Origin: Mobula hypostoma
Taxonomy: Eukaryota
Direction: 5' to 3'
Length of the DNA: 64,000 nt
NCBI RefSeq assembly: GCF_963921235.1
Contig: NC_086107.1
Coordinates: 95,544,001-95,608,000, forward strand
Shown: piece by piece, positions 1-64,000 of the stretch
Layout: each line of letters opens with the position of its first letter
How positions within the stretch are numbered: position 1 is the first letter of the stretch
Notes under the pieces: generated by a model
What the model was told of the DNA's origin: nothing
What the model saw: only the letters and a program-made list of their open reading frames with translations
The model's database searches: none
Made by a program: the position numbers and the translations under genes

Positions 1-523
1 ACATCTGTTGGACGATGCTGAGGATGTTCTACGAGTCTGTGGTGGCCAGTGCTATCAAGTTTGCTGTTGTGTGCTTGGGCAGCAGGCTGAGGGTAGCAGA
101 TGCCAACAGAATCAAGAAACTCATTCGTAAGGCCGGTGATGTTGTGGGGATGGAACTGGACTCTCTCACGGTGGTGTCTGAAAAGAGGATGCTGTCTAAG
201 TTGCATGCCATCTTGGTCAATGTCTCCCATCCACTACATAATGTACTGGTTGGGCACAGGAGTACATTCAGGCAGAGACTCATTCCACTGAGATGCAGCA
301 CAGAGCATCATAGGAAGTCATTCCTGCCTGTGGCCATCAAACTTTACAACTCCTCCCTTGGAGGGTCAGACACCCTGAGCCGATAGGCTCATAATTTACT
401 GGCATAATTTACATATTACTATTTAACTATTTATGGTTCTATTACTATTTATTATTTATGGTGCAACTGTAATGAAAACCAATTTCCCCCGGGATCAATA
501 AAGTATGACGACTACTACTACTA
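1..523 (+). mobile_element. 3' end of a Rex1/Babar-like LINE
   Basis: ORF 15..386 has the typical RT C-terminus (FYESVVASAI..SHPLH..RKSFLPVAIKLYN); 3' end AATAAA followed by an (ACT)n tail. Confidence 0.8.
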
Positions 524-524
524 G

Positions 525-1090
525 AAGCACTAGCAAATCTGCCTGCTATGATATTGGTCCCCCTTCAGTTCAGGTGCAACCTGTCCTTACTGTACAAGTT
601 ACCTCAGTCCAGTGGTCCCAAAATCTGATTTGTTCTCTCCCCCCACACAGCAATTTTACAGCTGTATCCTTCCATTCTTACCTTCATTAGGACATGGCCC
701 TGGAGATAATTCAGAAATACTACCTTTGTGGTCCTGCTTTTTAACTTCTTCCCTAGCATCAATATTCGTTCTGCAGGAACTCTGCCCTTTCTTTACCTTT
801 GTCATTGTGTCAGCATCATGCACCACTTCTGGCCTTCTCATTGAGGTCTTGAGAATAGTCTGTAGCCACTCTGATATCCTGAACCCTGGCCCAGGGAAGG
901 CACCATACCACTCCAGAGACTCTTGAGGCCACGGGATCTCTTTTCCACCTCCATAACTATTAAGTCCCATATCACTTTAGTCTTGCCTGCGTTCACACTT
1001 CTCTGCTGAGCCTCAGAGCCGATATTGATGCACAGACCTGGCGACTGCTTCATTCTCTTGAATGGGCATTATCCCACTCCCAACCCCCAG
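525..1090 (-). mobile_element. Degenerate CR1 ORF1 (SGNH esterase) fragment
   Basis: Minus-strand translation (FPGPGFRISEWLQTILK..RPEVVH) resembles the LPGARVRDISDRVQDILK..EPEVLVH segment of the intact ORF1 at 56461. Confidence 0.55.
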
Positions 1091-1106
1091 TTTCCAAAAC
1101 AATATA

Positions 1107-2172
1107 CAGTGGATTCTAGTTAATTGGGACATATCAGGGTCTATATATTTTGGCCTAATTAAACAGCTACCCCAATTAGCCAAAGTTTAATGGAATAGAT
1201 TGAGTAACAAATTGTGTATTTAAATGAAATACAGAACAAATTAGAATGCCACCAATAATGCTATAAAGCTGTGTATTTATTTGTGATAGTTTTCAATGGA
1301 GAAATTCATCCATTGTGCGCTACTGTGTTCTTTTGGTTGACTGTAAATGAACAAAACCAGAGCAGACACCTAGGATAATTTCAAACAAAAGAAAATCTGC
1401 GGATGCTGGAAATCTGAGCAATACACACAAAATGCTGGAGAAACTCAGTAGGCCAGGCAGCATCTAGGAAAAGAGTAAAGTTGACGTTTTGGCCAAACTC
1501 CTTCAGCAGGACAAGAGAAAAAAATCTTATCTCCTTGGTGCTGCTCTCCCCCTTTCCCTCTTCCATGGCTTTCTGTCTCTTTTACCAATTTACTTCCCAG
1601 CTCTTTACTTCATCCCCTCCCCCTTCAGGTTTCACCTATCACCTTGTGTTTCTCTCTCCCCTCCCTCCACCTTTTAAATCTACTCCTCAGCTTTTTTTCT
1701 CCAGTCCTGCTAAGGGTTTCGAACTAAAATGTCGACTGTACTGTCTTCCTAGGTGCTTCCTGGCCTTCTGAGTTTCTCCAACATTTTGTGTGTGTTACCT
1801 AAGGTAATATTTTTGCTTAGTGTCAAATCTTTAATGGCATCTTGGCAAGGATCTAAAGTTTTTTAAAGTCAAAATAAAAAACAAAATTGTCAAAAAAACA
1901 CTGCTTTTTGAATTGGCATCTGTCGAGCCAAATGGATAACAACACAAGCACATGCAACTGACACTATTTAAAAAATGGTCGTTCTAAGCACGTTATAATT
2001 TCCAAAGGCCACATAAGTGCACACAACTGTTCCGCAATAGTCTCCTGCTCCAATTAAGTGACTTAATGTCCCAAATAAACAAAGGGAATCCCACCAATTT
2101 TATGGGCTCGATTTTTGTTCTTCAAGAGCTGTCCCAAATAAGTGACTGCCCCAATTAACCGGAATCCTCTTG
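1107..2172. mobile_element. Tigger/pogo-like (Tc1-mariner) non-autonomous DNA transposon, interrupted by a mini-Penelope
   Basis: Imperfect TIRs CAGTGGATTCTAGTTAATTGGG and CCCAATTAACCGGAATCCTCTTG; TA on both sides. Confidence 0.7.
1383..1797. mobile_element. Penelope-derived fold-back mini-element (inverted terminal repeat copies)
   Basis: Left part is the reverse complement of the Penelope 3' terminus and right part is the sense 3' UTR; decayed hammerhead motifs; degenerate TSD acctaggataat / acctaaggtaat. Confidence 0.7.
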
Positions 2173-5092
2173 TACTTGATAATTCCTTTTTGAGCTGCAC
2201 ATTAAGAATCACTACTCTCTGGCACCATCTTCATGAGATGTTGAGTCTATTTTTGGATTGTATCCACTACTCTGCATTCAGATTGCTCTATCAAATCATG
2301 ATGCAACCAATCAGGATGCTTTCAACAGTATGTCTGTGAAAGAAAGTAAAGACTCTGGAGTGCTTTCCTTGTGATTGCATCTATGTGTTGTGCCCATGTG
2401 TCCTATCTTGCTGCTGTACGCTGACTCATCATCTGTGATTCATCTAACAACAGTGGTGGTGTTTGGGAAATTTGTATATGGCATTGCTTAGCCACAAAGT
2501 TACATGTGTATGGAGAGTAAGGCAGTGGTCGAAGCACACAGCTTTAAAGTACACTTACAAGTATGTTGATGGTCAGTGTGGAGGAGATGTTGTTACCAGT
2601 CTGCATTGATTAAGGTCTCTTAAAATAGAGGTCAAGGATTCAATTGCAGAAGGGGGCTATCTATGAGAGAATAGTTTTGAATGGCGAGACCCAGATCTTG
2701 AAGATTATTGGATGGAGATTTTGTTTTGAACATTAAGTTGTAGTCAGTTAAATCAATCACTGAACACATACCTGGTGTGTGTTACATTGTACAGATGGTG
2801 CAGAGCAGAGAAATTGTATCTGCTATTGACCTGTTGGGGTAGTAGGCAAACTGAAGTGGATTCAAGTCATTTCTGAGGCAGGAGTTGATTAGTACCAAAA
2901 CATAACCTCTTGAAGCTGCCAGTGCTAGCAGTGATAGTCATTAAGGCAAGTCACCATGCTCATCTTGGGCACTGGTGCAATAGATAACTCTGAAGCAGAT
3001 GAGAATGTTAGACTGCAGAAGCAAGAGGTTGAATGGATCCATGAATACTCAGGCTATTTAGTCCACACTGATCTTTAGTACATGTCTCAATGTCCTATCA
3101 GGACTAGGCATCTTTCATGAGTTCACTCAGAGCGTTGGTCTCAGAGACTTGAGAGGAGAGGGCTCAGTGGATGTGTCATATTTCTCTTGAACAGAGTGTG
3201 TGTAGAAGACATTGAGCTCATCTGTAAGTGTGGGATTATTGCCCTTATTTTAAAGCGGACGTAAGGAGTAAATATTTTTTATATAGCTTGGTTGATATCT
3301 GGAATATGCTATCAGAGAAGGTGGGGGAATCATTGAACATACTGTTCCTCCACATTGCTAAGAATCTTGTCCTTAACCTTGTATACAAACTTAAAGTTCG
3401 AGCTTCCACTTCACACTTTTCCAGGTTGAACTCCATCTGCCACTTCTCAGCTCAGATCTGCATTCTGTTAATTTTGTGTTGTAACCTATGACAGTCTCCT
3501 ATCCGCACCACCCTTTGAGACATCTGAGACCTTCTTTATAAAAATCATTTATTTAAAAAAAACACAGAGCAGGGCTCCCAGAACAGATCCTGATGCAACC
3601 AATTGGTCGTGAACCTTCAGGCTGAATACACTCTACTACCACCCTCTTCCTTCTATGAGCAAGCCATTCCTGAATCAACACAGCCAAGTTTCTGGGGATC
3701 CCATGCTTCCTGACCTTTTGAATGAGACTACCATGGGGAACTTTGTCAAATGTATTACTATATACACTACCTCCAGTGTTCTACCTTCATCAGTATATTT
3801 TGTTGCTTTCTCGAAAAAGTCAATTAGACTCGTGATCTACCCCTTACACTGCCATGTTGACTATCCTAATCAGACTATGCTTCTCAAATGCTTGTAAATC
3901 GTGTCTCTAAGAAACCTCTCTAGTTGTTTTCTCACAACTGAGGTAAGAATCGCTGGTCTATAATTCCTAGGATTATCCCTGTTATCTTTCTTGATCAAAG
4001 GAATAACTCTTGCCATTCTCCAGACCTCTAGTACTACTACTTTCACCAGCGCTGATGCAAAGATCATCATCAATGATCCAGCAGTCTCTTCCCTTGCTTC
4101 CCATGTAAACCTGGGGTACAGCCCATCTGGCCCTGGGACTTATCTATCCTAATGTTTTTCAAAAGTTCCAACTTATCCCCTTTAACCTCAGCTTGTACCA
4201 ACTCATTTTCCTGTTCTATACTGACCTTACATTTTCAAGGTCCATTCAATGGTGACTGCTGAAGCAAAGTATGCATTAAAGACCTTTCCTACGTCCTGCA
4301 ACTGCAGGCACATTTCCTCTTTCATGCCTGATTGTTTGTACTGTCACTAGTCATTTTCCTATCCTTCAAATGCGTGTAGAATGCCCTGGAGTTTTTCTTA
4401 ATATTACTTTCCAAGGCCTTCTCATGTCCCCTTCTAGCTCTCTTAAGGAAGTGCAGGTGGTCCTGTGGGAATCTGGAGTCAGGTGAGTTTTCAATGTTCT
4501 TTTGGAAATCAGGATTGCTAAAAATTGTCTAGTTGAAAAAGTGGATCTGTTGGAGGACAAAAAATTAGGTACTGGCATATCTGGGAAAGGGAGGTCCAGA
4601 GCCCTGGGAGGAAAAGGTTGAGAGTCTGAAGGTGTTGATATATAGTGGAGATCTAAAGCATTGAGGGAAAACTATAGGAAGAAGTGGTGGCCGCAAGATC
4701 CTTGCTGGGTTAAACTGGAAGCCTGGAAAGCATGTGGATGAAATGGCAGCAAAGGCAAAAACAGAGACAAGGATAGTTGGCTGTAGTAGTCCTGGGAAAG
4801 AACTTGGTCAAAGGCCTAGAGAGAAAAAGAAAGCCCAGAGCATCATGATGTAATTCACCTTCCTCTAAAGGTGAATGTGCATTAAGTTTATATTGACAAA
4901 TTTCTCTCTTCTGAATGGAATTAAAGAAGAAGATGTAGCAAGTAATTCTGAGTACTTGCAAACTAAATCCTATCAAGAGATTTTTGTTCACTAATTATTA
5001 ACTCATTTGTATGTTATTTGTTTGGATTTTCACTATTCAAATCTAATGAAAATTGTGAGTTCAGTTTGAAAAAAAGCTTTTCCATACCACAG

Positions 5093-5189
5093 ACCCTATG
5101 GCACCCAAGGTATAGAATTGCAAAGTTCCATTGCTCCTGTAAGAACACCAGCATATTCTCTACAGCTGGAGATAGAAGAGATTCAACAG
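5093..5189 (+). CDS. Internal coding exon A of an unidentified host gene (PYGTQGIELQSSIAPVRTPAYSLQLEIEEIQQ)
   Basis: ttttccataccacAG acceptor and CAG|GTAGGA donor; 97 nt, open, phase 2 to 0; lies in a non-repetitive island and its end phase matches exon B. Confidence 0.6.
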
Positions 5190-7295
5190 GTAGGAATGAT
5201 CAATCAAACATAATTAAAGAAATTCACCAGAAATGTATGTTGGTAAATCCCAGAACTAAAATACTGTACACAACCTATTCAAATTTAAGGTGAAAGTATA
5301 CAGTTAACGGTAGGACCCTTAACAGCATTATTGTACAGAGGGATCTTGGAGCCCAGGTCCATGGCTCCTAATAGTAGCCATCCTAGTGGATAGCATGGTA
5401 AAGAAGATCTATGACATAATTTGCTGCATTCATTAGGACACTGAGTATTAGTGTAAGTCAAGTTGCAGCTACATTAAATTTTGATTAGGCCATATTTGGA
5501 GCATTATTTGTAATTTTGTTGCTCCATTACAGGAAGAATCTGAAGGCTTTGGAAAGGATATTTAAAAGGTTTACCAGGTTGTTTTCTAGATTAGAAGGTA
5601 GGAGCTGTAAGGAGAGGTTGAACATATGTGAGTTGTTTTCTCTGGAGGGTTGCAGACTGAGGGCAGACCCAATAAAATTTATAAGATGATAAAAATCAAA
5701 GGTAGGATATACAGGATCTTTCCTTTCCAGGGAAGAAATGTTATATACATGCACTTAAAGGTAGTTGACTAGAGTGAGGATAGGACTGGTCAAAGATAAG
5801 AGGAAATGTGCCTGGAGTTAGAGGAAGTAGGGGAGATCCTTAATAAATACTTTGCTTCAGTATTCACCAGTGAAAGGGACCTTAATGTTTGTGAGGACAT
5901 TATAAAATAGGCTGATATGCTAGAGCATGTTGACGTTAGGAAAGAGGATATGCAAAAACACTTAGAAAACATTAGGATAGACAAACCCCAGGATTGGACA
6001 GGGTATATCCCAGGTTACCAAGGGAAGCGAGAGGGAAGAGATTGCTATGCACTAGCAATTATCTTTGTGCCCTCCTTGGCCACAGAGTAGTACCAGATGA
6101 TTGGAGGTAGCAACTATTATTTCTTTATTTAAGAAAGAGAGTAGGGATAGCCCTGGGAATTATAGACTAGTGGATCTAGTTGTAGGTAAATTATTGGAGA
6201 AGATTTTTAGAGACAGGATTTATAAGCATTTGGAGTAGAGTAGTCTGATTAAGGGTAGTCAACTTGGCTTTTTGAGGTGTCGGTCATGCCTTACGAGTCT
6301 GATTGAATTATTTGGTGATGTGAAAAAGTGAATTTATGAAGATAAATTGAAGATTGAGTTCAAGACCCATGAGGTAATATTGCAGCTCTATAAAATCCTG
6401 GTTAGACCACACTTGCAATATTGTGCTTAGTACTGGTATCTTCATTATAGCTGATGATCTCTATTATGTAAAAGGATGGCAGTAAAGTTGGCATAATCAG
6501 TAAATTTGAGATTACACTAAAATGGGTCATATAGTGGACTCTGGGATAGGTTACCAAAGATGCCAACAGGATTTAGGTTGACAGAAATAGCAGTGCCTAG
6601 AGGCGAAGTTCCTGGGAAATTGAACAGTGAGGCGTGATTGTCCAAAGCTAGGGGACAAGGGATTAGGGTGAGAGGGGAAATATTTAAAAGAGACCTGAGG
6701 TGGTGAAGATGGTGAGTATATGGAATAAACTGCTAAAGGAAGTGGTTGGCACAGGTACAATTGTATAACTTGGATAGGTACATGGAAGGAAGGGACTTTA
6801 AGGATATGGGCTGAAGGGCCTGTATCTGTGCTGAATTGTTCTATAACTCTATTCTAGAGAACGATTGCTAAGAAGACTACTGGAGAGGTCTCTTATTGTT
6901 GGCGATTTTTGCTACAAGTGAACAGATCTAGCCTTCCTAATTTTGTATTACAGTGGCTTACAATTTTCAGATCTGCATTTTGTAACTTAACATTGAACTG
7001 TACAGTACAGGAACTAGTTCTTCGGCCCATAATATTGTGAAACTTGCTTCCTGTTCTGCATTACTATAATCTTCAGTTGTAGCGATGTGCTACACACAGA
7101 GCTAGAAATAACGACACGCAGTCTGTAAGTTGCATTCGAGACTCGTTTATTCAAACCTCGCGGCACTGGCTTTTAAGCAGTTCCCTTCCAGCCCTCTCCG
7201 GGTGGAATGACGTCAGAGGTGCATTACAAAAGTCTCTCCCCACGCATGAGCTGTTTTGTGAGCCGGTTCGCTTGTGTAGAAAGTGGGTCACCTCA

Positions 7296-7320
7296 TAACA
7301 CCCCCCCCCCCCGCCCCCCG
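7296..7320 (-). promoter_or_regulatory. Gypsy polypurine tract
   Basis: G-rich run on the minus strand just upstream of the 3' LTR. Confidence 0.8.
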
Positions 7321-10300
7321 AACCGGCGATACACCCCAAATGTCCACAGTCTGGATCAGTCTTTGTTTGGGCGGTTTGCCTCTGTGCTGCGGTGCCTGAA
7401 CCTCGACTGGCTGCGCCAAGTCCACATGGGCTGGTTTGTGTTGGTCCACCGTGAAAACCACCTCTTTCACCCCAATGTCCAGAACGTAAGTGGACCCGTT
7501 GTTACTGATCACCTTGAATGGCCCCTCGTACTGCCGCTGTAGCGGTGCTTGGTGTGCGCCCCTTCGTACGAATACAAACTTACAGTTCTGCAGGTCTTTG
7601 GGTACGCAGGTCGGGATCTGTCCGTGCTGTGAAGTCGGTATGGGGGCCAGGTTGCTGAGCCTTTCGCGTAGTCTGTCCAGGACTGCTGCGGGTTCTTCCT
7701 CTTGCCCCCTTGAGGCTGGTATGAACTCTCCTGGGAAGACCAGGGGTGTGCCGTACACCAGCTCAGCCGACGAGGTGTGCAGATCCTCTTTGGGTGCTGT
7801 GCGGATTCCAAGCAGTACCCTGGGAAGCTCGTCCACCTAGTCAGGCCCTTTCAGGTGGGCCATGAGAGCCGACTTTAAGTGACGGTAGAAGCATTCCACT
7901 GGTCCGTTCCACTGTGGGTGGTAGGCAGTTGTGTGGTGTAATTGTGTTCCCAACAGGCTGGCCACAGCCGACCACAGGCTGGAGGTGAACTGGGCGCCTC
8001 TGTCGGAGGTAATGTGGGCTGGTATCCCGAAGCGTGCTACCCAGTTTGCAATCAGTGCTCGAGCGCAGGAATCGGCGGTGGTGTCGGTGAGTGGGACCGC
8101 CTTTGGCCATCTCGTGAACCGGTCCATCATAGTTAGGAGGAACCGCGCTCCTGGCGACACTGGCAGGGGCCCCACGATATCCACATGAATGTCGTCGAAC
8201 CTCCGGCAGTTGGGTTCAAACCGTTGCGGTGGGGCTTTGGTGTGCTGCTGCACCTTGGCTGTTTGGCACTGAGTGCACGTTTTGGCCCATTCACTGACCT
8301 GTTTGTGAAGTCCGTGCCACACGAACTTGCTGGAGACCATCCGGACGGTTGTCCTGATAGATGGGTGCGCCAAGCCGTGTATGGAGTCGAAAACTCACCG
8401 CCGCCAGGCTGCCGGGACGATGGGGCGAGGTTGGCCGGTAGCCACGTCACACAGGAGGGTCTTCTCACCTGGGCCTATGAGGAAGTCTTGCAGCTGCAAA
8501 CCCGAGACTGCGGTCCTGTAGCTGGGCATCTTGTCATCTGCCTGCTGCGCCTCTGCCAGTGCTGCATAGTTCACCCCCTGGGACAGGGCCTGGATAGCTG
8601 GTCTGGAGAGTGTGTCCGCCACGACGTTGTCCTTTCCCGAGACATGCTGGATGTCCGTCGTGTGCTCAGAGATGTAGGACAGATGTCGCTGCTGGCGGGC
8701 CAACCAGGGATCGGACACCTTCGTGAATGCGAAGGTCAACGGTTTGTGGTCCGTGAACGCAGTGAACGGCCTGCACCTAAGAAGTACCTGAAATGCCGGA
8801 TTGCCAGATATAGTGCCAACAGCTCCCGGTCGAAGGCACTGTACTTGAGTTCGGGTGGCCGTAGGTGCCTGCTGAAGAATGCCAGGGGTTGCCAGTGCCC
8901 CTCGATGAGTTGCTCCAACATTCCACCGACTGCTGTGTTGGATGCGTCCACTGTGAGGGCGGTTGGAACGTCCGTTCTGGGGTGCACCAGCATCGCAGCA
9001 TCTGCCAAGGCTTCCTTGGCTTTAATGAAAGTGGCCGCGGCCTCTTCGTCCCAAGTAATGTCCCTTGCCTTTATCTGACATCAGGGTGAACAAAGGGCGC
9101 ATGATACGGGCTGCTGAGGGGAGGAAGCGATAGTAGAAGTTCATCATACCAAAGAACTCCTGCAGACCTTTGACTGTGTTGGGCCGGGCGAAGTGGCGGA
9201 TTGCGTCTACCTTGGCGGGCAGAGGTTTTGCCCTGTCTTTGGTAATCCTGTGGCCCAGGAAGTCGATGGTGTCGAGTCCAAACTGATATTTGGCCGGGTT
9301 GATCGTGAGGCCAGAATCACTCAGGCGGGAGTAGAGCTGGCGGAGGTGGGCCAGATGCTCCTGACGATTACTGCTGGCTATGAGGATGTTGTCCAAATAG
9401 ATGAACGCGAAGTCCAGGTCGCGTCCCACCGCATCCATTAGTCGTTGGAACGTCTGTGTGGCATTTTTCAGGCTGAACGGCATTCGGAGGAGTTCGAACA
9501 GGCAGAACGGGGTGATGAGTGCTGTTTTGGGAATGTATTCAGGGTGTACCAGAATTTGATGGTAACCCTGGACGAGGTCTACATTGGAAAAGATGCTTGC
9601 CCCATGCAGGTTTGCTGCAAAGTCCTGTATGTGCAGCACGGGGTAGCGGTCTGGAGTTATAACCTCGTTCATGGTCTCCAGCCCCCAGCTGCTTTGGGCA
9701 CCATGTGCAAGGGGGAAGGCCCATGGTCTGTCGGACCGCCGTACGATCCCCAATTCCTCCATCCTCTTGAACTCCTTCGCCAGGCGGAGCTTGTCCGGGG
9801 GGAGCCTTCGTGCGCGGGCATGGAGGGGTGGTCCCTGGGTCGGAATGTGGTGCCATACTCCATGTCTGGGCATGGCTGCCATGAACTGCGGTGCCAGACC
9901 GATGGAAAGTCCACCAGGATTCTGGTGAATTCGTTGTCAGACAGCGTGATGGAGTCCAGGTGTGGGGCTGGCAACTTGGCTTCACCCAGGGAGAACATCT
10001 GGAAAGTCTTGGCATGGACCAGTCTTTTCCCTTGCAAGTCGACCAGCAGGCTGTGGGCTCGCAAGAAATCCGCCCCCAGAAGTGGTTGGGCCACGGCGGC
10101 CGGTGTGACGTCCCATGTGAACTGGCTGGCGCCGAACTGTAGCTGCACTGTGCGGGTGCCGTAGGTCCGAATTATGCTGCCGTTTGCGGCCCTCGGTGGG
10201 TCCCGTCGCCCTGTTGCGGGTGTCATACCCCGTTGGGGGTAAAACACTGATCTCCGCTCCAGTGTCGACCAAGAAGCGGTGTCCCAACTGTTTGTCCCAG

Positions 10301-11065
10301 ACGTACAGGGGGCTGTCCTGGTGGCCAGCTGCCGTAGCCATTAACGGCGGCTGGCCCTGGCGTTTCCCGGGAACTTGCAGGGCGGGCGACAACGGCAGGC
10401 TTTTGTGCCCCACCGCTGGTGGTAGAAACACCACTGTTCATTAGCCTCCTCACTCCTGCCTCCGGGTTGTGTGTGCTCCGTTGCTGGGCCTGGTCTGGCC
10501 TGCTGTTGGGCGCGTGGCTTGGTAATCTGTCCGACGGATGCCCCACTCTCCCTCTTGGCTTTTCACAGCATGTCTGCCCGGGCCGCCACCTGCTGGGGGG
10601 TCACTGAAATCTGCATCGGCCAGCAGCAGATGTATGTCCTCGGGCAGTTGTTCTAGGAACGCCTGCTCAAACATGAGGCAGGACTTGTGTCCTTCAGCCA
10701 GGGCCAGCATCTCGTTCATCAATGCTGACGGCATCCTGTCTCCCAAACCATCCAGGTGCAGCAAGCGGGCACCTTGCTCACGCCATGAGAGGCCGAAGGT
10801 CTCTAAGAGCAGCGCTTTGACTGCTGCCTTCTTCGGGGGGTGACTGTATGAAATTCCCAACTCGTGCGGCTGTCTCCTGGTCAAGGGAGCTCACCACGTA
10901 ATAGTAACGTGTGGAATCCGAAGATATCTGCTGAATTTGGAACTGGGCTTCTGCTTGGTCAAACCACACGCGTGGTTGCAGCGTCCAGAAAGTTGGCAGT
11001 TTTAGTGAAACTGCGTGAACAGATGAAGAAGAGTCGGTCATCTTTGGTCCAAATCCCGTTTGGAC

Positions 11066-11079
11066 CGTCAGGGTCACCA
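11066..11079 (-). promoter_or_regulatory. Gypsy primer-binding site, probably tRNA-Trp
   Basis: Minus strand TGGTGACCCTGACG, 1 nt after the 5' LTR; matches the complement of the vertebrate tRNA-Trp 3' end (TGGTGACCCCGACG, from memory) at 13/14. Confidence 0.75.
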
Positions 11080-11455
11080 ATGTAGCGATGTGCTACACAC
11101 AGAGCTAGAAATAACGAGGCGCAGTCTGTAAGTCGCACTTGAGACTCGTTTATTCAAACTTCGCGGCACTGGCTTTTAAGCAGCTCCCTTCCAGCCCTCT
11201 CTGGGCGGAAATGACGTCAGAGGCACGTTACAAAAGTCTCTCCCCGCGCGCGGGCTATTTTGTGAGCTGGTTCGCATGTGTAGAAAGTGGGTCGCCACAC
11301 AGTGTTATATATGAATTGGATCGCTTATTTTCTGTTTTCTATTTTGTACAATATAAGAAAAGCAATGCTTCGTAGATGATTGGAGGTTTTGCTTAAGTAT
11401 TGGTTGATCATTATCTTTCATCTGGGCCACAGCCATTAATTTTTTTCTTTCTTAG

Positions 11456-11602
11456 CAGAAATCAGATGTTGCTTCAGATAATTTACCTACACCCTTGTGT
11501 GGCACATTACCACTTCATGGCTCTGCAAGATTAATCAAAGACATGTATCAAAAATGTTCTCAACGAAACTTGGTAGATTTTCAGGGAATCACTGAAGAAC
11601 TG
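11456..11602 (+). CDS. Host gene coding exon B ((Q)KSDVASDNLPTPLCGTLPLHGSARLIKDMYQKCSQRNLVDFQGITEEL)
   Basis: Strong polypyrimidine tract ttttttctttct then TAG/CAG tandem acceptor (start 11456 or 11459); CTG|GTAAGA donor; phase 0 to 0, no stops. Confidence 0.8.
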
Positions 11603-12749
11603 GTAAGAATTATATTGATACTTCGTTTCACTATATAATGACCTCTAGATACCTTGTGTTGTAACAGCTTTGCTGTACAGAGGGATCTTGGGATCCAAGT
11701 TCATAGCTCCCAGAAGGTGGTCATGCAAGTAGATAGGATTATAAAGAAGGCATTTTGCATGCTTACCACCATTGGTAGGTGTGTTATGTTATAAGGGCAA
11801 GTCATAAACTTAGGTTAGGCTGCACTATTATGTGCAATTCTGATTGCCTATTATAGGAACTATGTAGAAACTTTGAAAAGGATTCAGAACTGGTGCACCA
11901 GGATGCTGCCTGGTTTAGAGGTATAAAGCTTTAAAAATAGATTGACCAAACTTGGGTTGTTTTCTCTAGAGTATCGAAAGCTGAGGGGAGATCTTATAGA
12001 AGTTTTATAAAATTAAGGAAGTACATAGATAGGATAAAACAATAGTTTTTTCTCAGAGGGTAGAGGGTCAAGTACTAGAGGACGTGTATAAAACTAATGC
12101 GGGTTCGATTTCAGCAAGAGAAATTTGGATAGGTACATTGATTACGGTGGTCTAGAGGGCTATGGTCTGGATGGCGGTTGACGGACCTAGGCAGATTAAT
12201 AGTTCGGCAATGATTAGATGGGCTGAAGGGCCTGTTCCTGTGCTGTAGTGTTCTATGTTCTATGTTTGTAAAACAAGAGAGCATTAAATTTAAAGGAGAT
12301 ATATGTAGGGCAAAGATTTTACACAGAGAGTGGAGGATGCCAGAGTGGGCTGCCTTGTATAGTGATGGAAGCAGGTACAATAGCCATGTTTAAGAGGCTG
12401 GTAGATACATGAATGTGCGGAGATGTGGGTCAGGTACAGGCAGTTTAATTTGGCGCCATGTCCAGTGCAGTTGTGGACTGAAGGTCTGTTCCTGTGCTCT
12501 GCTGGTCTATGTTCTGTCGTTGCTGTAAAAGCTTTTCACTGTGATCGTATGGAATTTCAGATGAGACAATGGTGCCTGCATGAACTACTAGAGAGGTACT
12601 AGCATATGTGTATCAGGGTAGGTGAGTGAGTCATCAACTTGTCATCAAGCTCTTTAGAAAAAAAGCAGGAAATTTACTGTTACATTGCTTTTTAAATTAT
12701 AATGTGTCTTCTGGAACCTAGCAGGTTTGCAGTTTAAGATGCTAAACAG

Positions 12750-14930
<2,181 letters not shown>

Positions 14931-16385
14931 TAAATTTTCCCAAGATTTCTTCAAAGAACCAGTTATGTTCTCTGCATCTGGGTAAGCTGAGACTGGTATT
15001 TTATCATATGTTCACAAACTCCTATTCTTCAGCTTTAATACATTCGAGGTCAGTTAGAAAAACTCAAAGCATGCAAGGTTTGGTTAGTTGGTTTCAGTGA
15101 CATAGTAATCTAGGCTGGTGAGTTTCATGAAAAGATCATAAGACACAGGAGTAGAATTTGGCCATTCGGCCCATTGAGTGTACTCCCAATATTTGATCAT
15201 GGCTGATTTATTTTCCATCTCAACTCCATTCTCCAGCTTTCTCCCCATAACTTTTGACACCCTTACTAATTAAGTATCTATTAACCAACTGGGCCTTCAC
15301 AGCTGACTGGCGATGAATTCCACAGATTCACTATTGGCTGGCTAAAGAAATCCCTCCTATTCTCTGTTCTGAAGGGACACCCTCCTATTCTGAAGTTGTG
15401 CTCCCTAGTCCTAGACTGTCCCACTATTAGCAACATCCTTTACCCACCCACTGTATCTAGGCCTTTTAATATTTGCTAGATTTCAGTAAAAACCCTGATT
15501 CTTCTAAAGTCGGGCAAGTACAGGCTCAGTGCCATCAAATGCTCTTCTCACTTTCATTCTCATGTCAGTTCTTACAGATCTCCTTTGGATGCCAACATCC
15601 TTTTCTCATCTTTATTTTCAAGGAGTGATACCTCAAAAGGCAGCATCCATCATTAAGGCCTTCAAGTCAGGCTAACTGGCCTATAATTTCTCTCCTTGGT
15701 CTCCTTCCCTAAAGAGTAGAGGGACTTGTGCGATTTTCCAGTCCTCTGAAACCATTCCAGAATCTAGTGATTCTTGAAAAATCATTATTATTGCCTTCAT
15801 AATCTCTTCAGCTACCTCTATCAGAACCCTGGAGTGTGGTCAATTTGGTCCACTTATTCACCTTCAGACCTTTTATTTCCCAAGCACTTTCCTTTGTAAT
15901 AGTGACGATACTCACTTCTGTCCCTGACCCTCTTGATTTCTGGCTTACTGCTGGTATCTTCCACAGTGAAGACTGACACAGATACTTATTCAGTTCATCT
16001 GCCATGTCTTTGTCTACTATTACTATCTCTCCAGCATCATTTTCCAGTGGTCTAATGTCCACCCTTGCCTCTTATTTACTCTTTATATATCTAAAAGAGT
16101 TTTTGGTATCCTCTTTTGTATTATTAGCTAGCTTACCTTCAAAATTCATCTTTTCGCTCTTTATTGCTTTTTAGTTGCCTTCTGTTGTTACTTATAAGCT
16201 TCCCAATCCTGTGTCTTCCCACTAGTTTTTGTTATACTGTACGCCCTCTGTTTTGCTTTTATACTGCCTTTAACTTCACTTGTCAGCCATGATTGCCTCT
16301 TCCATTCAGATTGCTGCTTCTTTGGGGTTGTTGATCTCTATCTGCTTATTCCCAAAGAAAAGCGTCTGCATGAGTGTCAATTAGT

Positions 16386-18350
16386 TAATAATAATAATAA
16401 TAAGCACTTTATTGATCCGAAGTGGGAAATTATTTCGTTACAGCAGCAACATTTAAAAACACAATTAGTAATGCTCAGACTTAACTAATAATAAAGTACA
16501 GAATAATAATATACACAGTATCAATTTACCAATGTGTACTAATAATGTATGAAATAATATAACAGGGATGATTGTACCATGATGTGTGTTCTCCTGTTGC
16601 ACAGAGATGAACTGTTGTATATGCTTATTGCACTTAGTAGGAAAGATTTTTTGTAACGATCCTTGTGACAGCAGAGCTGAATGAGTCTGTTCAAAAGGGT
16701 GCTCCGCTGCTTATTCAGTAGCTCATGGAGAGGATATGCCCGATTGTCCTTAATGGATAACAGTTTGTTTAGTGACCTCCTCTCCGCCACTAACTCAAAA
16801 GAGTCCGGGTTGTAGCCAAGGATGGATCCAGCCTTTTCGATCAGTTTATTTAGTCTTTCTGCGTCACCAGAGCCAATGCTGCTCCCCCAACATAAAGTCG
16901 CAAAGAAGACTGCACTCGCTACAACAGACTGGTAAAAGATCTCCAACATCCTGCTGCACACATTGAAGGATCTCAGCTTCCTTAGAAAATAGAGTATGCT
17001 CATCTCCTTTTTGTAAGCATTGGTGTTGGTTTTCCGGTCAAGTCTGTTGTCAAGGTGAACACCTAAGTACTTGTACTCTTCCACCACCTTAACTTCTCCC
17101 AGAATGTATATGTGACTTGTCACGGTCCTCTTCCTCCTAAAATCAATCACCATCTCCCTGGTTCTCATCACATTCAGGAACAGGTGATTCCACCCACACC
17201 ACTCCACAAACTTGTCCACCAGTCCTCTGTACTCTGATTCCTGCCCATCTCTTATACACCCAACCACCGCAGAGCCATCAGAGAACTTTTGCAAGTGACA
17301 AGATTCAAATTTGTACTAAAAGTCTGAGGTGTACAGCGTGAACAGAAATGGAGACAGGACCCTTGTGGTACTCCAGTCCCACTTACCTCCATCTCAGACA
17401 ATTACCTAGCCGTACAAACTGGGGTCTATCTGTCAGGTAGCCAGTAATCCAGGGATAGTGGATTTGTCTATGCCCATCCTTTGCAGCTTCTCACTCAAAA
17501 GAAGTGGCTGGATTGTATTGAAGGCATTAGACAAATCAAAAAAATGTGATTCTCAAAATACCACCAGCATCCTCCAGATGGGAGTGAGCTCTCTGCAACA
17601 GGTAGATGATGGCATCATCCACTCCCACATGAGGTTGGTAAGCAAACTGTAGAGGTCCAATGAAGATCTCACCTGTGGTCCAAGGTAAGTCAAGACCAGC
17701 CTCTCTAGCACCTTCATCACCTGAGATGCGAAGGCAATTGGTCTGTAGTCAGTAAGTTCAGATGGAGTCGCCTTCTTGGGTACAGGAACCAAGCAGGAAG
17801 TCTTCCATAACACTGGTATCTTTTCCTGACTCAGACTTAGATTGAAAAGATGCTACAAAATGCCAGGCAGCTGGCTTGCACAGGCCTTCAGTACCCTGGG
17901 GCTCATACAGTCAGGTCCAGCAGCCTTGCTTTGATGTAGTCTCTATTAACCTGACCTGCAGTCACAGTCAGGTGGATAACTCCAAAGTTGGGGTTGGGGG
18001 GGGCGGTGTTTGAAACACAAGCACTCACCACGGGGGTGGGGGTGGAGGGAAGAAAGCTTTGGGGCAGGGAGGGTATGTGGTGTGGGAAAGTAGGAGAGGG
18101 ACAGCAGGAGGTACATACTGAAGCTGTTGAAAAACAAGTTAAATTCATTGGCCCTATCCAGGCAGCCCTCGATCTTCCTTTCCTTAACCTTGAAGCCAGT
18201 GATCTGCTTCATGCCTGACCACACGACCCTTATGCTATTCTGCTGGAGCTTGTAGTCCAGCTTCCTCTTGTAGGATTTTTTGCACTTCCTCAACTCTACC
18301 CTCATTTCACTCTGTACTCACCTCATTACTTGACTATCTCCAGACCTGAA
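16386..18350 (-). mobile_element. 5'-truncated Rex1/Babar LINE
   Basis: ORFs 16539..17294, 17553..17813 and 17946..18305 (WKTSCLVPVPKK..DYRPIA, QKFSD, YKYLGVHLD); AATAAA plus (TTA)n tail at about 16386-16412. Confidence 0.85.
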
Positions 18351-19376
18351 GCTTGATAAAAAATGAAATAGACTTTAAGAAGTGTGGGGGTGCTTCTGGT
18401 TGCCTCTTATCTCAGTGTGATAAGAGACTTTATAGCGTCTATGATGTTGTCTCCAGATCTCTGTGTACTAATTGTGTTAATATACTGGGCCAACAAATGG
18501 AACCAGATACAGCCAGTTAATGTAAACAATAAGGTAAACTGTGTTTGTCTATTCTGTATTTGAGGAACAATAACCTTCATGTTTAAAAACATGGGTATTT
18601 TTTCAGTACCAATTTTTATGAGGCACTACTGTTACTTTCACAGTATTCGTTCAGAGGTATGTATTGTTTGACCCACTGACAATGCACAAAGAGGTTGCCT
18701 GATCTTTGCTTGCTGCACTCTTAAAGTAGCTGGCTCTGTAACTTTATTAACTTAAAACAAACATGTATTTCAACTTAGATGAGCGTGGACAAAAATAACT
18801 CATAATGTAAAGAGCAAAAATGGAATATCTTTTGCTGATCATCAACTGCATCACAAAAAGCCTTTCCATTGTTGATACCACTATCTAGCTGGGAAGTTCA
18901 CCAACAAGTTGCACTTCTGACGGCCAGGATGGCCTTAATGATGTGAATCATTTGCCTACTTACCATCGTAGCATTCCCCATTCCATTTTCCAGCTTCGGT
19001 GTTGTATGACGCATTTACTAAAACTTGAGTGCTTTGAAATTCATGCAAACATAAATTTTGGTTACTTTTAAAAATCTTAATGAAGTTCATGTGTCATCAT
19101 TCAGAATGGCTAAGGCATTGTAGAATTGAGAAAACACTAGTTTTGAGCACAAGAGTTGAAGAGTCTCAAACTGAGACATTAACTATCCATTTCCCTTTAC
19201 AGATGCCACCTAGCCACTGAGTTCATCCAATATCTTGACTGTCACACAAAATTTTTAAGCTGCATTAATTTGATTGAAAATGAGTGTCAGCAAGTTCCCT
19301 TTAAAATAATGAACAAATTCATTAGTATTTGTATAGACCTCTTACTGCCTCCACAACCCACCAACTTTTATTAGTT

Positions 19377-19589
19377 CACAAACGAAAACATCTGCAGATG
19401 CTGGAAAGCCAAGCAACACACACAAAATGCTGGAGGAGCTTAGCACTCCAGGCAACATCTATTGAAAAATGTACAGTTGACGTTTTGGGCCAAAACCCTG
19501 CCAAAGGATATCAGCCCGAAAGGACGATTACTTTTTCCATAGATGCTGCCTGGCCTGCTGAGTTCCTCCAGCATTTTGAGTGTGTTGCT
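19377..19589. mobile_element. Penelope-derived fold-back mini-element
   Basis: Inverted Penelope terminus followed by a sense copy; TSD caacttttatta (19362-19373, 19590-19601). Confidence 0.8.
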
Positions 19590-19838
19590 CAACTTTTATT
19601 ATTTATTATTTTAGAGCTAGCTTATTTCATGCCAAGAACAATCAGTGGGCACAGAGTATGTTCATCCACATCATTGAACGTGGCACATAATGATGATGAT
19701 TATTGTGTTGGTCTTTAATGTTGCTTGCTTATTTGATGATTTTTATTCTTTTCTTTATCTCATTCAGGTTTAATGAGTGGCTTATTTTTGTCTTATAGTC
19801 TGTGGTGGTTTGCTGATTTGCTTCTCCTTTACTTTTAG

Positions 19839-19999
19839 CTTATGCGGCAAGATATCGAAGAGGAAACTAAAGAACTTCTTCAGAAAATAAGTTGCCTGTT
19901 TTATAGTAAAATAATCTGGGACATGTACAAAGGGAATCTAGCTCCACAATTGACAGCTGTCATGCAGCAACACCAAACAGAGATGGATTCATACACCAG
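19839..19999 (+). CDS. Host gene coding exon C (LMRQDIEEETKELLQKISCLFYSKIIWDMYKGNLAPQLTAVMQQHQTEMDSYT)
   Basis: cttctcctttacttttAG acceptor, CAG|GTATTT donor; 161 nt, phase 0 to 2; overlaps ORF 19842..20060. Confidence 0.8.
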
Positions 20000-20154
20000 G
20001 TATTTTCGTGCGGCACAAATAAGAGTCATAACCAACTGGATATTATTCTCAATTTGCTAATCAGATCCCTACTTTATTTTGAAAATGTTTAATTTTTTAA
20101 AGTATTATCAGAGTCTCAGATTGTGGGAGTGCAGTTTGGAACTTTTATTCTGTT

Positions 20155-20402
20155 TTTATATAGAGATGCAACACAGTAACATCCCTTTCTGCCCAAACAA
20201 GCCTGCACAGTTCGTTTACACCCATGAGACCAATTAGCCTTCTAACCCCTATGTCTTTGAAATTTGGGATGAAACCAGAGCACTTAGAGGAAACCCACAC
20301 GGTTAGAGGGAGAATTTATGCACTCCTTACAGGTGCGGCACAATTGAACCCAGGCTGGCACTGTAATAGTGTTTCACTAACTGCTACGCTACTGCGTTGC
20401 CC
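20155..20402 (-). mobile_element. V-SINE (HE1-like), degenerate
   Basis: tRNA-like head and V-domain-like core (gtgggtttcctc..gtgctctggtttc) on the minus strand. Confidence 0.6.
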
Positions 20403-20607
20403 AGTTTCAACTGAATTGAAATCCCAAGTATTACCTTTGTGTTTTTTTGAACTGACTGACATGAGTGCATGATTAAGATAGTTGCATATTCACAATGGGC
20501 CATAATTCACAGAGTATGGCCAAAACGTGAATGCAGAGTGAACTAAAGAAGTGTTGGACTTAATAAAAAATGCTGAATAGGTTGTAACAGTGATGGTTGC
20601 TCTAATT

Positions 20608-20862
20608 TAATTTTATTTATTTAGAGATACAGTGTGGCGCACCACCCAGCAACCCTGATTTAACTCTCAACCTAATCACGGGACAATTACACTGACTAGT
20701 TAACCTGCCTGGTATGTCTTTGGACTGTGGGAGGAAACCAGAGGACCTGGGGGAAATCTATGCATTCTACGGGAAGGACATACAGACTCCTTACAGAGGA
20801 CGCCAGGATTGAACTCCAAGCTCTGATACCCTGAGATGTAATAGTATCACATCGTGGCACCC
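20608..20862 (-). mobile_element. V-SINE (HE1-like)
   Basis: Minus strand head gggtgccacg, core ggtttcctcccacagtccaaagac, tail ctgtatctctaaataaa. Confidence 0.7.
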
Positions 20863-20997
20863 ACAAGTCTATGTCTTATGATTAAGTGCTTCCTGGATTG
20901 CAACAATATTTGGAAAAATTCTAGGAGGAAGCTCGAAGGTCCCTATAATGTCCTGCCCACACTTTCAGCTTCACATACTGTATATAAGTCTCTACAT

Positions 20998-21740
20998 CAT
21001 GCCTTTCTCAAACTTTTTGCCCTGGAGGAACCCTTGAAATAATTTTCACGTCTCAGGGAACCCCGTGTAGAAAGTTTTGTATCTATAGCTCGTGGTACAT
21101 GAGCATGATCAGTAAGTTGTAGATACAATAATCAAAAAATAATTGTCAATGCTCTTTTGAGTAGAGAATGAATTTTACCCAATCTTTCTTGGGGGAAAAA
21201 AAAAGGTAGTTAAACTTTGCTTACCTTTCTTGAAATTAATCTCTTTCCCTTTCATAAATTTTAAAAACATAAGGAAAGCATAATAAATGTTTTCAATAAG
21301 ACTCAAGAATTTCTGATAACCTTCCTTACTCTCAAGCCCAAGCAGCAATGAAAACATTTCACGATTCCCTTTTGCAACGTTATTTTTGCAAAGATTCAGT
21401 TTCCTTTAAAATCCAAGAATCTTGTCACTTGAAGTCAGAACATTTTCTCCAGGTCCAGGTTTTCACACAGTCTTTTAAACATTCTCGTGTGAACTGGTCT
21501 TTGTTTTATAAAGTTAACGATTTTTGTTGCATCTTTTTTCATTTCATCTCCAAGAGTTTTTGACAGCAGCACCTCTCTGTTAAGAAAGCAGTGTGTTGTG
21601 ACAGCATCAGGATTTTCTTTGAAATGGAACCTCTCATGGAGCCAACCATTGATGGGGCACCATCAATACAGATGCCAACATAGTTCTTCCAGACAGACCT
21701 TTTGCTTCCAGATATGAAAACAAAACATTAAATTTATCTA
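20998..21740 (-). mobile_element. hAT-Charlie/Buster transposase remnant
   Basis: Terminus-like catgcctttctcaaacttttt; minus-strand peptides VGICIDGAPSMVGS and KDATKIVNFIKQRPVHTRMFKRLCENLD, typical of Charlie/ZBED8-type transposases; frameshifted and deleted. Confidence 0.75.
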
Positions 21741-21743
21741 CCC

Positions 21744-22020
21744 AAACACGAGAAAATTTGCAAATGCTGGAAATTCAAGCAACACACACAAAATGCTGGT
21801 GGAATGCAGCAGGCCAGGCAGCATCTATAGGAAGAAGTACAGTTGAAGTTTTGGGTCGATACCTTTCGTCAGGACGAATGGAAAAAAAGAGATAGTAAGA
21901 GATTTGAAAGTGGGAGGGGGAGACCTGAAATGAAAGGAGAAGACAGAAGAGGGAGAGATGAAGCCAAGAGCTGGGAAGTTGATTGGCAAAAGGGATACAA
22001 GGCTGGAGAAGGGGGAGTTT
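21744..22020 (-). mobile_element. Penelope 3' UTR fragment with decayed hammerhead
   Basis: Homologous to 27483-27740; minus strand gtcCTGACGAaagg..aaacttc. Confidence 0.75.
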
Positions 22021-22354
22021 ACATCAAGGCACAGATGTCCTTCATACTTTGAAAGGATGAAAATAAATTTTCTTCGGGCAGGTATCAGTGAAATAGAGGG
22101 GAGGGTGAAAGATTTTGTGGTTAAAGCCATGTCAAGTGCGGGAAGATGTATTTATTGAAATCGGGCTAGCTTCACAAACATAAGAAAATCTATATTCTAT
22201 TTAATATTCTATTTAACAGTGTAAAGAGAAATTACAGAATCATTTCAAGCTAGTGCATTGGAAAAAGTGGAAAATTTAATTTTAGAATAGTATAAGTGGA
22301 AGTGATCTCTGAAAATATGGAATAAACTAGGTTGGTACCAGGCATTCATGTTTT

Positions 22355-22565
22355 ATATATGTGTGTGTGTGTGTATATATATGTATGTGTATGTATGTAT
22401 GTATATGTATGTGTATGTATGTATATGTATGTATGTGTATGTATATATATATGTATGTATGTGTATGTATATATATGTATGTGTGTATGTGTATGTATAT
22501 ATATGTATGTGTGTATATGTATGTATATATATATGTATATGTATGTATGTATATATGTATATATA

Positions 22566-22603
<38 letters not shown>
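22355..22603. repeat. Complex (TA)/(TG)/(TATG) microsatellite
   Basis: Directly visible alternating purine-pyrimidine tract of about 250 bp. Confidence 0.95.
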
Positions 22604-23477
22604 GCGATTGCAGATGCTAAATCTGCAAAAAAAAATCAGTACTTCAAGAAGTATTCAGGCAAAAGGTGCAAGTTGAGAGTTTGGTTTGAGACCTTCCACT
22701 GAGATCTGACGCAGAGACCCAATTCCTGATCTGCTTAGTATTTCCGGTACGCTGTGTGTTTTTTTTCCCTTCAGACCAATGTCAGAAGCTGTAACAGTCT
22801 GTTGCACTTGAGAGTTGTGAGAACCAGCTCTGATGCAATTGGAATTAAACCAGAAAAGTATTACAGTTTAGAAGAGTAAAATATTTTAGATGTAGAAGGC
22901 AAGAGCAAGTATCCATTGTAGGTGGAGCAAGGCAGAATACTGCAAATCTAACCCATTCATCTTTAAAAAATCAAGTCCATACCTCTCTGAAAGTAACAAG
23001 TAGATAGAATGGTAAGGAAGGCATATGGTATGCTTGCTGTCATCACAAGATGTATAGAATATAAGAGTCAGAAAGTCATGTCAGAGTTCTAAAAGAACTG
23101 TGGTTAAGCCACACTTAGTCACCCAGAGTAGCATTCAATACAAGAAAGATACAGAAGCTTCAGAGAGAGTGCAGAAGAGGTTTACCAGGTTTCTGCCTGG
23201 ATTAGAGGGCATGAACTATAAGGAGAGTTTGAACAAACTTGGATTGTTTCCTCTGTAGCAGCAGAGGCTGAGAAGTTCATGAAATTATGAGGGGCATAGG
23301 TACAGTAGACAGCCAGAATCTTTTTCCTCAAGAAATGATGAATACCAAAGGGCCTACATTTAAAGAGAGAGAAGGGAAGGGGATGTGCAAGACAAAAGTG
23401 GTGGATGCCTGAAACACACTGCTAAAGTTGGTAGTAGAAGCAGGTATGTATCAGAATCAGGTTTATTATAACTGGCA

Positions 23478-26317
23478 AACAACAACTCCCCCCTCCCCCC
23501 TCTGATCCAAGCTGTCAAGATTCCAGCCTTGAACTCCAGGCTGGGTCTTTATGTGCTGCTATTGTGACTCCCGTCTCCCCTTCCCCCACCAATACTCTGC
23601 AATCCCATCTTCAGATCCCATCGTCAGCTCCTGGGTCCTCAGAGGCTTCATCTTCCTCTCACCCCAACCCTCCCCTCTCCATTGACACCCCCAGCCTCCC
23701 CCCTCCCCCCTCTGATCCCAGCTCTTATCCATGCCGGGTCTTTACCATCCCCTCTGACCTTCAACTGTTGGAGGCAGAGCGCTCTGTCCTCAGTAAGGGC
23801 CTCACCTTTGTCCCCCTTCGCCCACACCTCAGCGAGTTCCGTGTTCGCCATGATGCGGAACTTTTCTTCCGCCGTCTCCGAGCCTACTTCTTCGGCAAGG
23901 ACTCTTCCACCCCTACCGATGACCCCTTCTCCCGTCTTCAACCCTCCTCCACTTCATGGACACCCCACTCTGGTCTTCTGCCTGCTCTGGATCTCTTTAT
24001 CGCTAACTGCCGACGGGACATCAACCGTCTCGACTTCACCGCACCTTGTTCCCATTCCAACCTCACTCCTTCCGAACGCTCTGCTCTCCACTCCCTCTGC
24101 ACTAATCCTAACCTTATTATTAAACCGGCCGATAAGGGGGGTGCTGTTGTAGTCTGGCGTACGGACCTCTACCTTGCCGAGGCACAGCGACAACTCGTGG
24201 ATACCTCCTCTTATTTACCCCTCGATCGTGACCCCACTAAGGAGCACCAAGCCATTGTCTCCCACACCATCACCGACTTTATCCGCTCAGGGGATCTCCC
24301 ATCCACTGCTACCAACCTTATAGTTCCCACACCCCACACTTTCCGTTTCTACCTCCCACCCAAGATCCACAAACCTGCCTGTCCTGGCCGACCTATTGTC
24401 TCAGCTTGCTCCTGCCCCACCGAACTCGTTTCTGCATACCTCGACACGGTTTTATCCCCCCTTGTTCAATCCCTTCCTACCTATGTTCGTGACACTTCTC
24501 ACGCTCTTAAACTTTTCGATGATTTTAAGTTCCCTGGCCCCCACCGCTTTATTTTCACCATGGGTGTCCAGTCCCTATATACTTCCATCCCCCATCAGGA
24601 AGGTCTCAAAGCTCTACGCTTCTTTTTGGATTCCAGACCTAATCAGTTCCCCTCTACCACCACTCTGCTCCGTCTAGCGGAATTAGTCCTTACTCTTAAT
24701 AATTTCTCCTTTGGCTCCTCCCACTTCCTCCAAACTAAAGGTGTAGCTATGGGCACCCGTATGGGTCCTAGCTATGCCTGCTTTTTTGTTGGCTTTGTGG
24801 AACAATCTATGTTCCGTGCCTATTCTGGTATCTGTCTGCCACTTTTCCTTCGCTACATCAACGACTGCATTGGCGCTGCTTCCTGCACGTATGCAGAGCT
24901 CGTTGACTTTATTAACTTTGTCTCCAACTTTCACCCTGCCCTCAAGTTTACCTGGTCCATTTCCGACACCTCCCTCCCCTTTCTAGATCTTTCTGTCTCT
25001 GTCTCTGGAGACAGCTTATCCACTGATGTCTACTATAAGCCTACTGACTCTCACAGCTGTCTGGACTATTCCTCTTCTCACCCTGTCTCTTGCAAAAACG
25101 CCATCCCCTTCTCGCAATTCCTCCGTCTCTGCCGCATCTGCTCTCAGGATGAGGCTTTTCATTCTAGGACGAGGGAGATGTCTTCCTTTTTTAAAGAAAG
25201 GGGCTTCCCTTCCTCCACTATCAACTCTGCTCTTAAACACATCTCCCCTATTTCACGTACATCTGCTCTCACTCCATTCTCCCGCCACCCCACTAGGAAT
25301 AGGGTTCCCCTGGTCCTCACCTACCACCCCACCAGCCTCCGGGTCCAACATATTATTCTCCGTAACTTCCGCCACCTCCAATGGGATCCCACCACTAAGA
25401 ACATCTTTCCCTCCCCCCCTCTCTCTGCATTCCGCAGGGATCGCTCCCTACGCGACTCCCTTGTCCATTCGTCCCCCCATCCCTCCCCACTGATCTCCCT
25501 CCTGGCACTTATCTGTGTAAGCGGAACAAGTGCTACACATGCCCTTACACTTCCTCCCTTACCACCATTCAGGGCCCCAAACAGTCCTTCCAGGTGAGGC
25601 AACACTTCACCTGTGAGTCGGCTGGGGTGATATACTGCGTCCGGTGCTCCCGATGTGGCCTTTTATATATTGGCGAGACCCGATGCAGACTGGGAGACCG
25701 CTTTGCTGAACACCTACGCTCTGTCCGCCAGAGAAAGCAGGATCTCCCAGTGGCCACACATTTTAATTCCACATCCCATTCCCATTCTGACATGTCTATC
25801 CACGGCCTCCTCTACTGTAAAGATGAAGCCACTCTCAGGTTGGAGGAACAACACCTTATATTCCGTCTGGGTAGCCTCCAACCTGATGGCATGAATATCG
25901 ACTTCTCTAACTTCCGCTAATGCCCCATCTCCCCCTCGTACCCCATCTGTTACTTATTTTTATACACACATTCTCTCTCTCACTCTCCTTTTTCTCCCTC
26001 TGTCCCTCTGAATATACCCTTGCCCATCCTCTGGGTACCCCCCCCCAACTTGTCTTTCTTCCCGGACCTCCTGTCCCATGATCCTCTCGTATCCCTTTTG
26101 CCTATCACCTGTCCAGCTCTTGGCTCCATCCCTCCCCCTCCTGTCTTCTCCTATCATTTTGGATCTCCCCCTCCCCCTCCAACTTTCAAATCCCTTACTC
26201 ACTGTTCCGTCAGTTAGTCCTGACGAAGGGTCTCGGCCTGAAACGTCGACTGCACCTCTTCCCAGAGATGCTGCCTGGCCTGCTGCGTTCACCAGCAACT
26301 TTGATGTGTGTTGCTTG
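23478..26317 (+). mobile_element. Penelope-like element (Neptune-type), near-complete RT plus GIY-YIG endonuclease, inactivated
   Basis: ORF 23564..25597 (KPADKGG, KIHK..PGRPIVS, GVAMGT, LRYIND where YIDD is expected); frameshift in the Cys-containing linker (CKRNKCYTC); GIY-YIG GVIYCVRC..LYIGET at 25594..25920; 15-bp TSD ttattataac(t/a)ggca (23463-23477, 26318-26332). Confidence 0.92.
26216..26251 (+). ncRNA. Minimal type I hammerhead ribozyme motif in the Penelope terminal repeat
   Basis: AGTC-CTGACGA-AGG(GTCTCGG)CCT-GAAAC-GTC-GACT: helix I AGTC/GACT, intact core, helix II, palindromic ACGT in place of helix III; predicted cleavage after GUC (26247). Confidence 0.85.
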
Positions 26318-26332
26318 TTATTATAACAGGCA

Positions 26333-27360
26333 TGTGTTGTGAAATTTGTTATATTAGCAGCAGCAGTTCAATGCAGTACATAAAATAGAAGATAAGTAAG
26401 TCAATTACAGTATATGTATATTGGAGATTAAAAATCATGCAATGACAAATAATATATTGAAAAAGTGAGGTAGTGTTCACGGATTCAATGTCCATTTAGG
26501 AATCGAATGGCAGAGGAGAAGAAGCTGTTCCTGAATCACTGAGTGTGTGCTTTCAGGCCTCTATACCTCCTACCTGATGGTAACAATGAGAAAAGGGCGT
26601 GTCCTGGTTGCTGGGGGTCCTTAATAATGGACGCTGCCTTTCTGACGCACTGCTCCTTGAAGATGTCCTGGGTCAGTTGTAACCTTGTACGCAAGATAGG
26701 GCTGACTAAATTTACAATTCTCTGCAGCTTCTTTCAGTCCTGTGCAGTAGCATCCCCCACCCCCATACCAGACAGCGATGCAGCCTGTCAGAATGCTCTC
26801 CACGGTACATCTATAGAAGTTATTGAGTGTTTTTGTTGACATATCAAATCTCTTCAAACTCTTATTGAAATGCAGTTACTGTCTTGCCTTCTTTATAACA
26901 GCATGTTGGGACCAGGTTAGGTCCTCAGAGATCTTGACACCCAGGAACTTGAAACTGCTCACTCTCTCCACTTCTAAATCCCTTTATGAGGATTGGTATG
27001 TGTTCCTTTGTCTTGCCCTTCCTGAAATCCACGTTGAGTGCAAGGTTGTTGCTGCGACACCACTCCACTAGTTGGTATATCTTGCTCCTATATGCCCTCC
27101 CGTCTCCATCTGAGATTCTACCAACAATGGTTGTATCATCAGCAAATTTATAGATGGTATTTGAGCTATGCCTAGCCACACAGTCACGGGTATAGAGAAA
27201 GTAGAGTAGTGGGCTAAACACACACCCCTCAGCTGCACCAGTGTTGATTGTCAGTGAGGAGGAGATATTATCACCAATACGCACAAATAGTGGTCTTCCG
27301 GTTAGGAAGTCGAGAATCCAATTGCAGAGGGAGGTACAGAGATTCAGGTTCTGTAATTGT
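26333..27360 (-). mobile_element. Rex1/Babar-like LINE 3' part; its extreme tail (23450-23477) is displaced by the Penelope insertion
   Basis: [36 protein letters not shown]; tail aaacctgattctga on the minus strand. Confidence 0.8.
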
Positions 27361-27482
27361 TGTCGAAAGCTTTTGCATTGACACATGAATATATACAGAG
27401 AATGGATATGGATAATGTGCAGGTGGAAGGGATTTGTGTAATTTGGCATCATGTTCAAAACCGACATCATGGACTAAAGCGC

Positions 27483-28891
27483 AAACACGAGGAAATCTGC
27501 AGATGCTGGAATTTCAAGCAACACACATAAAAAAATGCTGGTGAACGCAGCAGGCCAGGCAACCTCTATAGGATGAGGCACAGTTGACATTTCGGGCCGA
27601 GACCTTTCATCAGGACTAACTGAAAGAAGAGATAGTAAGATATTTGAAAGTGGGAGGGGGAGGGAGAGATCCAAAATGATAGGAGAAGACAGGAGGGGGA
27701 GGGATGGAGCTAAGAGCTGGAAAGTTGATTGGCAAAGGGGATATGAGAGGATCATGGGACAGGAGGCCTATGGAGAAAGAAAGGGGGAGGGGGAATCCCA
27801 GAGGATGGGCAAGGAGTATAGTGAGAGGGACAGGGAGAAAAAGGAGAAAGAGGGGGAAAAAACTTAATAATAAATAACGGATGGGGTACAAAGGGGAGGT
27901 GGGGCATTAACAGAAGTTAGAGAAGTCAATGTTCATGCCATCAGGTTGGAAGCTACCCAGACGGAATATACGGTGTTGTTCCTCCAACCTGAGTGTGGCT
28001 TCATCTTAACAGTAGAGGAAGCCGTGGATAGACACATGAGAATGGGATGTGGAATTAAAATGAGTGGCGACTGGGAGATCCTGCTTTCTCTGGCAGACAG
28101 AGCGTAGGTGTTCAGTGAAACAGTCTCCCAGCCTGTGTCAGGTCTGGCCAATATATAGAAGGCCGCATCGGGAGCACCGGACGCAGTATATCACCCCAGC
28201 TGACTCACAGGTGAAGTGTTGCCTCACCTGGAAGGACAGTCTGGGGCTCTGAATGGTGGTGAGGGAGGAAGTGTAAGGGCATGTGTAGCAGGCATAGCTG
28301 GGACCCATACGGTGCCCATAGCTACACCTTTAGTTTGGAGGAAGTGGGAGGAGCCAAAGGAGAAATTATTAAGAGTGAGGACTAATTCCGCTAGACGGAG
28401 CAGAGTGGTGGTAGTGGGGAACTGGTTAGGTCTGGAATCCAAAAATAAGCGGAGAGCTTTGAGACCTTCCTGGTGGATGGAAGTATATAGGGACTGGACA
28501 TCCGTGGTGAAAATAAAGCAGTGGGGGCCAGGGAACTTAAAATCATCGAAAAAATTCGGAGCATGAGAAGTGTCACGAACATGACAGGGATCATGTGGGA
28601 AGGGATTGAACAAGGGGGGTGGATAAAATGGTGTTGAGGTATGCAGAAATGAGTTTGGTGGGGCAGGAGCAAGCTGAGACAATGGGTTACCTGGGCAGGC
28701 AGGTTTGTGGATCTTGGGTAGGAGGTAAAAACGGTAAGTGCAGGGTGTGGGAGCTATAAGGTTGGTAGCAGTGGATGGAGATCCCCTGAGCGGATAAAGT
28801 TGATGATGGTGTGGGAGACAATGGCCTGGTGCTCCTTAGCGGGGTCATGATCGAGGGGTAAATAAGAGAAGGTATCCGTGAGTTGTTGCTG
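27483..28891 (-). mobile_element. Second Penelope copy, 5'-truncated with an internal deletion of about 750 bp
   Basis: Highly similar to 24180-26317 in inverted orientation; retains the complete 3' terminus; hammerhead motif at 27582-27617 partly decayed. Confidence 0.9.
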
Positions 28892-28999
28892 TACTATGTG
28901 CTCTATATCTTACTTTGAATATCAAACTCAGTTTGTAATACCTATGGCTACTGATCATAAACTGAAACAAATAAGTTACATAAGATGTTTGACTTTCAG

Positions 29000-29111
29000 A
29001 AATGGTGTTAAAAAAGACAATGGTCATCCTGCAGCTGAGTATGTGAAGGCTGAACCACATCTTCGTCAGAAAAGGGCAGAAATGAAGGTTGTATCAGGAG
29101 CAGCTAGAATG
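29000..29111 (+). CDS. Host gene coding exon D (R-NGVKKDNGHPAAEYVKAEPHLRQKRAEMKVVSGAARM)
   Basis: tttgactttcAG acceptor, ATG|GTGAGA donor; 112 nt, phase 2 to 0, completes the split AG|A Arg codon from exon C. Confidence 0.75.
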
Positions 29112-29947
29112 GTGAGACAGAATACAGGCATTCGTTACAACTGTTCGTAACCTGGTTGGTTTGTAAGTTGGAAATGATGAAAAACATGATGTGGGGGTGG
29201 GGGGGGGGGGTCAGAGTGTCACAGAAATAGTTGTGACAGGAGACCAAGCATGCAAAGAAAGACTGGCTGCCAGTGTGCCTCACTAATTTTGTCACTGCTC
29301 AACCCAGCCCCAAAAATTGTAGCTCAAGAGAGGGCTGAAAACCCAGAAAGACCTTGTACCCTCCCAGCAGAAGATGCCTGCAGCACCTGGCAAATCCATC
29401 CTCTTTCATCCTGCTGGTTTCTTAGCAGTTCATTCAGATGTACAGTGTGTCCATCGGTCAAATGTTTGTGACTCAGAATTAGAATCAGGGAGATCCTGTA
29501 ATGTTTCTGTGTCCTTACGTAGCTGGAACATGCTGTGCTTTGCTTCACATTGTATTATGCCATTTGACATTGTTATTACTATTTTCCAATATTTATTTAA
29601 TTTCTTCAATTTACATCTCCTTTTGGCTGATCAGCTGTCATTATCATCCTCTTGTCCAGCACAATAACCACTTTTGACTCTCTTGGTCTCCACCTTACCA
29701 TAGTATTTTCATTATTGTTTCCATACCTCCCTCTTCTGTATAACAGATGTGTTTGATTTCTAATTTTGCTGAGTTCTGATGAAAAGTTATAGACTTAGAA
29801 CATTGATATAATTTTACTGTGCATGAGTGCTATATGACCTGCTGAAAGCTTTCAGTGTTTTCTCTCCTCACCACCATAACCCTTTAATTGGCACAGATTT
29901 GTGCAACATGGACAGGCCAATTTTGACCCAAATTGTCCACGCTGATC

Positions 29948-32331
29948 AAACATAGAAACATAGAAAATAGGTGCAGGAGTAGGCCATTTGGCCCTTCGAG
30001 CCTGCACCGCCATTTATTATGATCATGGCTGATCATCCAACTCAGAACCCCGCCCCAGCCTTCCCTCCATACCCCCGATCCCCATAGCCACAAGGGCCAT
30101 ATCTAACTCCCTCTTAAATATAGCCAATGAACTGGCCTCAACTGTTTCCTGTGGCAGAGAATTCCACAGATTCACCACTCTCTGTGTGAAGAAGTTTTTC
30201 CTAATCTCGGTCCTGAAAGGCTTCCCCTTTATCCTCAAACTGTGACCCCTCGTTCTGGACTTCCCCAACATCGGGAACAATCTTCCTGCATCTAGCCTGT
30301 CCAATCCCTTTAGGATTTTATACGTTTCAATCAGATCCCCCCTCAATCTTCTAAATTCCAACGAGTACAAGCCCAGTTCATCCAGTCTTTCTTCATATGA
30401 AAGTCCTGCCATCCCAGGAATCAATCTGGTGAACCTTCTTTGTACTCCCTCTATGGCAAGGATGTCTTTCCTCAGATTAGGGGACCAAAACTGCACACAA
30501 TACTCCAGGTGTGGTCTCACCAAGGCCTTGTACAACTGCAGTAGTACCTCCCCGCTCCTGTACTCGAATCCTCTCGCTATAAATGCCAGCATACCATTCG
30601 CATTTTTCACCGCCTGCTGTACCTGCATGCCCACTTTCAATGACTGGTGTATAATGACACCCAGGTCTCGTTGCACCTCCCCTTTTCCTAATCGGCCACC
30701 ATTCAGATAATAATCTGTTTTCCTATTTTTGCCACCAAAGTAGATAACTTCACATTTATCCACATTAAATTGCATCTGCCATGAATTTGCCCACTCACCC
30801 AACCTATCCAAGTCACTCTGCATCCTCTTAGCATCCTCCTCACAGCTAACACTGCCACCCAGCTTCGTGTCATCCGCAAACTTGGAGATGCTGCATTTAA
30901 TTCCCTCATCCAAGTCATTAATATATATTGTAAACAACTGGGGTCCCAGCACTGAGCCTTGCGGTACCCCACTCGTCACCGCCTGCCATTCTGAAAAGAT
31001 CCCGTTTATTCCCACTCTTTGCTTCCTGTCTGCTAACCAATTCTCCATCACATCAATACCTTACCCCCAATACCGTGTGCTTTAAGTTTGCACACTAATC
31101 TCCTGTGTGGGACCTTGTCAAAAGCCTTTTGAAAATCCAAATATACCACATCCACTGGTTCTCCCCTATCCACTCTACTAGTTACATCCTCAAAAAATTC
31201 TATGAGATTCGTCAGACATGATTTTCCTTTCACAAATCCATGCTGACTTTGTCCGATGATTTCACCGCTTTCCAAATGTGCTGTTATCACATCTTTGATA
31301 ACTGACTCCAGCAGTTTCCCCACCACCGACGTTAGGCTAACCGGTCTATAATTCCCCGATTTCTCTCTCCCTCCTTTTTTAAAAAGTGGGGTTACATTAG
31401 CCACCCTCCAATCCTCAGGAACTAGTCCAGAATCTAACGAGTTTTGAAAAATTATCACTAATGCATCCACTATTTCTTGGGCTATTTCCTTAAGCACTCT
31501 AGGATGCAGACCATCTGGCCCTGGGGATTTATCTGCCTTCAATCCCTTCAATTTACCTAACACCACTTCCCTACTAACATGTATTTCGCTCAGTTCCTCC
31601 ATCTCACTGGACCCTCTGTCCCCTACTATTTCTGGAAGATTATTTATGTCCTCCTTAGTGAAGACAGAACCAAAGTAATTATTCAATTGGTCTGCCATGT
31701 CCTTGCTCCCCATAATCAATTCACCTGTTTCTGTCTGTAGGGGACCTACATTTGTCTTTACCAGTCTTTTCCTTTTTACATATCTATAAAAGCTTTTACA
31801 GTCAGTTTTTATGTTCCCTGCCAGTTTTCTCTCATAATCTTTTTTCCCCTTCCTAATTAAGCCCTTTGTCCTCCTCTGCTGAACTCTGAATTTCTCCCAG
31901 TCCTCAGGTGAGCCACTTTTTCTGGCTAATTTGTATGCTTCTTCTTTGGAATTGATACTATCCCTAATTTCTCTTGTCAGCCACAGGTGCACTACCTTCC
32001 TTGATTTATTCTTTTGCCAAACTGGGATGAACAATTGTTGTAGTTCATCCATGCAACCTTTAAATGCTTGCCATTGAATATCCACCGTCAATCCTTTAAG
32101 TGTCATTTGCCAGTCTATCTTAGCTAATTCACGTCTCATACCTTCAAAGTTACCCCTCTTTAAGTTCAGAACCTTTGTTTCTGAATTAACTATGTCACTC
32201 TCCATCTTATTGAAGAATTCCACCATATTATGGTCACTCTTACCCAAGGGGCCTCTCACGACAAGATTGCTAATTAACCCTTCCTCATTGCTCAAAACCC
32301 AGTCCAGAATAGCCTGCTCTCTAGTTGGTTC
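29948..32331 (-). mobile_element. 5'-truncated CR1 LINE, same young family as 56212-60498
   Basis: ORFs 31048..32397 and 30023..31051 are nearly identical to ORF2 57402..60401, with one frameshift near 31050; same (TTTCTATG)n tail. Confidence 0.95.
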
Positions 32332-32829
32332 AAGATTGCTTCCTGATTGAGTTCTATTTGCCCTGCATTTGGCCCATATCCATATAAAGCTTTTCAATTC
32401 ATGAATTTGTATAGGCTCCCATTTAGTGGGGGGGGGGAATAGTTATGGAGGGTCTCAGAACAGATCCCTGTGGAACACCACTGGTCACTGACCTCCAAGT
32501 AGAATACTCTCCATCCACTACCACCCTCTGACTTCTGTGGGCAAGACAAATTCTGTATCCACACAGCCGAATTTCCCTGGATCCCATGCTTCCTGTCTTT
32601 CTGAGTGAGTCTAATGTATGGGGAACCTTATCAAGTGCTTTACTGAACTGCTACTGAAAACATTTCTCCAACCAACCTTTGCCCGTGTGCCTGAAATTTC
32701 CTTATGTGGTACTGCATTAGTAAATATTACTGATAATGAAAATCTCACCTAAGTTGAAATTGTATTAAGCATTTTGTTATTGTTGACTAGAGCTGATCTA
32801 GCATCTTACTTTTAATTTTCTTGCTGTAG

Positions 32830-32980
32830 GTTGAGTGTGGGACATCTCCAGAGTATTATAATCTTCACGTTGATCGATCCAGTCAGAAAGAGCATAATAC
32901 GAGATGTGCAACCAGCTCAGAGACGATGCAAGTTCAGAGAGTTTGTCGGGGTTTATGTGGCAACATAGATCAGCAACAAA
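32830..32980 (+). CDS. Host gene coding exon E (VECGTSPEYYNLHVDRSSQKEHNTRCATSSETMQVQRVCRGLCGNIDQQQ)
   Basis: ttttcttgctgtAG acceptor, AAA|GTACGT donor; 151 nt, phase 0 to 1, open. Confidence 0.7.
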
Positions 32981-33627
32981 GTACGTTATCCAACGTCAGG
33001 ACCGTACAGTGAAAGTAGTTCATTAAGAATAATTGGATAGTAGCAGAAATCACAAAATGAAATTGAGAGAGAAAAGGTTTAAAAGGGCCCCAGAATGACA
33101 GTAAGTTATTCATTTTGCTGGATACTAACCTTGTGTGCAGTTTTAACATTTTTACGTAGAATAAATGTTGTTTCTCAGACAAATAATAATCTTGTTAAAG
33201 GGTTTATCTAAATGCTACTGGGTTATTATAGTTTCCAGAAATACACTTGACATGTCTGTACAAATGAGATGTTGTAAGAGTCTGTCCCCCTGCCACTCAA
33301 TGACAAGTCTTGTAGGATTGTGCCATGTCCTGATCGTCATAGATTTAGGCTCATAGTGTATGCTGTTATTAGATAAAATATCAAACTGGGGCTCTTTTAA
33401 CCTATTTGAGTAGATCCTTTGGCATAATTCAGTATTGTTTTTCTTGACATTTGGTTATCCTCAACAGTCACCACCAATGCAGGTATCTAGACATTTGTCT
33501 CTTTTACTGATTGTGGATGTTTATGTGCATAAAATAGTTTTAATCTTCAATTGGACATCAAAAGGAGCCATTTGGCCCATCGAGTCTGTGCTGGATCTCC
33601 CGTAATCTATTCTGACTTGTCTATTCA

Positions 33628-34346
33628 GGCTACGTCCACACTAGACTGGTTAAATCCGTAACCGAAGCTTTTTCTCTTCGTTTTGACACTCTGTCCACAC
33701 TGAAACGGCGTTCTCCTCCCCCAAAAACTGAGCTTTTCTAAAACACTCTCCAGAGTGTTTAAACCTGAAAATGCTGGTTGGGCATTATAGTGTGTATGGG
33801 GTAACCGGAGGTTTTAAAAAACCTGTCGTCTCTTTCATCGGTGAAGAGACTATGACTGTAGGAAATGTTTCCAGGGTGACCCCTCTGTGGGAGTGGGGAA
33901 GATGTTGGTGGGGCCACCCCGGGGTCTGTGTGTCCGTATGTGTAGCTGTTGTAGTGGCTGTGAGGCTGGTATTGTGTCAGTTTTTCAATGTTTGTCGTCA
34001 GCTGGGTCATACTGTCTGTGAACTCCATCGGTTGCCTCCATACGCTCCAGTATTTGTTTTTTTAGTTTTAGGTCCTCTTGCGCGAGAGCTAACAGCTGTG
34101 TGTCATTTGGCAATTTCCTTTTAAGTTTTTCTAGTCTGTAACTGGACAAACGCGCACCAGGTATACCGTTTCCTCTTTGCTTGTTTTCTGTAGATGTGTC
34201 CTGCGCGTGCCCAGTAGGAGGCAATTCGCCCAAACACCCATTTTACTGTGGACAGAGGTATTTTCAAAAACGCCTGGTGTGGACGCCTATTGTTTTCACG
34301 TGAAACCGGAGTTTTCAAAATTATCCGGTCTAGTGTGGGCGTAGCA
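33628..34346. mobile_element. Non-autonomous PIF/Harbinger DNA transposon
   Basis: TIRs GGCTACGTCCACACTAGACTGG and CCGGTCTAGTGTGGGCGTAGCA; 3-bp TSD TCA (33625-33627, 34347-34349); internal coiled-coil fragment on the minus strand (QLLALAQEDLKLKKQILERMEA). Confidence 0.85.
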
Positions 34347-36048
34347 TCAGGTACCACTGATTCTCATAATAACCACTATTACCAGAAGTAATTGACAGTA
34401 GCTGAATAAGCTACCAAGAAGCATAACTTTGAGGTGTGAGAGGAAGCCTGAACACCCAAGAGGAACCTAAGTGGTCACGGAAAAAGATTGCAAACTCTTC
34501 CGGATATTAGAATTGAATGCTGATCACTGGAACTCTGGGGATTCTTCAGTACTTGTGCCACTGATTCACTTCAGTTTTATAATCTCATGGGTTGTTGTCT
34601 GCCAGGTTTAACTTGAACCATATTTGGAAGTTCCTCAGGTTTAAAAGAGATGAATGTGATGATAGTAAATACACTGATGTTCTGCAAGTAATTAATCTTC
34701 TATTTTAAAAGTAAATCAACAATTTATTGTGTATGAAGATAAAACATTGGGTACTAACCATTACTGACAGCATTGGAGGGTGTATGTGAGAGTTGCTGCA
34801 TTGGAGATTGGTAATTGATTTATTAGAGTCATGTGTACTGAGGTACAGGGAAAAACTTAGTTTTGCATGGCATCTATAACAGATCATTTCACCACATCAG
34901 TACATTGAGGCAGTATAAGGGAGAACACGAAAGCAGGATATTGTGTCACATTTGATGGCTAAAGTGGAGTGCAGGCAGACTATAAGATGCCAGACTATGA
35001 CAAGGTAAAGTGTGAGGTCAAGAGTCTGTTCAGTGGTGCATAACTATAGGACAGAGCCCGCCATGTAATTTGGACTTTCAGGCTTTATATGTTTTCAGGC
35101 TTCTGTATCTTCTGCGCAATGCGAGGGAGAAGAGAAAGTATTTTGGATGAGTGGGGTATTTGGTTATGTTGGCTGCTTTACCAAGCGAGCAGCTAATATA
35201 GACAGAGTCAAGAGAGGGAAGGGTGGCTTTCAAAGGCATTCACAAATTTCTACAGATGTATCGTGGACAGCATTCTAACTGGTTGCATCTCCATCTGGTA
35301 TGGAGAGGCCACTGCACAGGAAAGGAAAAGCTGCAGAAAACTATAAACTCAGCCAGCTCTATCATGGGCACTAGCCTCCCCAGCGTCGAGGACACCTTAA
35401 AAATGTGATGCCTTGAACAGGCAGCATCCATCGTTAAGGACCCCATCACCCAGGACATGCTCTCTTTGCTACCATCAAGGGGGTGCTTGAGTCTGAAGAC
35501 ACACATTCAGCACTTCAGGAACAGCTTCTTCCCCTCTGATTTCTCATTGTAATTTATATTTGTTTTAAAATGGTGAGAGTCAATGGAGACGTGCCAAATT
35601 TCCTTCGCCTCCTGATGAAGTAATGACATTGGTACATTTTCTTCGCTATGAAGTCTATGTGGCTAGACCAGGGCAACATGATTGAGGAGATTTGAGCAAT
35701 GACCAGTTGGTAGCTCCAGGAGATTAAGGCACATAGGATCCACTGCAAACTGGCTAATTGTATCAAAATTAGTTATGTGATTGGAGGCGGAGGGTAGAGG
35801 TGGAAGGATGCTTTTCTGATTGGAAGTCTGTGGATGGTGAGAATCAGTGCTGGATCCTTTTTGTAGTGTATATTAGATAATAATATTTTACAGATTTAGG
35901 CTATTTGGCCCATTGATATTGCTCCATTATTCAATCATGGCTTATATTATTTTCTCTGTAACCTCATTGTAGTGCCTTCTCCACTTAACTTTTGGCGTCC
36001 TTATTAATCAAGAGCCTAGCAACCTCCGCTACAAATTACAACACCCTA

Positions 36049-39000
36049 AGATCCAGCACTGGATCTCAAGAGAGAGAACTTGTAGAATGTCTGCGAGATG
36101 GCTTTTTAGAACAGCTTGTTGTTGAGCCCACTAGGGGATCAGCTGTACTAGATTGGGTATTGTGTAGTGAACCGGAGGTGATTAGAGAGATTGAGGTGGA
36201 GGAGGCAGTGATCATAACATGATTGAGTTCACTGTGAAATTTGCAAAAGAGAAGCCGAAATCTGATGTTTCGGTATTTCAGTGGAGTAAAGGAAATTACA
36301 GTGGCATGAGAGAGGAACTGGCCAAAGTTGACTGGAAAGGGACACTGGCGGGAAAGACAGCAGAGCAGCAGTGGTTGGTGTTTATGCGAGAAGTGAGGAA
36401 GATGCAAGACAGGTATATTCCAAAAAAAGAAGAAATTTTTGAATGGAAAAAGGATGCAACTGTGGTTGACAAGAGAAGTCAAAGGCAAAGTTAAAGCAAA
36501 GGGGGGGGGGGGAATACAAGGAAGCAAAAATTAGTGGGAAGACAGAGGATTGGGAAGTTTTTAAAAGCTTACAAAAGGAAACTAAGAAGCTCATTAAGAG
36601 GGAAAAGATTAACTATGAAAGGAAGCTAGCAAATAATATCAAAGAGGATACTAAAAGCTTTTTCAAGTATATAAAGAGTAAAAGACAGGTGAGAGTAGAT
36701 ATAGGACCGATAGAAAATGATGCTGGAGAAATTGTAATGGGAGATAAGGAGACGGCAGAGGAACTGAACGAGTATTTTGCATCAGTCTTCACTGAGGAAG
36801 ACATCAGCAGTATACCGGACACTCAAGGGTGGCAGGGAAGAGATGTGTGCACAGTCACAATTACGACAGAGAAAGTACTCAGGAAGCTGAATAGTCTAAA
36901 GGTAGATAAATCTCCCGGACCAGATGGAATGCACCCGTGTGTTCTGAAGGAAGTAGCTGTGGAGATTGCAGAGGCATTAGTGATGATCTTTCAAAAGTCT
37001 ATAGATTCTGGCATGGTTCTGGAGGACTGGAAGATTGCAAATGTCACTCCGCTATTTAAGAAGGGGGCAAGGAAGCAAAAAGGAAATTATAGACCTGTTA
37101 GCTTGACATCGGTGGTTGGGAAGTTGTTGGAGTCGATTGTCAAGGATGAAGTTACAGAGTACCTGGAGGCATATGACAAGATAGGCAGAACTCAGCATGG
37201 ATTACTTAAAGAAAAATCCTGCCTGACAAACCTATTACAATTTTTTGAGGAAATTACCAGTAGGCTAGACAAGGGAGATGCAGTGGATGTTGTATATTTG
37301 GATTTTCAGAAGGCCTTTGACAAGGTGCCACACATGAGGCTACTTAACAAGATAAGAGCCCATGGAATTACGGGAAAGATACATACGTGGATAGAGCGTT
37401 GGCTGATTGGCAGGAAACAGAGAGTGGGAATAAAGGGATCCTATTCTGGTTGGCTGCCGGTTACCAGTGATGTTCCACAGGGGTGCGTGTTGGGGCCGCT
37501 TCTTTTTACATTATACATCAACGATTTGGATTATGGAATAGATGGCTTTGTGGCTAAGTTTGCTGATGATACGAAGATAGGTGGAGGGGCCGGTAGTGCT
37601 GAGGAAATGGAGAGTCTGCAGAGAGACTTGGATAGATTGGAAGAATGGGCAAAAAAGTGGCAAATGAACTACAGTGTTGGAAAGTGTATGGTTATGCACT
37701 TTGGCAGAAGAAATAAATGGGCAGACTATTATTTAAATGGGGAAAGAATTCAAAGTTCTGAGGTGCAATGGGACTTGGGAGTCCTCGTACAGGATATCCT
37801 TAAGGTTAACCTCCAGGTTGAGTCAGTAGTGAAGAAGGCAAATGCAATGTTGGCATTCATTTCTAGAGGAATAGAGTATAGGAGCAGGGATGTGATGTTG
37901 AGGCTCTATAAGGCACTGGTGAGACCTCACTTGGAGTACTGTGGGCAGTTTTGGTCTCCTTATTTAAGAAAGGATGTGCTGACGTTGGAGAGGGGACAGA
38001 GAAGATTCACTGGAATGATTCTGGGAATGAGAGGGTTAACATATGAGGAACGTTTAGAAACCATAGAAACTACAGCACAGAAACAGGCCTTTTGGCCCTT
38101 CTTGGTTCTGCCGAACCATTTTCTGCCTAGTCCCACTGACCTGCACACCATATCCCTCCATACACCTCCCATCCATGTATCTGTCCAATTTATTCTTAAA
38201 TGTTAAAAAAGAACCCGCATTTACCACCTCGTCTGGCAGCTCATTCCATACTTCCACCACTCTCTGTGTGAAAAAGTCCCCCCTAATGTTCCCTTTAAAC
38301 TTTTCCTCCCTCACCCTTAACCCATGTCCTCTGGTTTTTTTCTCCCCTTGCCTCAGTGGAAAAAGCCTGCTTGCATTCACTCTTATCTATACCCATCATA
38401 ATTTTATATACCTCTATCAAATCTCCCCTCATTCTTCTACGCTCCAGGGAATAAAGTCCTAACCTATTCAACCTTTCTCTGTAACTGAGTTTCTCAAGTC
38501 CTGGCAACATCCTTGTAAACCTTCTCTGCACTCTTTCAACCTGATTTATATCCTTCCTGTGATTTGGTGACCAAAACTGAACACAGTACTCCAGATTCGG
38601 CCTCACCAATGCCTTATACAACCTCATCATAACATTCCAGCTCTTATACTCAATACTTTGATTAATAAAGGCCAATGTACCAAAAGCTCTCTTTATAACC
38701 CTATCTACCTGTGATGCCACTTTTAGGGAATTTTGTATCTGTATTCCCAGATCCCTCTGTTCCACTGCACTCCTCAGAGCCTTACCATTAACCCTGTATG
38801 TTCTACCTTGGTTTGTCCTTCCAACGTGCAATACCTCACACTTGTCTGCATTAAACTCCATCTGCCATTTTTCAGCCCATTTTCCCAGCTGGTCCAAGTC
38901 CCTCTGCAGGCTCTGAAAACCCTTCTCGCTGTCTACTACGCCTCCAATCTTTGTATCATCAGCAAATTTGCTGATCCAGTTTACCGCATTATCATCCAGA

Positions 39001-40949
39001 TCATTGATATAGATGACAAATAACAATGGACCCAGCACTGATCCCTGTGGCACACCACTAGTCACAGGCCTCCACTCGGGGAAGCAATTCTCTACTACCA
39101 CTCTTTGGCTTCTTCCATTGAGCCAATGTCTGATCCAATTTACCACCTCTCCATGCATACCTAGCGACTGAATTTTCCTAACTAACCTCCCATGCGGGAC
39201 CTTGTCAAAGGCCTTACTGAAGTCCATGTATACAATATCCACTGCCTTCCCTTCATCCACTTTCCTAGTAACCTCCTCGAAAAACTCCAATAGATTGGTC
39301 AAACATGACCTGCCACGCACAAAGCCATGTTGATTCTCCCTAATAAGTCCCTGTCTATCCAAATGCTTGTAGATTCTGTCTCTTAGTACTCCCTCCAATA
39401 ACTTACCTACTACCGACGTTAAACTTACTGGCCTATAATTTCCCGGATTACTTTTCGATCCTTTTTTAAACAACGGAACAACATGAGCCACTCTCCAATC
39501 CTCCGGCACCTCACCTGTAGACAGTGACATTTTAAATATTTCTGCCAGGGTCCCTGCAATTTCAACACCAGTCTCCTTCAAGGTCCGAGGGAACACCCTG
39601 TCAGGTCCCGGGGATTTATCCACTTTAATTTTCCTCAAGACAGCAAGGACCTCCTCCTTTTCGATCTGTACAGTTTCCATGATCTCACTACTTGTTTCCC
39701 CAAATTCCATAGACTTCATGCCAGTTTCCTTAGTAAATACAGATGCAAAAAACCTATTTAAGATCTCCCCCATTTCCTTTGGTTCCACACATAGGTGACC
39801 ACTCTGATCTTCAAGTGGACCAATTTTATCCCTTACAATCCTTTTGCTCTTAATATACCTGTAAAAGCTCCATGGATTATCCTTCACTTTGACTGCCAAT
39901 GCAACCTCATGTGTTCTTTTAGCACTCCTGATTTCTTTCTTAGGTATTTTCTTGCACTTCTTATACTCCTGAAGCACCTTATTTACTCCCTGCTTCCTAT
40001 ACATGTCATACAACTCCCTCTTCTTCTTTATCAGAGTTGCAATATCCCTTGAGAACCAAGGTTCCTTATTCCTATTCACTTTGCCTTTAATCCTGACAGG
40101 AACATACAAATTCTGCACTCTCAAAATTTCTCCTTTGAAGGCTTCCCACCTACCGATCACATCCTTGCCAGAGAACAACCTGTCCCAATCCGCGCTTTTT
40201 AGATCCTTTCTCATTTCTTCAAATTTGGCCTTCTTCCAGTTAAGAACCTGAACCCTAGGACCAGATCTATCCTTGTCCATGATCAAGTTGAAACTAATGG
40301 TGTTATGATCACTGGAACCAAAGTGCACCCCTACACAGACTTCCGTCACTTGTCCTAACTCGTTTCCTAACAGGAGATCCAATATTGCATTCCCTCTAGT
40401 TGGTCCCTCTATATATTGATTTAGAAAACTTTCCTGAAGACATTTTACAAACTCTAAACCATCTAGACCCCTAACAGTATGGGAGTCCCAATCAATATAT
40501 GGAAAATTAAAATTAGTTTGTCCGCTCTTGGACTGTATTCCTTGGAGTTTAGAAGAATGAGGGGAGACCTCATAGAAACATTTCGAATGTTGAAAGGCAT
40601 GGACAGAGTGGATGTGGCAAAGTTGTTTCCCATGATGGGGGAGTCTAGTACGAGAGGGCATGACTTAAGGATTGAAGGGCGCCCATTCGGAACAGAAATG
40701 CGAAGAAATTTTTTTAGTCAGAGGGTGGTGAATCTATGAAATTTGTTGCCACGGGCAGCAGTGGAGGCCAAGTCATTGGGTGTATTTAAGGCAGAGATTG
40801 ATAGGTATCTGAGTAGCCAGGGCATCAAAGGTTATAGTGAGAAGGCAGGGGAGTGGGACTAAGTGGGAGAATGGATCAGCTCATGATAAAATGGCGGAGC
40901 AGACTCGATGGGCCGAGTGGCCGACTTCTGCTCCTTTGTCTTATGGTCT
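36049..40949 (+). mobile_element. 5'-truncated CR1 LINE (outer), split by a nested CR1
   Basis: RT ORF 36689 reads ..GLTYEERL at 38055 and resumes SALGLYSLEFRRMRGDLIE at 40520; CR1 3' UTR ending ttatggtc. Confidence 0.9.
38056..40515 (-). mobile_element. Nested 5'-truncated CR1 LINE of a third family
   Basis: Long open APE-end plus RT frame (DFNFP, SDHN, KFADD, VRPNLEYC); own 3' tail at 38056; flanked by GTTT duplication (38052-38055, 40516-40519). Confidence 0.92.
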
Positions 40950-41964
40950 CTCCAGCAACAAAGTCTCACTAATGGCTGCAATGTCATAATACTACTTGCT
41001 AATCTATGCTCTAACTCATTAACTTTACCTACAATACTCCTTGCAGTGAAATAAACTCATTAGGATATTACCCCCACCATGCTGAACCTTTTGATTCCTG
41101 TCTTTGTGTGTAGACTTAACATCTTTCCCCACAACCACTCCATTATCTCTCCTGGCACTTTGGCTCCCATCCTTCTGTCACTCCAGTTTAATTCTCTTCC
41201 CCCGCCCTCCCCCCAATGCAGTCCCACTGCAATTCAGGTGCAAACCCTCATATCTGTACAGATCTCAGCTTCCTTGAAAGAAAGCCAAAACCCTCCATCC
41301 TGCATTGTCTCCCTGTCATGTATTAAACTGTGTTATCCTCCTATTTCTGGTCTCCCTAGCATGTGGCATGGGAACCAATCCTGAGATCACAGCCCTGGAT
41401 TTCCCGTCTGTTAACCTAGCACTTAATTCCTGGAACTTACTTTCCAGGTCCTCATCAATCTATCATGTTGTGTTGACATGGACCACAACATGAGGCTGTT
41501 CACCTTTCTACTTAAGAAACCTATGGACTTGATCTGTGATGTTCTTGTCTCTGGCATCTGGGAGGCAATGTACTATCTGGGATTCCCCTAGCTGGCCGCA
41601 ATAGGTCTACGGCAGACGTGATCTCATTGGCTCTCCATGTGGCTTTGGTTCACCTGGACGATACAAATACCTATGTCAGGATGCTGTTTATTGACTACAG
41701 CTCAGCATTTAACACCATCGTACCTACAGTTCTAATGAAAAAGATGATGCTGATCATTAAGGACCTCCCATTGCCCAGGATATGCCGTTCTCTCATTGCT
41801 ACCATCAGGAAGAAGGCACAGAAGCCTGAAGACATACACTGCATGATTCATGAACAGCTTCTTCCTCTCTGCCATCTGATTTCTGAATGGCCATTGAACC
41901 GATGAGCACCACCTCACTCTTATTTCAATTTTTGTACTCTTTATTTAACTATTTTATATGTGTG

Positions 41965-42130
41965 TGTATCCAAATCAACACACTCAAATTTCTGGAGGAA
42001 CTCAGCAGACCAGGCAGCATCTGTGGAAAAGAGTAAGCAGTCGACATTTCGGGCTGAGACTCTTCATCCTGAAGAATGGTCCTGATGAAGTGTCTTGGCC
42101 TGCTGAGTTCCTCCAGCAATTTTTATGTGT
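41965..42130. mobile_element. Older Penelope fold-back mini-element
   Basis: Inverted arms ctggaggaactcagcag / ctgctgagttcctccag enclosing partial hammerhead cores (cctgatgaag). Confidence 0.65.
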
Positions 42131-42206
42131 AATTCCTTTTTTCTCTCTCTATTATGTATTGCATTGTGCTGCTGCTGCAAAGTTAACAAATTTCACAACA
42201 TATGTC

Positions 42207-42434
42207 AACAACAGGAATTCTGCAGATGCTGGAAATTCAAGCAACACATATACAAGTTGCTGGTGAACACAGCAGGCCAGGCAGCATCTCTAGCAAGAGG
42301 TGCAGTCGACGTTTCAGGCCGAGGCCCTTCGTCAGGACCATCCTGACGAAGGGTCTCGGCCTGAAACGTCGACTGCACCTCTTCCTAGAGATGCTGCCTG
42401 GCCTGCTGTGTTCACCAGCAACTTGTATGTGTGT
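42207..42434. mobile_element. Young Penelope fold-back mini-element: 37-nt tail plus 94-bp hairpin with two inverted hammerhead motifs
   Basis: Arms 42244-42337 and 42341-42434 with 3 mismatches and a 3-nt loop; TSD (t)cacaacatatgtc (42193-42206, 42434-42447). Confidence 0.92.
42304..42339 (-). ncRNA. Minimal hammerhead motif on the minus strand; a second core lies on + at 42341-42374
   Basis: Minus strand GGTC-CTGACGA-AGG(GCCTCGG)CCT-GAAAC-GTC-GACT; the plus copy has the same core but a truncated helix I 5' strand. Confidence 0.8.
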
Positions 42435-42599
42435 CACAACATATGTCGGTGATATTGATTCTGATGAATTCTCTATTATTACTGCTCACCTCTTCTCTCC
42501 CCTATCCTTCTGAGCCACAGAGCTAGACTCAGTGACAGAGAACAGGCATTGAAATAGACACAACTCAGAACATTAGTCCCACCATACACAACCTTTCAG

Positions 42600-43900
42600 T
42601 TCCTGTCTTTGTATGTAGGCTTAGCATTCACTTTCCCCCTCAAACCCCACTTCACTATCTGCCTTGGCACCTTGGTTCCCATCTCCCTGCACTTCTAAGT
42701 TAACCCCCACCCCCACAACAGCAGAAAGAGAGCTCAGTAATCAGAAAAAGATGAAACCTTCATCTTTTTAAAATCCTTAATCCTAACACTAGACATCATC
42801 TTTACCATGTGTTAAGCTGTATATTTTCCGTTTTCTAGCCTCACTAGCATGTGGCATGGGGAGCAACCCTGAGAGGTGCTGTCTTTTAACTTAGCACCTA
42901 AATCCTTGAACTCACTCTGAGGGACATTATCATCCTTCCTGCCTATGTTATTGATACTGATGTGGACCATGACCTCTGACTGTTCTGCTTCCCCCTTAAG
43001 AATATTGTGGACTTAATTGAGATGCCCCTGACCCTAACACCTGGAGGCAATATATTATCTAATAGTCTTGTTCTCATCCCCTGAGCCTCCTGTCTATTCT
43101 CCTGATTCCTGCAGTTTACCTCTGCTAGATTACCCCCGCCAACAGTATCCAAAGTGGTATACTTGTTATTAAGGGGGGAATCTACCACAAGGGTACCCCA
43201 CATTTGCTAACTTCCCCCTTTCCCTCTCCTGACGGTCACTCAATTACCCAAATCTTGGGTGTAATGATGACCCTGCATCGCTTGTCAATCAACCTCTCAG
43301 ACTTGTGAATGATCATTCATTCAGCTCCAGTTCCTTAACACAGGCTGTAAGAAGATGGATGCATTTCTTGCATGTGTAGTCATCAGAGACATTGGAGGTC
43401 TCCCTGCCTTCCCATATCCTGCAAGATGAGCATTCCTACTGCTCTAACTTTGTAATAAGAAAGAAAGAGAGACAAGGAGAGAAAAAAAAACAAAAACCTA
43501 CCTTACCCTTCGCCTCACCTTACCGAAGCCTCCTTGAGTCAAAGCCTAAGGGTCATCACTCTAACCCTGCCCACTCCAATAATGGCCCTTCCTCTTAAAC
43601 CTCACTTCTTTTTGTTAGTTCTTTCCAAGTGCTCAATTATCCTGCAACCTTAAACATGCAAAATGTCCTGGCTGGCCCACTTGCTTTTTTGAATTTCATT
43701 CCTACATTGTTCAAGGTGATGGCTCCTTGCGATCTCAAACGCGTATAGTGTGCCGACTGGCTTCACTCACTTTTTCAGATCTTGCTCCCAGAATGCACAA
43801 GGCAACAGCTCCTCATGATCTCAAGCATGCAGAAACACCTCAGCCTTTACAAAGACCTTCTAAAAATCTAAATGAACTAAAACATATTGCCACCCCGGAA
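42600..43900 (-). mobile_element. Degenerate CR1 5' region (5' UTR and ORF1)
   Basis: PLNNKYTTLDTVGG and PPGVRVR resemble PLNNRYSCLSTVGG and LPGARVR of the intact ORF1. Confidence 0.6.
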
Positions 43901-45139
43901 GCCAGCTAACTGGTGTATGAATTTCTGTCTTTTGCTTCCCTCCCTTCTTAAAAGAGTGGAATGACATTTGCAATTTTTCACTCCTCCAGAACCTTTATAG
44001 AATCCGTTTATTCTTGAGTGATCACTACTAATGCCTCCACAATATTTTCTGCTACCTCTTTCAGAACCCTGAAGTGTAGCCCATCTGGTCCAGGTGACTT
44101 ATCTACCTTCAGACTTCTCAGCTTGTTAAACACCTCCTCCTTAGTCATAGCAACTACACTCACTTCTGCCCCCTGATGCTCGAATTTCTGATATACTGAT
44201 AGTGTCTTCCAGCGTCATTTTCCACTGGTCTAATATCCATTCTTGTCTCTCTTCTTCTCTCTCTTCTCTCTATCTGTCTATCTATCTATCTATAGCTGAA
44301 AAAACTGTGGATCCTCTTTTATATTAATGGCTAGCCTACCTTCATATTTCATCTTTTCACTCTTTATGGTTTTTTTAGTTAGCTGCTGTAGGTTTTTAAA
44401 AGCCTTCCAATCCTCCTTCCTACTAAGTATGCAATATTATATGCCCTTCTTTTGCTTTTATGCTGTCATTGACTTCCCTTGTCAGTCACAGTTGCCTCAT
44501 TCTCCAGTTAGAATGCTTTGTTAGGATAAATTGATCTTGCGTTTTCTGAATTATTCCCAGAAACTCTAGGCATTGCTGTACTACCATCATCCCCGCTAGT
44601 GCTTTCCAATCAGCTTTGGCCAGCTCCTCTGTAGTTCCCATTACTCCACTTTATTACCAGAACATCTTATTTTAGTTTCTCCTTCTCAAACTGCAGGATA
44701 AATTCTGTCATATTATGATCATTGTCTCCCAAGCATTCCTTTACCTCAAGCTCACTAATCAAATCACTAATGCACAACACCCAATTGCCTTTTCCCTAGT
44801 GGACTTGACCACAAACTGTTCTAAAAGGCATCTCGTGGGCATTCTACAAATTCCTCTTCTGGGATCCAGCACCAATCTGATTTTCTCAATCTCCTTTCAT
44901 ACTAAAATCCTCCATGACCATTATAGTATTGCCCTTAATGTATAATGTATCCCTTTTTAATCTCCCATTCTAACATGCTGGCTACTGGTCAGAGGTTTGT
45001 ATATCACCACTAATCAGAATCTTTTTTATCTTTGTAGTTTTTCAACTTTACTCATTACGATTCTACATCTTCTGATCCTATGTCACTTATTTCTAAGGAT
45101 TTGATATAATTTTTTTCCAGCAGAACAACACCACCGCCT

Positions 45140-48100
45140 CTCAATGTTGAAAGCTCAAAGTAAATTTGTTATCAAAGTATGTATATGTCATCATATACTA
45201 CCTTATGATTCATCTAAGCAGTACAGTGCTAAGCAGTATTGCACCCATATTGTACTGTCTCAGTACTTTTATATTTGTGTGCTATAGCGCTTACTTTTTA
45301 TTCGCAGTTATTTTGTAAATAACACTATTCTTTGCATTTCTGGTTAGATGCTATTTGCATTTCATTGGCTTTGTATCTGTATTTGGCACAATGACAATAA
45401 AGTTGAATCTAATCTATCTAATCTTCTTGCAGGCATTTACAGATAAATAAATACAATAGAATTTATAAAAACTTATATGTAATGAAGATTAACACATCCA
45501 ATGTCCAAAAGAGGACAAATTGTGCAAATTAAAAAGTTTTTAAAAAAATTAATACTGAGAACGTGTATAGAATCCTTGAAAGTAAGTATAGGTTGTGGAG
45601 TCATTTCATATTTGAAGTGAGTGAAGTTATCCACAATGGTTCAGTAGTCTAATGGTTGTAGGGTAATACCCATTTGTGAATCTAATGGTATGGGACCCAA
45701 GGCTCCTCTACCCCCTGTTTGATAGCTGTAGCAAGAAGAGAGCGTGGCCTGGGTGATGGGTCTCCTTGATAATGGATGCTGTTTTCTTGTAGTAATCCTC
45801 CATGAAGAAGTGTTCTGTGATGGTAAGGTCTTTGCCTGTGATAGATTGGACTGTACCCACCACCTTTTGTAGATTTTTCTGTTCCGGGTCATTGGTGTTT
45901 CCATACCAAGTCGCGATGAAACCAGTAGGGATATTGTCCACCATACATCTACAGAAATTTCTCAATGTTTTATATGACATGCTGAATTTACACAAACTTT
46001 TAAGAAAGTAGGATTGAGGTCATTCCTCTTTTGTGATGGCACTTACATGCTGGTTCTAGGATAGATCCTCTTGCCTGGTAACCCCAAGAAATTTAATGCT
46101 GCTGACCCTCTGCACCCCTAATAAAGACTAGCTTGTCGATCTCTGGTTTCTTCCTCCTGTAGTCAATAATCAGCTCTTTAGTTTTGCCGACATTGAGTGA
46201 GAGGTTGTTGTCATGGCACTATTAATATCAATTTTCCTCCTATATGGTGTTTTGTCACCACCTTTGATTCAACCAATGACAGTGCTGTCATAAGCAAACT
46301 TAAATATGGCATTGAAGTTGTTCTTACCCTAAGACCATACGACATTGGAGTACAATTAGGCCTTTCAGCCCATTGAGACTGCGCTGCCATTCCATCATAA
46401 AGTGAATAGAGCAGGGGACTAAGCACACAGCTTTCTGGCGCACCTGCCTTTATGGTGTTTGTGGAGGAGCCATTATTGTCAATCCATATTGCCTGGGATC
46501 CGCAAGTGAGAAAATCGAAGATATAGTTGCAGAAGTAGGAATTGAAGCCAAGGTCTTGAAGCTTAGTGATTAGTTTTGGGGGGGGGGGACGATAGAGTTG
46601 AATGCTAAGCTGTAGTCGATGAAGATCATCCTGATATTTTGCATCTTTGATGTCCAGGTATTCCAGAGCTGAGTGAAGAGCCAATGAAATGATACCTGCT
46701 GTTGACCATAAGATATAGGAGCAGAATTAGGCCATTTGGCCAATCTAGTCTGCTCCATTTTGTCATGGCTGATCCAATTTTCCTCTCAGCCCCAATCTGC
46801 CTTCTCTCCATATCCCTTCATACCCTGACAAATCAAGAATCTATCAACCTCTGCTTTAAATATATATAAAGACTTGGCCTCCCCAGCTGCCCGTGCCAAA
46901 GAATTGCACAGTTTCACCACTCTCTGGCTAAAGTAATTCTTCCTCATCTCTAAAAGGATGCCCCTCTATTCTGAGTCCGTGTCCTCTGGTCTTAGTCTCA
47001 CCCACCATAGGAAGCATCCTCTCCACATCCACTCTATCAAGGCCTTTCACCATTTGATAAGTTTCAATAAGGGTGTCTCTCATTCTTCTGAATTCTAGTG
47101 AATATGGGCCAGGAGCCATCAAACGGTCTTCATATGACAAGCCATTCAATCCTGCAATCATTTTCATGAACCTCCTTTGAACCCTCTCCAATTTCAGCAC
47201 AATCTTTCTAAGATAAAGGGCCCAAGACTGTTCATAATACTCCAAAGTGAGGCCTCACCAGTGCTTTATAAAGTCTCAACATTACATCCTTTAATATTAT
47301 AGTCCTCTTGAAATAAATGCTAACATTGTGTTTGCTTTACACACCACAGACTCGGCCTGCAAATTAACCTTTAGGGAATACTGTGCAAGCACTCCCAAGT
47401 CCCTTCACACCTCAGCATTTTTTTGTTTTCTCTCCATTTAGAAAATAGTTAACCCTTTCATTTCTTTTACCAAAGTGCATGACCATACACATCCTGACAC
47501 TGTATTCCATCTGCCATTTCTTTGCCTATTCTCCTAATCTAAGTCTTTCTGTAGCCTCTCTAATTCCTCAAAACTACCTGCCCCTCCACCTGTCTTCCTA
47601 TTGTCTGCAGCTCTGCAACAGCCATCAATTCCATCATCCAAATCATTGGCATATAACATAAAAAGAATCTGTTCCAGCAGCACAGATCCCTGTGAAACAT
47701 CACTAGACACTGGCAACCAACCAGCAAAGGCTCCCTTTATTCCCACTCTTTGCCTCCTGTCAATCAGGTACTCCTTTATCCATGCTAGAATCATTCCTGT
47801 AGTACCATGGGTTCATAGCTTGTAAAGCAGCCTCATGTGTGGCACCTTGATAAAGGTCTTCTGAAAATCCAAGTACACAACATAAACCGATTTTCCTTTG
47901 TCTATCCTGCTTGTTATTCCTTCAAAGAATTCCAACAGATTTAATCTGCTGTGATAGTGGGCAGATTCAAGCCACTCCTCAGCTCGGAGTTGATGTGCTT
48001 CATGGCCAACCTCTCAAGACACTTCATCACAATGGATGTGAATGCAACTTGATAATAGTCATTGAGGCAGGTTACCACATTGTTTTCGGTTCTTTTTGAA

Positions 48101-48610
48101 CCCTGAACAATGCTCTCATGTTAGCCTTAGAGGTTGAAATCATCAGATCGCCGGGGGCTCTGGAGCTTTGTGAAGGAGCTTCCATGTTCTTTCAGTCAAA
48201 GTAAGCATAAAAAGCATTGAGCTCATCTGGGAGTGAAAAAATCGTTGTCTTTTATGTTGCTTGGTTTTATCTTGTAGAAGGTGATGGCATTCAAGCTCTG
48301 CCATAGCTGTCAAGCGTCCTTCTGTGATTCCAGTTTGGTCTGGAATTGCCACTGCTCATTTGAGATGGCTTGCCAGAGATCATAACTGGATCACCAGTCC
48401 TAAACGCCACCAATCTAGCCCTTAGCAAATTGCAGATTTCGTGGTACAACCGGGGTTTCTGGTTGTGGAAGGCTGAATGATTTTGTGGGTACACACTTGT
48501 CCACGAGAGTCTTTATAAAGTCTGTAACAACTATGGTATATTCATTCAGGCCCTCTGCCAAGTCCTTCAATGTGGCCCAGTCCACCGACTCGAAGCATAT
48601 AGTCACTTCT
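45140..48610 (-). mobile_element. Decayed Rex1/Babar-like LINE carrying nested inserts (CR1 at about 46705-47940; Rex1-type 3' tail at 45215-45422 on +)
   Basis: Peptides RMIFIDYSLAF, NFCRCMVD, CFESVDWA; the CR1 part gives LERVQRRF..YSLEFRRMR. Confidence 0.65.
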
Positions 48611-50594
48611 CTGCCCACCTATCTGTCCTTTTGATGCAATGGTTAACAACGTAATGGAAATCTGTAGGTTTGTAGGTAACATGACAGTTGGTAGTACTGT
48701 GGATAGAGAGGATTGTTGTCTAAGGCTATTACAGGATTCTGAGCAGATGGGAAAGTTGGACAGAACATTGACAGATGGAATTTATCCCCAACAAGTGTGG
48801 GGTGATGCATTTTGGAAAGTTAAATAGGATTGGGCATACACAGTAAAGGATAGGTTGTAAAGCAGTGTCGATGACAGAGGAACCTTGGGGGTTCATCTCC
48901 ATAGTTCGCTGAAAATAATAACACAGATCAATAGGATGTTGATAAAACAAGATCACCACTATATCCTTTCAGTGAGGTATTGAAGTCTTAAAGGGAAATT
49001 TTACTGCCTGAATAGGTTAGGAAAAGCTGCAGTTGAAGATCTTGTGATCTGCCTGGCTGCTTCACCTTGAACATTTTTTGTTGTAGTTACTGGAAGGTGT
49101 CTTTGTTCTTTTGTAAGGATCATAGCATTTGATTTGCAATTTTGGTGTCCACAGCACCTTCTACAAGTGGCATTCACCATTGGAAGTTTTACTTTATGCA
49201 CAATTTAAAAAATGACATTGTACCTTTATCTGCACTATCAGACAAAGGAATATTATCTTAAAACTGAATCCATCAAAGGTTGTCACAGTGCATGAGTTAA
49301 CATTGATTCTAGATGAGTCAAACAAATTGTGCTCTTTATGATTCCATACCCCCAAATGCAAAATGCTGGACTTCATTAGAATGGAAGAGTAGGGAGCATA
49401 TGCTCCAACTTTATAAAATATGATAGAGTTAGAAAAGATGCAGAGGAGATTCACCAGAATGTTGCTTCAGCTGGAGTGCTTCAGATATGAAAAGAGTGGA
49501 GATCCTAGGATTCTTTTCCCTGGAGTGGAAGAGGTTAAGAAGTGAAATGAGTATGATTATAAGGACTTGAGATTGGGTAATCTTTAGAAAACCTCTCCCA
49601 TATTAGAAGCAGATAAAAGCTAGAGTAGATAGATTTAAGCTAGAGTCATACTCCTTAATAAATGGGTCCTTTCAGCCCAATTTGTCCATGGCAATAATGA
49701 TGGGCACGGAACACTGGCACTGCAATGTACAGAGAATATTAGAGCCCTTTGGCCCATGATGTCTGTGCTGACCTCAATGCCACTGAACATCTGTCTGCAA
49801 ATGATCCATGTCCTTCATTACCTGTCTGTTCATATTCCTGTCTATATATTTCATAAACTTCGCTATCATATTTGCTTCCAGCACCTATCCTGGTATCACA
49901 TTCCAGGCACCTACCACCCTGTTTGTAAACAAAAAACTTTTGTTTAAACATTCCTCCTCTTAGCTTAAAGTTATGTCTTGTTGTGTTTGACATTTCCATC
50001 CTGAGACAGAGACTATCTATGCCTCTCAATTTTCTCATAACTTTACTTAAATCAGATCTCTGAAACTTGAACCAAGATAATCATAGTTTGTCTGATTATC
50101 TCCTTATAGCTAATGCTCTTTGAACCAGATGACATCCTGGTAAACTTCATCTGTACCCTCTCCAAAGTCTCCACATCCATCCTGTAATGAGTACAAGCAG
50201 AACTGCACATGATACTCCAAGTGTATTAAACCAAAATTTTATACAGCTGCAACATGACTTAGTGATGTTTACACTCAGCACCTTGACTGATGAAAGCAAG
50301 TATGCTGGGTGCTGTCTTCCACCCTATCTACTTGTGTTCATTTTCAGGGGACTATGGACTTGCACCCCAACATCCTTCTGTGCACTAGTATTCGTAAGGG
50401 TCTTGCCATTACCATATAATTTCCTTTGAAATTTGTCCTCCTAAAGCACATCACCTCACGCCTATCTAATTTTAAATCATCTGCAATTTCTCTGATCATA
50501 TTTCCAGCTGGTCAATATCTTGCTGAATCTTTTTGATGAACTTTATCACTGTCTACAACACCAATTTTTGTTTTGACTGTTAACCTACTAATAA

Positions 50595-53500
50595 TGTCAA
50601 GTCAGATTTCTTTTTCTTCTTTGAACATGTGCAGCTTCCCCACTTGAAAGAGATTGAATGTGTCTATCGGAAGTTTTTTAACTGGATTCCACTCAATGAC
50701 CAAACAACTTTTCCTTTTTCCTCCTTTTATTTTTCACAAGTGCAGCAGTTTGATAGTTCCATTAGTTCCATCAACCATTAGATATTAGTCATTAGTCATT
50801 AGGTGAAAAAACTGGCTGCCTCTCCGGACTTTGTAGACGGATTCGATCTGCACAGTCTTCGCTCCCTAATAGACCGTTATGTTTTCAAACCGAGTGACCC
50901 TTCCCGAAGGTTCCCGAGCTCTTCTTAAACCTCGCGCCATTTCCCAGAAGTGCTTGTGCGTGATGATCCCCGTGGTGTGAAGCTAACGCTAACCCAAAAC
51001 GCAGTGACAGCAGTGCTCTTTTCCATGAAACAGTCTCTCAAGTTATTTAAAGTTCAGCATCTTACCGCAGATTCCAACGCTGCACCTGGACTGCCGCTGT
51101 GATGCTGCTGGGTCCCCCCATTGTTCCAGGCAGAAGCAGCACTCAGGTAGTGGGTTCCATCCGGTCTATCAGTGGATTCTTGCTATTACTTTTAAATTTT
51201 ATTTTCTTTTGCCTCTAGGTCCCAATACTTTCTAGAAAGTCCAGTTTGACCTGACACCTCCCACTCAATCTTCCCGTGGAAACACTGGAGAGATTGCCAG
51301 CTTCAAAGGCAAACTTGGTGGTCCCAGTTCGGTGTTCTTATGATGTATTGTTGACTTGACTTTCCATCTGTTCCTCAGCAGGTAGCAAGACAACCAGCCG
51401 CCTGACGTCCCTGTGAAGGATGGTGGCTTGGATCCTGTCATTTTTCCCATCAGAGATTGGATGCCTGTTGTTACTTTGGGAGCTTATGTCACAGGAACAC
51501 TGTAGGTTGGGAAGATCCCGACGTTGACGTCCCTCAAGATGCCTTTGCTGTCTGGATTAGTATTGATAACTCTGCGCTAATACTATCCCACTTCCACCAC
51601 TCTAGGAAGTCCCGGTTGGTGCTTGAAGTACCTGACTCCTGGAGCTTGATGCCATCCTGTTTGTTTGGTGGAAGTTGCTCTGGGACTGTGCTGGTGAGCT
51701 CCTCGTACTTTACAGCAGCCGCTGTCATTGACCTTGCAAAATGTGTCTTGGACATGTAGGCCGACACAGACAGCTCCTAAAAGAGATCAGGATGTGCAGC
51801 TCCGACCGTCTTCCCCAGTGGTCCGTCCCACAGCACGAAGTCTCCAACAGCTCTGGTTCCCTGAGGCGCTAGCTCACCTTCTCTATGGCTTATGAGTAAA
51901 TTTATTTCTCTGAGTCTCACAAGTTCATCAAACGGTGTGTCTGGGAAGAATTTCTGCATTTGCTTCGGTGTCACATATTTGTGGACATTTGCAATGCTGT
52001 CTAGTCCATAACAAACCAATTGGTGTGATTTGAGAGTGCCCTTGGGAGTGTTTACTCAATTTTTAGAAGGTACCGCTTTGTCTCCACCTGAACCTTCATC
52101 CCCCCAACTCCATGGACGACGAGAGTGATTTCCTCACTTCTGAGGTTCAGTCTGCTTGCAACCTTGTGGGTTATATAATTGGTGTCTGAAGCCAAGTCAA
52201 TTAACGTCCCGATTTTTTGCCTAGCTTTAGCTGTGACCTTGAGAAGCATCATAATCACTGGCAGCTCTTGCAATCCACTTTCCACCAGAAGGCCCAGTTT
52301 ATCTTTCACAGTGCTGAAAGCTCTGGATGCAGTGTTTGAAAATACATCGCGACATTGTTTGGCCGATTCTGGCGAAAGTTTGCTGAAGAACTCCTCTTGA
52401 AGAGATCCTCTGAATATTTCTTCCTGCTTTTATCCTCCTCTGGACCAAATCTGCTCTTTTTCTGACCTGCGCTGCTTTTCTTTATTTTAGCATTGGGTCA
52501 CAGATAGTAATGATTTTCAGGAGTATGCTCATCCTTGCAGTCTTGGTTTTTACACAGATAGGCGGGATTGCAGTATGAACTGTCATCATTAACCTCGAGA
52601 CACCTCTTGCATGCCCCCAACTTTCTTACTGCAGCCTTTTTCTCTGGTAGCTTTAACGCTCGAAACTGTTTGCAAAAGTAGAGCTTCCTTTTGTGCTTTC
52701 CATCATCGCAGACTACACACCTTCCATGGTCGTTGCTTGACTTGGTAGACTTGGTTCTGGCATGTCTTGGCTCAGCCCTGGTTTCTCTTCTACTTGGCTC
52801 TTCATCCCTCAGTTGCTCGAGCTGCTCATATATGCTCTCAAGCCCTTTGAGGAATTCCAAGAGACTGTCAAACTGATTATCTGGTGCCACAGCATTTTTC
52901 CTGTCAGCGACATAGACCAGCCATTCCTTTTAGAGAGTTTCTGGAAGTTTACTTTCAATTGATTTTGTCACCAGCGGATTTTTGATAGCACCCGTGTCTC
53001 CAAGGTCACTCAAGTCTTGAAGTGCCTTCTCCACAGCTTGAATTAATTCCACTATCTTCCGTGACTGATGATTTCTGACAGCTGGCATTTTCTGTAACTC
53101 TTTCACTATTTCAATAGCAATGCACGTTTGATTTCCATAGCGGTTTTCTAGAACATGAAAGATGTTGTCTGCAGTTTTAAGTAGTGAGGCGAAGGTCTCT
53201 TCTGATTTTGTCGTCAAGACTGTCCAATAGTTGAACCTTTTTCACCTCTCTTGAACCGATCGTCTCTCCCTGCCTTTGGAGTGCTTCCCAGTCCTTTCTC
53301 CACCTGTGAAAATCACATTTGCTGCCAGTAAATTTGGGAAGGGCCGTTGGTTTCAATCTGATGGCTGGTGTGGGAAAATTGGAGGAAAAGCCCAACACCG
53401 TCGGTATTAGTCTTTCAGCATCCTCCTTTCTCCTTGCCTGTATGAAGTGGGCCTTCTTGGAAACCAACTTGGGGATGTGGGGTTCGAGCCTCTTTAGGTG

Positions 53501-54869
53501 ACTCCGAAGGTCCTTCTGATCCCCTGGCGGGATCCATCCTTTCCACCGACCATGCACATCCTTTGCTGTCTTTACCAGTCCTTGCAGGTGGTTAAGCATG
53601 TAGTCATATGCCTCCTGGTTGCCATCGGGTTGTACAGCAGAGACGTTTTTACATTCATCCTCTGCTGCTTGTAGTACTGTGAACAGTTCAACATTTCCAA
53701 AGTTGGTCCAAAGAGTCTCCTGGATTAGGCTTCTGACCTCCTTTAGTTTCAACTGACACTCATTTGCTGCCTTTGCCAGGTCAGCTTTTTGCTGTTCAGT
53801 TAACACAGCTACTTCCTCTGCGTTCAGCTCCACCTCCAGTTTTGCAGTGAGTCCGGCCTCCACATCATCTTTGGCTTCCATGACTTTCTCGGCTTCTATT
53901 GTGAGTTTATTGAAACTGACTCTGAGCTCCTCTTCAGACATGTCTTTATAGGTCCTGGTAATACTGTTGACCAGACGAGAAAATAATCTTTTTGCTGTCG
54001 TTCGCTCTATCTTGAGTTGCTCAACTGATTTCCCAGTAGCTTGATCAGCCATGTTTGATTTCCTCTGCAGGCTGTTCACAGGTGAGAAGGTAAGTACAAC
54101 TTTTTAATGATGCTTTGATGTTGTTTTATCTTAACTTGATTTTCTTCCTTTTTCGGGAATCCAAGTTATTGCTGCTGCTGTTCCAGCTCAAAGCTCCCAG
54201 TTTTCAGTTTCCCGGTCAACCAGTTTTTTTCACTGTCAAGTGGGATTTCTTTTTCTTCTTTGAACATGTGCAGCTTCCCCACTTGAAAGAGATTGAATGC
54301 GTCTATCTGAAGGTTTTTTAACTGGATTCCACTCAATGACCAAACTTATTTTTCGCAAATGCAGTAGTTTGATAGTTCCATTAGTTCCATCAGCCATTAG
54401 CCATGAGCTATTAGACAATAGTCATTAGACATTAAACATTAGTCATTAGGTGAAAAAACTGGCTGCCTCTCCGGACTTCGTAGACGGATTCGACCTGTGC
54501 AGTCTCCGCTCCCTAATAGACCGTTATGTTTTCAAACTGGGTGACCCTTCCCGAGCTCTTCTTAAACCTCGCACCATTTTCCATAAGTGTCTGCATGCGA
54601 TCTAACCCAAAACGCAGTAACAGCAGTGCTCTTTTCCATGAAACAGTCTCTCAAGTTATTTAAAGTTCAGCATCTTACCGCAGATTCCAACGCTGCTCCC
54701 GGACTGCCGCTGTGATGCTGCTGGGTCCCCCCAGTGTTCCGGGCAGAAGCAGCACTCAGGCAGTGGGTTCCATCCGGTCTATCAGTGGATTCTTGCTATT
54801 ACTTTTAAATTTTATTTTCTTTTACCTCTAGGTCCCAATATTTTCTAGAAACTCTAGTTTGACTTGACA
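50595..54869 (-). mobile_element. BEL/Pao LTR retrotransposon, internally deleted (gag and protease only), decayed
   Basis: LTRs 50595-51256 and 54234-54869 (TGTCA..TGACA); possible 5-bp TSD aataa/actaa; Gag LKPTALPKFTG..W and three Cys/His knuckles; protease GTLIDLASDTNYIT; C-terminal RDVRRLVVLLPAEE; polypurine tract gggaagattgagtgggagg before the 3' LTR; RT, RNase H and integrase core absent. Confidence 0.9.
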
Positions 54870-56239
54870 ACTAACATCACATTTTCATTCAAATCAGGCA
54901 TATGCATGTGTATGATATATATTACATATAATATTTCACAAACATTGGAATTCCCAACACTGATCCTTCAAGAACTCTGGTCACACACCTCCAGTCAGAA
55001 TACTATCCCTCCAGCATGACAATCTGCCCTCTATAGCCAAGCCAAGTTGAATCCTATCTACCAAGTCTGCATGGATCACATGTACCTTAATTTTCTGAAT
55101 CTACTATAAGGAGCCTTGTCAAAAGCTTTGACATATTCTGTGTACAAAGTCTAAAGTTGTTTCCTCATTAATCAGTTATGTCACCTCTAGTTTATAAGGC
55201 AAGCTGTCCTCTGTACAAAGCCATGCTAATGTCTACAATCAAGACTGATTCAAATGCCATCTATAAATTTGCAGATGACACCACTGTAGTTGGTAAAATC
55301 TTAGATGGAGAAGGAGAGGCATAGAGAATTGAGATAGGTTGACTGGTTGAGTGGTGTTGCAACTACAACCTCACACTAGCTGATCTGTCCTGGACCCAAC
55401 ACGTTAATGTACTTATGAAGAAGCACATCAGCAGTATTACTTTGTTATTAGTTTGAGGAGATTTGGTATGTCACCAAAGACTTGCAAATTTCTGTGTGAT
55501 GTGACAGTGGAGAGTAGTCTGATTGGTTGCATCACCAATCAGAATGAGGCTCTAGTGCATAGGATCACAAAAAGCTTCCGAGACTTACAGACTCAAGCCA
55601 TTTCCTTCAGGGGCATAACCCTCTATTTCTTAAAGGACATCAGCAAGAGATGGTTCCTCAGGAAGGATGCATCAATCACTCACCATCAAGGACGTGCTCT
55701 CTTCTCACTACTACCATCAGAGAAGACATGCAGGAGCCAAAAGACCAACACTCAAGGATTCAGAAAAAAGCTTCTTCCTCTCCAGCATTAGATTTCAAAA
55801 CTATCCATGAATACTAGCTCATTATTCCATTTTTTGCACTACTTCATAATTTTTCAATTCATAATAATTTACTGTTTTTGTATTGAACTTCTGATGTAAA
55901 ACAACACATTTCACGTCATATGAGATAGTAAAAAGAAATTGATTCTGACTATCCCTACTAATTCTGTACTTTTCCAGATCCTATCCCCAAGGTGAGATCA
56001 TGAGAATGAATGGGATTTTTCAGTTTCATATCAAATGTTTAATCAGTGATGCATTATTAGTTCATGCTGACAATCACATCAACTGGCAGTTACTTACAAT
56101 GCAACAGTGTAAGTTTAATAAAACTAAAAGCATTTATTCAAAATTTCTCATTTGAGTGCTATATTTTGAGCAAAGAAAAGTACATATATTGAGATAGATG
56201 GGAAATCAAGGGACTTTTTTTTTCTCCAACGGCTTTCTG

Positions 56240-56300
56240 AGAGGCGGGACTGCGCAGGCGTGTGACGTAGGGCAGTGCAGCGCGGCAGATTTAAAAGGAA
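56240..56300 (+). promoter_or_regulatory. Putative internal promoter of the CR1 5' UTR
   Basis: GC-box-like GAGGCGGGAC, NRF1-like TGCGCAGGCG, CRE-like TGACGT and AT-rich TTTAAAA in a CpG-rich segment. Confidence 0.4.
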
Positions 56301-56460
56301 CAGAGCCTCATAGAGCGGGCAGCGTAGTTTGCGGGCGGCGGAGTGAGCCGGGAGCAGAGTGAAGACTTAAGGGCTTCGGCTCACCGGGCTTAGGCGGAAG
56401 CGGGTGAGGCGAGGAAGGTTTGACATTCATTTTCTGTTGCTATTTGAGGAGAGGGGCATT

Positions 56461-57396
56461 ATGACTGTGAGGGCAGTTTGCTGTTCTCGGTGTCGGATGT
56501 GGGAGGCCCTGGAGTCTCCAAGCCTCCCGGACGTCTACATCTGCGCCAAGTGCATCGAGATGCAGCTCCTAAGGGACCGCGTTACGGAACTGGAGCTGCA
56601 GCTCGATGACCTTCGTCTGGTCAGGGAGAGTGAGGAGGTGATAGAGAGGAGTGGAAGGCAGGTGGTCACGCCGGGGCCACGGGAGGCAGACAAGTGGGTC
56701 ACGGTTAGGAGGGGGAAGGGGAAAAGGAAGGTGATGGGGAGTACCCCGGCGGCTGTGCCCCTTAACAACAGGTACTCCTGTTTGAGTACTGTTGGGGGGG
56801 ACAGCTTACCCGGGGGAAGCGACAGTGGCCCTGCCTCCGGCACAGAGTCTGGCCCTGTAGCTCAGAAGGGTAGGGCAAGGAAGAGGAGGGCAGTTGTGAT
56901 AGGGGACTCGATAGTAAGGGGGTCAGATAGGCGATTCTGTGGACGCAGTCCAGAGACTCGGATGGTAGTTTGCCTCCCTGGTGCCAGGGTCCGGGATATT
57001 TCTGATCGTGTCCAAGATATCCTGAAGTGGGAGGGTGAAGAGCCAGAGGTCCTGGTACATATAGGTACCAATGACATAGGTAGGAAAAGGGATGAGGTCC
57101 TGAAAGGGGAATATAGGGAGCTAGGAAGGGAGTTGAGAAAAAGGACCGCAAAGGTAGTAATCTCGGGATTACTGCCTGTGCCACGCGACAGTGAGAGTAG
57201 GAATGCGATGAGGTGGAGGATAAATGCGTGGCTGAGGGATTGGAGCAGGGGGCAGGGATTCAAGTTTTTGGATCATTGGGACCTCTTTTGGCGCAGGTGT
57301 GACCTGTACAAAAAGGACGGGTTACACTTAAATCCTCGGGGGACCAATATCCTGGCAGGGAGATTAGCGGGGGCTACTGAGGTGACTTTAAACTAG
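56461..57396 (+). CDS. CR1 ORF1p: Cys zinc finger, leucine zipper and SGNH/GDSL esterase-like domain
   Basis: CSRC..CAKC, LRDRVTELELQLDDL, VIGDSIVRG, HIGTND, DGLHL; first ATG at 56461. Confidence 0.92.
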   Translation: MTVRAVCCSRCRMWEALESPSLPDVYICAKCIEMQLLRDRVTELELQLDDLRLVRESEEVIERSGRQVVTPGPREADKWVTVRRGKGKRKVMGSTPAAVPLNNRYSCLSTVGGDSLPGGSDSGPASGTESGPVAQKGRARKRRAVVIGDSIVRGSDRRFCGRSPETRMVVCLPGARVRDISDRVQDILKWEGEEPEVLVHIGTNDIGRKRDEVLKGEYRELGRELRKRTAKVVISGLLPVPRDSESRNAMRWRINAWLRDWSRGQGFKFLDHWDLFWRRCDLYKKDGLHLNPRGTNILAGRLAGATEVTLN

Positions 57397-57401
57397 AATG
57401 G

Positions 57402-60401
57402 TTGGGGGGGGGGAATCAAATTAAAGCGGCTAGGTGTGAGGAGGTTAGTTCACAACAGAGGGATGGGAACCAGTGCAGAGAGACAGAGGGGTGTAAAGTG
57501 AGCGTAGAAGCAAAAAGTACAAAGGGGAAAAGTAAAAGTGGCAGGCCGACAAATCCAGGGCAAGCATTAAAAAGGGCTAAGAGAGTTGTAAAAGAGTGCC
57601 TGAAGGCTTTATGTGTCAATGCAAGGAGCATTCGTAATAAGGTGGATGAATTGAAAGTGCAGATTGTTATTAATGATTATGATATAGTTGGGATCACAGA
57701 GACATGGCTCCAGGGTGACCAGGGATGGGAGCTCAACGTTCAGGGATATTCAATATTCAGGAGGGATAGACACGAAGGAAGGGGAGGTGGGGTGGCGTTG
57801 CTGGTTAAAAAAGAGATTAACGCAATAGAAAGGAAGGACATAAGCCGGGAAGATGTGGAATCGATATGGGTAGAGCTGCGTAACACTAAGGGGCAGAAGA
57901 CGCTGGTGGGAGTTGTGTACAGGCCACCTAACAGTAGTAGTGAGGTCGGAGATGGTATTAAACAGGAAATTAGAAATGTGTGCAATAAAGGAACAGCAGT
58001 TATAATGGGTGACTTCAATCTACATGTAGACTGGGTGAACCAAATTGGTAAAGGTGCTGAGGAAGAGGATTTCTTGGAATGTATGCGGGATGGTTTTTTG
58101 AACCAACATGTCGAGGAACCGACTAGAGAGCAGGCTATTCTGGACTGGGTTTTGAGCAATGAGGAAGGGTTAATTAGCGATCTTGTCGTGAGAGGCCCCT
58201 TGGGTAAGAGTGACCATAATATGGTGGAATTCTTCATTAACATGGAGAGTGACGTAGTTAATTCAGAAACAAAGGTTCTGAACTTAAAGAGGGGTAACTT
58301 TGAAGGTATGAGACATGAATTAGCTAAGATAGACTGGCAAATGACACTTCAAGGATTGACGGTGGATATGCAATGGCAGGCATTTAAAGGTTGCATGGAT
58401 GAACTACAACAATTGTTCATCCCAGTTTGGCAAAAGAATAAATCAAGGAAGGTAGTGCACCCGTGGCTGACAAGAGAAATTAGGGATAGTATCAATTCCA
58501 AAGAAGTAGCATACAAATTAGCCAGAGAAAGTGGCTCACCTGAGGACTGGGAGAAATTCAGAGTTCAGCAGAGGAGGACAAAGGGCTTAATTAGGAAGGG
58601 GAAAAAAGATTATGAGAGAAAACTGGCAGAGAACATAAAAACGGACTGTAAAAGCTTTTATAGATATGTAAAAAGGAAAAGACTGATAAAGACAAATGTA
58701 GGTCCCCTGCAAACAGAAACAGGTGAATTGATTATGGGGAGCAAGGACATGGCAGACCAATTGAATAATTACTTTGGTTCTGTCTTCACTAAGGAGGACA
58801 TAAATAATCTTCCAGAAATAGTAAGGGACAGAGGGTCCAGTGAGATGGAGGAACTGAGCGAAATACATGTTAGTAGGGAAGTGGTGTTAGGTAAATTGAA
58901 GGGATTGAAGGCAGATAAATCCCCAGGGCCAGATGGTCTGCATCCCAGAGTGCTTAAGGAAGTGGCCCAAGAAATAGTGGATGCATTAGTGATAATTTTT
59001 CAAAACTCGTTAGATTCTGGACTAGTTCCTGAGGATTGGAGGGTGGCTAATGTAACCCCACTTTTTAAAAAAGGAGGGAGAGAGAAACCGGGGAATTATA
59101 GGCCGGTTAGCCTAACGTCGGTGGTGGGGAAACTGCTGGAGTCAGTTATCAAGGATGTGATAACAGCACATTTGGAAAGCGGTGAAATGATCGGACAAAG
59201 TCAGCATGGATTTGTGAAAGGAAAATCATGTCTGACGAATCTCATAGAATTTTTTGAGGATGTAACTAGTAGAGTGGATAGGGGAGAACCAGTGGATGTG
59301 GTATATTTGGATTTTCAAAAGGCTTTTGACAAGGTCCCACATAGGAGATTAGTGTGCAAACTTAAAGCACACGGTATTGGGGGTAAGGTATTGGTGTGGG
59401 TGGAGAATTGGTTAGCAGACAGGAAGCAAAGAGTGGGAATAAACGGGACCTTTTCAGAATGGCAGGCGGTGACTAGTGGGGTACCGCAAGGCTCAGTGCT
59501 GGGACCCCAGTTGTTTACAATATATATTAATGACTTGGATGAGGGAATTAAATGCAGCATCTCCAAGTTTGCGGATGACACGAAGCTGGGTGGCAGTGTT
59601 AGCAGTGAGGAGGATGCTAAGAGGATGCAGGGTGACTTGGATAGGTTGGGTGAGTGGGCAAACTCATGGCAGATGCAATTTAATGTGGATAAATGTGAAG
59701 TTATCCACTTTGGTGGCAAAAATAGGAAAACAGATTATTATCTGAATGGTGGCCGATTAGGAAAAGGGGAGGTGCAACGAGACCTGGGTGTCATTATACA
59801 CCAGTCATTGAAAGTGGGCATGCAGGTACAGCAGGCGGTGAAAAAGGCGAACGGTATGCTGGCATTTATAGCGAGAGGATTCGAGTACAGGAGCAGGGAG
59901 GTACTACTGCAGTTGTACAAGGCCTTGGTGAGACCACACCTGGAGTATTGTGTGCAGTTTTGGTCCCCTAATCTGAGGAAAGACATCTTTGCCATAGAGG
60001 GAGTACAAAGAAGGTTCACCAGATTGATTCCTGGGATGGCAGGTCTTTCATATGAAGAAAGACTGGATGAACTGGGCTTGTACTCGTTGGAATTTAGAAG
60101 ATTGAGGGGGGATCTGATTGAAACGTATAAGATCCTAAAGGGATTGGACAGGCTAGATGCAGGAAGATTGTTCCCGATGTTGGGGAGGTCTAGAACGAGG
60201 GGTCACAGTTTGAGGATAGAGGGGAAGCCTTTTAGGACCGAGGTTAGGAAAAACTTCTTCACACAGAGAGTGGTGAATCTGTGGAATTCTCTGCCACAGC
60301 AAACTGTTGAGGCCAGTTCATTAGCTATGTTTAAAAGGAAGTTAGATATGGCCCTTGTGGCTACAGGGGTCAGGGGGTATGGAGGGAAGGCTGGGTTCTG
60401 A
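57402..60401 (+). CDS. CR1 ORF2p: APE endonuclease plus reverse transcriptase; no AUG at its 5' end
   Basis: NARS, ITETW, YRPP, GDFN, SDH, GVPQGSVLGP, KFADD, VRPHLEYC; the frame is open from 57381. Confidence 0.95.
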   Translation: MGGGNQIKAARCEEVSSQQRDGNQCRETEGCKVSVEAKSTKGKSKSGRPTNPGQALKRAKRVVKECLKALCVNARSIRNKVDELKVQIVINDYDIVGITETWLQGDQGWELNVQGYSIFRRDRHEGRGGGVALLVKKEINAIERKDISREDVESIWVELRNTKGQKTLVGVVYRPPNSSSEVGDGIKQEIRNVCNKGTAVIMGDFNLHVDWVNQIGKGAEEEDFLECMRDGFLNQHVEEPTREQAILDWVLSNEEGLISDLVVRGPLGKSDHNMVEFFINMESDVVNSETKVLNLKRGNFEGMRHELAKIDWQMTLQGLTVDMQWQAFKGCMDELQQLFIPVWQKNKSRKVVHPWLTREIRDSINSKEVAYKLARESGSPEDWEKFRVQQRRTKGLIRKGKKDYERKLAENIKTDCKSFYRYVKRKRLIKTNVGPLQTETGELIMGSKDMADQLNNYFGSVFTKEDINNLPEIVRDRGSSEMEELSEIHVSREVVLGKLKGLKADKSPGPDGLHPRVLKEVAQEIVDALVIIFQNSLDSGLVPEDWRVANVTPLFKKGGREKPGNYRPVSLTSVVGKLLESVIKDVITAHLESGEMIGQSQHGFVKGKSCLTNLIEFFEDVTSRVDRGEPVDVVYLDFQKAFDKVPHRRLVCKLKAHGIGGKVLVWVENWLADRKQRVGINGTFSEWQAVTSGVPQGSVLGPQLFTIYINDLDEGIKCSISKFADDTKLGGSVSSEEDAKRMQGDLDRLGEWANSWQMQFNVDKCEVIHFGGKNRKTDYYLNGGRLGKGEVQRDLGVIIHQSLKVGMQVQQAVKKANGMLAFIARGFEYRSREVLLQLYKALVRPHLEYCVQFWSPNLRKDIFAIEGVQRRFTRLIPGMAGLSYEERLDELGLYSLEFRRLRGDLIETYKILKGLDRLDAGRLFPMLGRSRTRGHSLRIEGKPFRTEVRKNFFTQRVVNLWNSLPQQTVEASSLAMFKRKLDMALVATGVRGYGGKAGF

Positions 60402-60499
60402 GTTGGATGATCAGCCATGATCATAATAAATGGCGGTGCAGGCTCGAAGGGCCGAATGGCCTACTCCTGCACCTATTTTCTATGTTTCTATGTTTCTAA

Positions 60500-62470
60500 C
60501 ATGAAGGGGTCACAAAAAGTCCTTGGTGAGTAGGATTAAAGAAAATCCAAGGCATTCTGTACATACGTTAAAGAACAAGAGGATAATTATGTTAGAGGAC
60601 AGCTCAAGGCTAAAGGAAAGAATTTGTACTTAGAGTTGGAGGATGTGAGTGAGATCCTAAATGAGTACTTTGTGTGAGATGTGGAGGATAATGAGACCAG
60701 AGTGGAAATAGTACGACATGGATGCTACAATATTTCAAGATTGGGATAATGGTAGTGTTGGTGTTGTATATTTAATATTCAAGTAATATTATAAATAAAT
60801 TGATTAAGAATTCTTTGTTTAAATAATTCATTGTGTATTATCTGTAAAAATATGTGGATTGCTTATGTCATGACACTACCATGTAATATGTGAAGACCTC
60901 GCTTAGAGTAAAAAATAAGTTAGATTGACATTCTGGACTCTCTTGTTTTTCTTCCAATTAGTTTTATGTTTTAGAATTATAAAACATAGCAATCAGAACT
61001 CTCGGAAAAATATTATGGTGGTTAAACCCCCAGGGCCTGATAGGAGAAACCTCAGGTTATTGAAAGATGAGAGAAGAGATTGCTGGGGCCTTGATATTTG
61101 TATCTTTGCTAACCACACATGTCCCAGTGGACTGGCTGGTAGCTAATGTTCTTTTGTTCAAAGTAGGGAAATAGGGAAAATCTTGGAAACTATAGACAAG
61201 AGGATCTCACATCATGATAGGAAAATGAAAATTTAAAAAAGTGTAGTCTAAGAAGGGACAACATGGCTTTGCGTGGGACAGGTCATGTCTAACTAATCTG
61301 AATTTTTTGAGGAGGTGACAAAGGTGATAGATGAAGTTAGAGCAGTATATAATATTCTGTTTGCATGAAACTTATTAAAGAAATGAACAAGGTTCTGCAT
61401 AATAGGCTTATCTACAAAACTACATTGCAGGGGATCCATGTTGGCTTGCACATAGAAAGCAGAGGATACTGGTAGATGGTTCTTATTATGGATGGAGGTT
61501 ATTGACTCATTGTGTTCCATAGGGATCTGTACTGGGATCTCTGTTGTTTGCTTATATATAAAAATAAAAGTGGTCTTTATGAAAATGTGGTTGGGTGATG
61601 AATAATTTTGCAGATGACAAGTTTGGTGACGTTATGGATACATCGGAGATTGCGAAAGGATACAGTGAGATATAGATCATATGGATGGAGAAGTGGCTGA
61701 TGGAGTTTAATGCGGACGGTGTGTGGTGCTGCACTTAGGGAGATCCAGCATAAAGGGAAATTGGCAGGATCTTTAACAGCTTTGCTGAACAGGTGATCTT
61801 GGGATCTACATACCTGGCTCCTTAAAAGTGGCTATACAGCTTGATAGGCATATGCAATGCTTGCCTTCCTTCATTGAGGCATAGAGTTCAAGAGTCAGGA
61901 GGTTATATTACAGCTTTCTAAAGCTCTGGTCAGGCCACATTTAATGTATTGCATTCAGTTTTGGTCACATTATGAGAAATATATGGAAACATTGGACAAT
62001 GTGCAAGTGAGGTTTGTCAGGATGCTGCCTAGCTTGGAAGATGTGCTCAGAGGAAAGGTTGGTCAAGCTGAGACTGTTTTCTCTAGTGCGACAGAGACCA
62101 TTTGATAAAAGTTTATACGACTATGCAAGAGACATAGAGTACATAGAGTGGACAGGTATTATCATTTTTCATGACTGAAATGTCTAGTTCTAGATGGTAT
62201 GTATTTAAGGTGAGAGAGGGAACGTACCAAAGAAGCTGTGTGAGGCAAGTATTTTACACAGTGTTGAGCATGGAATGCACTGCTAAGGGTGGTGGTAGAG
62301 GCAGATAGCATAGGTGCGATTAAGAGACTTAGGCATATGAATATGCAGAGAAGGGAGTGCTATGGTCAATATACAGGGAATAGGTTTAAATTAATCGTGA
62401 GTCATTGATCTAATTTCTTCAGTACAACATTGTTGGGTGAGGGGTTGTGCTATTTTGTTCTGTTTTCTAT
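60500..62470 (+). mobile_element. Old degenerate CR1 ORF2 and 3' UTR
   Basis: Recognisable remnants (ggaaactataga, catggctttg..tcatgtcta, tttgcagatgac, ggtcaggccaca) with many stops; similar old CR1 debris at about 3330-4440(-), 5290-6850(+), 11670-12520(+), 15130-16330(-), 43920-45140(-) and 49740-50590(-). Confidence 0.7.
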
Positions 62471-62483
62471 CCTATCTTGCTTA

Positions 62484-62782
62484 TGCAACACATAAAATGT
62501 TGGAGGAACTCAGCAGATCAGGCAGTATCTAGGGAAGGAAATGAACAGCTAATATTTCAGACCAAGACCCTTCAGTAGGACTGGAAAAGAAGAAAGCAGA
62601 AGCCAGAATAAAAAGGTAGGTGGAGGTAGAGGAGCACATAGTGAGGGGGTGAAAGTCTGTGGGTGGGGGAGAGGAAATGAAAGGGAATGGTGTGAGAAGC
62701 TAAGAGGTGATAGGTGGAAGAGGGAAAGGGCTGAAAGAGGAATGATAAGAGAGGACAGTAGACATGGATTAAAGGGAAGGAG
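62484..62782 (-). mobile_element. Penelope 3' UTR fragment
   Basis: Homologous to the other terminal repeat copies; decayed hammerhead (agtcctactgaagg..ctgaaat). Confidence 0.65.
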
Positions 62783-62810
62783 GTGCTTACATTTTTTTTC
62801 TGTTTTGCAG

Positions 62811-62872
62811 GCAAATTAGAACTGCGTTTTGAAGAGCTATTTTCGAGTGAGCAAAAGCATGAAGGAAACATT
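62811..62872 (+). CDS. Host gene coding exon F (S-KLELRFEELFSSEQKHEGNI)
   Basis: cttac branch-like site, ttttttttctgttttgcAG acceptor, ATT|GTTAGT donor; 62 nt, phase 1 to 0, completes the A|GC Ser codon from exon E. Confidence 0.65.
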
Positions 62873-63189
62873 GTTAGTAAATTCATCGATGGCAGAGATT
62901 TACATCTCATTGTATTTAATTTCTTGCTTTGTGTAAAATTACTTGTCTTAATTTAGGACTGTGGTTTTGCATTTGGATAAGCTGTGCCTCTAACATGAAA
63001 AAAAATGGTTCACAAATAGCTGCTTAAAGAAAATGAACAGTAAACTGAAGAAAGGATTAAAATGTGGTTAACCGAAACGGGTTTGAGGAAGTTTGTAAAT
63101 ATAAATGGAGAGAATGATTCCAAGAGAAAGACCAATTGAACTGAATGTTTTGCCACTAGTAGCATATCAGAGGGATATGGTATTTTTAA

Positions 63190-63472
63190 AATTTATTCAT
63201 AGATACAGTGCGAGATAGGCCCTTCAAGCTGCACTGCCAGCAACCCCCGGTTTAACCCTAGCCTAATCACAGGACAATTTATAATGACAAATTAGCCTAC
63301 TAACTGGTAGGCCTTTGATCTGTGGGAGGAAACTGGAGCACCCAGAGGAAACCCACATATTACACAGGGAAGACGTACAAATCCCTTACAGGGGATGCTG
63401 GGATTGAACTCCGTACTCCAATGCCTCAAGCTGTAATAGCATTATGCTAACAGTCACGCTGCCATGGCACCC
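63190..63472 (-). mobile_element. V-SINE (HE1-like)
   Basis: Minus strand head gggtgccatggcagcgtg, core gtgggtttcctctgggtgctccagtttcctcccaca, CR1-like tail ctgtatct. Confidence 0.75.
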
Positions 63473-64000
63473 ATATACATAAAACAATGTTTAAATGGGC
63501 ATAATGGATAGGAGTAGCTATTATGGAACAATGTTGAGTTATGAGGCCAGGGATCATAAATATAATTTTGACCAATCATATTGAAGAAATAACAAATGAT
63601 TTCATAGTCTGAATGGTAAGTGACTTGTAGGCCTGTTGCTTAAAATCGGTTTATTATAGTTGCATGTATTGAGGTTTATTTAAAAAAAAAAGTAATTTTC
63701 TTTTTCATGCCAACCATGCAGATCATTTCACTGCATCAGTATGTCGAGGTAGTACAAGCGAAAACAATGACAGAAAATAGGATATAGTTCTACAGTTGCA
63801 GCAAAAGTGTAGGCAGACAATAAAGTTGCATGCGATTTTGAGGTTAAGAGTCCACCTTTATCATACAAGAGGTTTGCTCACTGGTCTTGTTAGAGTGGGA
63901 TAGAAGCAATCTTTGGGCCTGGTGGTGTGTGATTTCAGGCTTTTACGTCTTCTGCCTGATGGCAGGGGTTGTTGGAAGAAGAGAAAATGCCTGAGGTGGG

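Follow-up and report, generated by a model that had tools for sequence, protein, structure and literature searches.

The question raised by this locus is what primed the minus-strand DNA of a retrotransposon whose 5' LTR is followed not by a canonical tRNA-binding site but by bases which can pair with a stretch of the LTR itself. A first-pass annotation of the window (the whole stretch of 64,000 nucleotides that was analysed) had inferred from this arrangement that the element, assigned to BEL/Pao, primes itself. To our knowledge BEL/Pao is the least studied superfamily of LTR retrotransposons, and we know of self-priming as experimentally shown only for Tf1-type Ty3/gypsy elements and as predicted for some plant copia elements. 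Accounts of BEL/Pao replication give tRNA priming by analogy and call the process 'poorly understood' (PMC8742986). In a literature search we met no account of BEL/Pao elements priming themselves; the annotation knew of none either but could not confirm novelty. Term searches of the text available for de la Chaux and Wagner 2011 (PMC3118150) and for the Sinbad paper (PMC554778) returned no mention of PBS, tRNA or priming.

Structure and classification of the element

The element lies on the minus strand and extends from LTR to LTR over 54869-50595. Its 5' LTR (54234..54869; 636 nt, TGTCAAG...CTTGACA) and its 3' LTR (50595..51256) were delimited by direct repeats, LTR-LTR alignment and exact string positions. 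The end features of BEL/Pao elements were found, namely the TG...CA LTR ends and a polypurine tract, GAGTGGGAGG (51257..51266, minus strand), directly upstream of the 3' LTR, both as in canonical BEL/Pao elements (Belpaoviridae, Semotivirus), together with the flanks TTAGT (54870..54874, minus strand) and TTATT (50594-50590), a possible target-site duplication in which 4 of 5 bases agree.

An open frame with the start of gag (53177..54103, minus strand; first Met at approximately 54052) gave no match in a Pfam search, and a gag piece at 52930..53241 (minus strand) was found to contain DUF1759, a BEL/Pao gag domain (Pfam, E 2.9e-09, 37.5 bits, cut-off 25.4). Most of pol is missing from the window copy due to an internal deletion of approximately 3.3 kb, the junction of which was placed at 51572..51575 (minus strand) by comparison with a longer family copy, L031; the window copy aligns to positions 267-3616 of L031 and then to 6917-7913. 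Logan contigs from 23 runs were considered, each with at most 0.23 of the words, and those of four runs were aligned to the window, where as contigs they gave no place at which molecules start or stop; the contigs from two runs diverge from the window sequence at 51572/51575. In the longer family copies L031 and L032 the domains RVT_1, Peptidase_A17, Integrase_H2C2 and DUF5641 were identified in that order, RVT_1 with a score of 26.5 bits, below the Pfam cut-off of 29.6. With DUF1759 in the window copy itself and the pol domains in these two relatives, the element is a BEL/Pao LTR retrotransposon, as had been proposed. By descent it falls outside the Tf1/sushi clade of Ty3/gypsy chromoviruses, its Pfam matches being those of BEL/Pao, yet it may work like Tf1.

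Pairing between the LTR and the primer-binding-site position

The primer-binding-site position, GTGAAAAAAACTGGTTGACC (54214..54233, minus strand), adjoins the 5' LTR, which is followed immediately by GTGAAAAAAACTGG, and has no TGG within 5 nt, so that the earlier statement that a canonical tRNA site is lacking beside the LTR was borne out. The candidate self-primer is an LTR-internal motif, GGCAGCCAGTTTTTTCAC (54450..54467, minus strand), an identical copy of which is present in the 3' LTR (50803..50820, minus strand); CCAGTTTTTTCAC is likewise present in both LTRs of the window copy. A candidate poly(A) signal, AATAAA (50726..50731, minus strand), lies approximately 70 nt downstream of the 3' LTR motif, and its counterpart in the 5' LTR is AAATAAG, adjoining a 21-nt gap in the alignment with the 3' LTR. 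The first-pass annotation had given the same positions for the site, both motif copies and the AATAAA, as well as the identity of the motif in the two LTRs and its location upstream of the poly(A) signal.

Exact complementarity counted from the LTR edge extends over 9 nt in the window copy, a length reached by 6 of 2000 dinucleotide LTR shuffles, and once one unpaired A is allowed the helix described in the annotation reaches 13 bp or more. Some other family members pair more extensively: an exact 13-nt anchored complement was found in 11 of 34 other 5' junctions and one of 12 nt in 2 more, the family copies sampled being the best-scoring genome matches and thus a subset of all copies. For copy L004, 13 nt was reached by 0 of 2000 dinucleotide LTR shuffles, with a first-order Markov expectation of 4e-6. 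Read from the family sequences, the helix can extend to 16 pairs with G.U wobbles. The 13-nt complement begins at the first base 3' of the LTR and the CAC at the 3' end of the motif pairs with the first three bases, which confirmed by position that this end of the motif falls exactly at the LTR boundary. The motif was recognisable in 30 of 30 aligned family LTR copies. Self-priming is predicted in PMC6317226 where a complement of 10 bp or more begins within 0-5 bp of the LTR, and the window family has a complement of this length in this place. The complementarity of motif and site in the window family is real and far beyond chance.

Variation within the family was less informative. The covariation between motif and site which the annotation had put forward as a check was not clearly seen: the motif is nearly invariant and the lengths of the T-run and the A-run (5 or 6) are not clearly associated, A5 being found in 3 of 9 T5 copies and in 4 of approximately 22 T6 copies (hand count), which counts against self-priming. 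Nor was conservation within the family raised above that of the remaining LTR, the 13-nt segments at the motif and at the site ranking 661 and 605 of 989. Directly after the CAC of the motif begins a tandem array of heptamers, CTAATGG-like on the minus strand (54387..54449; TRF), the copy number of which differs between family members; the segment measures 47-139 nt, mostly in 7-nt steps, in the 19 of 35 copies in which both anchors were found.

Related families and tRNA sites

Two further BEL/Pao families of the same genome, B2 and B3, were compared with the window family; the pol sequences of the three are 25-38% identical to one another in amino acids and their LTRs could not be aligned (best E 0.046). 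Relatives whose internal part begins with GTGAAAA had been suggested for comparison in the first-pass annotation, and both families share this layout: GTGAAAA comes directly after an LTR with the end ACA, and GTTTTCAC is located upstream inside the LTR, approximately 124 nt from its end in B2 and approximately 97 nt in B3. B2 was the most abundant family, with 767 first-look candidates. An anchored complement of 7 nt was present in 15 of 21 junctions there, and since 185 of 2000 shuffles reach 7 nt this complement, taken alone, is not beyond chance. The B3 complement is 8 nt long in 8 of 19 junctions, with 50 of 2000 shuffles reaching 8. Both lengths fall short of the published minimum of 10 nt and of the 10-11 nt of Tf1, and this counts against self-priming. 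A small degree of covariation was observed across families, with T6/A6 in the window family and T4/A4 in B2 and B3, while the pair at position 8 is T-A in the window family and G-C in B3. In B3 the gag ATG sits 20 nt 3' of the LTR, and the primer site must therefore fall inside these 20 nt.

Three further candidates were discarded: an apparent 11-nt complement in the B3 copy L084 is the junction of a deletion of approximately 210 nt, judging from the other copies; L128, taken as a possible fourth family, proved to be B2 again; and L127, also considered as a fourth family, had no LTR pair in the stretch examined, its 5' part being an unrelated young high-copy repeat.

None of the three families has a TGG in the 5 nt beside the LTR, as a canonical tRNA site would, the first TGG occurring at +10 in the window family (+11 in the window copy) and at +34 and +21 in the other two. 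In this the families are unlike canonical BEL/Pao elements, whose priming site is missing from all three. A pattern for the 3' end of a hypothetical tRNA that would pair with the TGG at +10 had 0 exact matches in the genome, and when up to 2 mismatches were allowed it had 100 places vs 275 for a reversed control; a match of TGGTT to the 3' end of tRNA-Glu covers 5 nt and was judged too short. The tRNA genes of this genome that were compared are those for Glu, Lys, Cys and Thr, the latter three having come from a genome search with the Rfam tRNA model in which 63 of approximately 248,000 candidates were scored; the absence of a canonical site is judged by the missing TGG.

The position of the motif is compatible with R beginning there, as judged from TATA-like words and poly(A) signals. 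The motif is upstream of AATAAA or AGTAAA in all three families, and TATATG precedes it by 28-30 nt in B2. The only TATA-like word of the window family, which in most copies reads TACAAAG, precedes the A of CCAG by 23 nt, a spacing which fits poorly with a start at the motif. In minimum-energy RNA folds of the segment from motif to site, the motif closes on the site in the window family and in B3, an outcome favoured by cutting the segment at the motif. Pairing of the kind seen at poly(A) sites was considered and set aside, the motif being upstream of AATAAA with no hexamer before it and the geometry being different.

Proposed self-priming and alternative readings

We put at roughly one in two the probability that the BEL/Pao group of this element starts its minus-strand DNA with its own RNA, in the manner of Tf1, and not with a host tRNA. 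Transcription would start at or just upstream of (C)CAG-Tn-CAC, making the motif the 5' end of R. The motif, whose pairing is seen in the sequence, would then fold back across R-U5 onto GTG-An-CTGG after the 5' LTR, its last C pairing with the first base 3' of the LTR. By analogy with Tf1, the RNase H of the element would cut the RNA after CAC and the freed 3' OH would be extended into U5, giving minus-strand strong-stop DNA; this DNA would end at the base after CAC, which is the start of the heptamer array in the window family, and would be transferred to the 3' R. A UUUUCAC-3' core common to three diverged families would then point to a constraint that acts on either the cut or initiation. 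Of the original proposal of self-priming, the complementarity and the geometry have held, whereas the unclear matching of run lengths within the family and the existence of a 7-8 nt tRNA match speak against it. It also counts against self-priming that all copies seen are old and broken, with no sign of recent activity, and that a primer core kept across such diverged lineages is what would be expected of a host-encoded primer.

The arrangement resembles that of Tf1 and Tf2 of Schizosaccharomyces pombe and Tj1 of S. japonicus, self-primed Ty3/gypsy chromoviruses which likewise have no tRNA site and in which the bases adjacent to the LTR are complementary to an upstream LTR stretch with its 3' end facing U5. 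In Levin's papers the primer of Tf1 is reported to be the 5'-terminal 11 nt of the mRNA, and to require RNase H. Unlike these elements, the window element belongs to BEL/Pao, with a DUF1759 gag and Peptidase_A17; unlike in Tf1, start and cut are inferred here, and the complements of B2 and B3 are 7-8 nt long. The primer suggested for Tj1 likewise comes from the 5' LTR, and a site for its cut has been suggested too (PMC4600332). Self-priming has also been predicted for the vertebrate sushi group (Tf1/sushi), which lives in fish genomes too, and for plant Tcn1 chromoviruses (PMC6317226); there, as here, the prediction is drawn from LTR-PBS complementarity alone, but those elements are Ty3/gypsy chromoviruses and the window element is BEL/Pao. 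Outside Ty3/gypsy, the same source predicts self-priming for the TAR lineage of plant Ty1/copia (Houba, Osr-1) by the same criterion of at least 10 bp at 0-5 bp (PMC6317226); these elements have no sequence in common with the window element.

Under an alternative that we rate as unlikely, motif and site would form a long-range RNA helix serving a different purpose, for instance to close R-U5, to hide or present the site, or in dimerisation or packaging, and the true primer would be another RNA. In its favour, the helix is real, the predicted folds show it closing R-U5, long-range pairings of the 5' leader are used by retroviruses and Ty elements, and the short helices of 7-8 bp in B2 and B3 suit a structure better than priming. 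A structure, however, has no reason to respect the placement found in three families, in which the pairing sets in precisely at the base adjoining the LTR and the 3' end of the motif faces U5; this is the placement that priming needs. Moreover, no alternative primer site was found, and in B3 only the 20 nt between LTR and gag ATG are left for one.

Priming by half a tRNA, in the manner of copia elements, is unlikely. A 5' fragment of tRNA-Glu(UUC) cut after C38 (...GGUUUUCAC) would anneal to GTGAAAA(C), and the LTR motif would have another role, for instance in the core promoter. Many tRNA-Glu(UUC) genes with the anticodon arm CCTGGTTTTCACCCAGG are present in the genome (pattern search; gene L087), and the tRNA 5' half up to C38 is complementary to the site from its first base over 7 nt in the window family, 7 in B2 and 8 in B3. 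The search for a tRNA partner suggested in the first-pass annotation gave this short match among the four isotypes compared. A host primer would explain the identical GTGAAAA in three lineages with such diverged pol sequences. As in copia elements of the half-tRNA type, the site directly follows the LTR without TGG; such primers are known or predicted in Ty1/copia lineages, although the sites in print match half-Met or half-Ile tRNA (PMC6317226). Unlike in the copia type, the match ends at 7-8 nt in every family and the LTR itself supplies the longer partner. The match extends further in 0 of 74 junctions (34 + 21 + 19), whereas a site copied from a tRNA primer would tend to be drawn back to the tRNA sequence. 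The tRNA-Glu match was moreover sought as a specific candidate, and a 7-mer match somewhere in the tRNA set has by our own estimate a probability of approximately 0.2, near chance, with some 50 tRNA species of approximately 70 nt. The half-tRNA model also leaves the 13-nt LTR complement and the presence of the motif in three LTRs unexplained.

That the pairing is a functionless chance resemblance in A/T-rich decayed sequence is very unlikely for the window family: the core is homopolymer-rich, the B2 complement is within reach of shuffled LTRs and conservation of motif and site within the family is not raised, but the 13-nt anchored complement of 11 family copies was reached by no shuffle, and three families with LTRs that otherwise share nothing have an identical word in both positions.

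Returning to self-priming, a wider proposal, which we hold to be less likely than not, is that a whole vertebrate branch of BEL/Pao, with at least three lineages, has given up tRNA primers, its self-primers ending in UUUUCAC-3' and being recognised by RNase H or RT in an RNA-RNA duplex. BEL/Pao would then be the third self-priming superfamily and the first with a conserved self-primer core, 7-8 nt sufficing, and through this core the specificity of the cut would be open to a concrete test. If self-priming is true of these elements, pipelines which call primer sites by tRNA matching alone would miss them, and they would evade those host defences in which tRNA-derived fragments are reported to target primer sites (PMC7472051). 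Self-priming would have arisen or been retained in all three superfamilies, which would bear on the idea that hairpin priming or self-priming preceded tRNA priming (PMC3601003).

Structure of the window element

The minus strand of the window carries an LTR retrotransposon whose internal part measures only about 3 kb; the assembly totals 3.48 Gb. Direct repeats and LTR-LTR alignment placed the 5' LTR at 54869-54234 and the 3' LTR at 51256-50595 (both minus strand, TGTCAAG...CTTGACA); the latter is directly preceded by a polypurine tract, GAGTGGGAGG (51266-51257, minus), and contains AATAAA at 50731-50726 (minus). TTAGT and TTATT, on either side of the element, could be what is left of a 5-bp target duplication. 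Gap-free LTR-LTR segments are 86-96% identical and several indels separate the two LTRs, so the insertion is old. The window copy aligns to L031, another genomic copy of the family, at 267-3616 and then at 6917-7913; because of this jump, approximately 3.3 kb of pol is absent at window 51572-51575, and contigs of sequencing runs placed on the element confirmed that the deletion is private to this copy. Contigs from four runs represented members of the family in three organisms and revealed no place where molecules start or stop. The assignment to BEL/Pao was borne out by DUF1759 in the remaining gag and by the BEL/Pao set of DUF1759, RVT_1, Peptidase_A17, Integrase_H2C2 and DUF5641 in L031 and a further copy, L032, where RVT_1 scored 26.5 bits, just below the Pfam cut-off of 29.6.

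A non-LTR retrotransposon adjoins at window 56371-60401 (plus strand). Its ORF2, open over 1006 aa (57381-60401, plus), encodes an Exo_endo_phos endonuclease and RVT_1, and the frame before it (56371-57396, plus) a GDSL-lipase/esterase domain, like the esterase ORF1 of CR1/L2-type elements.

Pairing between LTR and post-LTR site in the focal family

The ...CTTGACA of the 5' LTR is followed directly by GTGAAAAAAACTGGTTGACC (54233-54214, minus), at the position of a primer-binding site, and the candidate self-primer motif, GGCAGCCAGTTTTTTCAC, lies at 54467-54450 in the 5' LTR and identically at 50820-50803 in the 3' LTR (minus). Site, both motif copies and AATAAA were all found where the first-pass annotation had put them. 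In the window copy exact pairing with the LTR, counted from the first base after it (the anchored complement), extends over 9 nt, and at least 9 nt was attained in 6 of 2000 dinucleotide-preserving LTR shuffles. The longer helix described earlier was also recovered, as pairing continues past 9 nt given one unpaired A; this extra A is private to the window copy.

The genome was searched with the LTR (211 first-look candidates; the 40 scored had 76-84% identity, and one partial match had 94%) and with the junction (185 first-look candidates, 40 scored). The motif was recognisable in 30/30 aligned LTRs. Among 35 distinct 5' junctions gathered, 34 could be located by pattern, and the anchored complement was 13 nt in 11, 12 nt in 2, 8-9 nt in 9 and at most 7 nt in 12 of them. 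In the 13-nt form CCAGTTTTTTCAC of the LTR pairs with GTGAAAAAACTGG after it, and three further pairs, read from the sequences, are possible beyond (G.U, A-U, and C-G or U.G); where the complement is shorter, homopolymers of differing length or point changes are the cause, which fits the age of the copies. In L004, a 13-nt copy, that length was attained in none of 2000 shuffles, and under a first-order Markov model the 13-nt word has an expectation of 4e-6 in the LTR. Given these values and the complement lengths across junctions, the pairing is real and a property of the whole family.

Covariation within the family, suggested as a check in the first-pass annotation, gave no useful signal, the motif being nearly invariant. 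A5 was counted by hand in 3 of 9 T5 copies and 4 of about 22 T6 copies, with no clear association between the run lengths; the two 12-nt copies are T5/A5, which is compatible with a matched change and no proof of one. The 13-nt windows of motif and site rank 661 and 605 of 989 for conservation among copies, not above background. An invariant pair is uninformative on covariation, in either direction.

A heptamer array begins at the base after the CAC of the motif (window 54387-54449, and at the corresponding position of the 3' LTR) and is 47-139 nt long among 19 copies, mostly in 7-nt steps. Such variation would be expected from out-of-register strand transfer, if strong-stop DNA ended at the array, and also from ordinary slippage. 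Downstream of the site, a pair of 16-nt tandem units, CTGGTTGACCGGGAAA and CTGGAGGACCAGGAAA, is present in most copies, and either unit could fold into a small hairpin; the window copy (54214-54190, minus) lacks one, and contigs of two runs restore 16 letters at 54204. In run X5, from another organism, contigs that leave the window sequence at 54226, 54208 and 50619 carry a junction variant with GTGAAAATACTG after ...GGAGCA and the 16-nt unit three times; the contigs span no LTR motif of this variant.

Two further BEL/Pao families

BEL/Pao relatives were picked from a genome search with Pfam Peptidase_A17 (at least 150 scored places) and comprise B2 (L063, L086 and the nested copy L128; 21 junctions aligned) and B3 (L084 and L085; 19 junctions among 22 rows). 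B2 is the commonest of the three families, its junction giving 767 first-look candidates. At a fourth BEL/Pao-like locus (G000:C99:2310982-2319267) the 5' side is taken by an unrelated repeat (plus, about 7467-7887) with 5662 first-look candidates, which is a young high-copy element since its thousands of copies are 96-97% identical.

In B2 the LTR reads TGTGTTGCCC...GAACACTACA and GTGAAAAGGCGAAATC comes after it; some 124 nt ahead of the LTR end stands ATCAACAGTTTTCACC, with TATATG 28-30 nt upstream of this word and AGTAAA about 40 nt downstream. In B3, whose LTR has ...GCAGTTACA at its end, GTGAAAACGTGCAGCCAAC separates the LTR from the gag ATG, an unusually short leader (ATG 20 nt past the LTR); TTGTAGTTTTCACGG lies about 97 nt ahead of the LTR end, with AATAAA roughly 35 nt past this word. 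The anchored complement was 7 nt in 15/21 B2 junctions (8 nt in one), a length attained in 185/2000 shuffles, and 8 nt in 8/19 B3 junctions (0 in seven), attained in 50/2000. The B3 helix reaches 11 pairs if one bulge is allowed; the C of its CAC lies within a CpG, and CATGG stands there in at least 6 copies.

Pol-domain identity between family pairs is 25%, 28% and 38%, and no alignment between their LTRs was better than E 0.046 (7-nt words); the LTRs therefore have only the TG..CA ends and the motif word in common. In all three families the word lies between a possible promoter and a poly(A) signal, and the internal part opens with its complement. Run length differs in step on both sides across families (T6/A6 versus T4/A4), and the eighth position is T-A in the focal family, G-C in B3 and unpaired in B2. 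There is a little cross-family covariation, not much.

Candidate primers

The site had been described as lacking a TGG start, and TGG is indeed absent within 5 nt of the LTR in all three families; it first occurs at +10 in the focal family (+11 in the window copy) and at +34 and +21 in the other two. A tRNA site at the +10 TGG was rejected, the fitting tRNA-like 3' end having no exact place in the genome, 3 places at one mismatch, and 100 at up to two versus 275 for the reversed control.

The comparison with tRNAs covered four isotypes (Glu, Lys, Cys and Thr). None of the Lys, Cys and Thr genes among the matches listed in an Rfam tRNA search fits the site. A short match came from tRNA-Glu(UUC), whose anticodon loop we take to contain UUUUCAC: the complement of its 5' half to C38 agrees with the site for 7 nt in the focal family and in B2 and for 8 nt in B3, and past that point the sequences differ. 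A pattern search for this tRNA gave 52 places versus 23 in the control, mostly one repeated gene; ARAGORN confirmed a tRNA-Glu(UUC) gene at one locus, L087. Large tandem tRNA clusters were seen at C82:11.95-12.07 Mb (about 40 tRNA-Glu(UUC)-like matches) and C90:4.02-4.33 Mb (dozens of tRNA-Lys(UUU) matches).

Self-priming by the LTR motif is the best available reading and, judged from sequence, a plausible one (probability roughly 0.5). It would account for where exactly the helix lies and how long it is in the focal family, for its recurrence in three unrelated LTRs at the predicted start of R, for the missing tRNA site, and for B3, which has no room for another site. With the motif upstream of the poly(A) signal, the geometry matches that of Tf1. 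The focal family shows the at least 10 bp beginning 0-5 bp after the LTR that PMC6317226 uses for predicting self-priming, whereas B2 and B3, with their short helices, do not. The motif is, however, only a predicted transcript start, the TATA-like word of the focal family is poorly placed, and the core is kept across very distant lineages, for which a host primer is the simpler account. A structural helix, with some other RNA as primer, is a less probable reading; it gives no account of why pairing sets in at the base immediately following the LTR. Priming by half of tRNA-Glu would explain the conserved core, but on this reading the 13-nt LTR partner would be a coincidence, and so would the occurrence of the motif in all three LTRs, and 0/74 junctions follow the tRNA past 8 nt; we regard it as unlikely. 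Chance resemblance is very improbable, and the remaining odds fall to something not thought of.

No report of BEL/Pao self-priming was found among titles and abstract beginnings; subscription papers, for example Frame et al. 2001, which is said to concern fish BEL elements, might bear on novelty. PMC4600332 treats self-priming as demonstrated in Tf1 and as a proposal in Tj1, and PMC6317226 predicts it for the Tf1/sushi group, Tcn1 and the copia lineage TAR; the accessible portions of PMC3601003, PMC5443660, PMC6317226, PMC5445492 and PMC8742986 hold no such report for BEL/Pao, and term searches of two BEL/Pao surveys (PMC3118150, PMC554778) met no mention of primer sites in the text available. 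The Belpaoviridae ICTV profile names a host tRNA (Arg or Gly) as the primer and describes replication as "poorly understood" (PMC8742986), in contrast to the three families here, which have no TGG in the first 5 nt after the LTR. The sequence observation itself is confirmed and extends to further copies and families.

What the first reader, a model, noticed from the sequence alone, without database searches (positions are those of the whole stretch)
57378..57420. Candidate -1 programmed ribosomal frameshift (U_UUA_AAC) joining CR1 ORF1 to an AUG-less ORF2
Seen: ORF1 ends ACT TTA AAC TAG, so the heptamer T TTA AAC (57387-57393) is in the correct X XXY YYZ phase right before the stop. The -1 frame (TTT AAA CTA GAA TGG TTG GGG..) is ORF2, bounded upstream by TGA at 57378-57380, so the overlap is only 13 nt and contains the heptamer. 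The first in-frame ATG of ORF2 is at 58005, after the APE motifs NARS, ETW and YRPP, so conventional initiation would give a truncated endonuclease. A G10 tract starts 10 nt downstream. A decayed CR1 junction at about 41176-41182 (minus) keeps ATTAAAC. Established: U_UUA_AAC is the coronavirus slippery sequence. Inference: ORF2 is made as an ORF1-ORF2 fusion of about 1310 aa, unlike L1 reinitiation. I recall a frameshift being proposed for avian CR1, so this may not be wholly new. Alternative: stop-restart at TAGAATG (ATG 57398), which would be in frame only if the G run were G9.
Basis: partly seen in the sequence, partly recalled or inferred. Interest (0 to 1): 0.72.

Follow-up and report, generated by a model that had tools for sequence, protein, structure and literature searches.

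The report
Conserved frameshift signal in CR1 LINEs
A young, intact CR1 jumping gene in a ray genome has its second gene without a start codon, one base back from the first, across a slippery UUUAAAC-plus-stop site also found in very different CR1 lineages, so its enzyme is probably made by ribosomes slipping back one base.

Summary
ORF1 (56461-57396) ends ACT TTA AAC TAG. ORF2 (open from 57381) is in the -1 frame, and its first AUG (58005) lies after three endonuclease motifs.

The G10 run is a minority variant: 15 copies against about 870 reading GGGGGGTGGG. Spacer length 10 is almost fixed (lengths 9 and 11: 2 copies each), so ATG 57398 is out of frame family-wide.

New here:
- TTTAAAC followed directly by a stop sits in 18 of 20 ORF1 ends sampled from diverged lineages of this genome.
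- The same is true for 16 of 19 metagenome contigs that hold an ORF1 end, including bird-type CR1.
- 79 of 87 ORF1 homologues, from sharks to birds, end in Leu-Asn.
- A GGGGG box lies 9-10 nt downstream in every lineage. It is kept at the RNA level, not the protein level.
- No conserved stem-loop or pseudoknot was found.

Best reading (about 0.65): a programmed -1 frameshift makes a 1313-aa ORF1-ORF2 fusion. Main rival: AUG-independent termination-reinitiation.

I found no description of this in the open literature I could search. Older CR1 papers were not readable. Nothing has been tested at the bench.

The parts
56215..60498 (+). Full-length young CR1-type LINE (about 4.28 kb)
   Evidence: 5' end: sibling copies start at 56215/56216 and are 99.35-100% identical. 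3' end: read from the sequence; the exact last base was not checked against other copies. ORF1 has a GDSL esterase; ORF2 has APE + RT.
56215..56460 (+). 5' UTR; its first 84 nt (56215-56298) are repeated in tandem in some copies
   Evidence: Extra copies of 56215-56298 lie upstream in L005, L020, L028 and L029, and an inverted one in L022.
56461..57396 (+). ORF1, 311 aa: CxxC...CxxC, coiled coil, SGNH/GDSL esterase; ends ...EVTLN
   Evidence: Homologues at 99-29% identity.
57378..57380 (+). TGA closing the ORF2 (-1) frame upstream, so any shift must occur within 57381-57393
57387..57393 (+). Slippery heptamer U_UUA_AAC in ORF1 phase
   Evidence: Invariant in 15 of 15 lineage representatives, but the metagenome representatives were picked on it. 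In samples not picked on it: 18 of 20 own-genome junctions and 16 of 19 metagenome junctions.
57394..57396 (+). ORF1 stop codon UAG directly abutting the heptamer
   Evidence: A stop directly follows in 19 of 20 own-genome junctions. It also follows in 15 of 17 metagenome junctions that have the heptamer, counting one GTTAAAC.
57398..57424 (+). Out-of-frame ATG opening an 8-codon ORF (MVGGGESN); not the ORF2 start
   Evidence: It would be in frame only with spacer length 9, which 2 copies have.
57404..57413 (+). G-rich box (G10 here; GGGGGGTGGG in most copies); its first five Gs are the conserved G5 box 10 nt after the heptamer
   Evidence: for the variants. Positions +17 to +20 are G in 15 of 15 representatives and +21 in 14 of 15.
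57393..60401 (+). ORF2 part of the predicted trans-frame product (1002 codons from CUA 57393; APE + RT), stop at 60399-60401
57456..57471 (+). Remnant of an older G-box (CAGAGGGATGGGAACC). From here on, ORF2 matches the sequence that in a sister family follows its own TTTAAACTAATG junction directly.
   Evidence: Compare WIN with L079; loose end of run X1 at 57456.
60435..60498 (+). 3' UTR hairpin (GGTGCAGG 60435-60442 with CCTGCACC 60466-60473) and (TTCTATGT)n tail 60478-60498
   Evidence: Read. Hairpin plus microsatellite is the CR1 3' hallmark according to the passages of PMC8665684.
41186..41192 (-). Decayed junction (ATTAAAC TGG ... GAAGGATGGGA) of an old CR1 family
   Evidence: Relatives of that family: 10 of 25 alignable copies keep TTTAAAC, mostly followed by TAGAGTTGCAGGGGGATGGGAAC.

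Best explanation
The element is a recently active CR1-clade LINE. Its endonuclease/reverse-transcriptase gene has no start codon of its own and is reached by a programmed -1 ribosomal frameshift.

Proposed mechanism (all steps below are inferred; none is shown):
- Ribosomes translating ORF1 reach U_UUA_AAC with UUA in the P site and AAC in the A site.
- A small fraction slip back one base, to UUU and AAA.
- They then read CUA GAA UGG UUG GGG ... and produce an ORF1-ORF2 fusion of 1313 aa with the junction ...EVTLN-LEWLGGGNQ...
- All other ribosomes terminate at the abutting UAG and release the 311-aa esterase-type ORF1 protein.
- This sets a high ORF1p:ORF2p ratio and ties ORF2 to its own RNA and ORF1p multimer, as Gag-Pol does in retroviruses.

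The signal is a module: UUUAAAC, an immediately following stop codon, a variable spacer of 6-7 nt, and a G5 box. This module is ancestral to esterase-ORF1 CR1 elements of vertebrates. What stimulates the slip is unknown. The adjacent stop and the linear G-rich box are the candidates, since no stem-loop is conserved.

Shown here: the anatomy and its conservation.
For: 1. Anatomy. The heptamer is in phase and is the only canonical slip site in a 13-nt overlap. ORF2 is in the -1 frame. Its first AUG is 208 codons in, after the catalytic motifs NARS and ETW.

2. The family is young and expanded with exactly this junction.
- 886 pattern matches.
- 32 sampled loci are 99.35-100% identical.
- In 26 of 30 loci the first 538 ORF2 codons are open, and 11 of 30 have a complete ORF1.
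- ORF2 must therefore be expressed from this arrangement.
- Spacer lengths that would put ATG 57398 in frame are 2 copies.

3. Conservation at nucleotide level in junctions chosen by ORF1 protein match only.
- 18 of 20 have TTTAAAC. The other two differ by one base but still encode LN.
- A stop directly follows in 19 of 20.
- An APE-like frame is open in -1.
- These lineages share 40-60% ORF1 identity with the window.

4. Other organisms. Of 39 metagenome loci, 19 contain an ORF1 end: 16 have TTTAAAC, 1 has GTTAAAC and 2 (decayed) have none. The -1 frame runs into ..NARS..ITE[ST]W.

5. Protein level.
- 79 of 87 homologues with an intact C-terminal esterase motif end in LN.
- In 77 of those 79 the residue before LN has an NNU codon.
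- L310 and N311 are among 17 invariant columns in a 22-sequence alignment with 33% mean column identity.

6. Anchored comparison of 15 representatives forming 10 clusters with under 55% flank identity.
- TTTAAACTA is 15/15, and GGGG at +17 to +20 is 15/15.
- Flanking columns score 5-12 of 15.
- The neighbouring codons encode varying residues (L/Q/K before; G/A/E/D/V after), yet keep G at the third and first position. The Gly codon between them is always GGG. The box is therefore an RNA-level constraint.

7. U_UUA_AAC is among the most shift-prone heptamers on mammalian ribosomes, and G_UUA_AAC is the arterivirus site (PMC5009743 passages).

8. Contigs of 4 public runs show no variant at 5% share or more in 57381-57409 and no indels. 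The flanks carry 36 variable places.
Against: - No trans-frame protein, ribosome profiling or reporter data exist.
- No conserved downstream stem-loop or pseudoknot was found. The window's 127 nt fold with z = -0.73. In 25 junctions the 100-nt downstream folds have z mostly between -1.4 and +1.3, with only L069 (-2.9) and L084 (-2.0) lower.
- A two-layer G-quadruplex is predicted in only a subset (WIN, L012, L079, L081, L082, L099).
- A G5 box 10 nt downstream is not an established stimulator.
- An in-frame AUG sits at or within two codons of the stop in some lineages (L079 and L105 as TAATG; L083, L087 and L093). In L074, L081 and L094 a Met precedes the APE motif. Reinitiation could therefore serve those lineages.
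- An ORF1-ORF2 fusion has not been demonstrated for any vertebrate LINE, to my knowledge.
- The invariance of the heptamer is partly by selection, because the metagenome representatives were located through it. The unbiased counts are those.
Confidence: 0.65

Rival explanations
1. Termination-coupled, AUG-independent reinitiation. Ribosomes terminate ORF1 at UAG. The 40S subunit, or the whole ribosome, stays on the RNA and restarts in the -1 frame a few bases away, at a near-cognate codon such as UUG 57402 or at AUG where present. This would give a separate ORF2 protein. The conserved UUUAAAC-stop-G5 module would then be a retention and restart signal.
For: - The stop codon is as conserved as the heptamer and always abuts it. 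Plain tandem slippage does not require that.
- Several lineages have UAAUG or an AUG two codons after the stop in the ORF2 frame (L079, L105, L083, L087, L093). This is the SART1 arrangement (PMC3708506 and PMC3894237 passages).
- A UGGGA-like motif is part of the G-box in several lineages.
- Human L1 ORF2 is said to start without needing its AUG (recalled; Alisch 2006 is cited only as 'not clear').
Against: - It does not explain why the sequence before the stop is exactly an in-phase X_XXY_YYZ heptamer held at synonymous positions in about 10 unrelated clusters.
- The in-frame AUG is not conserved. It is absent before the APE motifs in the window family, L068, L084, L086 and L088.
- The near-cognate codon at the UUG position is CAG or AAG in most other lineages.
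- A TURBS-type UGGGA within 90 nt upstream is present in only 2 of 15 representatives.
Confidence: 0.2
2. The conserved module has a function other than recoding, for example an ORF1p or reverse-transcriptase binding or packaging site, or a C-terminal Leu-Asn needed by the esterase. ORF2 would then be translated by some unrelated route, such as internal entry or non-AUG initiation further downstream.
For: - The G5 box has no known role in frameshifting.
- LN is as invariant as the catalytic residues in the protein alignment.
- The distance from the DG.HL motif to the C-terminus is fixed at 26 residues in 73 of 87 homologues.
Against: - Leu and Asn are encoded by TTA AAC in 18 of the 20 junctions sampled by protein match, although 12 codon pairs are possible. 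The preceding codon ends in T whatever its amino acid.
- Two more distant esterase ORF1 homologues with the DG.HL motif end differently (P0115, P0116).
- The module always sits exactly where the two frames must be joined.
Confidence: 0.1
3. Polymerase slippage or assembly error in the G run changes its length, so that ATG 57398 (TAGAATG) becomes the ORF2 start in a fraction of transcripts or in the true master copy.
For: - A G10 homopolymer is in the window copy.
- Two genomic copies have a 9-nt filling.
Against: - Most copies read GGGGGGTGGG, not a homopolymer.
- Contigs of 4 runs read T at 57410 (12248.1 of 12248.1; 1723.1 of 1732.4; 5.4 of 5.4; 26 of 26) and list no insertions or deletions.
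- Length 9 and length 11 have 2 copies each, against about 880 of length 10.
- The ATG is absent or in another frame in most other lineages, whereas the heptamer is kept.
Confidence: 0.02

Closest known systems
Coronavirus / sobemovirus type -1 PRF at U_UUA_AAC
   Same: Identical heptamer in the same phase. The downstream ORF has no start codon and encodes the polymerase. The product is an N-terminally coincident fusion.
   Different: Those signals use a pseudoknot or stem-loop 5-9 nt downstream. None is predicted or conserved here. Here the 0-frame stop abuts the heptamer and a linear G5 box follows at 10 nt. The host is a cellular LINE, not an RNA virus.
Retroviral and LTR-retrotransposon Gag-Pol -1 frameshifting
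   Same: A nucleic-acid-binding structural protein is made in excess, and the RT-bearing protein is made as a rare fusion from the same RNA. The logic of ratio control and co-assembly is the same.
   Different: Non-LTR elements have no protease to release Pol. ORF1 here is a zinc-knuckle, coiled-coil and esterase protein, not Gag. The stimulator is unknown.
Dictyostelium TRE5-A / TRE3-A non-LTR retrotransposons
   Same: [quoted passage not shown] They are a precedent for the same idea in LINE-like elements.
   Different: They belong to a different clade and host (amoebae). I did not see their slip site. No deep conservation across a vertebrate-wide clade is reported in what I read.
SART1 UAAUG stop-start coupling and human L1 unconventional ORF2 initiation
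   Same: A bicistronic LINE RNA with ORF2 translation coupled to the ORF1 stop. Some CR1 lineages here (L079, L105) even carry UAAUG.
   Different: In the window family no AUG is in frame, and the conserved element is a slip heptamer ending at the stop. SART1 depends on a downstream structure, which was not found here.
Protein-dependent -1/-2 PRF with linear or distant 3' stimulators (arterivirus nsp2TF C-rich motif, cardiovirus 2A-bound stem-loop)
   Same: An unstructured, base-biased motif about 10-14 nt after the slip site. PMC5009743 notes that stimulators starting 12-15 nt 3' can be linear RNA acting with trans-factors.
   Different: The motif here is G-rich. No binding protein is known.
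Luteovirus / dianthovirus slip sites abutting the 0-frame stop (GGGUUUU UAG, GGAUUUU UAG)
   Same: The stop codon immediately follows the heptamer.
   Different: Those viruses use large or long-range RNA structures.

Membership tests
CR1-clade LINE | ORF2 with apurinic-type endonuclease followed by reverse transcriptase | tested here: met
   Pfam Exo_endo_phos 3e-12, Exo_endo_phos_2 1.3e-9, RVT_1 1.1e-33.
CR1-clade LINE | 3' UTR hairpin followed by a short octamer microsatellite tail, no poly(A) | tested here: met
   GGTGCAGG...CCTGCACC, then TTCTATGT TTCTATGT TTCTA, at 60435-60498. Feature as stated in PMC8665684 passages.
CR1-clade LINE | Type IV ORF1 (esterase, with zinc finger / leucine zipper) | tested here: met
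   Lipase_GDSL_2 7.9e-16. N-terminal CxxC..CxxC and heptad region. Type definition from PMC4120745 passages, which also find this type in an L2 subgroup, so it is not exclusive to CR1.
CR1-clade LINE | RT phylogeny placing it inside CR1 rather than L2/Rex1 | not tested
   No reference RT set was on hand.
Canonical eukaryotic -1 PRF signal | X_XXY_YYZ heptamer in the 0-frame phase inside the overlap | tested here: met
   U_UUA_AAC at 57387-57393.
Canonical eukaryotic -1 PRF signal | Downstream ORF in the -1 frame that cannot be started conventionally | tested here: met
   First AUG at residue 209, after NARS and ETW. Also true in L068, L084, L086 and L088, but not in all lineages.
Canonical eukaryotic -1 PRF signal | Stimulatory stem-loop or pseudoknot 5-9 nt after the heptamer | tested here: not met
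   z = -0.73 for the window. No shared structure in 25 junctions. No Rfam frameshift element: only two chance-level hits elsewhere in the element. Pseudoknots were not searched explicitly.
Canonical eukaryotic -1 PRF signal | Phylogenetic conservation of site, phase and frame relation | tested here: met
Canonical eukaryotic -1 PRF signal | Observed trans-frame product | not testable with these tools
   No RNA run on record. No proteomics or ribosome profiling.
Termination-reinitiation (SART1 / calicivirus type) | Start codon of ORF2 overlapping or within a few nt of the ORF1 stop, in the ORF2 frame | tested here: not met
   Window family: ATG 57398 is out of frame. In-frame versions number 2 copies. 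The feature is met in L079, L105, L083, L087 and L093 only.
Termination-reinitiation (SART1 / calicivirus type) | Upstream 18S-complementary UGGGA (TURBS motif 1) | tested here: not met
   TGGGA within 90 nt upstream in 2 of 15 representatives. The motif definition is recalled.

The most novel reading that the evidence does not exclude
All esterase-ORF1 CR1 LINEs of vertebrates, from sharks to birds, make their reverse transcriptase only as a Gag-Pol-like ORF1-ORF2 fusion. They would do so through a structure-free frameshift cassette: UUUAAAC, a stop codon, and a linear G5 box 10 nt downstream. The G-box would work by binding a protein at the mouth of the mRNA channel, either the element's own ORF1p or a host G-tract binder. 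Frameshifting, and hence retrotransposition, would then be autoregulated by ORF1p level. This would be the first conserved recoding signal of a vertebrate LINE and a new class of protein-dependent stimulator.
Probability: 0.15. Interest if true: 0.85.

Novelty: new member of a known kind. Interest (0 to 1): 0.68.

Why it matters
How LINEs translate ORF2 from a bicistronic RNA is a long-standing open question. The reviews I could read call it 'not clear' and 'an interesting and important question', and they do not mention frameshifting.

CR1 is the dominant LINE of birds, reptiles and cartilaginous fishes. A short, invariant, easily mutated module at the ORF1/ORF2 junction makes the question directly testable with a reporter.

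If confirmed, it would show that a vertebrate LINE uses the retroviral Gag-Pol strategy. It would also change practice in two ways:
- how intact or active CR1 copies are scored, since current surveys score ORF2 alone;
- how gene predictors treat these loci. Several database gene models are chimeras or artificial fusions of these ORFs.

Tried and rejected
**G-run and start codon**
- G9 consensus with stop-restart at ATG 57398: rejected by pattern counts and by contigs of 4 runs.
- Transcriptional slippage in the G run: rejected for the same reasons. Only contigs were available, not raw RNA reads, and contigs drop rare variants.

**Downstream RNA structure**
- No significant fold in the window or in 25 junctions.
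- A two-layer G-quadruplex appears only in a subset.
- No long C run in the element could pair with the G-box: no CCCCC and 8 CCCC (scanned over 56215-60490).
- No Rfam family at the junction.

**Other signals**
- An upstream TURBS-like UGGGA is not conserved.
- A search for naturally fused ORF1-ORF2 proteins ('longer' search) gave 5 hits. All are chimeric or indel-fused gene models, so they are not informative.

**Expression**
- No RNA holder is listed. The runs laid are contigs of uncertain kind, so nothing can be said about transcription.

**Earlier scan notes**
- Nothing relevant.

**Literature**
- Nine searches found no paper linking CR1 to ribosomal frameshifting. 'CR1-like' + 'frameshifting' + 'ORF2' gave 0 papers.
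- Kapitonov & Jurka 2003 (PMC7528939) and Nakamura 2012 (PMC3255789) are not held.
- The original chicken and turtle CR1 papers (Haas 1997, Kajikawa 1997) were not searchable.

Full report
**What is there.** The window lies in a 3.48-Gb eukaryotic assembly. Positions 56215 to about 60498 (+) are a full-length LINE.
- ORF1 (56461-57396, 311 aa) has an N-terminal CxxC..CxxC region, a coiled coil and a GDSL/SGNH esterase domain.
- ORF2 (frame open 57381-60401) has an apurinic-type endonuclease and a reverse transcriptase.
- The 3' UTR ends in a hairpin (GGTGCAGG/CCTGCACC) followed by (TTCTATGT)n. This is the CR1 hallmark described in PMC8665684 (passages).
- An esterase ORF1 is the 'type IV' ORF1 of CR1 and some L2 elements (PMC4120745 passages).
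- The closest named protein to ORF1 (99%) is labelled by its source as from a devil ray.

**Check of the observation.**
- ORF1 ends ACT TTA AAC TAG.
- TTTAAAC is at 57387-57393, in X_XXY_YYZ phase.
- TGA at 57378-57380 closes the -1 frame, so the overlap is 13 nt.
- The first ORF2-frame ATG is at 58005 (residue 209), after NARS (80), ETW (107) and YRPP (180).
- ATG 57398 is in the third frame and opens an 8-codon ORF.
- G10 is at 57404-57413.
- The predicted fusion is 1313 aa.

There is one coordinate slip: the decayed junction on the minus strand is at 41186-41192.

**The G run.**
- The 201 nt around the junction have 40 of 40 scored genomic hits at about 100% identity, out of 1596 candidates.
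- A pattern allowing any filling after six Gs has 886 matches and 0 for the control. All of the first 100 listed read GGGGGGTGGG.
- Of 30 fetched loci, 19 read GGGGGGTGGG and 11 read G10. That sample is enriched for exact matches to the window.
- Genome-wide, pure G10 has 15 copies. Filling length 9 has 2 copies (one G9, one G5TG3), and length 11 has 2.
- Contigs of four public runs from four studies (coded organisms A-D) read T at 57410 in 12248.1 of 12248.1, 1723.1 of 1732.4, 5.4 of 5.4 and 26 of 26 depth. They list no insertions or deletions.

The window's G10 is therefore a derived T-to-G change, synonymous (GGT to GGG) in the ORF2 frame. The frame relation is a property of the family. Stop-restart at ATG 57398, and polymerase slippage in the G run, are effectively excluded.

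**The family is young.**
- Thirty-two sampled loci are 99.35-100% identical to the window.
- Full-length copies begin at 56215/56216, and many are 5'-truncated.
- The first 538 ORF2 codons are open in 26 of 30 loci.
- ORF1 is complete in 11 of 30.

An element that multiplied this recently must express ORF2 from this AUG-less arrangement.

**Conservation inside the genome.** I searched the genome with two diverged ORF1 proteins, which listed 133 and 126 matches. From these I picked 20 places by protein match alone. I favoured matches that reach the C-terminus, have few or no stops, and span the identity classes. For each I fetched 426 nt around the ORF1 end. Results:
- 18 of 20 have TTTAAAC.
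- The other two, both old copies, have TTTAAAT and TTTGAAC and still encode Leu-Asn.
- A stop (TAA, TAG, once TGA) follows directly in 19 of 20.
- The frame that continues into ..LYLNARSI..ITETWL is the -1 frame.

An old family related to the decayed copy at 41 kb keeps TTTAAAC in 10 of 25 alignable copies. The remainder are 8 one-base variants and 7 without any match, as expected for neutral decay from the same ancestral junction. The module TTTAAAC-TAR-N7-GGGGG occurs 22,141 times in the genome, against 8 for the reversed control. By my reading of the table, the first 100 listed rows hold at least 32 different spacers.

**Conservation outside the genome.** ORF1 has 171 homologues at E <= 1e-5, of which the best 120 were listed. 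Their sources label them as sharks, rays, coelacanth, frogs, turtles, squamates, a crocodilian and a hummingbird, with identity down to 29%.
- Of the 120, 87 have the esterase DG.HL motif within the last 40 residues, and 79 of those 87 end in Leu-Asn.
- The residue before LN is G, A, T, S, Y, C, D, F or I in 77 of 79, all with NNU codons, and E in 2.
- The 33 I set aside are mostly truncated or chimeric models. Five of them (P0003, P0112, P0113, P0114, P0118) also end in LN.
- In a 22-sequence alignment with 33% mean column identity, L310 and N311 are among only 17 invariant columns.

For DNA, a scan of metagenome contigs with that alignment gave 39 loci. In 19 of them the ORF1 end lies inside the locus. 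Of those 19:
- 16 have TTTAAAC there.
- One has GTTAAAC, the arterivirus slip site according to PMC5009743.
- Two decayed copies have neither.
- A stop follows directly in 15 of the 17.
- These include bird-type CR1 ORF1s (..DHGAVYSAPG..RALN), whose -1 frame runs FKLxxKGEGD... into ..YTNARSM..ITETWW.

**A second invariant block.** I anchored 15 representatives on the heptamer. They fall into 10 clusters whose flanks are under 55% identical, that is, near random.
- Positions 0-8 (TTTAAACTA) are 15/15 and position 9 is a purine.
- Positions +17 to +20 are G in 15/15 and +21 in 14/15.
- No other column from -24 to +44 exceeds 12/15.
- The heptamer's invariance in this table is partly by selection. 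That of the G box is not.
- Among the 25 of 26 collected junctions with enough sequence, a run of five or more Gs starts 9-10 nt after the heptamer in 21. The four exceptions are one-base variants.

In the ORF2 frame the box spans xxG GGG Gxx. The flanking residues vary (Leu/Gln/Lys before; Gly/Ala/Glu/Asp/Val after), but the Gs do not, and the Gly codon is always GGG. It is therefore an RNA-level constraint.

**What it does.** The parsimonious reading is a programmed -1 frameshift, made up of four elements:
- an in-phase heptamer that the recoding literature ranks among the most shift-prone on mammalian ribosomes (PMC5009743 passage);
- constraint at synonymous sites;
- placement exactly where two frames must be joined;
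- a downstream ORF that in several young lineages cannot be started at an AUG.

The product would be ...EVTLN-LEWLGGGNQ..., an ORF1-ORF2 fusion. Most ribosomes would terminate at the abutting stop and release ORF1p. Because LINEs need far more ORF1p than ORF2p (established for L1; my knowledge), even a weakly stimulated site would suffice.

**What does not fit.** There is no conserved stem-loop.
- The window's downstream 127 nt fold no better than shuffles (z = -0.73).
- This holds for nearly all of 25 junctions.
- A two-layer G-quadruplex is possible in only some lineages.
- The element has no C5 run that could pair with the G box.
- Rfam has nothing at the junction.

The stimulator, if any, is therefore the adjacent stop, the linear G box, or both. 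PMC5009743 notes that stimulators starting 12-15 nt 3' of the site can be linear RNA acting with trans-factors.

The strict adjacency of the stop, and the in-frame AUGs at or near the stop in some lineages (L079 and L105 as UAAUG; L083, L087, L093), keep termination-reinitiation alive as a rival. That mechanism is shown for SART1. Against it:
- the AUG is not conserved;
- a near-cognate codon is not conserved either;
- an upstream UGGGA is present in only 2 of 15;
- reinitiation gives no reason for an in-phase X_XXY_YYZ.

**Known or new.**
- -1 frameshifting at UUUAAAC is textbook.
- A -1 frameshift for ORF2 is stated for the Dictyostelium non-LTR elements TRE5-A and TRE3-A (PMC5911963 passage).
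- For CR1 I found nothing. The large recoding review does not mention CR1 in the 300,000 characters held.
- A review devoted to non-LTR protein biogenesis has no occurrence of 'frameshift'.
- Odon 2013 calls the ORF2 mechanism 'not clear'.
- The 2022 chicken report (first 300,000 characters held) and a 117-genome avian CR1 survey describe the ORFs without it.
- 'CR1-like' + 'frameshifting' + 'ORF2' returns no paper.

The original CR1 papers and Kapitonov & Jurka 2003 could not be read, so an early remark cannot be excluded. I therefore file this as a new member of a known kind. If it holds, the conserved stop-plus-G-box cassette is its unusual feature.

**Verdict.**
- Observation: confirmed.
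- Interpretation: supported by strong comparative evidence, but not demonstrated.
- Confidence in -1 frameshifting: about 0.65.

Noticed in passing
window 56215-56298; L005, L020, L022, L028, L029: The first 84 nt of the element recur one to two extra times upstream of some full-length copies, about 173 nt apart. L022 has one inverted copy. This looks like a variable number of 5' monomers, as in mouse L1 promoters.
   Followed up: no
L063-L067, L072 (own genome); rows with open frames of 443-707 aa: One CR1 lineage has a poly-G run (G8 to G13) directly 5' of TTTAAAC. Its length varies between copies, so in some copies (G8, G11) ORF1 runs in frame into ORF2 without any shift. Database gene models P0036 and P0121 are of this fused kind.
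   Followed up: partly
window 57456-57471 versus L079: From 57456 on, the window's ORF2 matches the sequence that in a sister family follows its own junction (TTTAAACTAATGTGGCAGGGGGATGGGAAC) directly. A degenerate old G-box (CAGAGGGATGGGAACC) survives at 57456-57471. The ORF1-plus-junction module therefore seems to have been swapped by recombination, which fits the reticulate ORF1 evolution described in PMC4120745.
   Followed up: partly
L087, L093, L094, L099 (metagenome contigs, bird-type CR1), about 27 nt after the heptamer: A hairpin (CCAGGC..GCCTGG; GGCTC..GAGCC in L094) is kept with changes on both sides in four related copies. It lies too far from the slip site for a classical stimulator, and it is absent in other lineages.
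   Followed up: no
L089 (metagenome contig): The junction reads GTTAAAC TAG with the G5 box only 7 nt away. This is a G_UUA_AAC variant of the slip site in an otherwise typical ORF1 end.
   Followed up: no
proteins P0020, P0025, P0064, P0065, P0119, P0121, P0122: CR1 ORF1 sequences sit in public records under unrelated names: a Pseudomonas SGNH hydrolase on a 4-kb contig, a '40S ribosomal protein S24 isoform', 'transmembrane protein 204' isoforms and 'hydroxyacid oxidase 2'. This points to contamination and chimeric gene models.
   Followed up: no
window 53177-54103 (-): An open frame of 308 aa with a coiled-coil, Gag-like look lies just upstream of the CR1. It was not examined.
   Followed up: no
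whole window: tblastn with the two ORFs gives 45 hits spread over the 64 kb: at least a dozen CR1-like fragments of very different ages on both strands, some nested.
   Followed up: no
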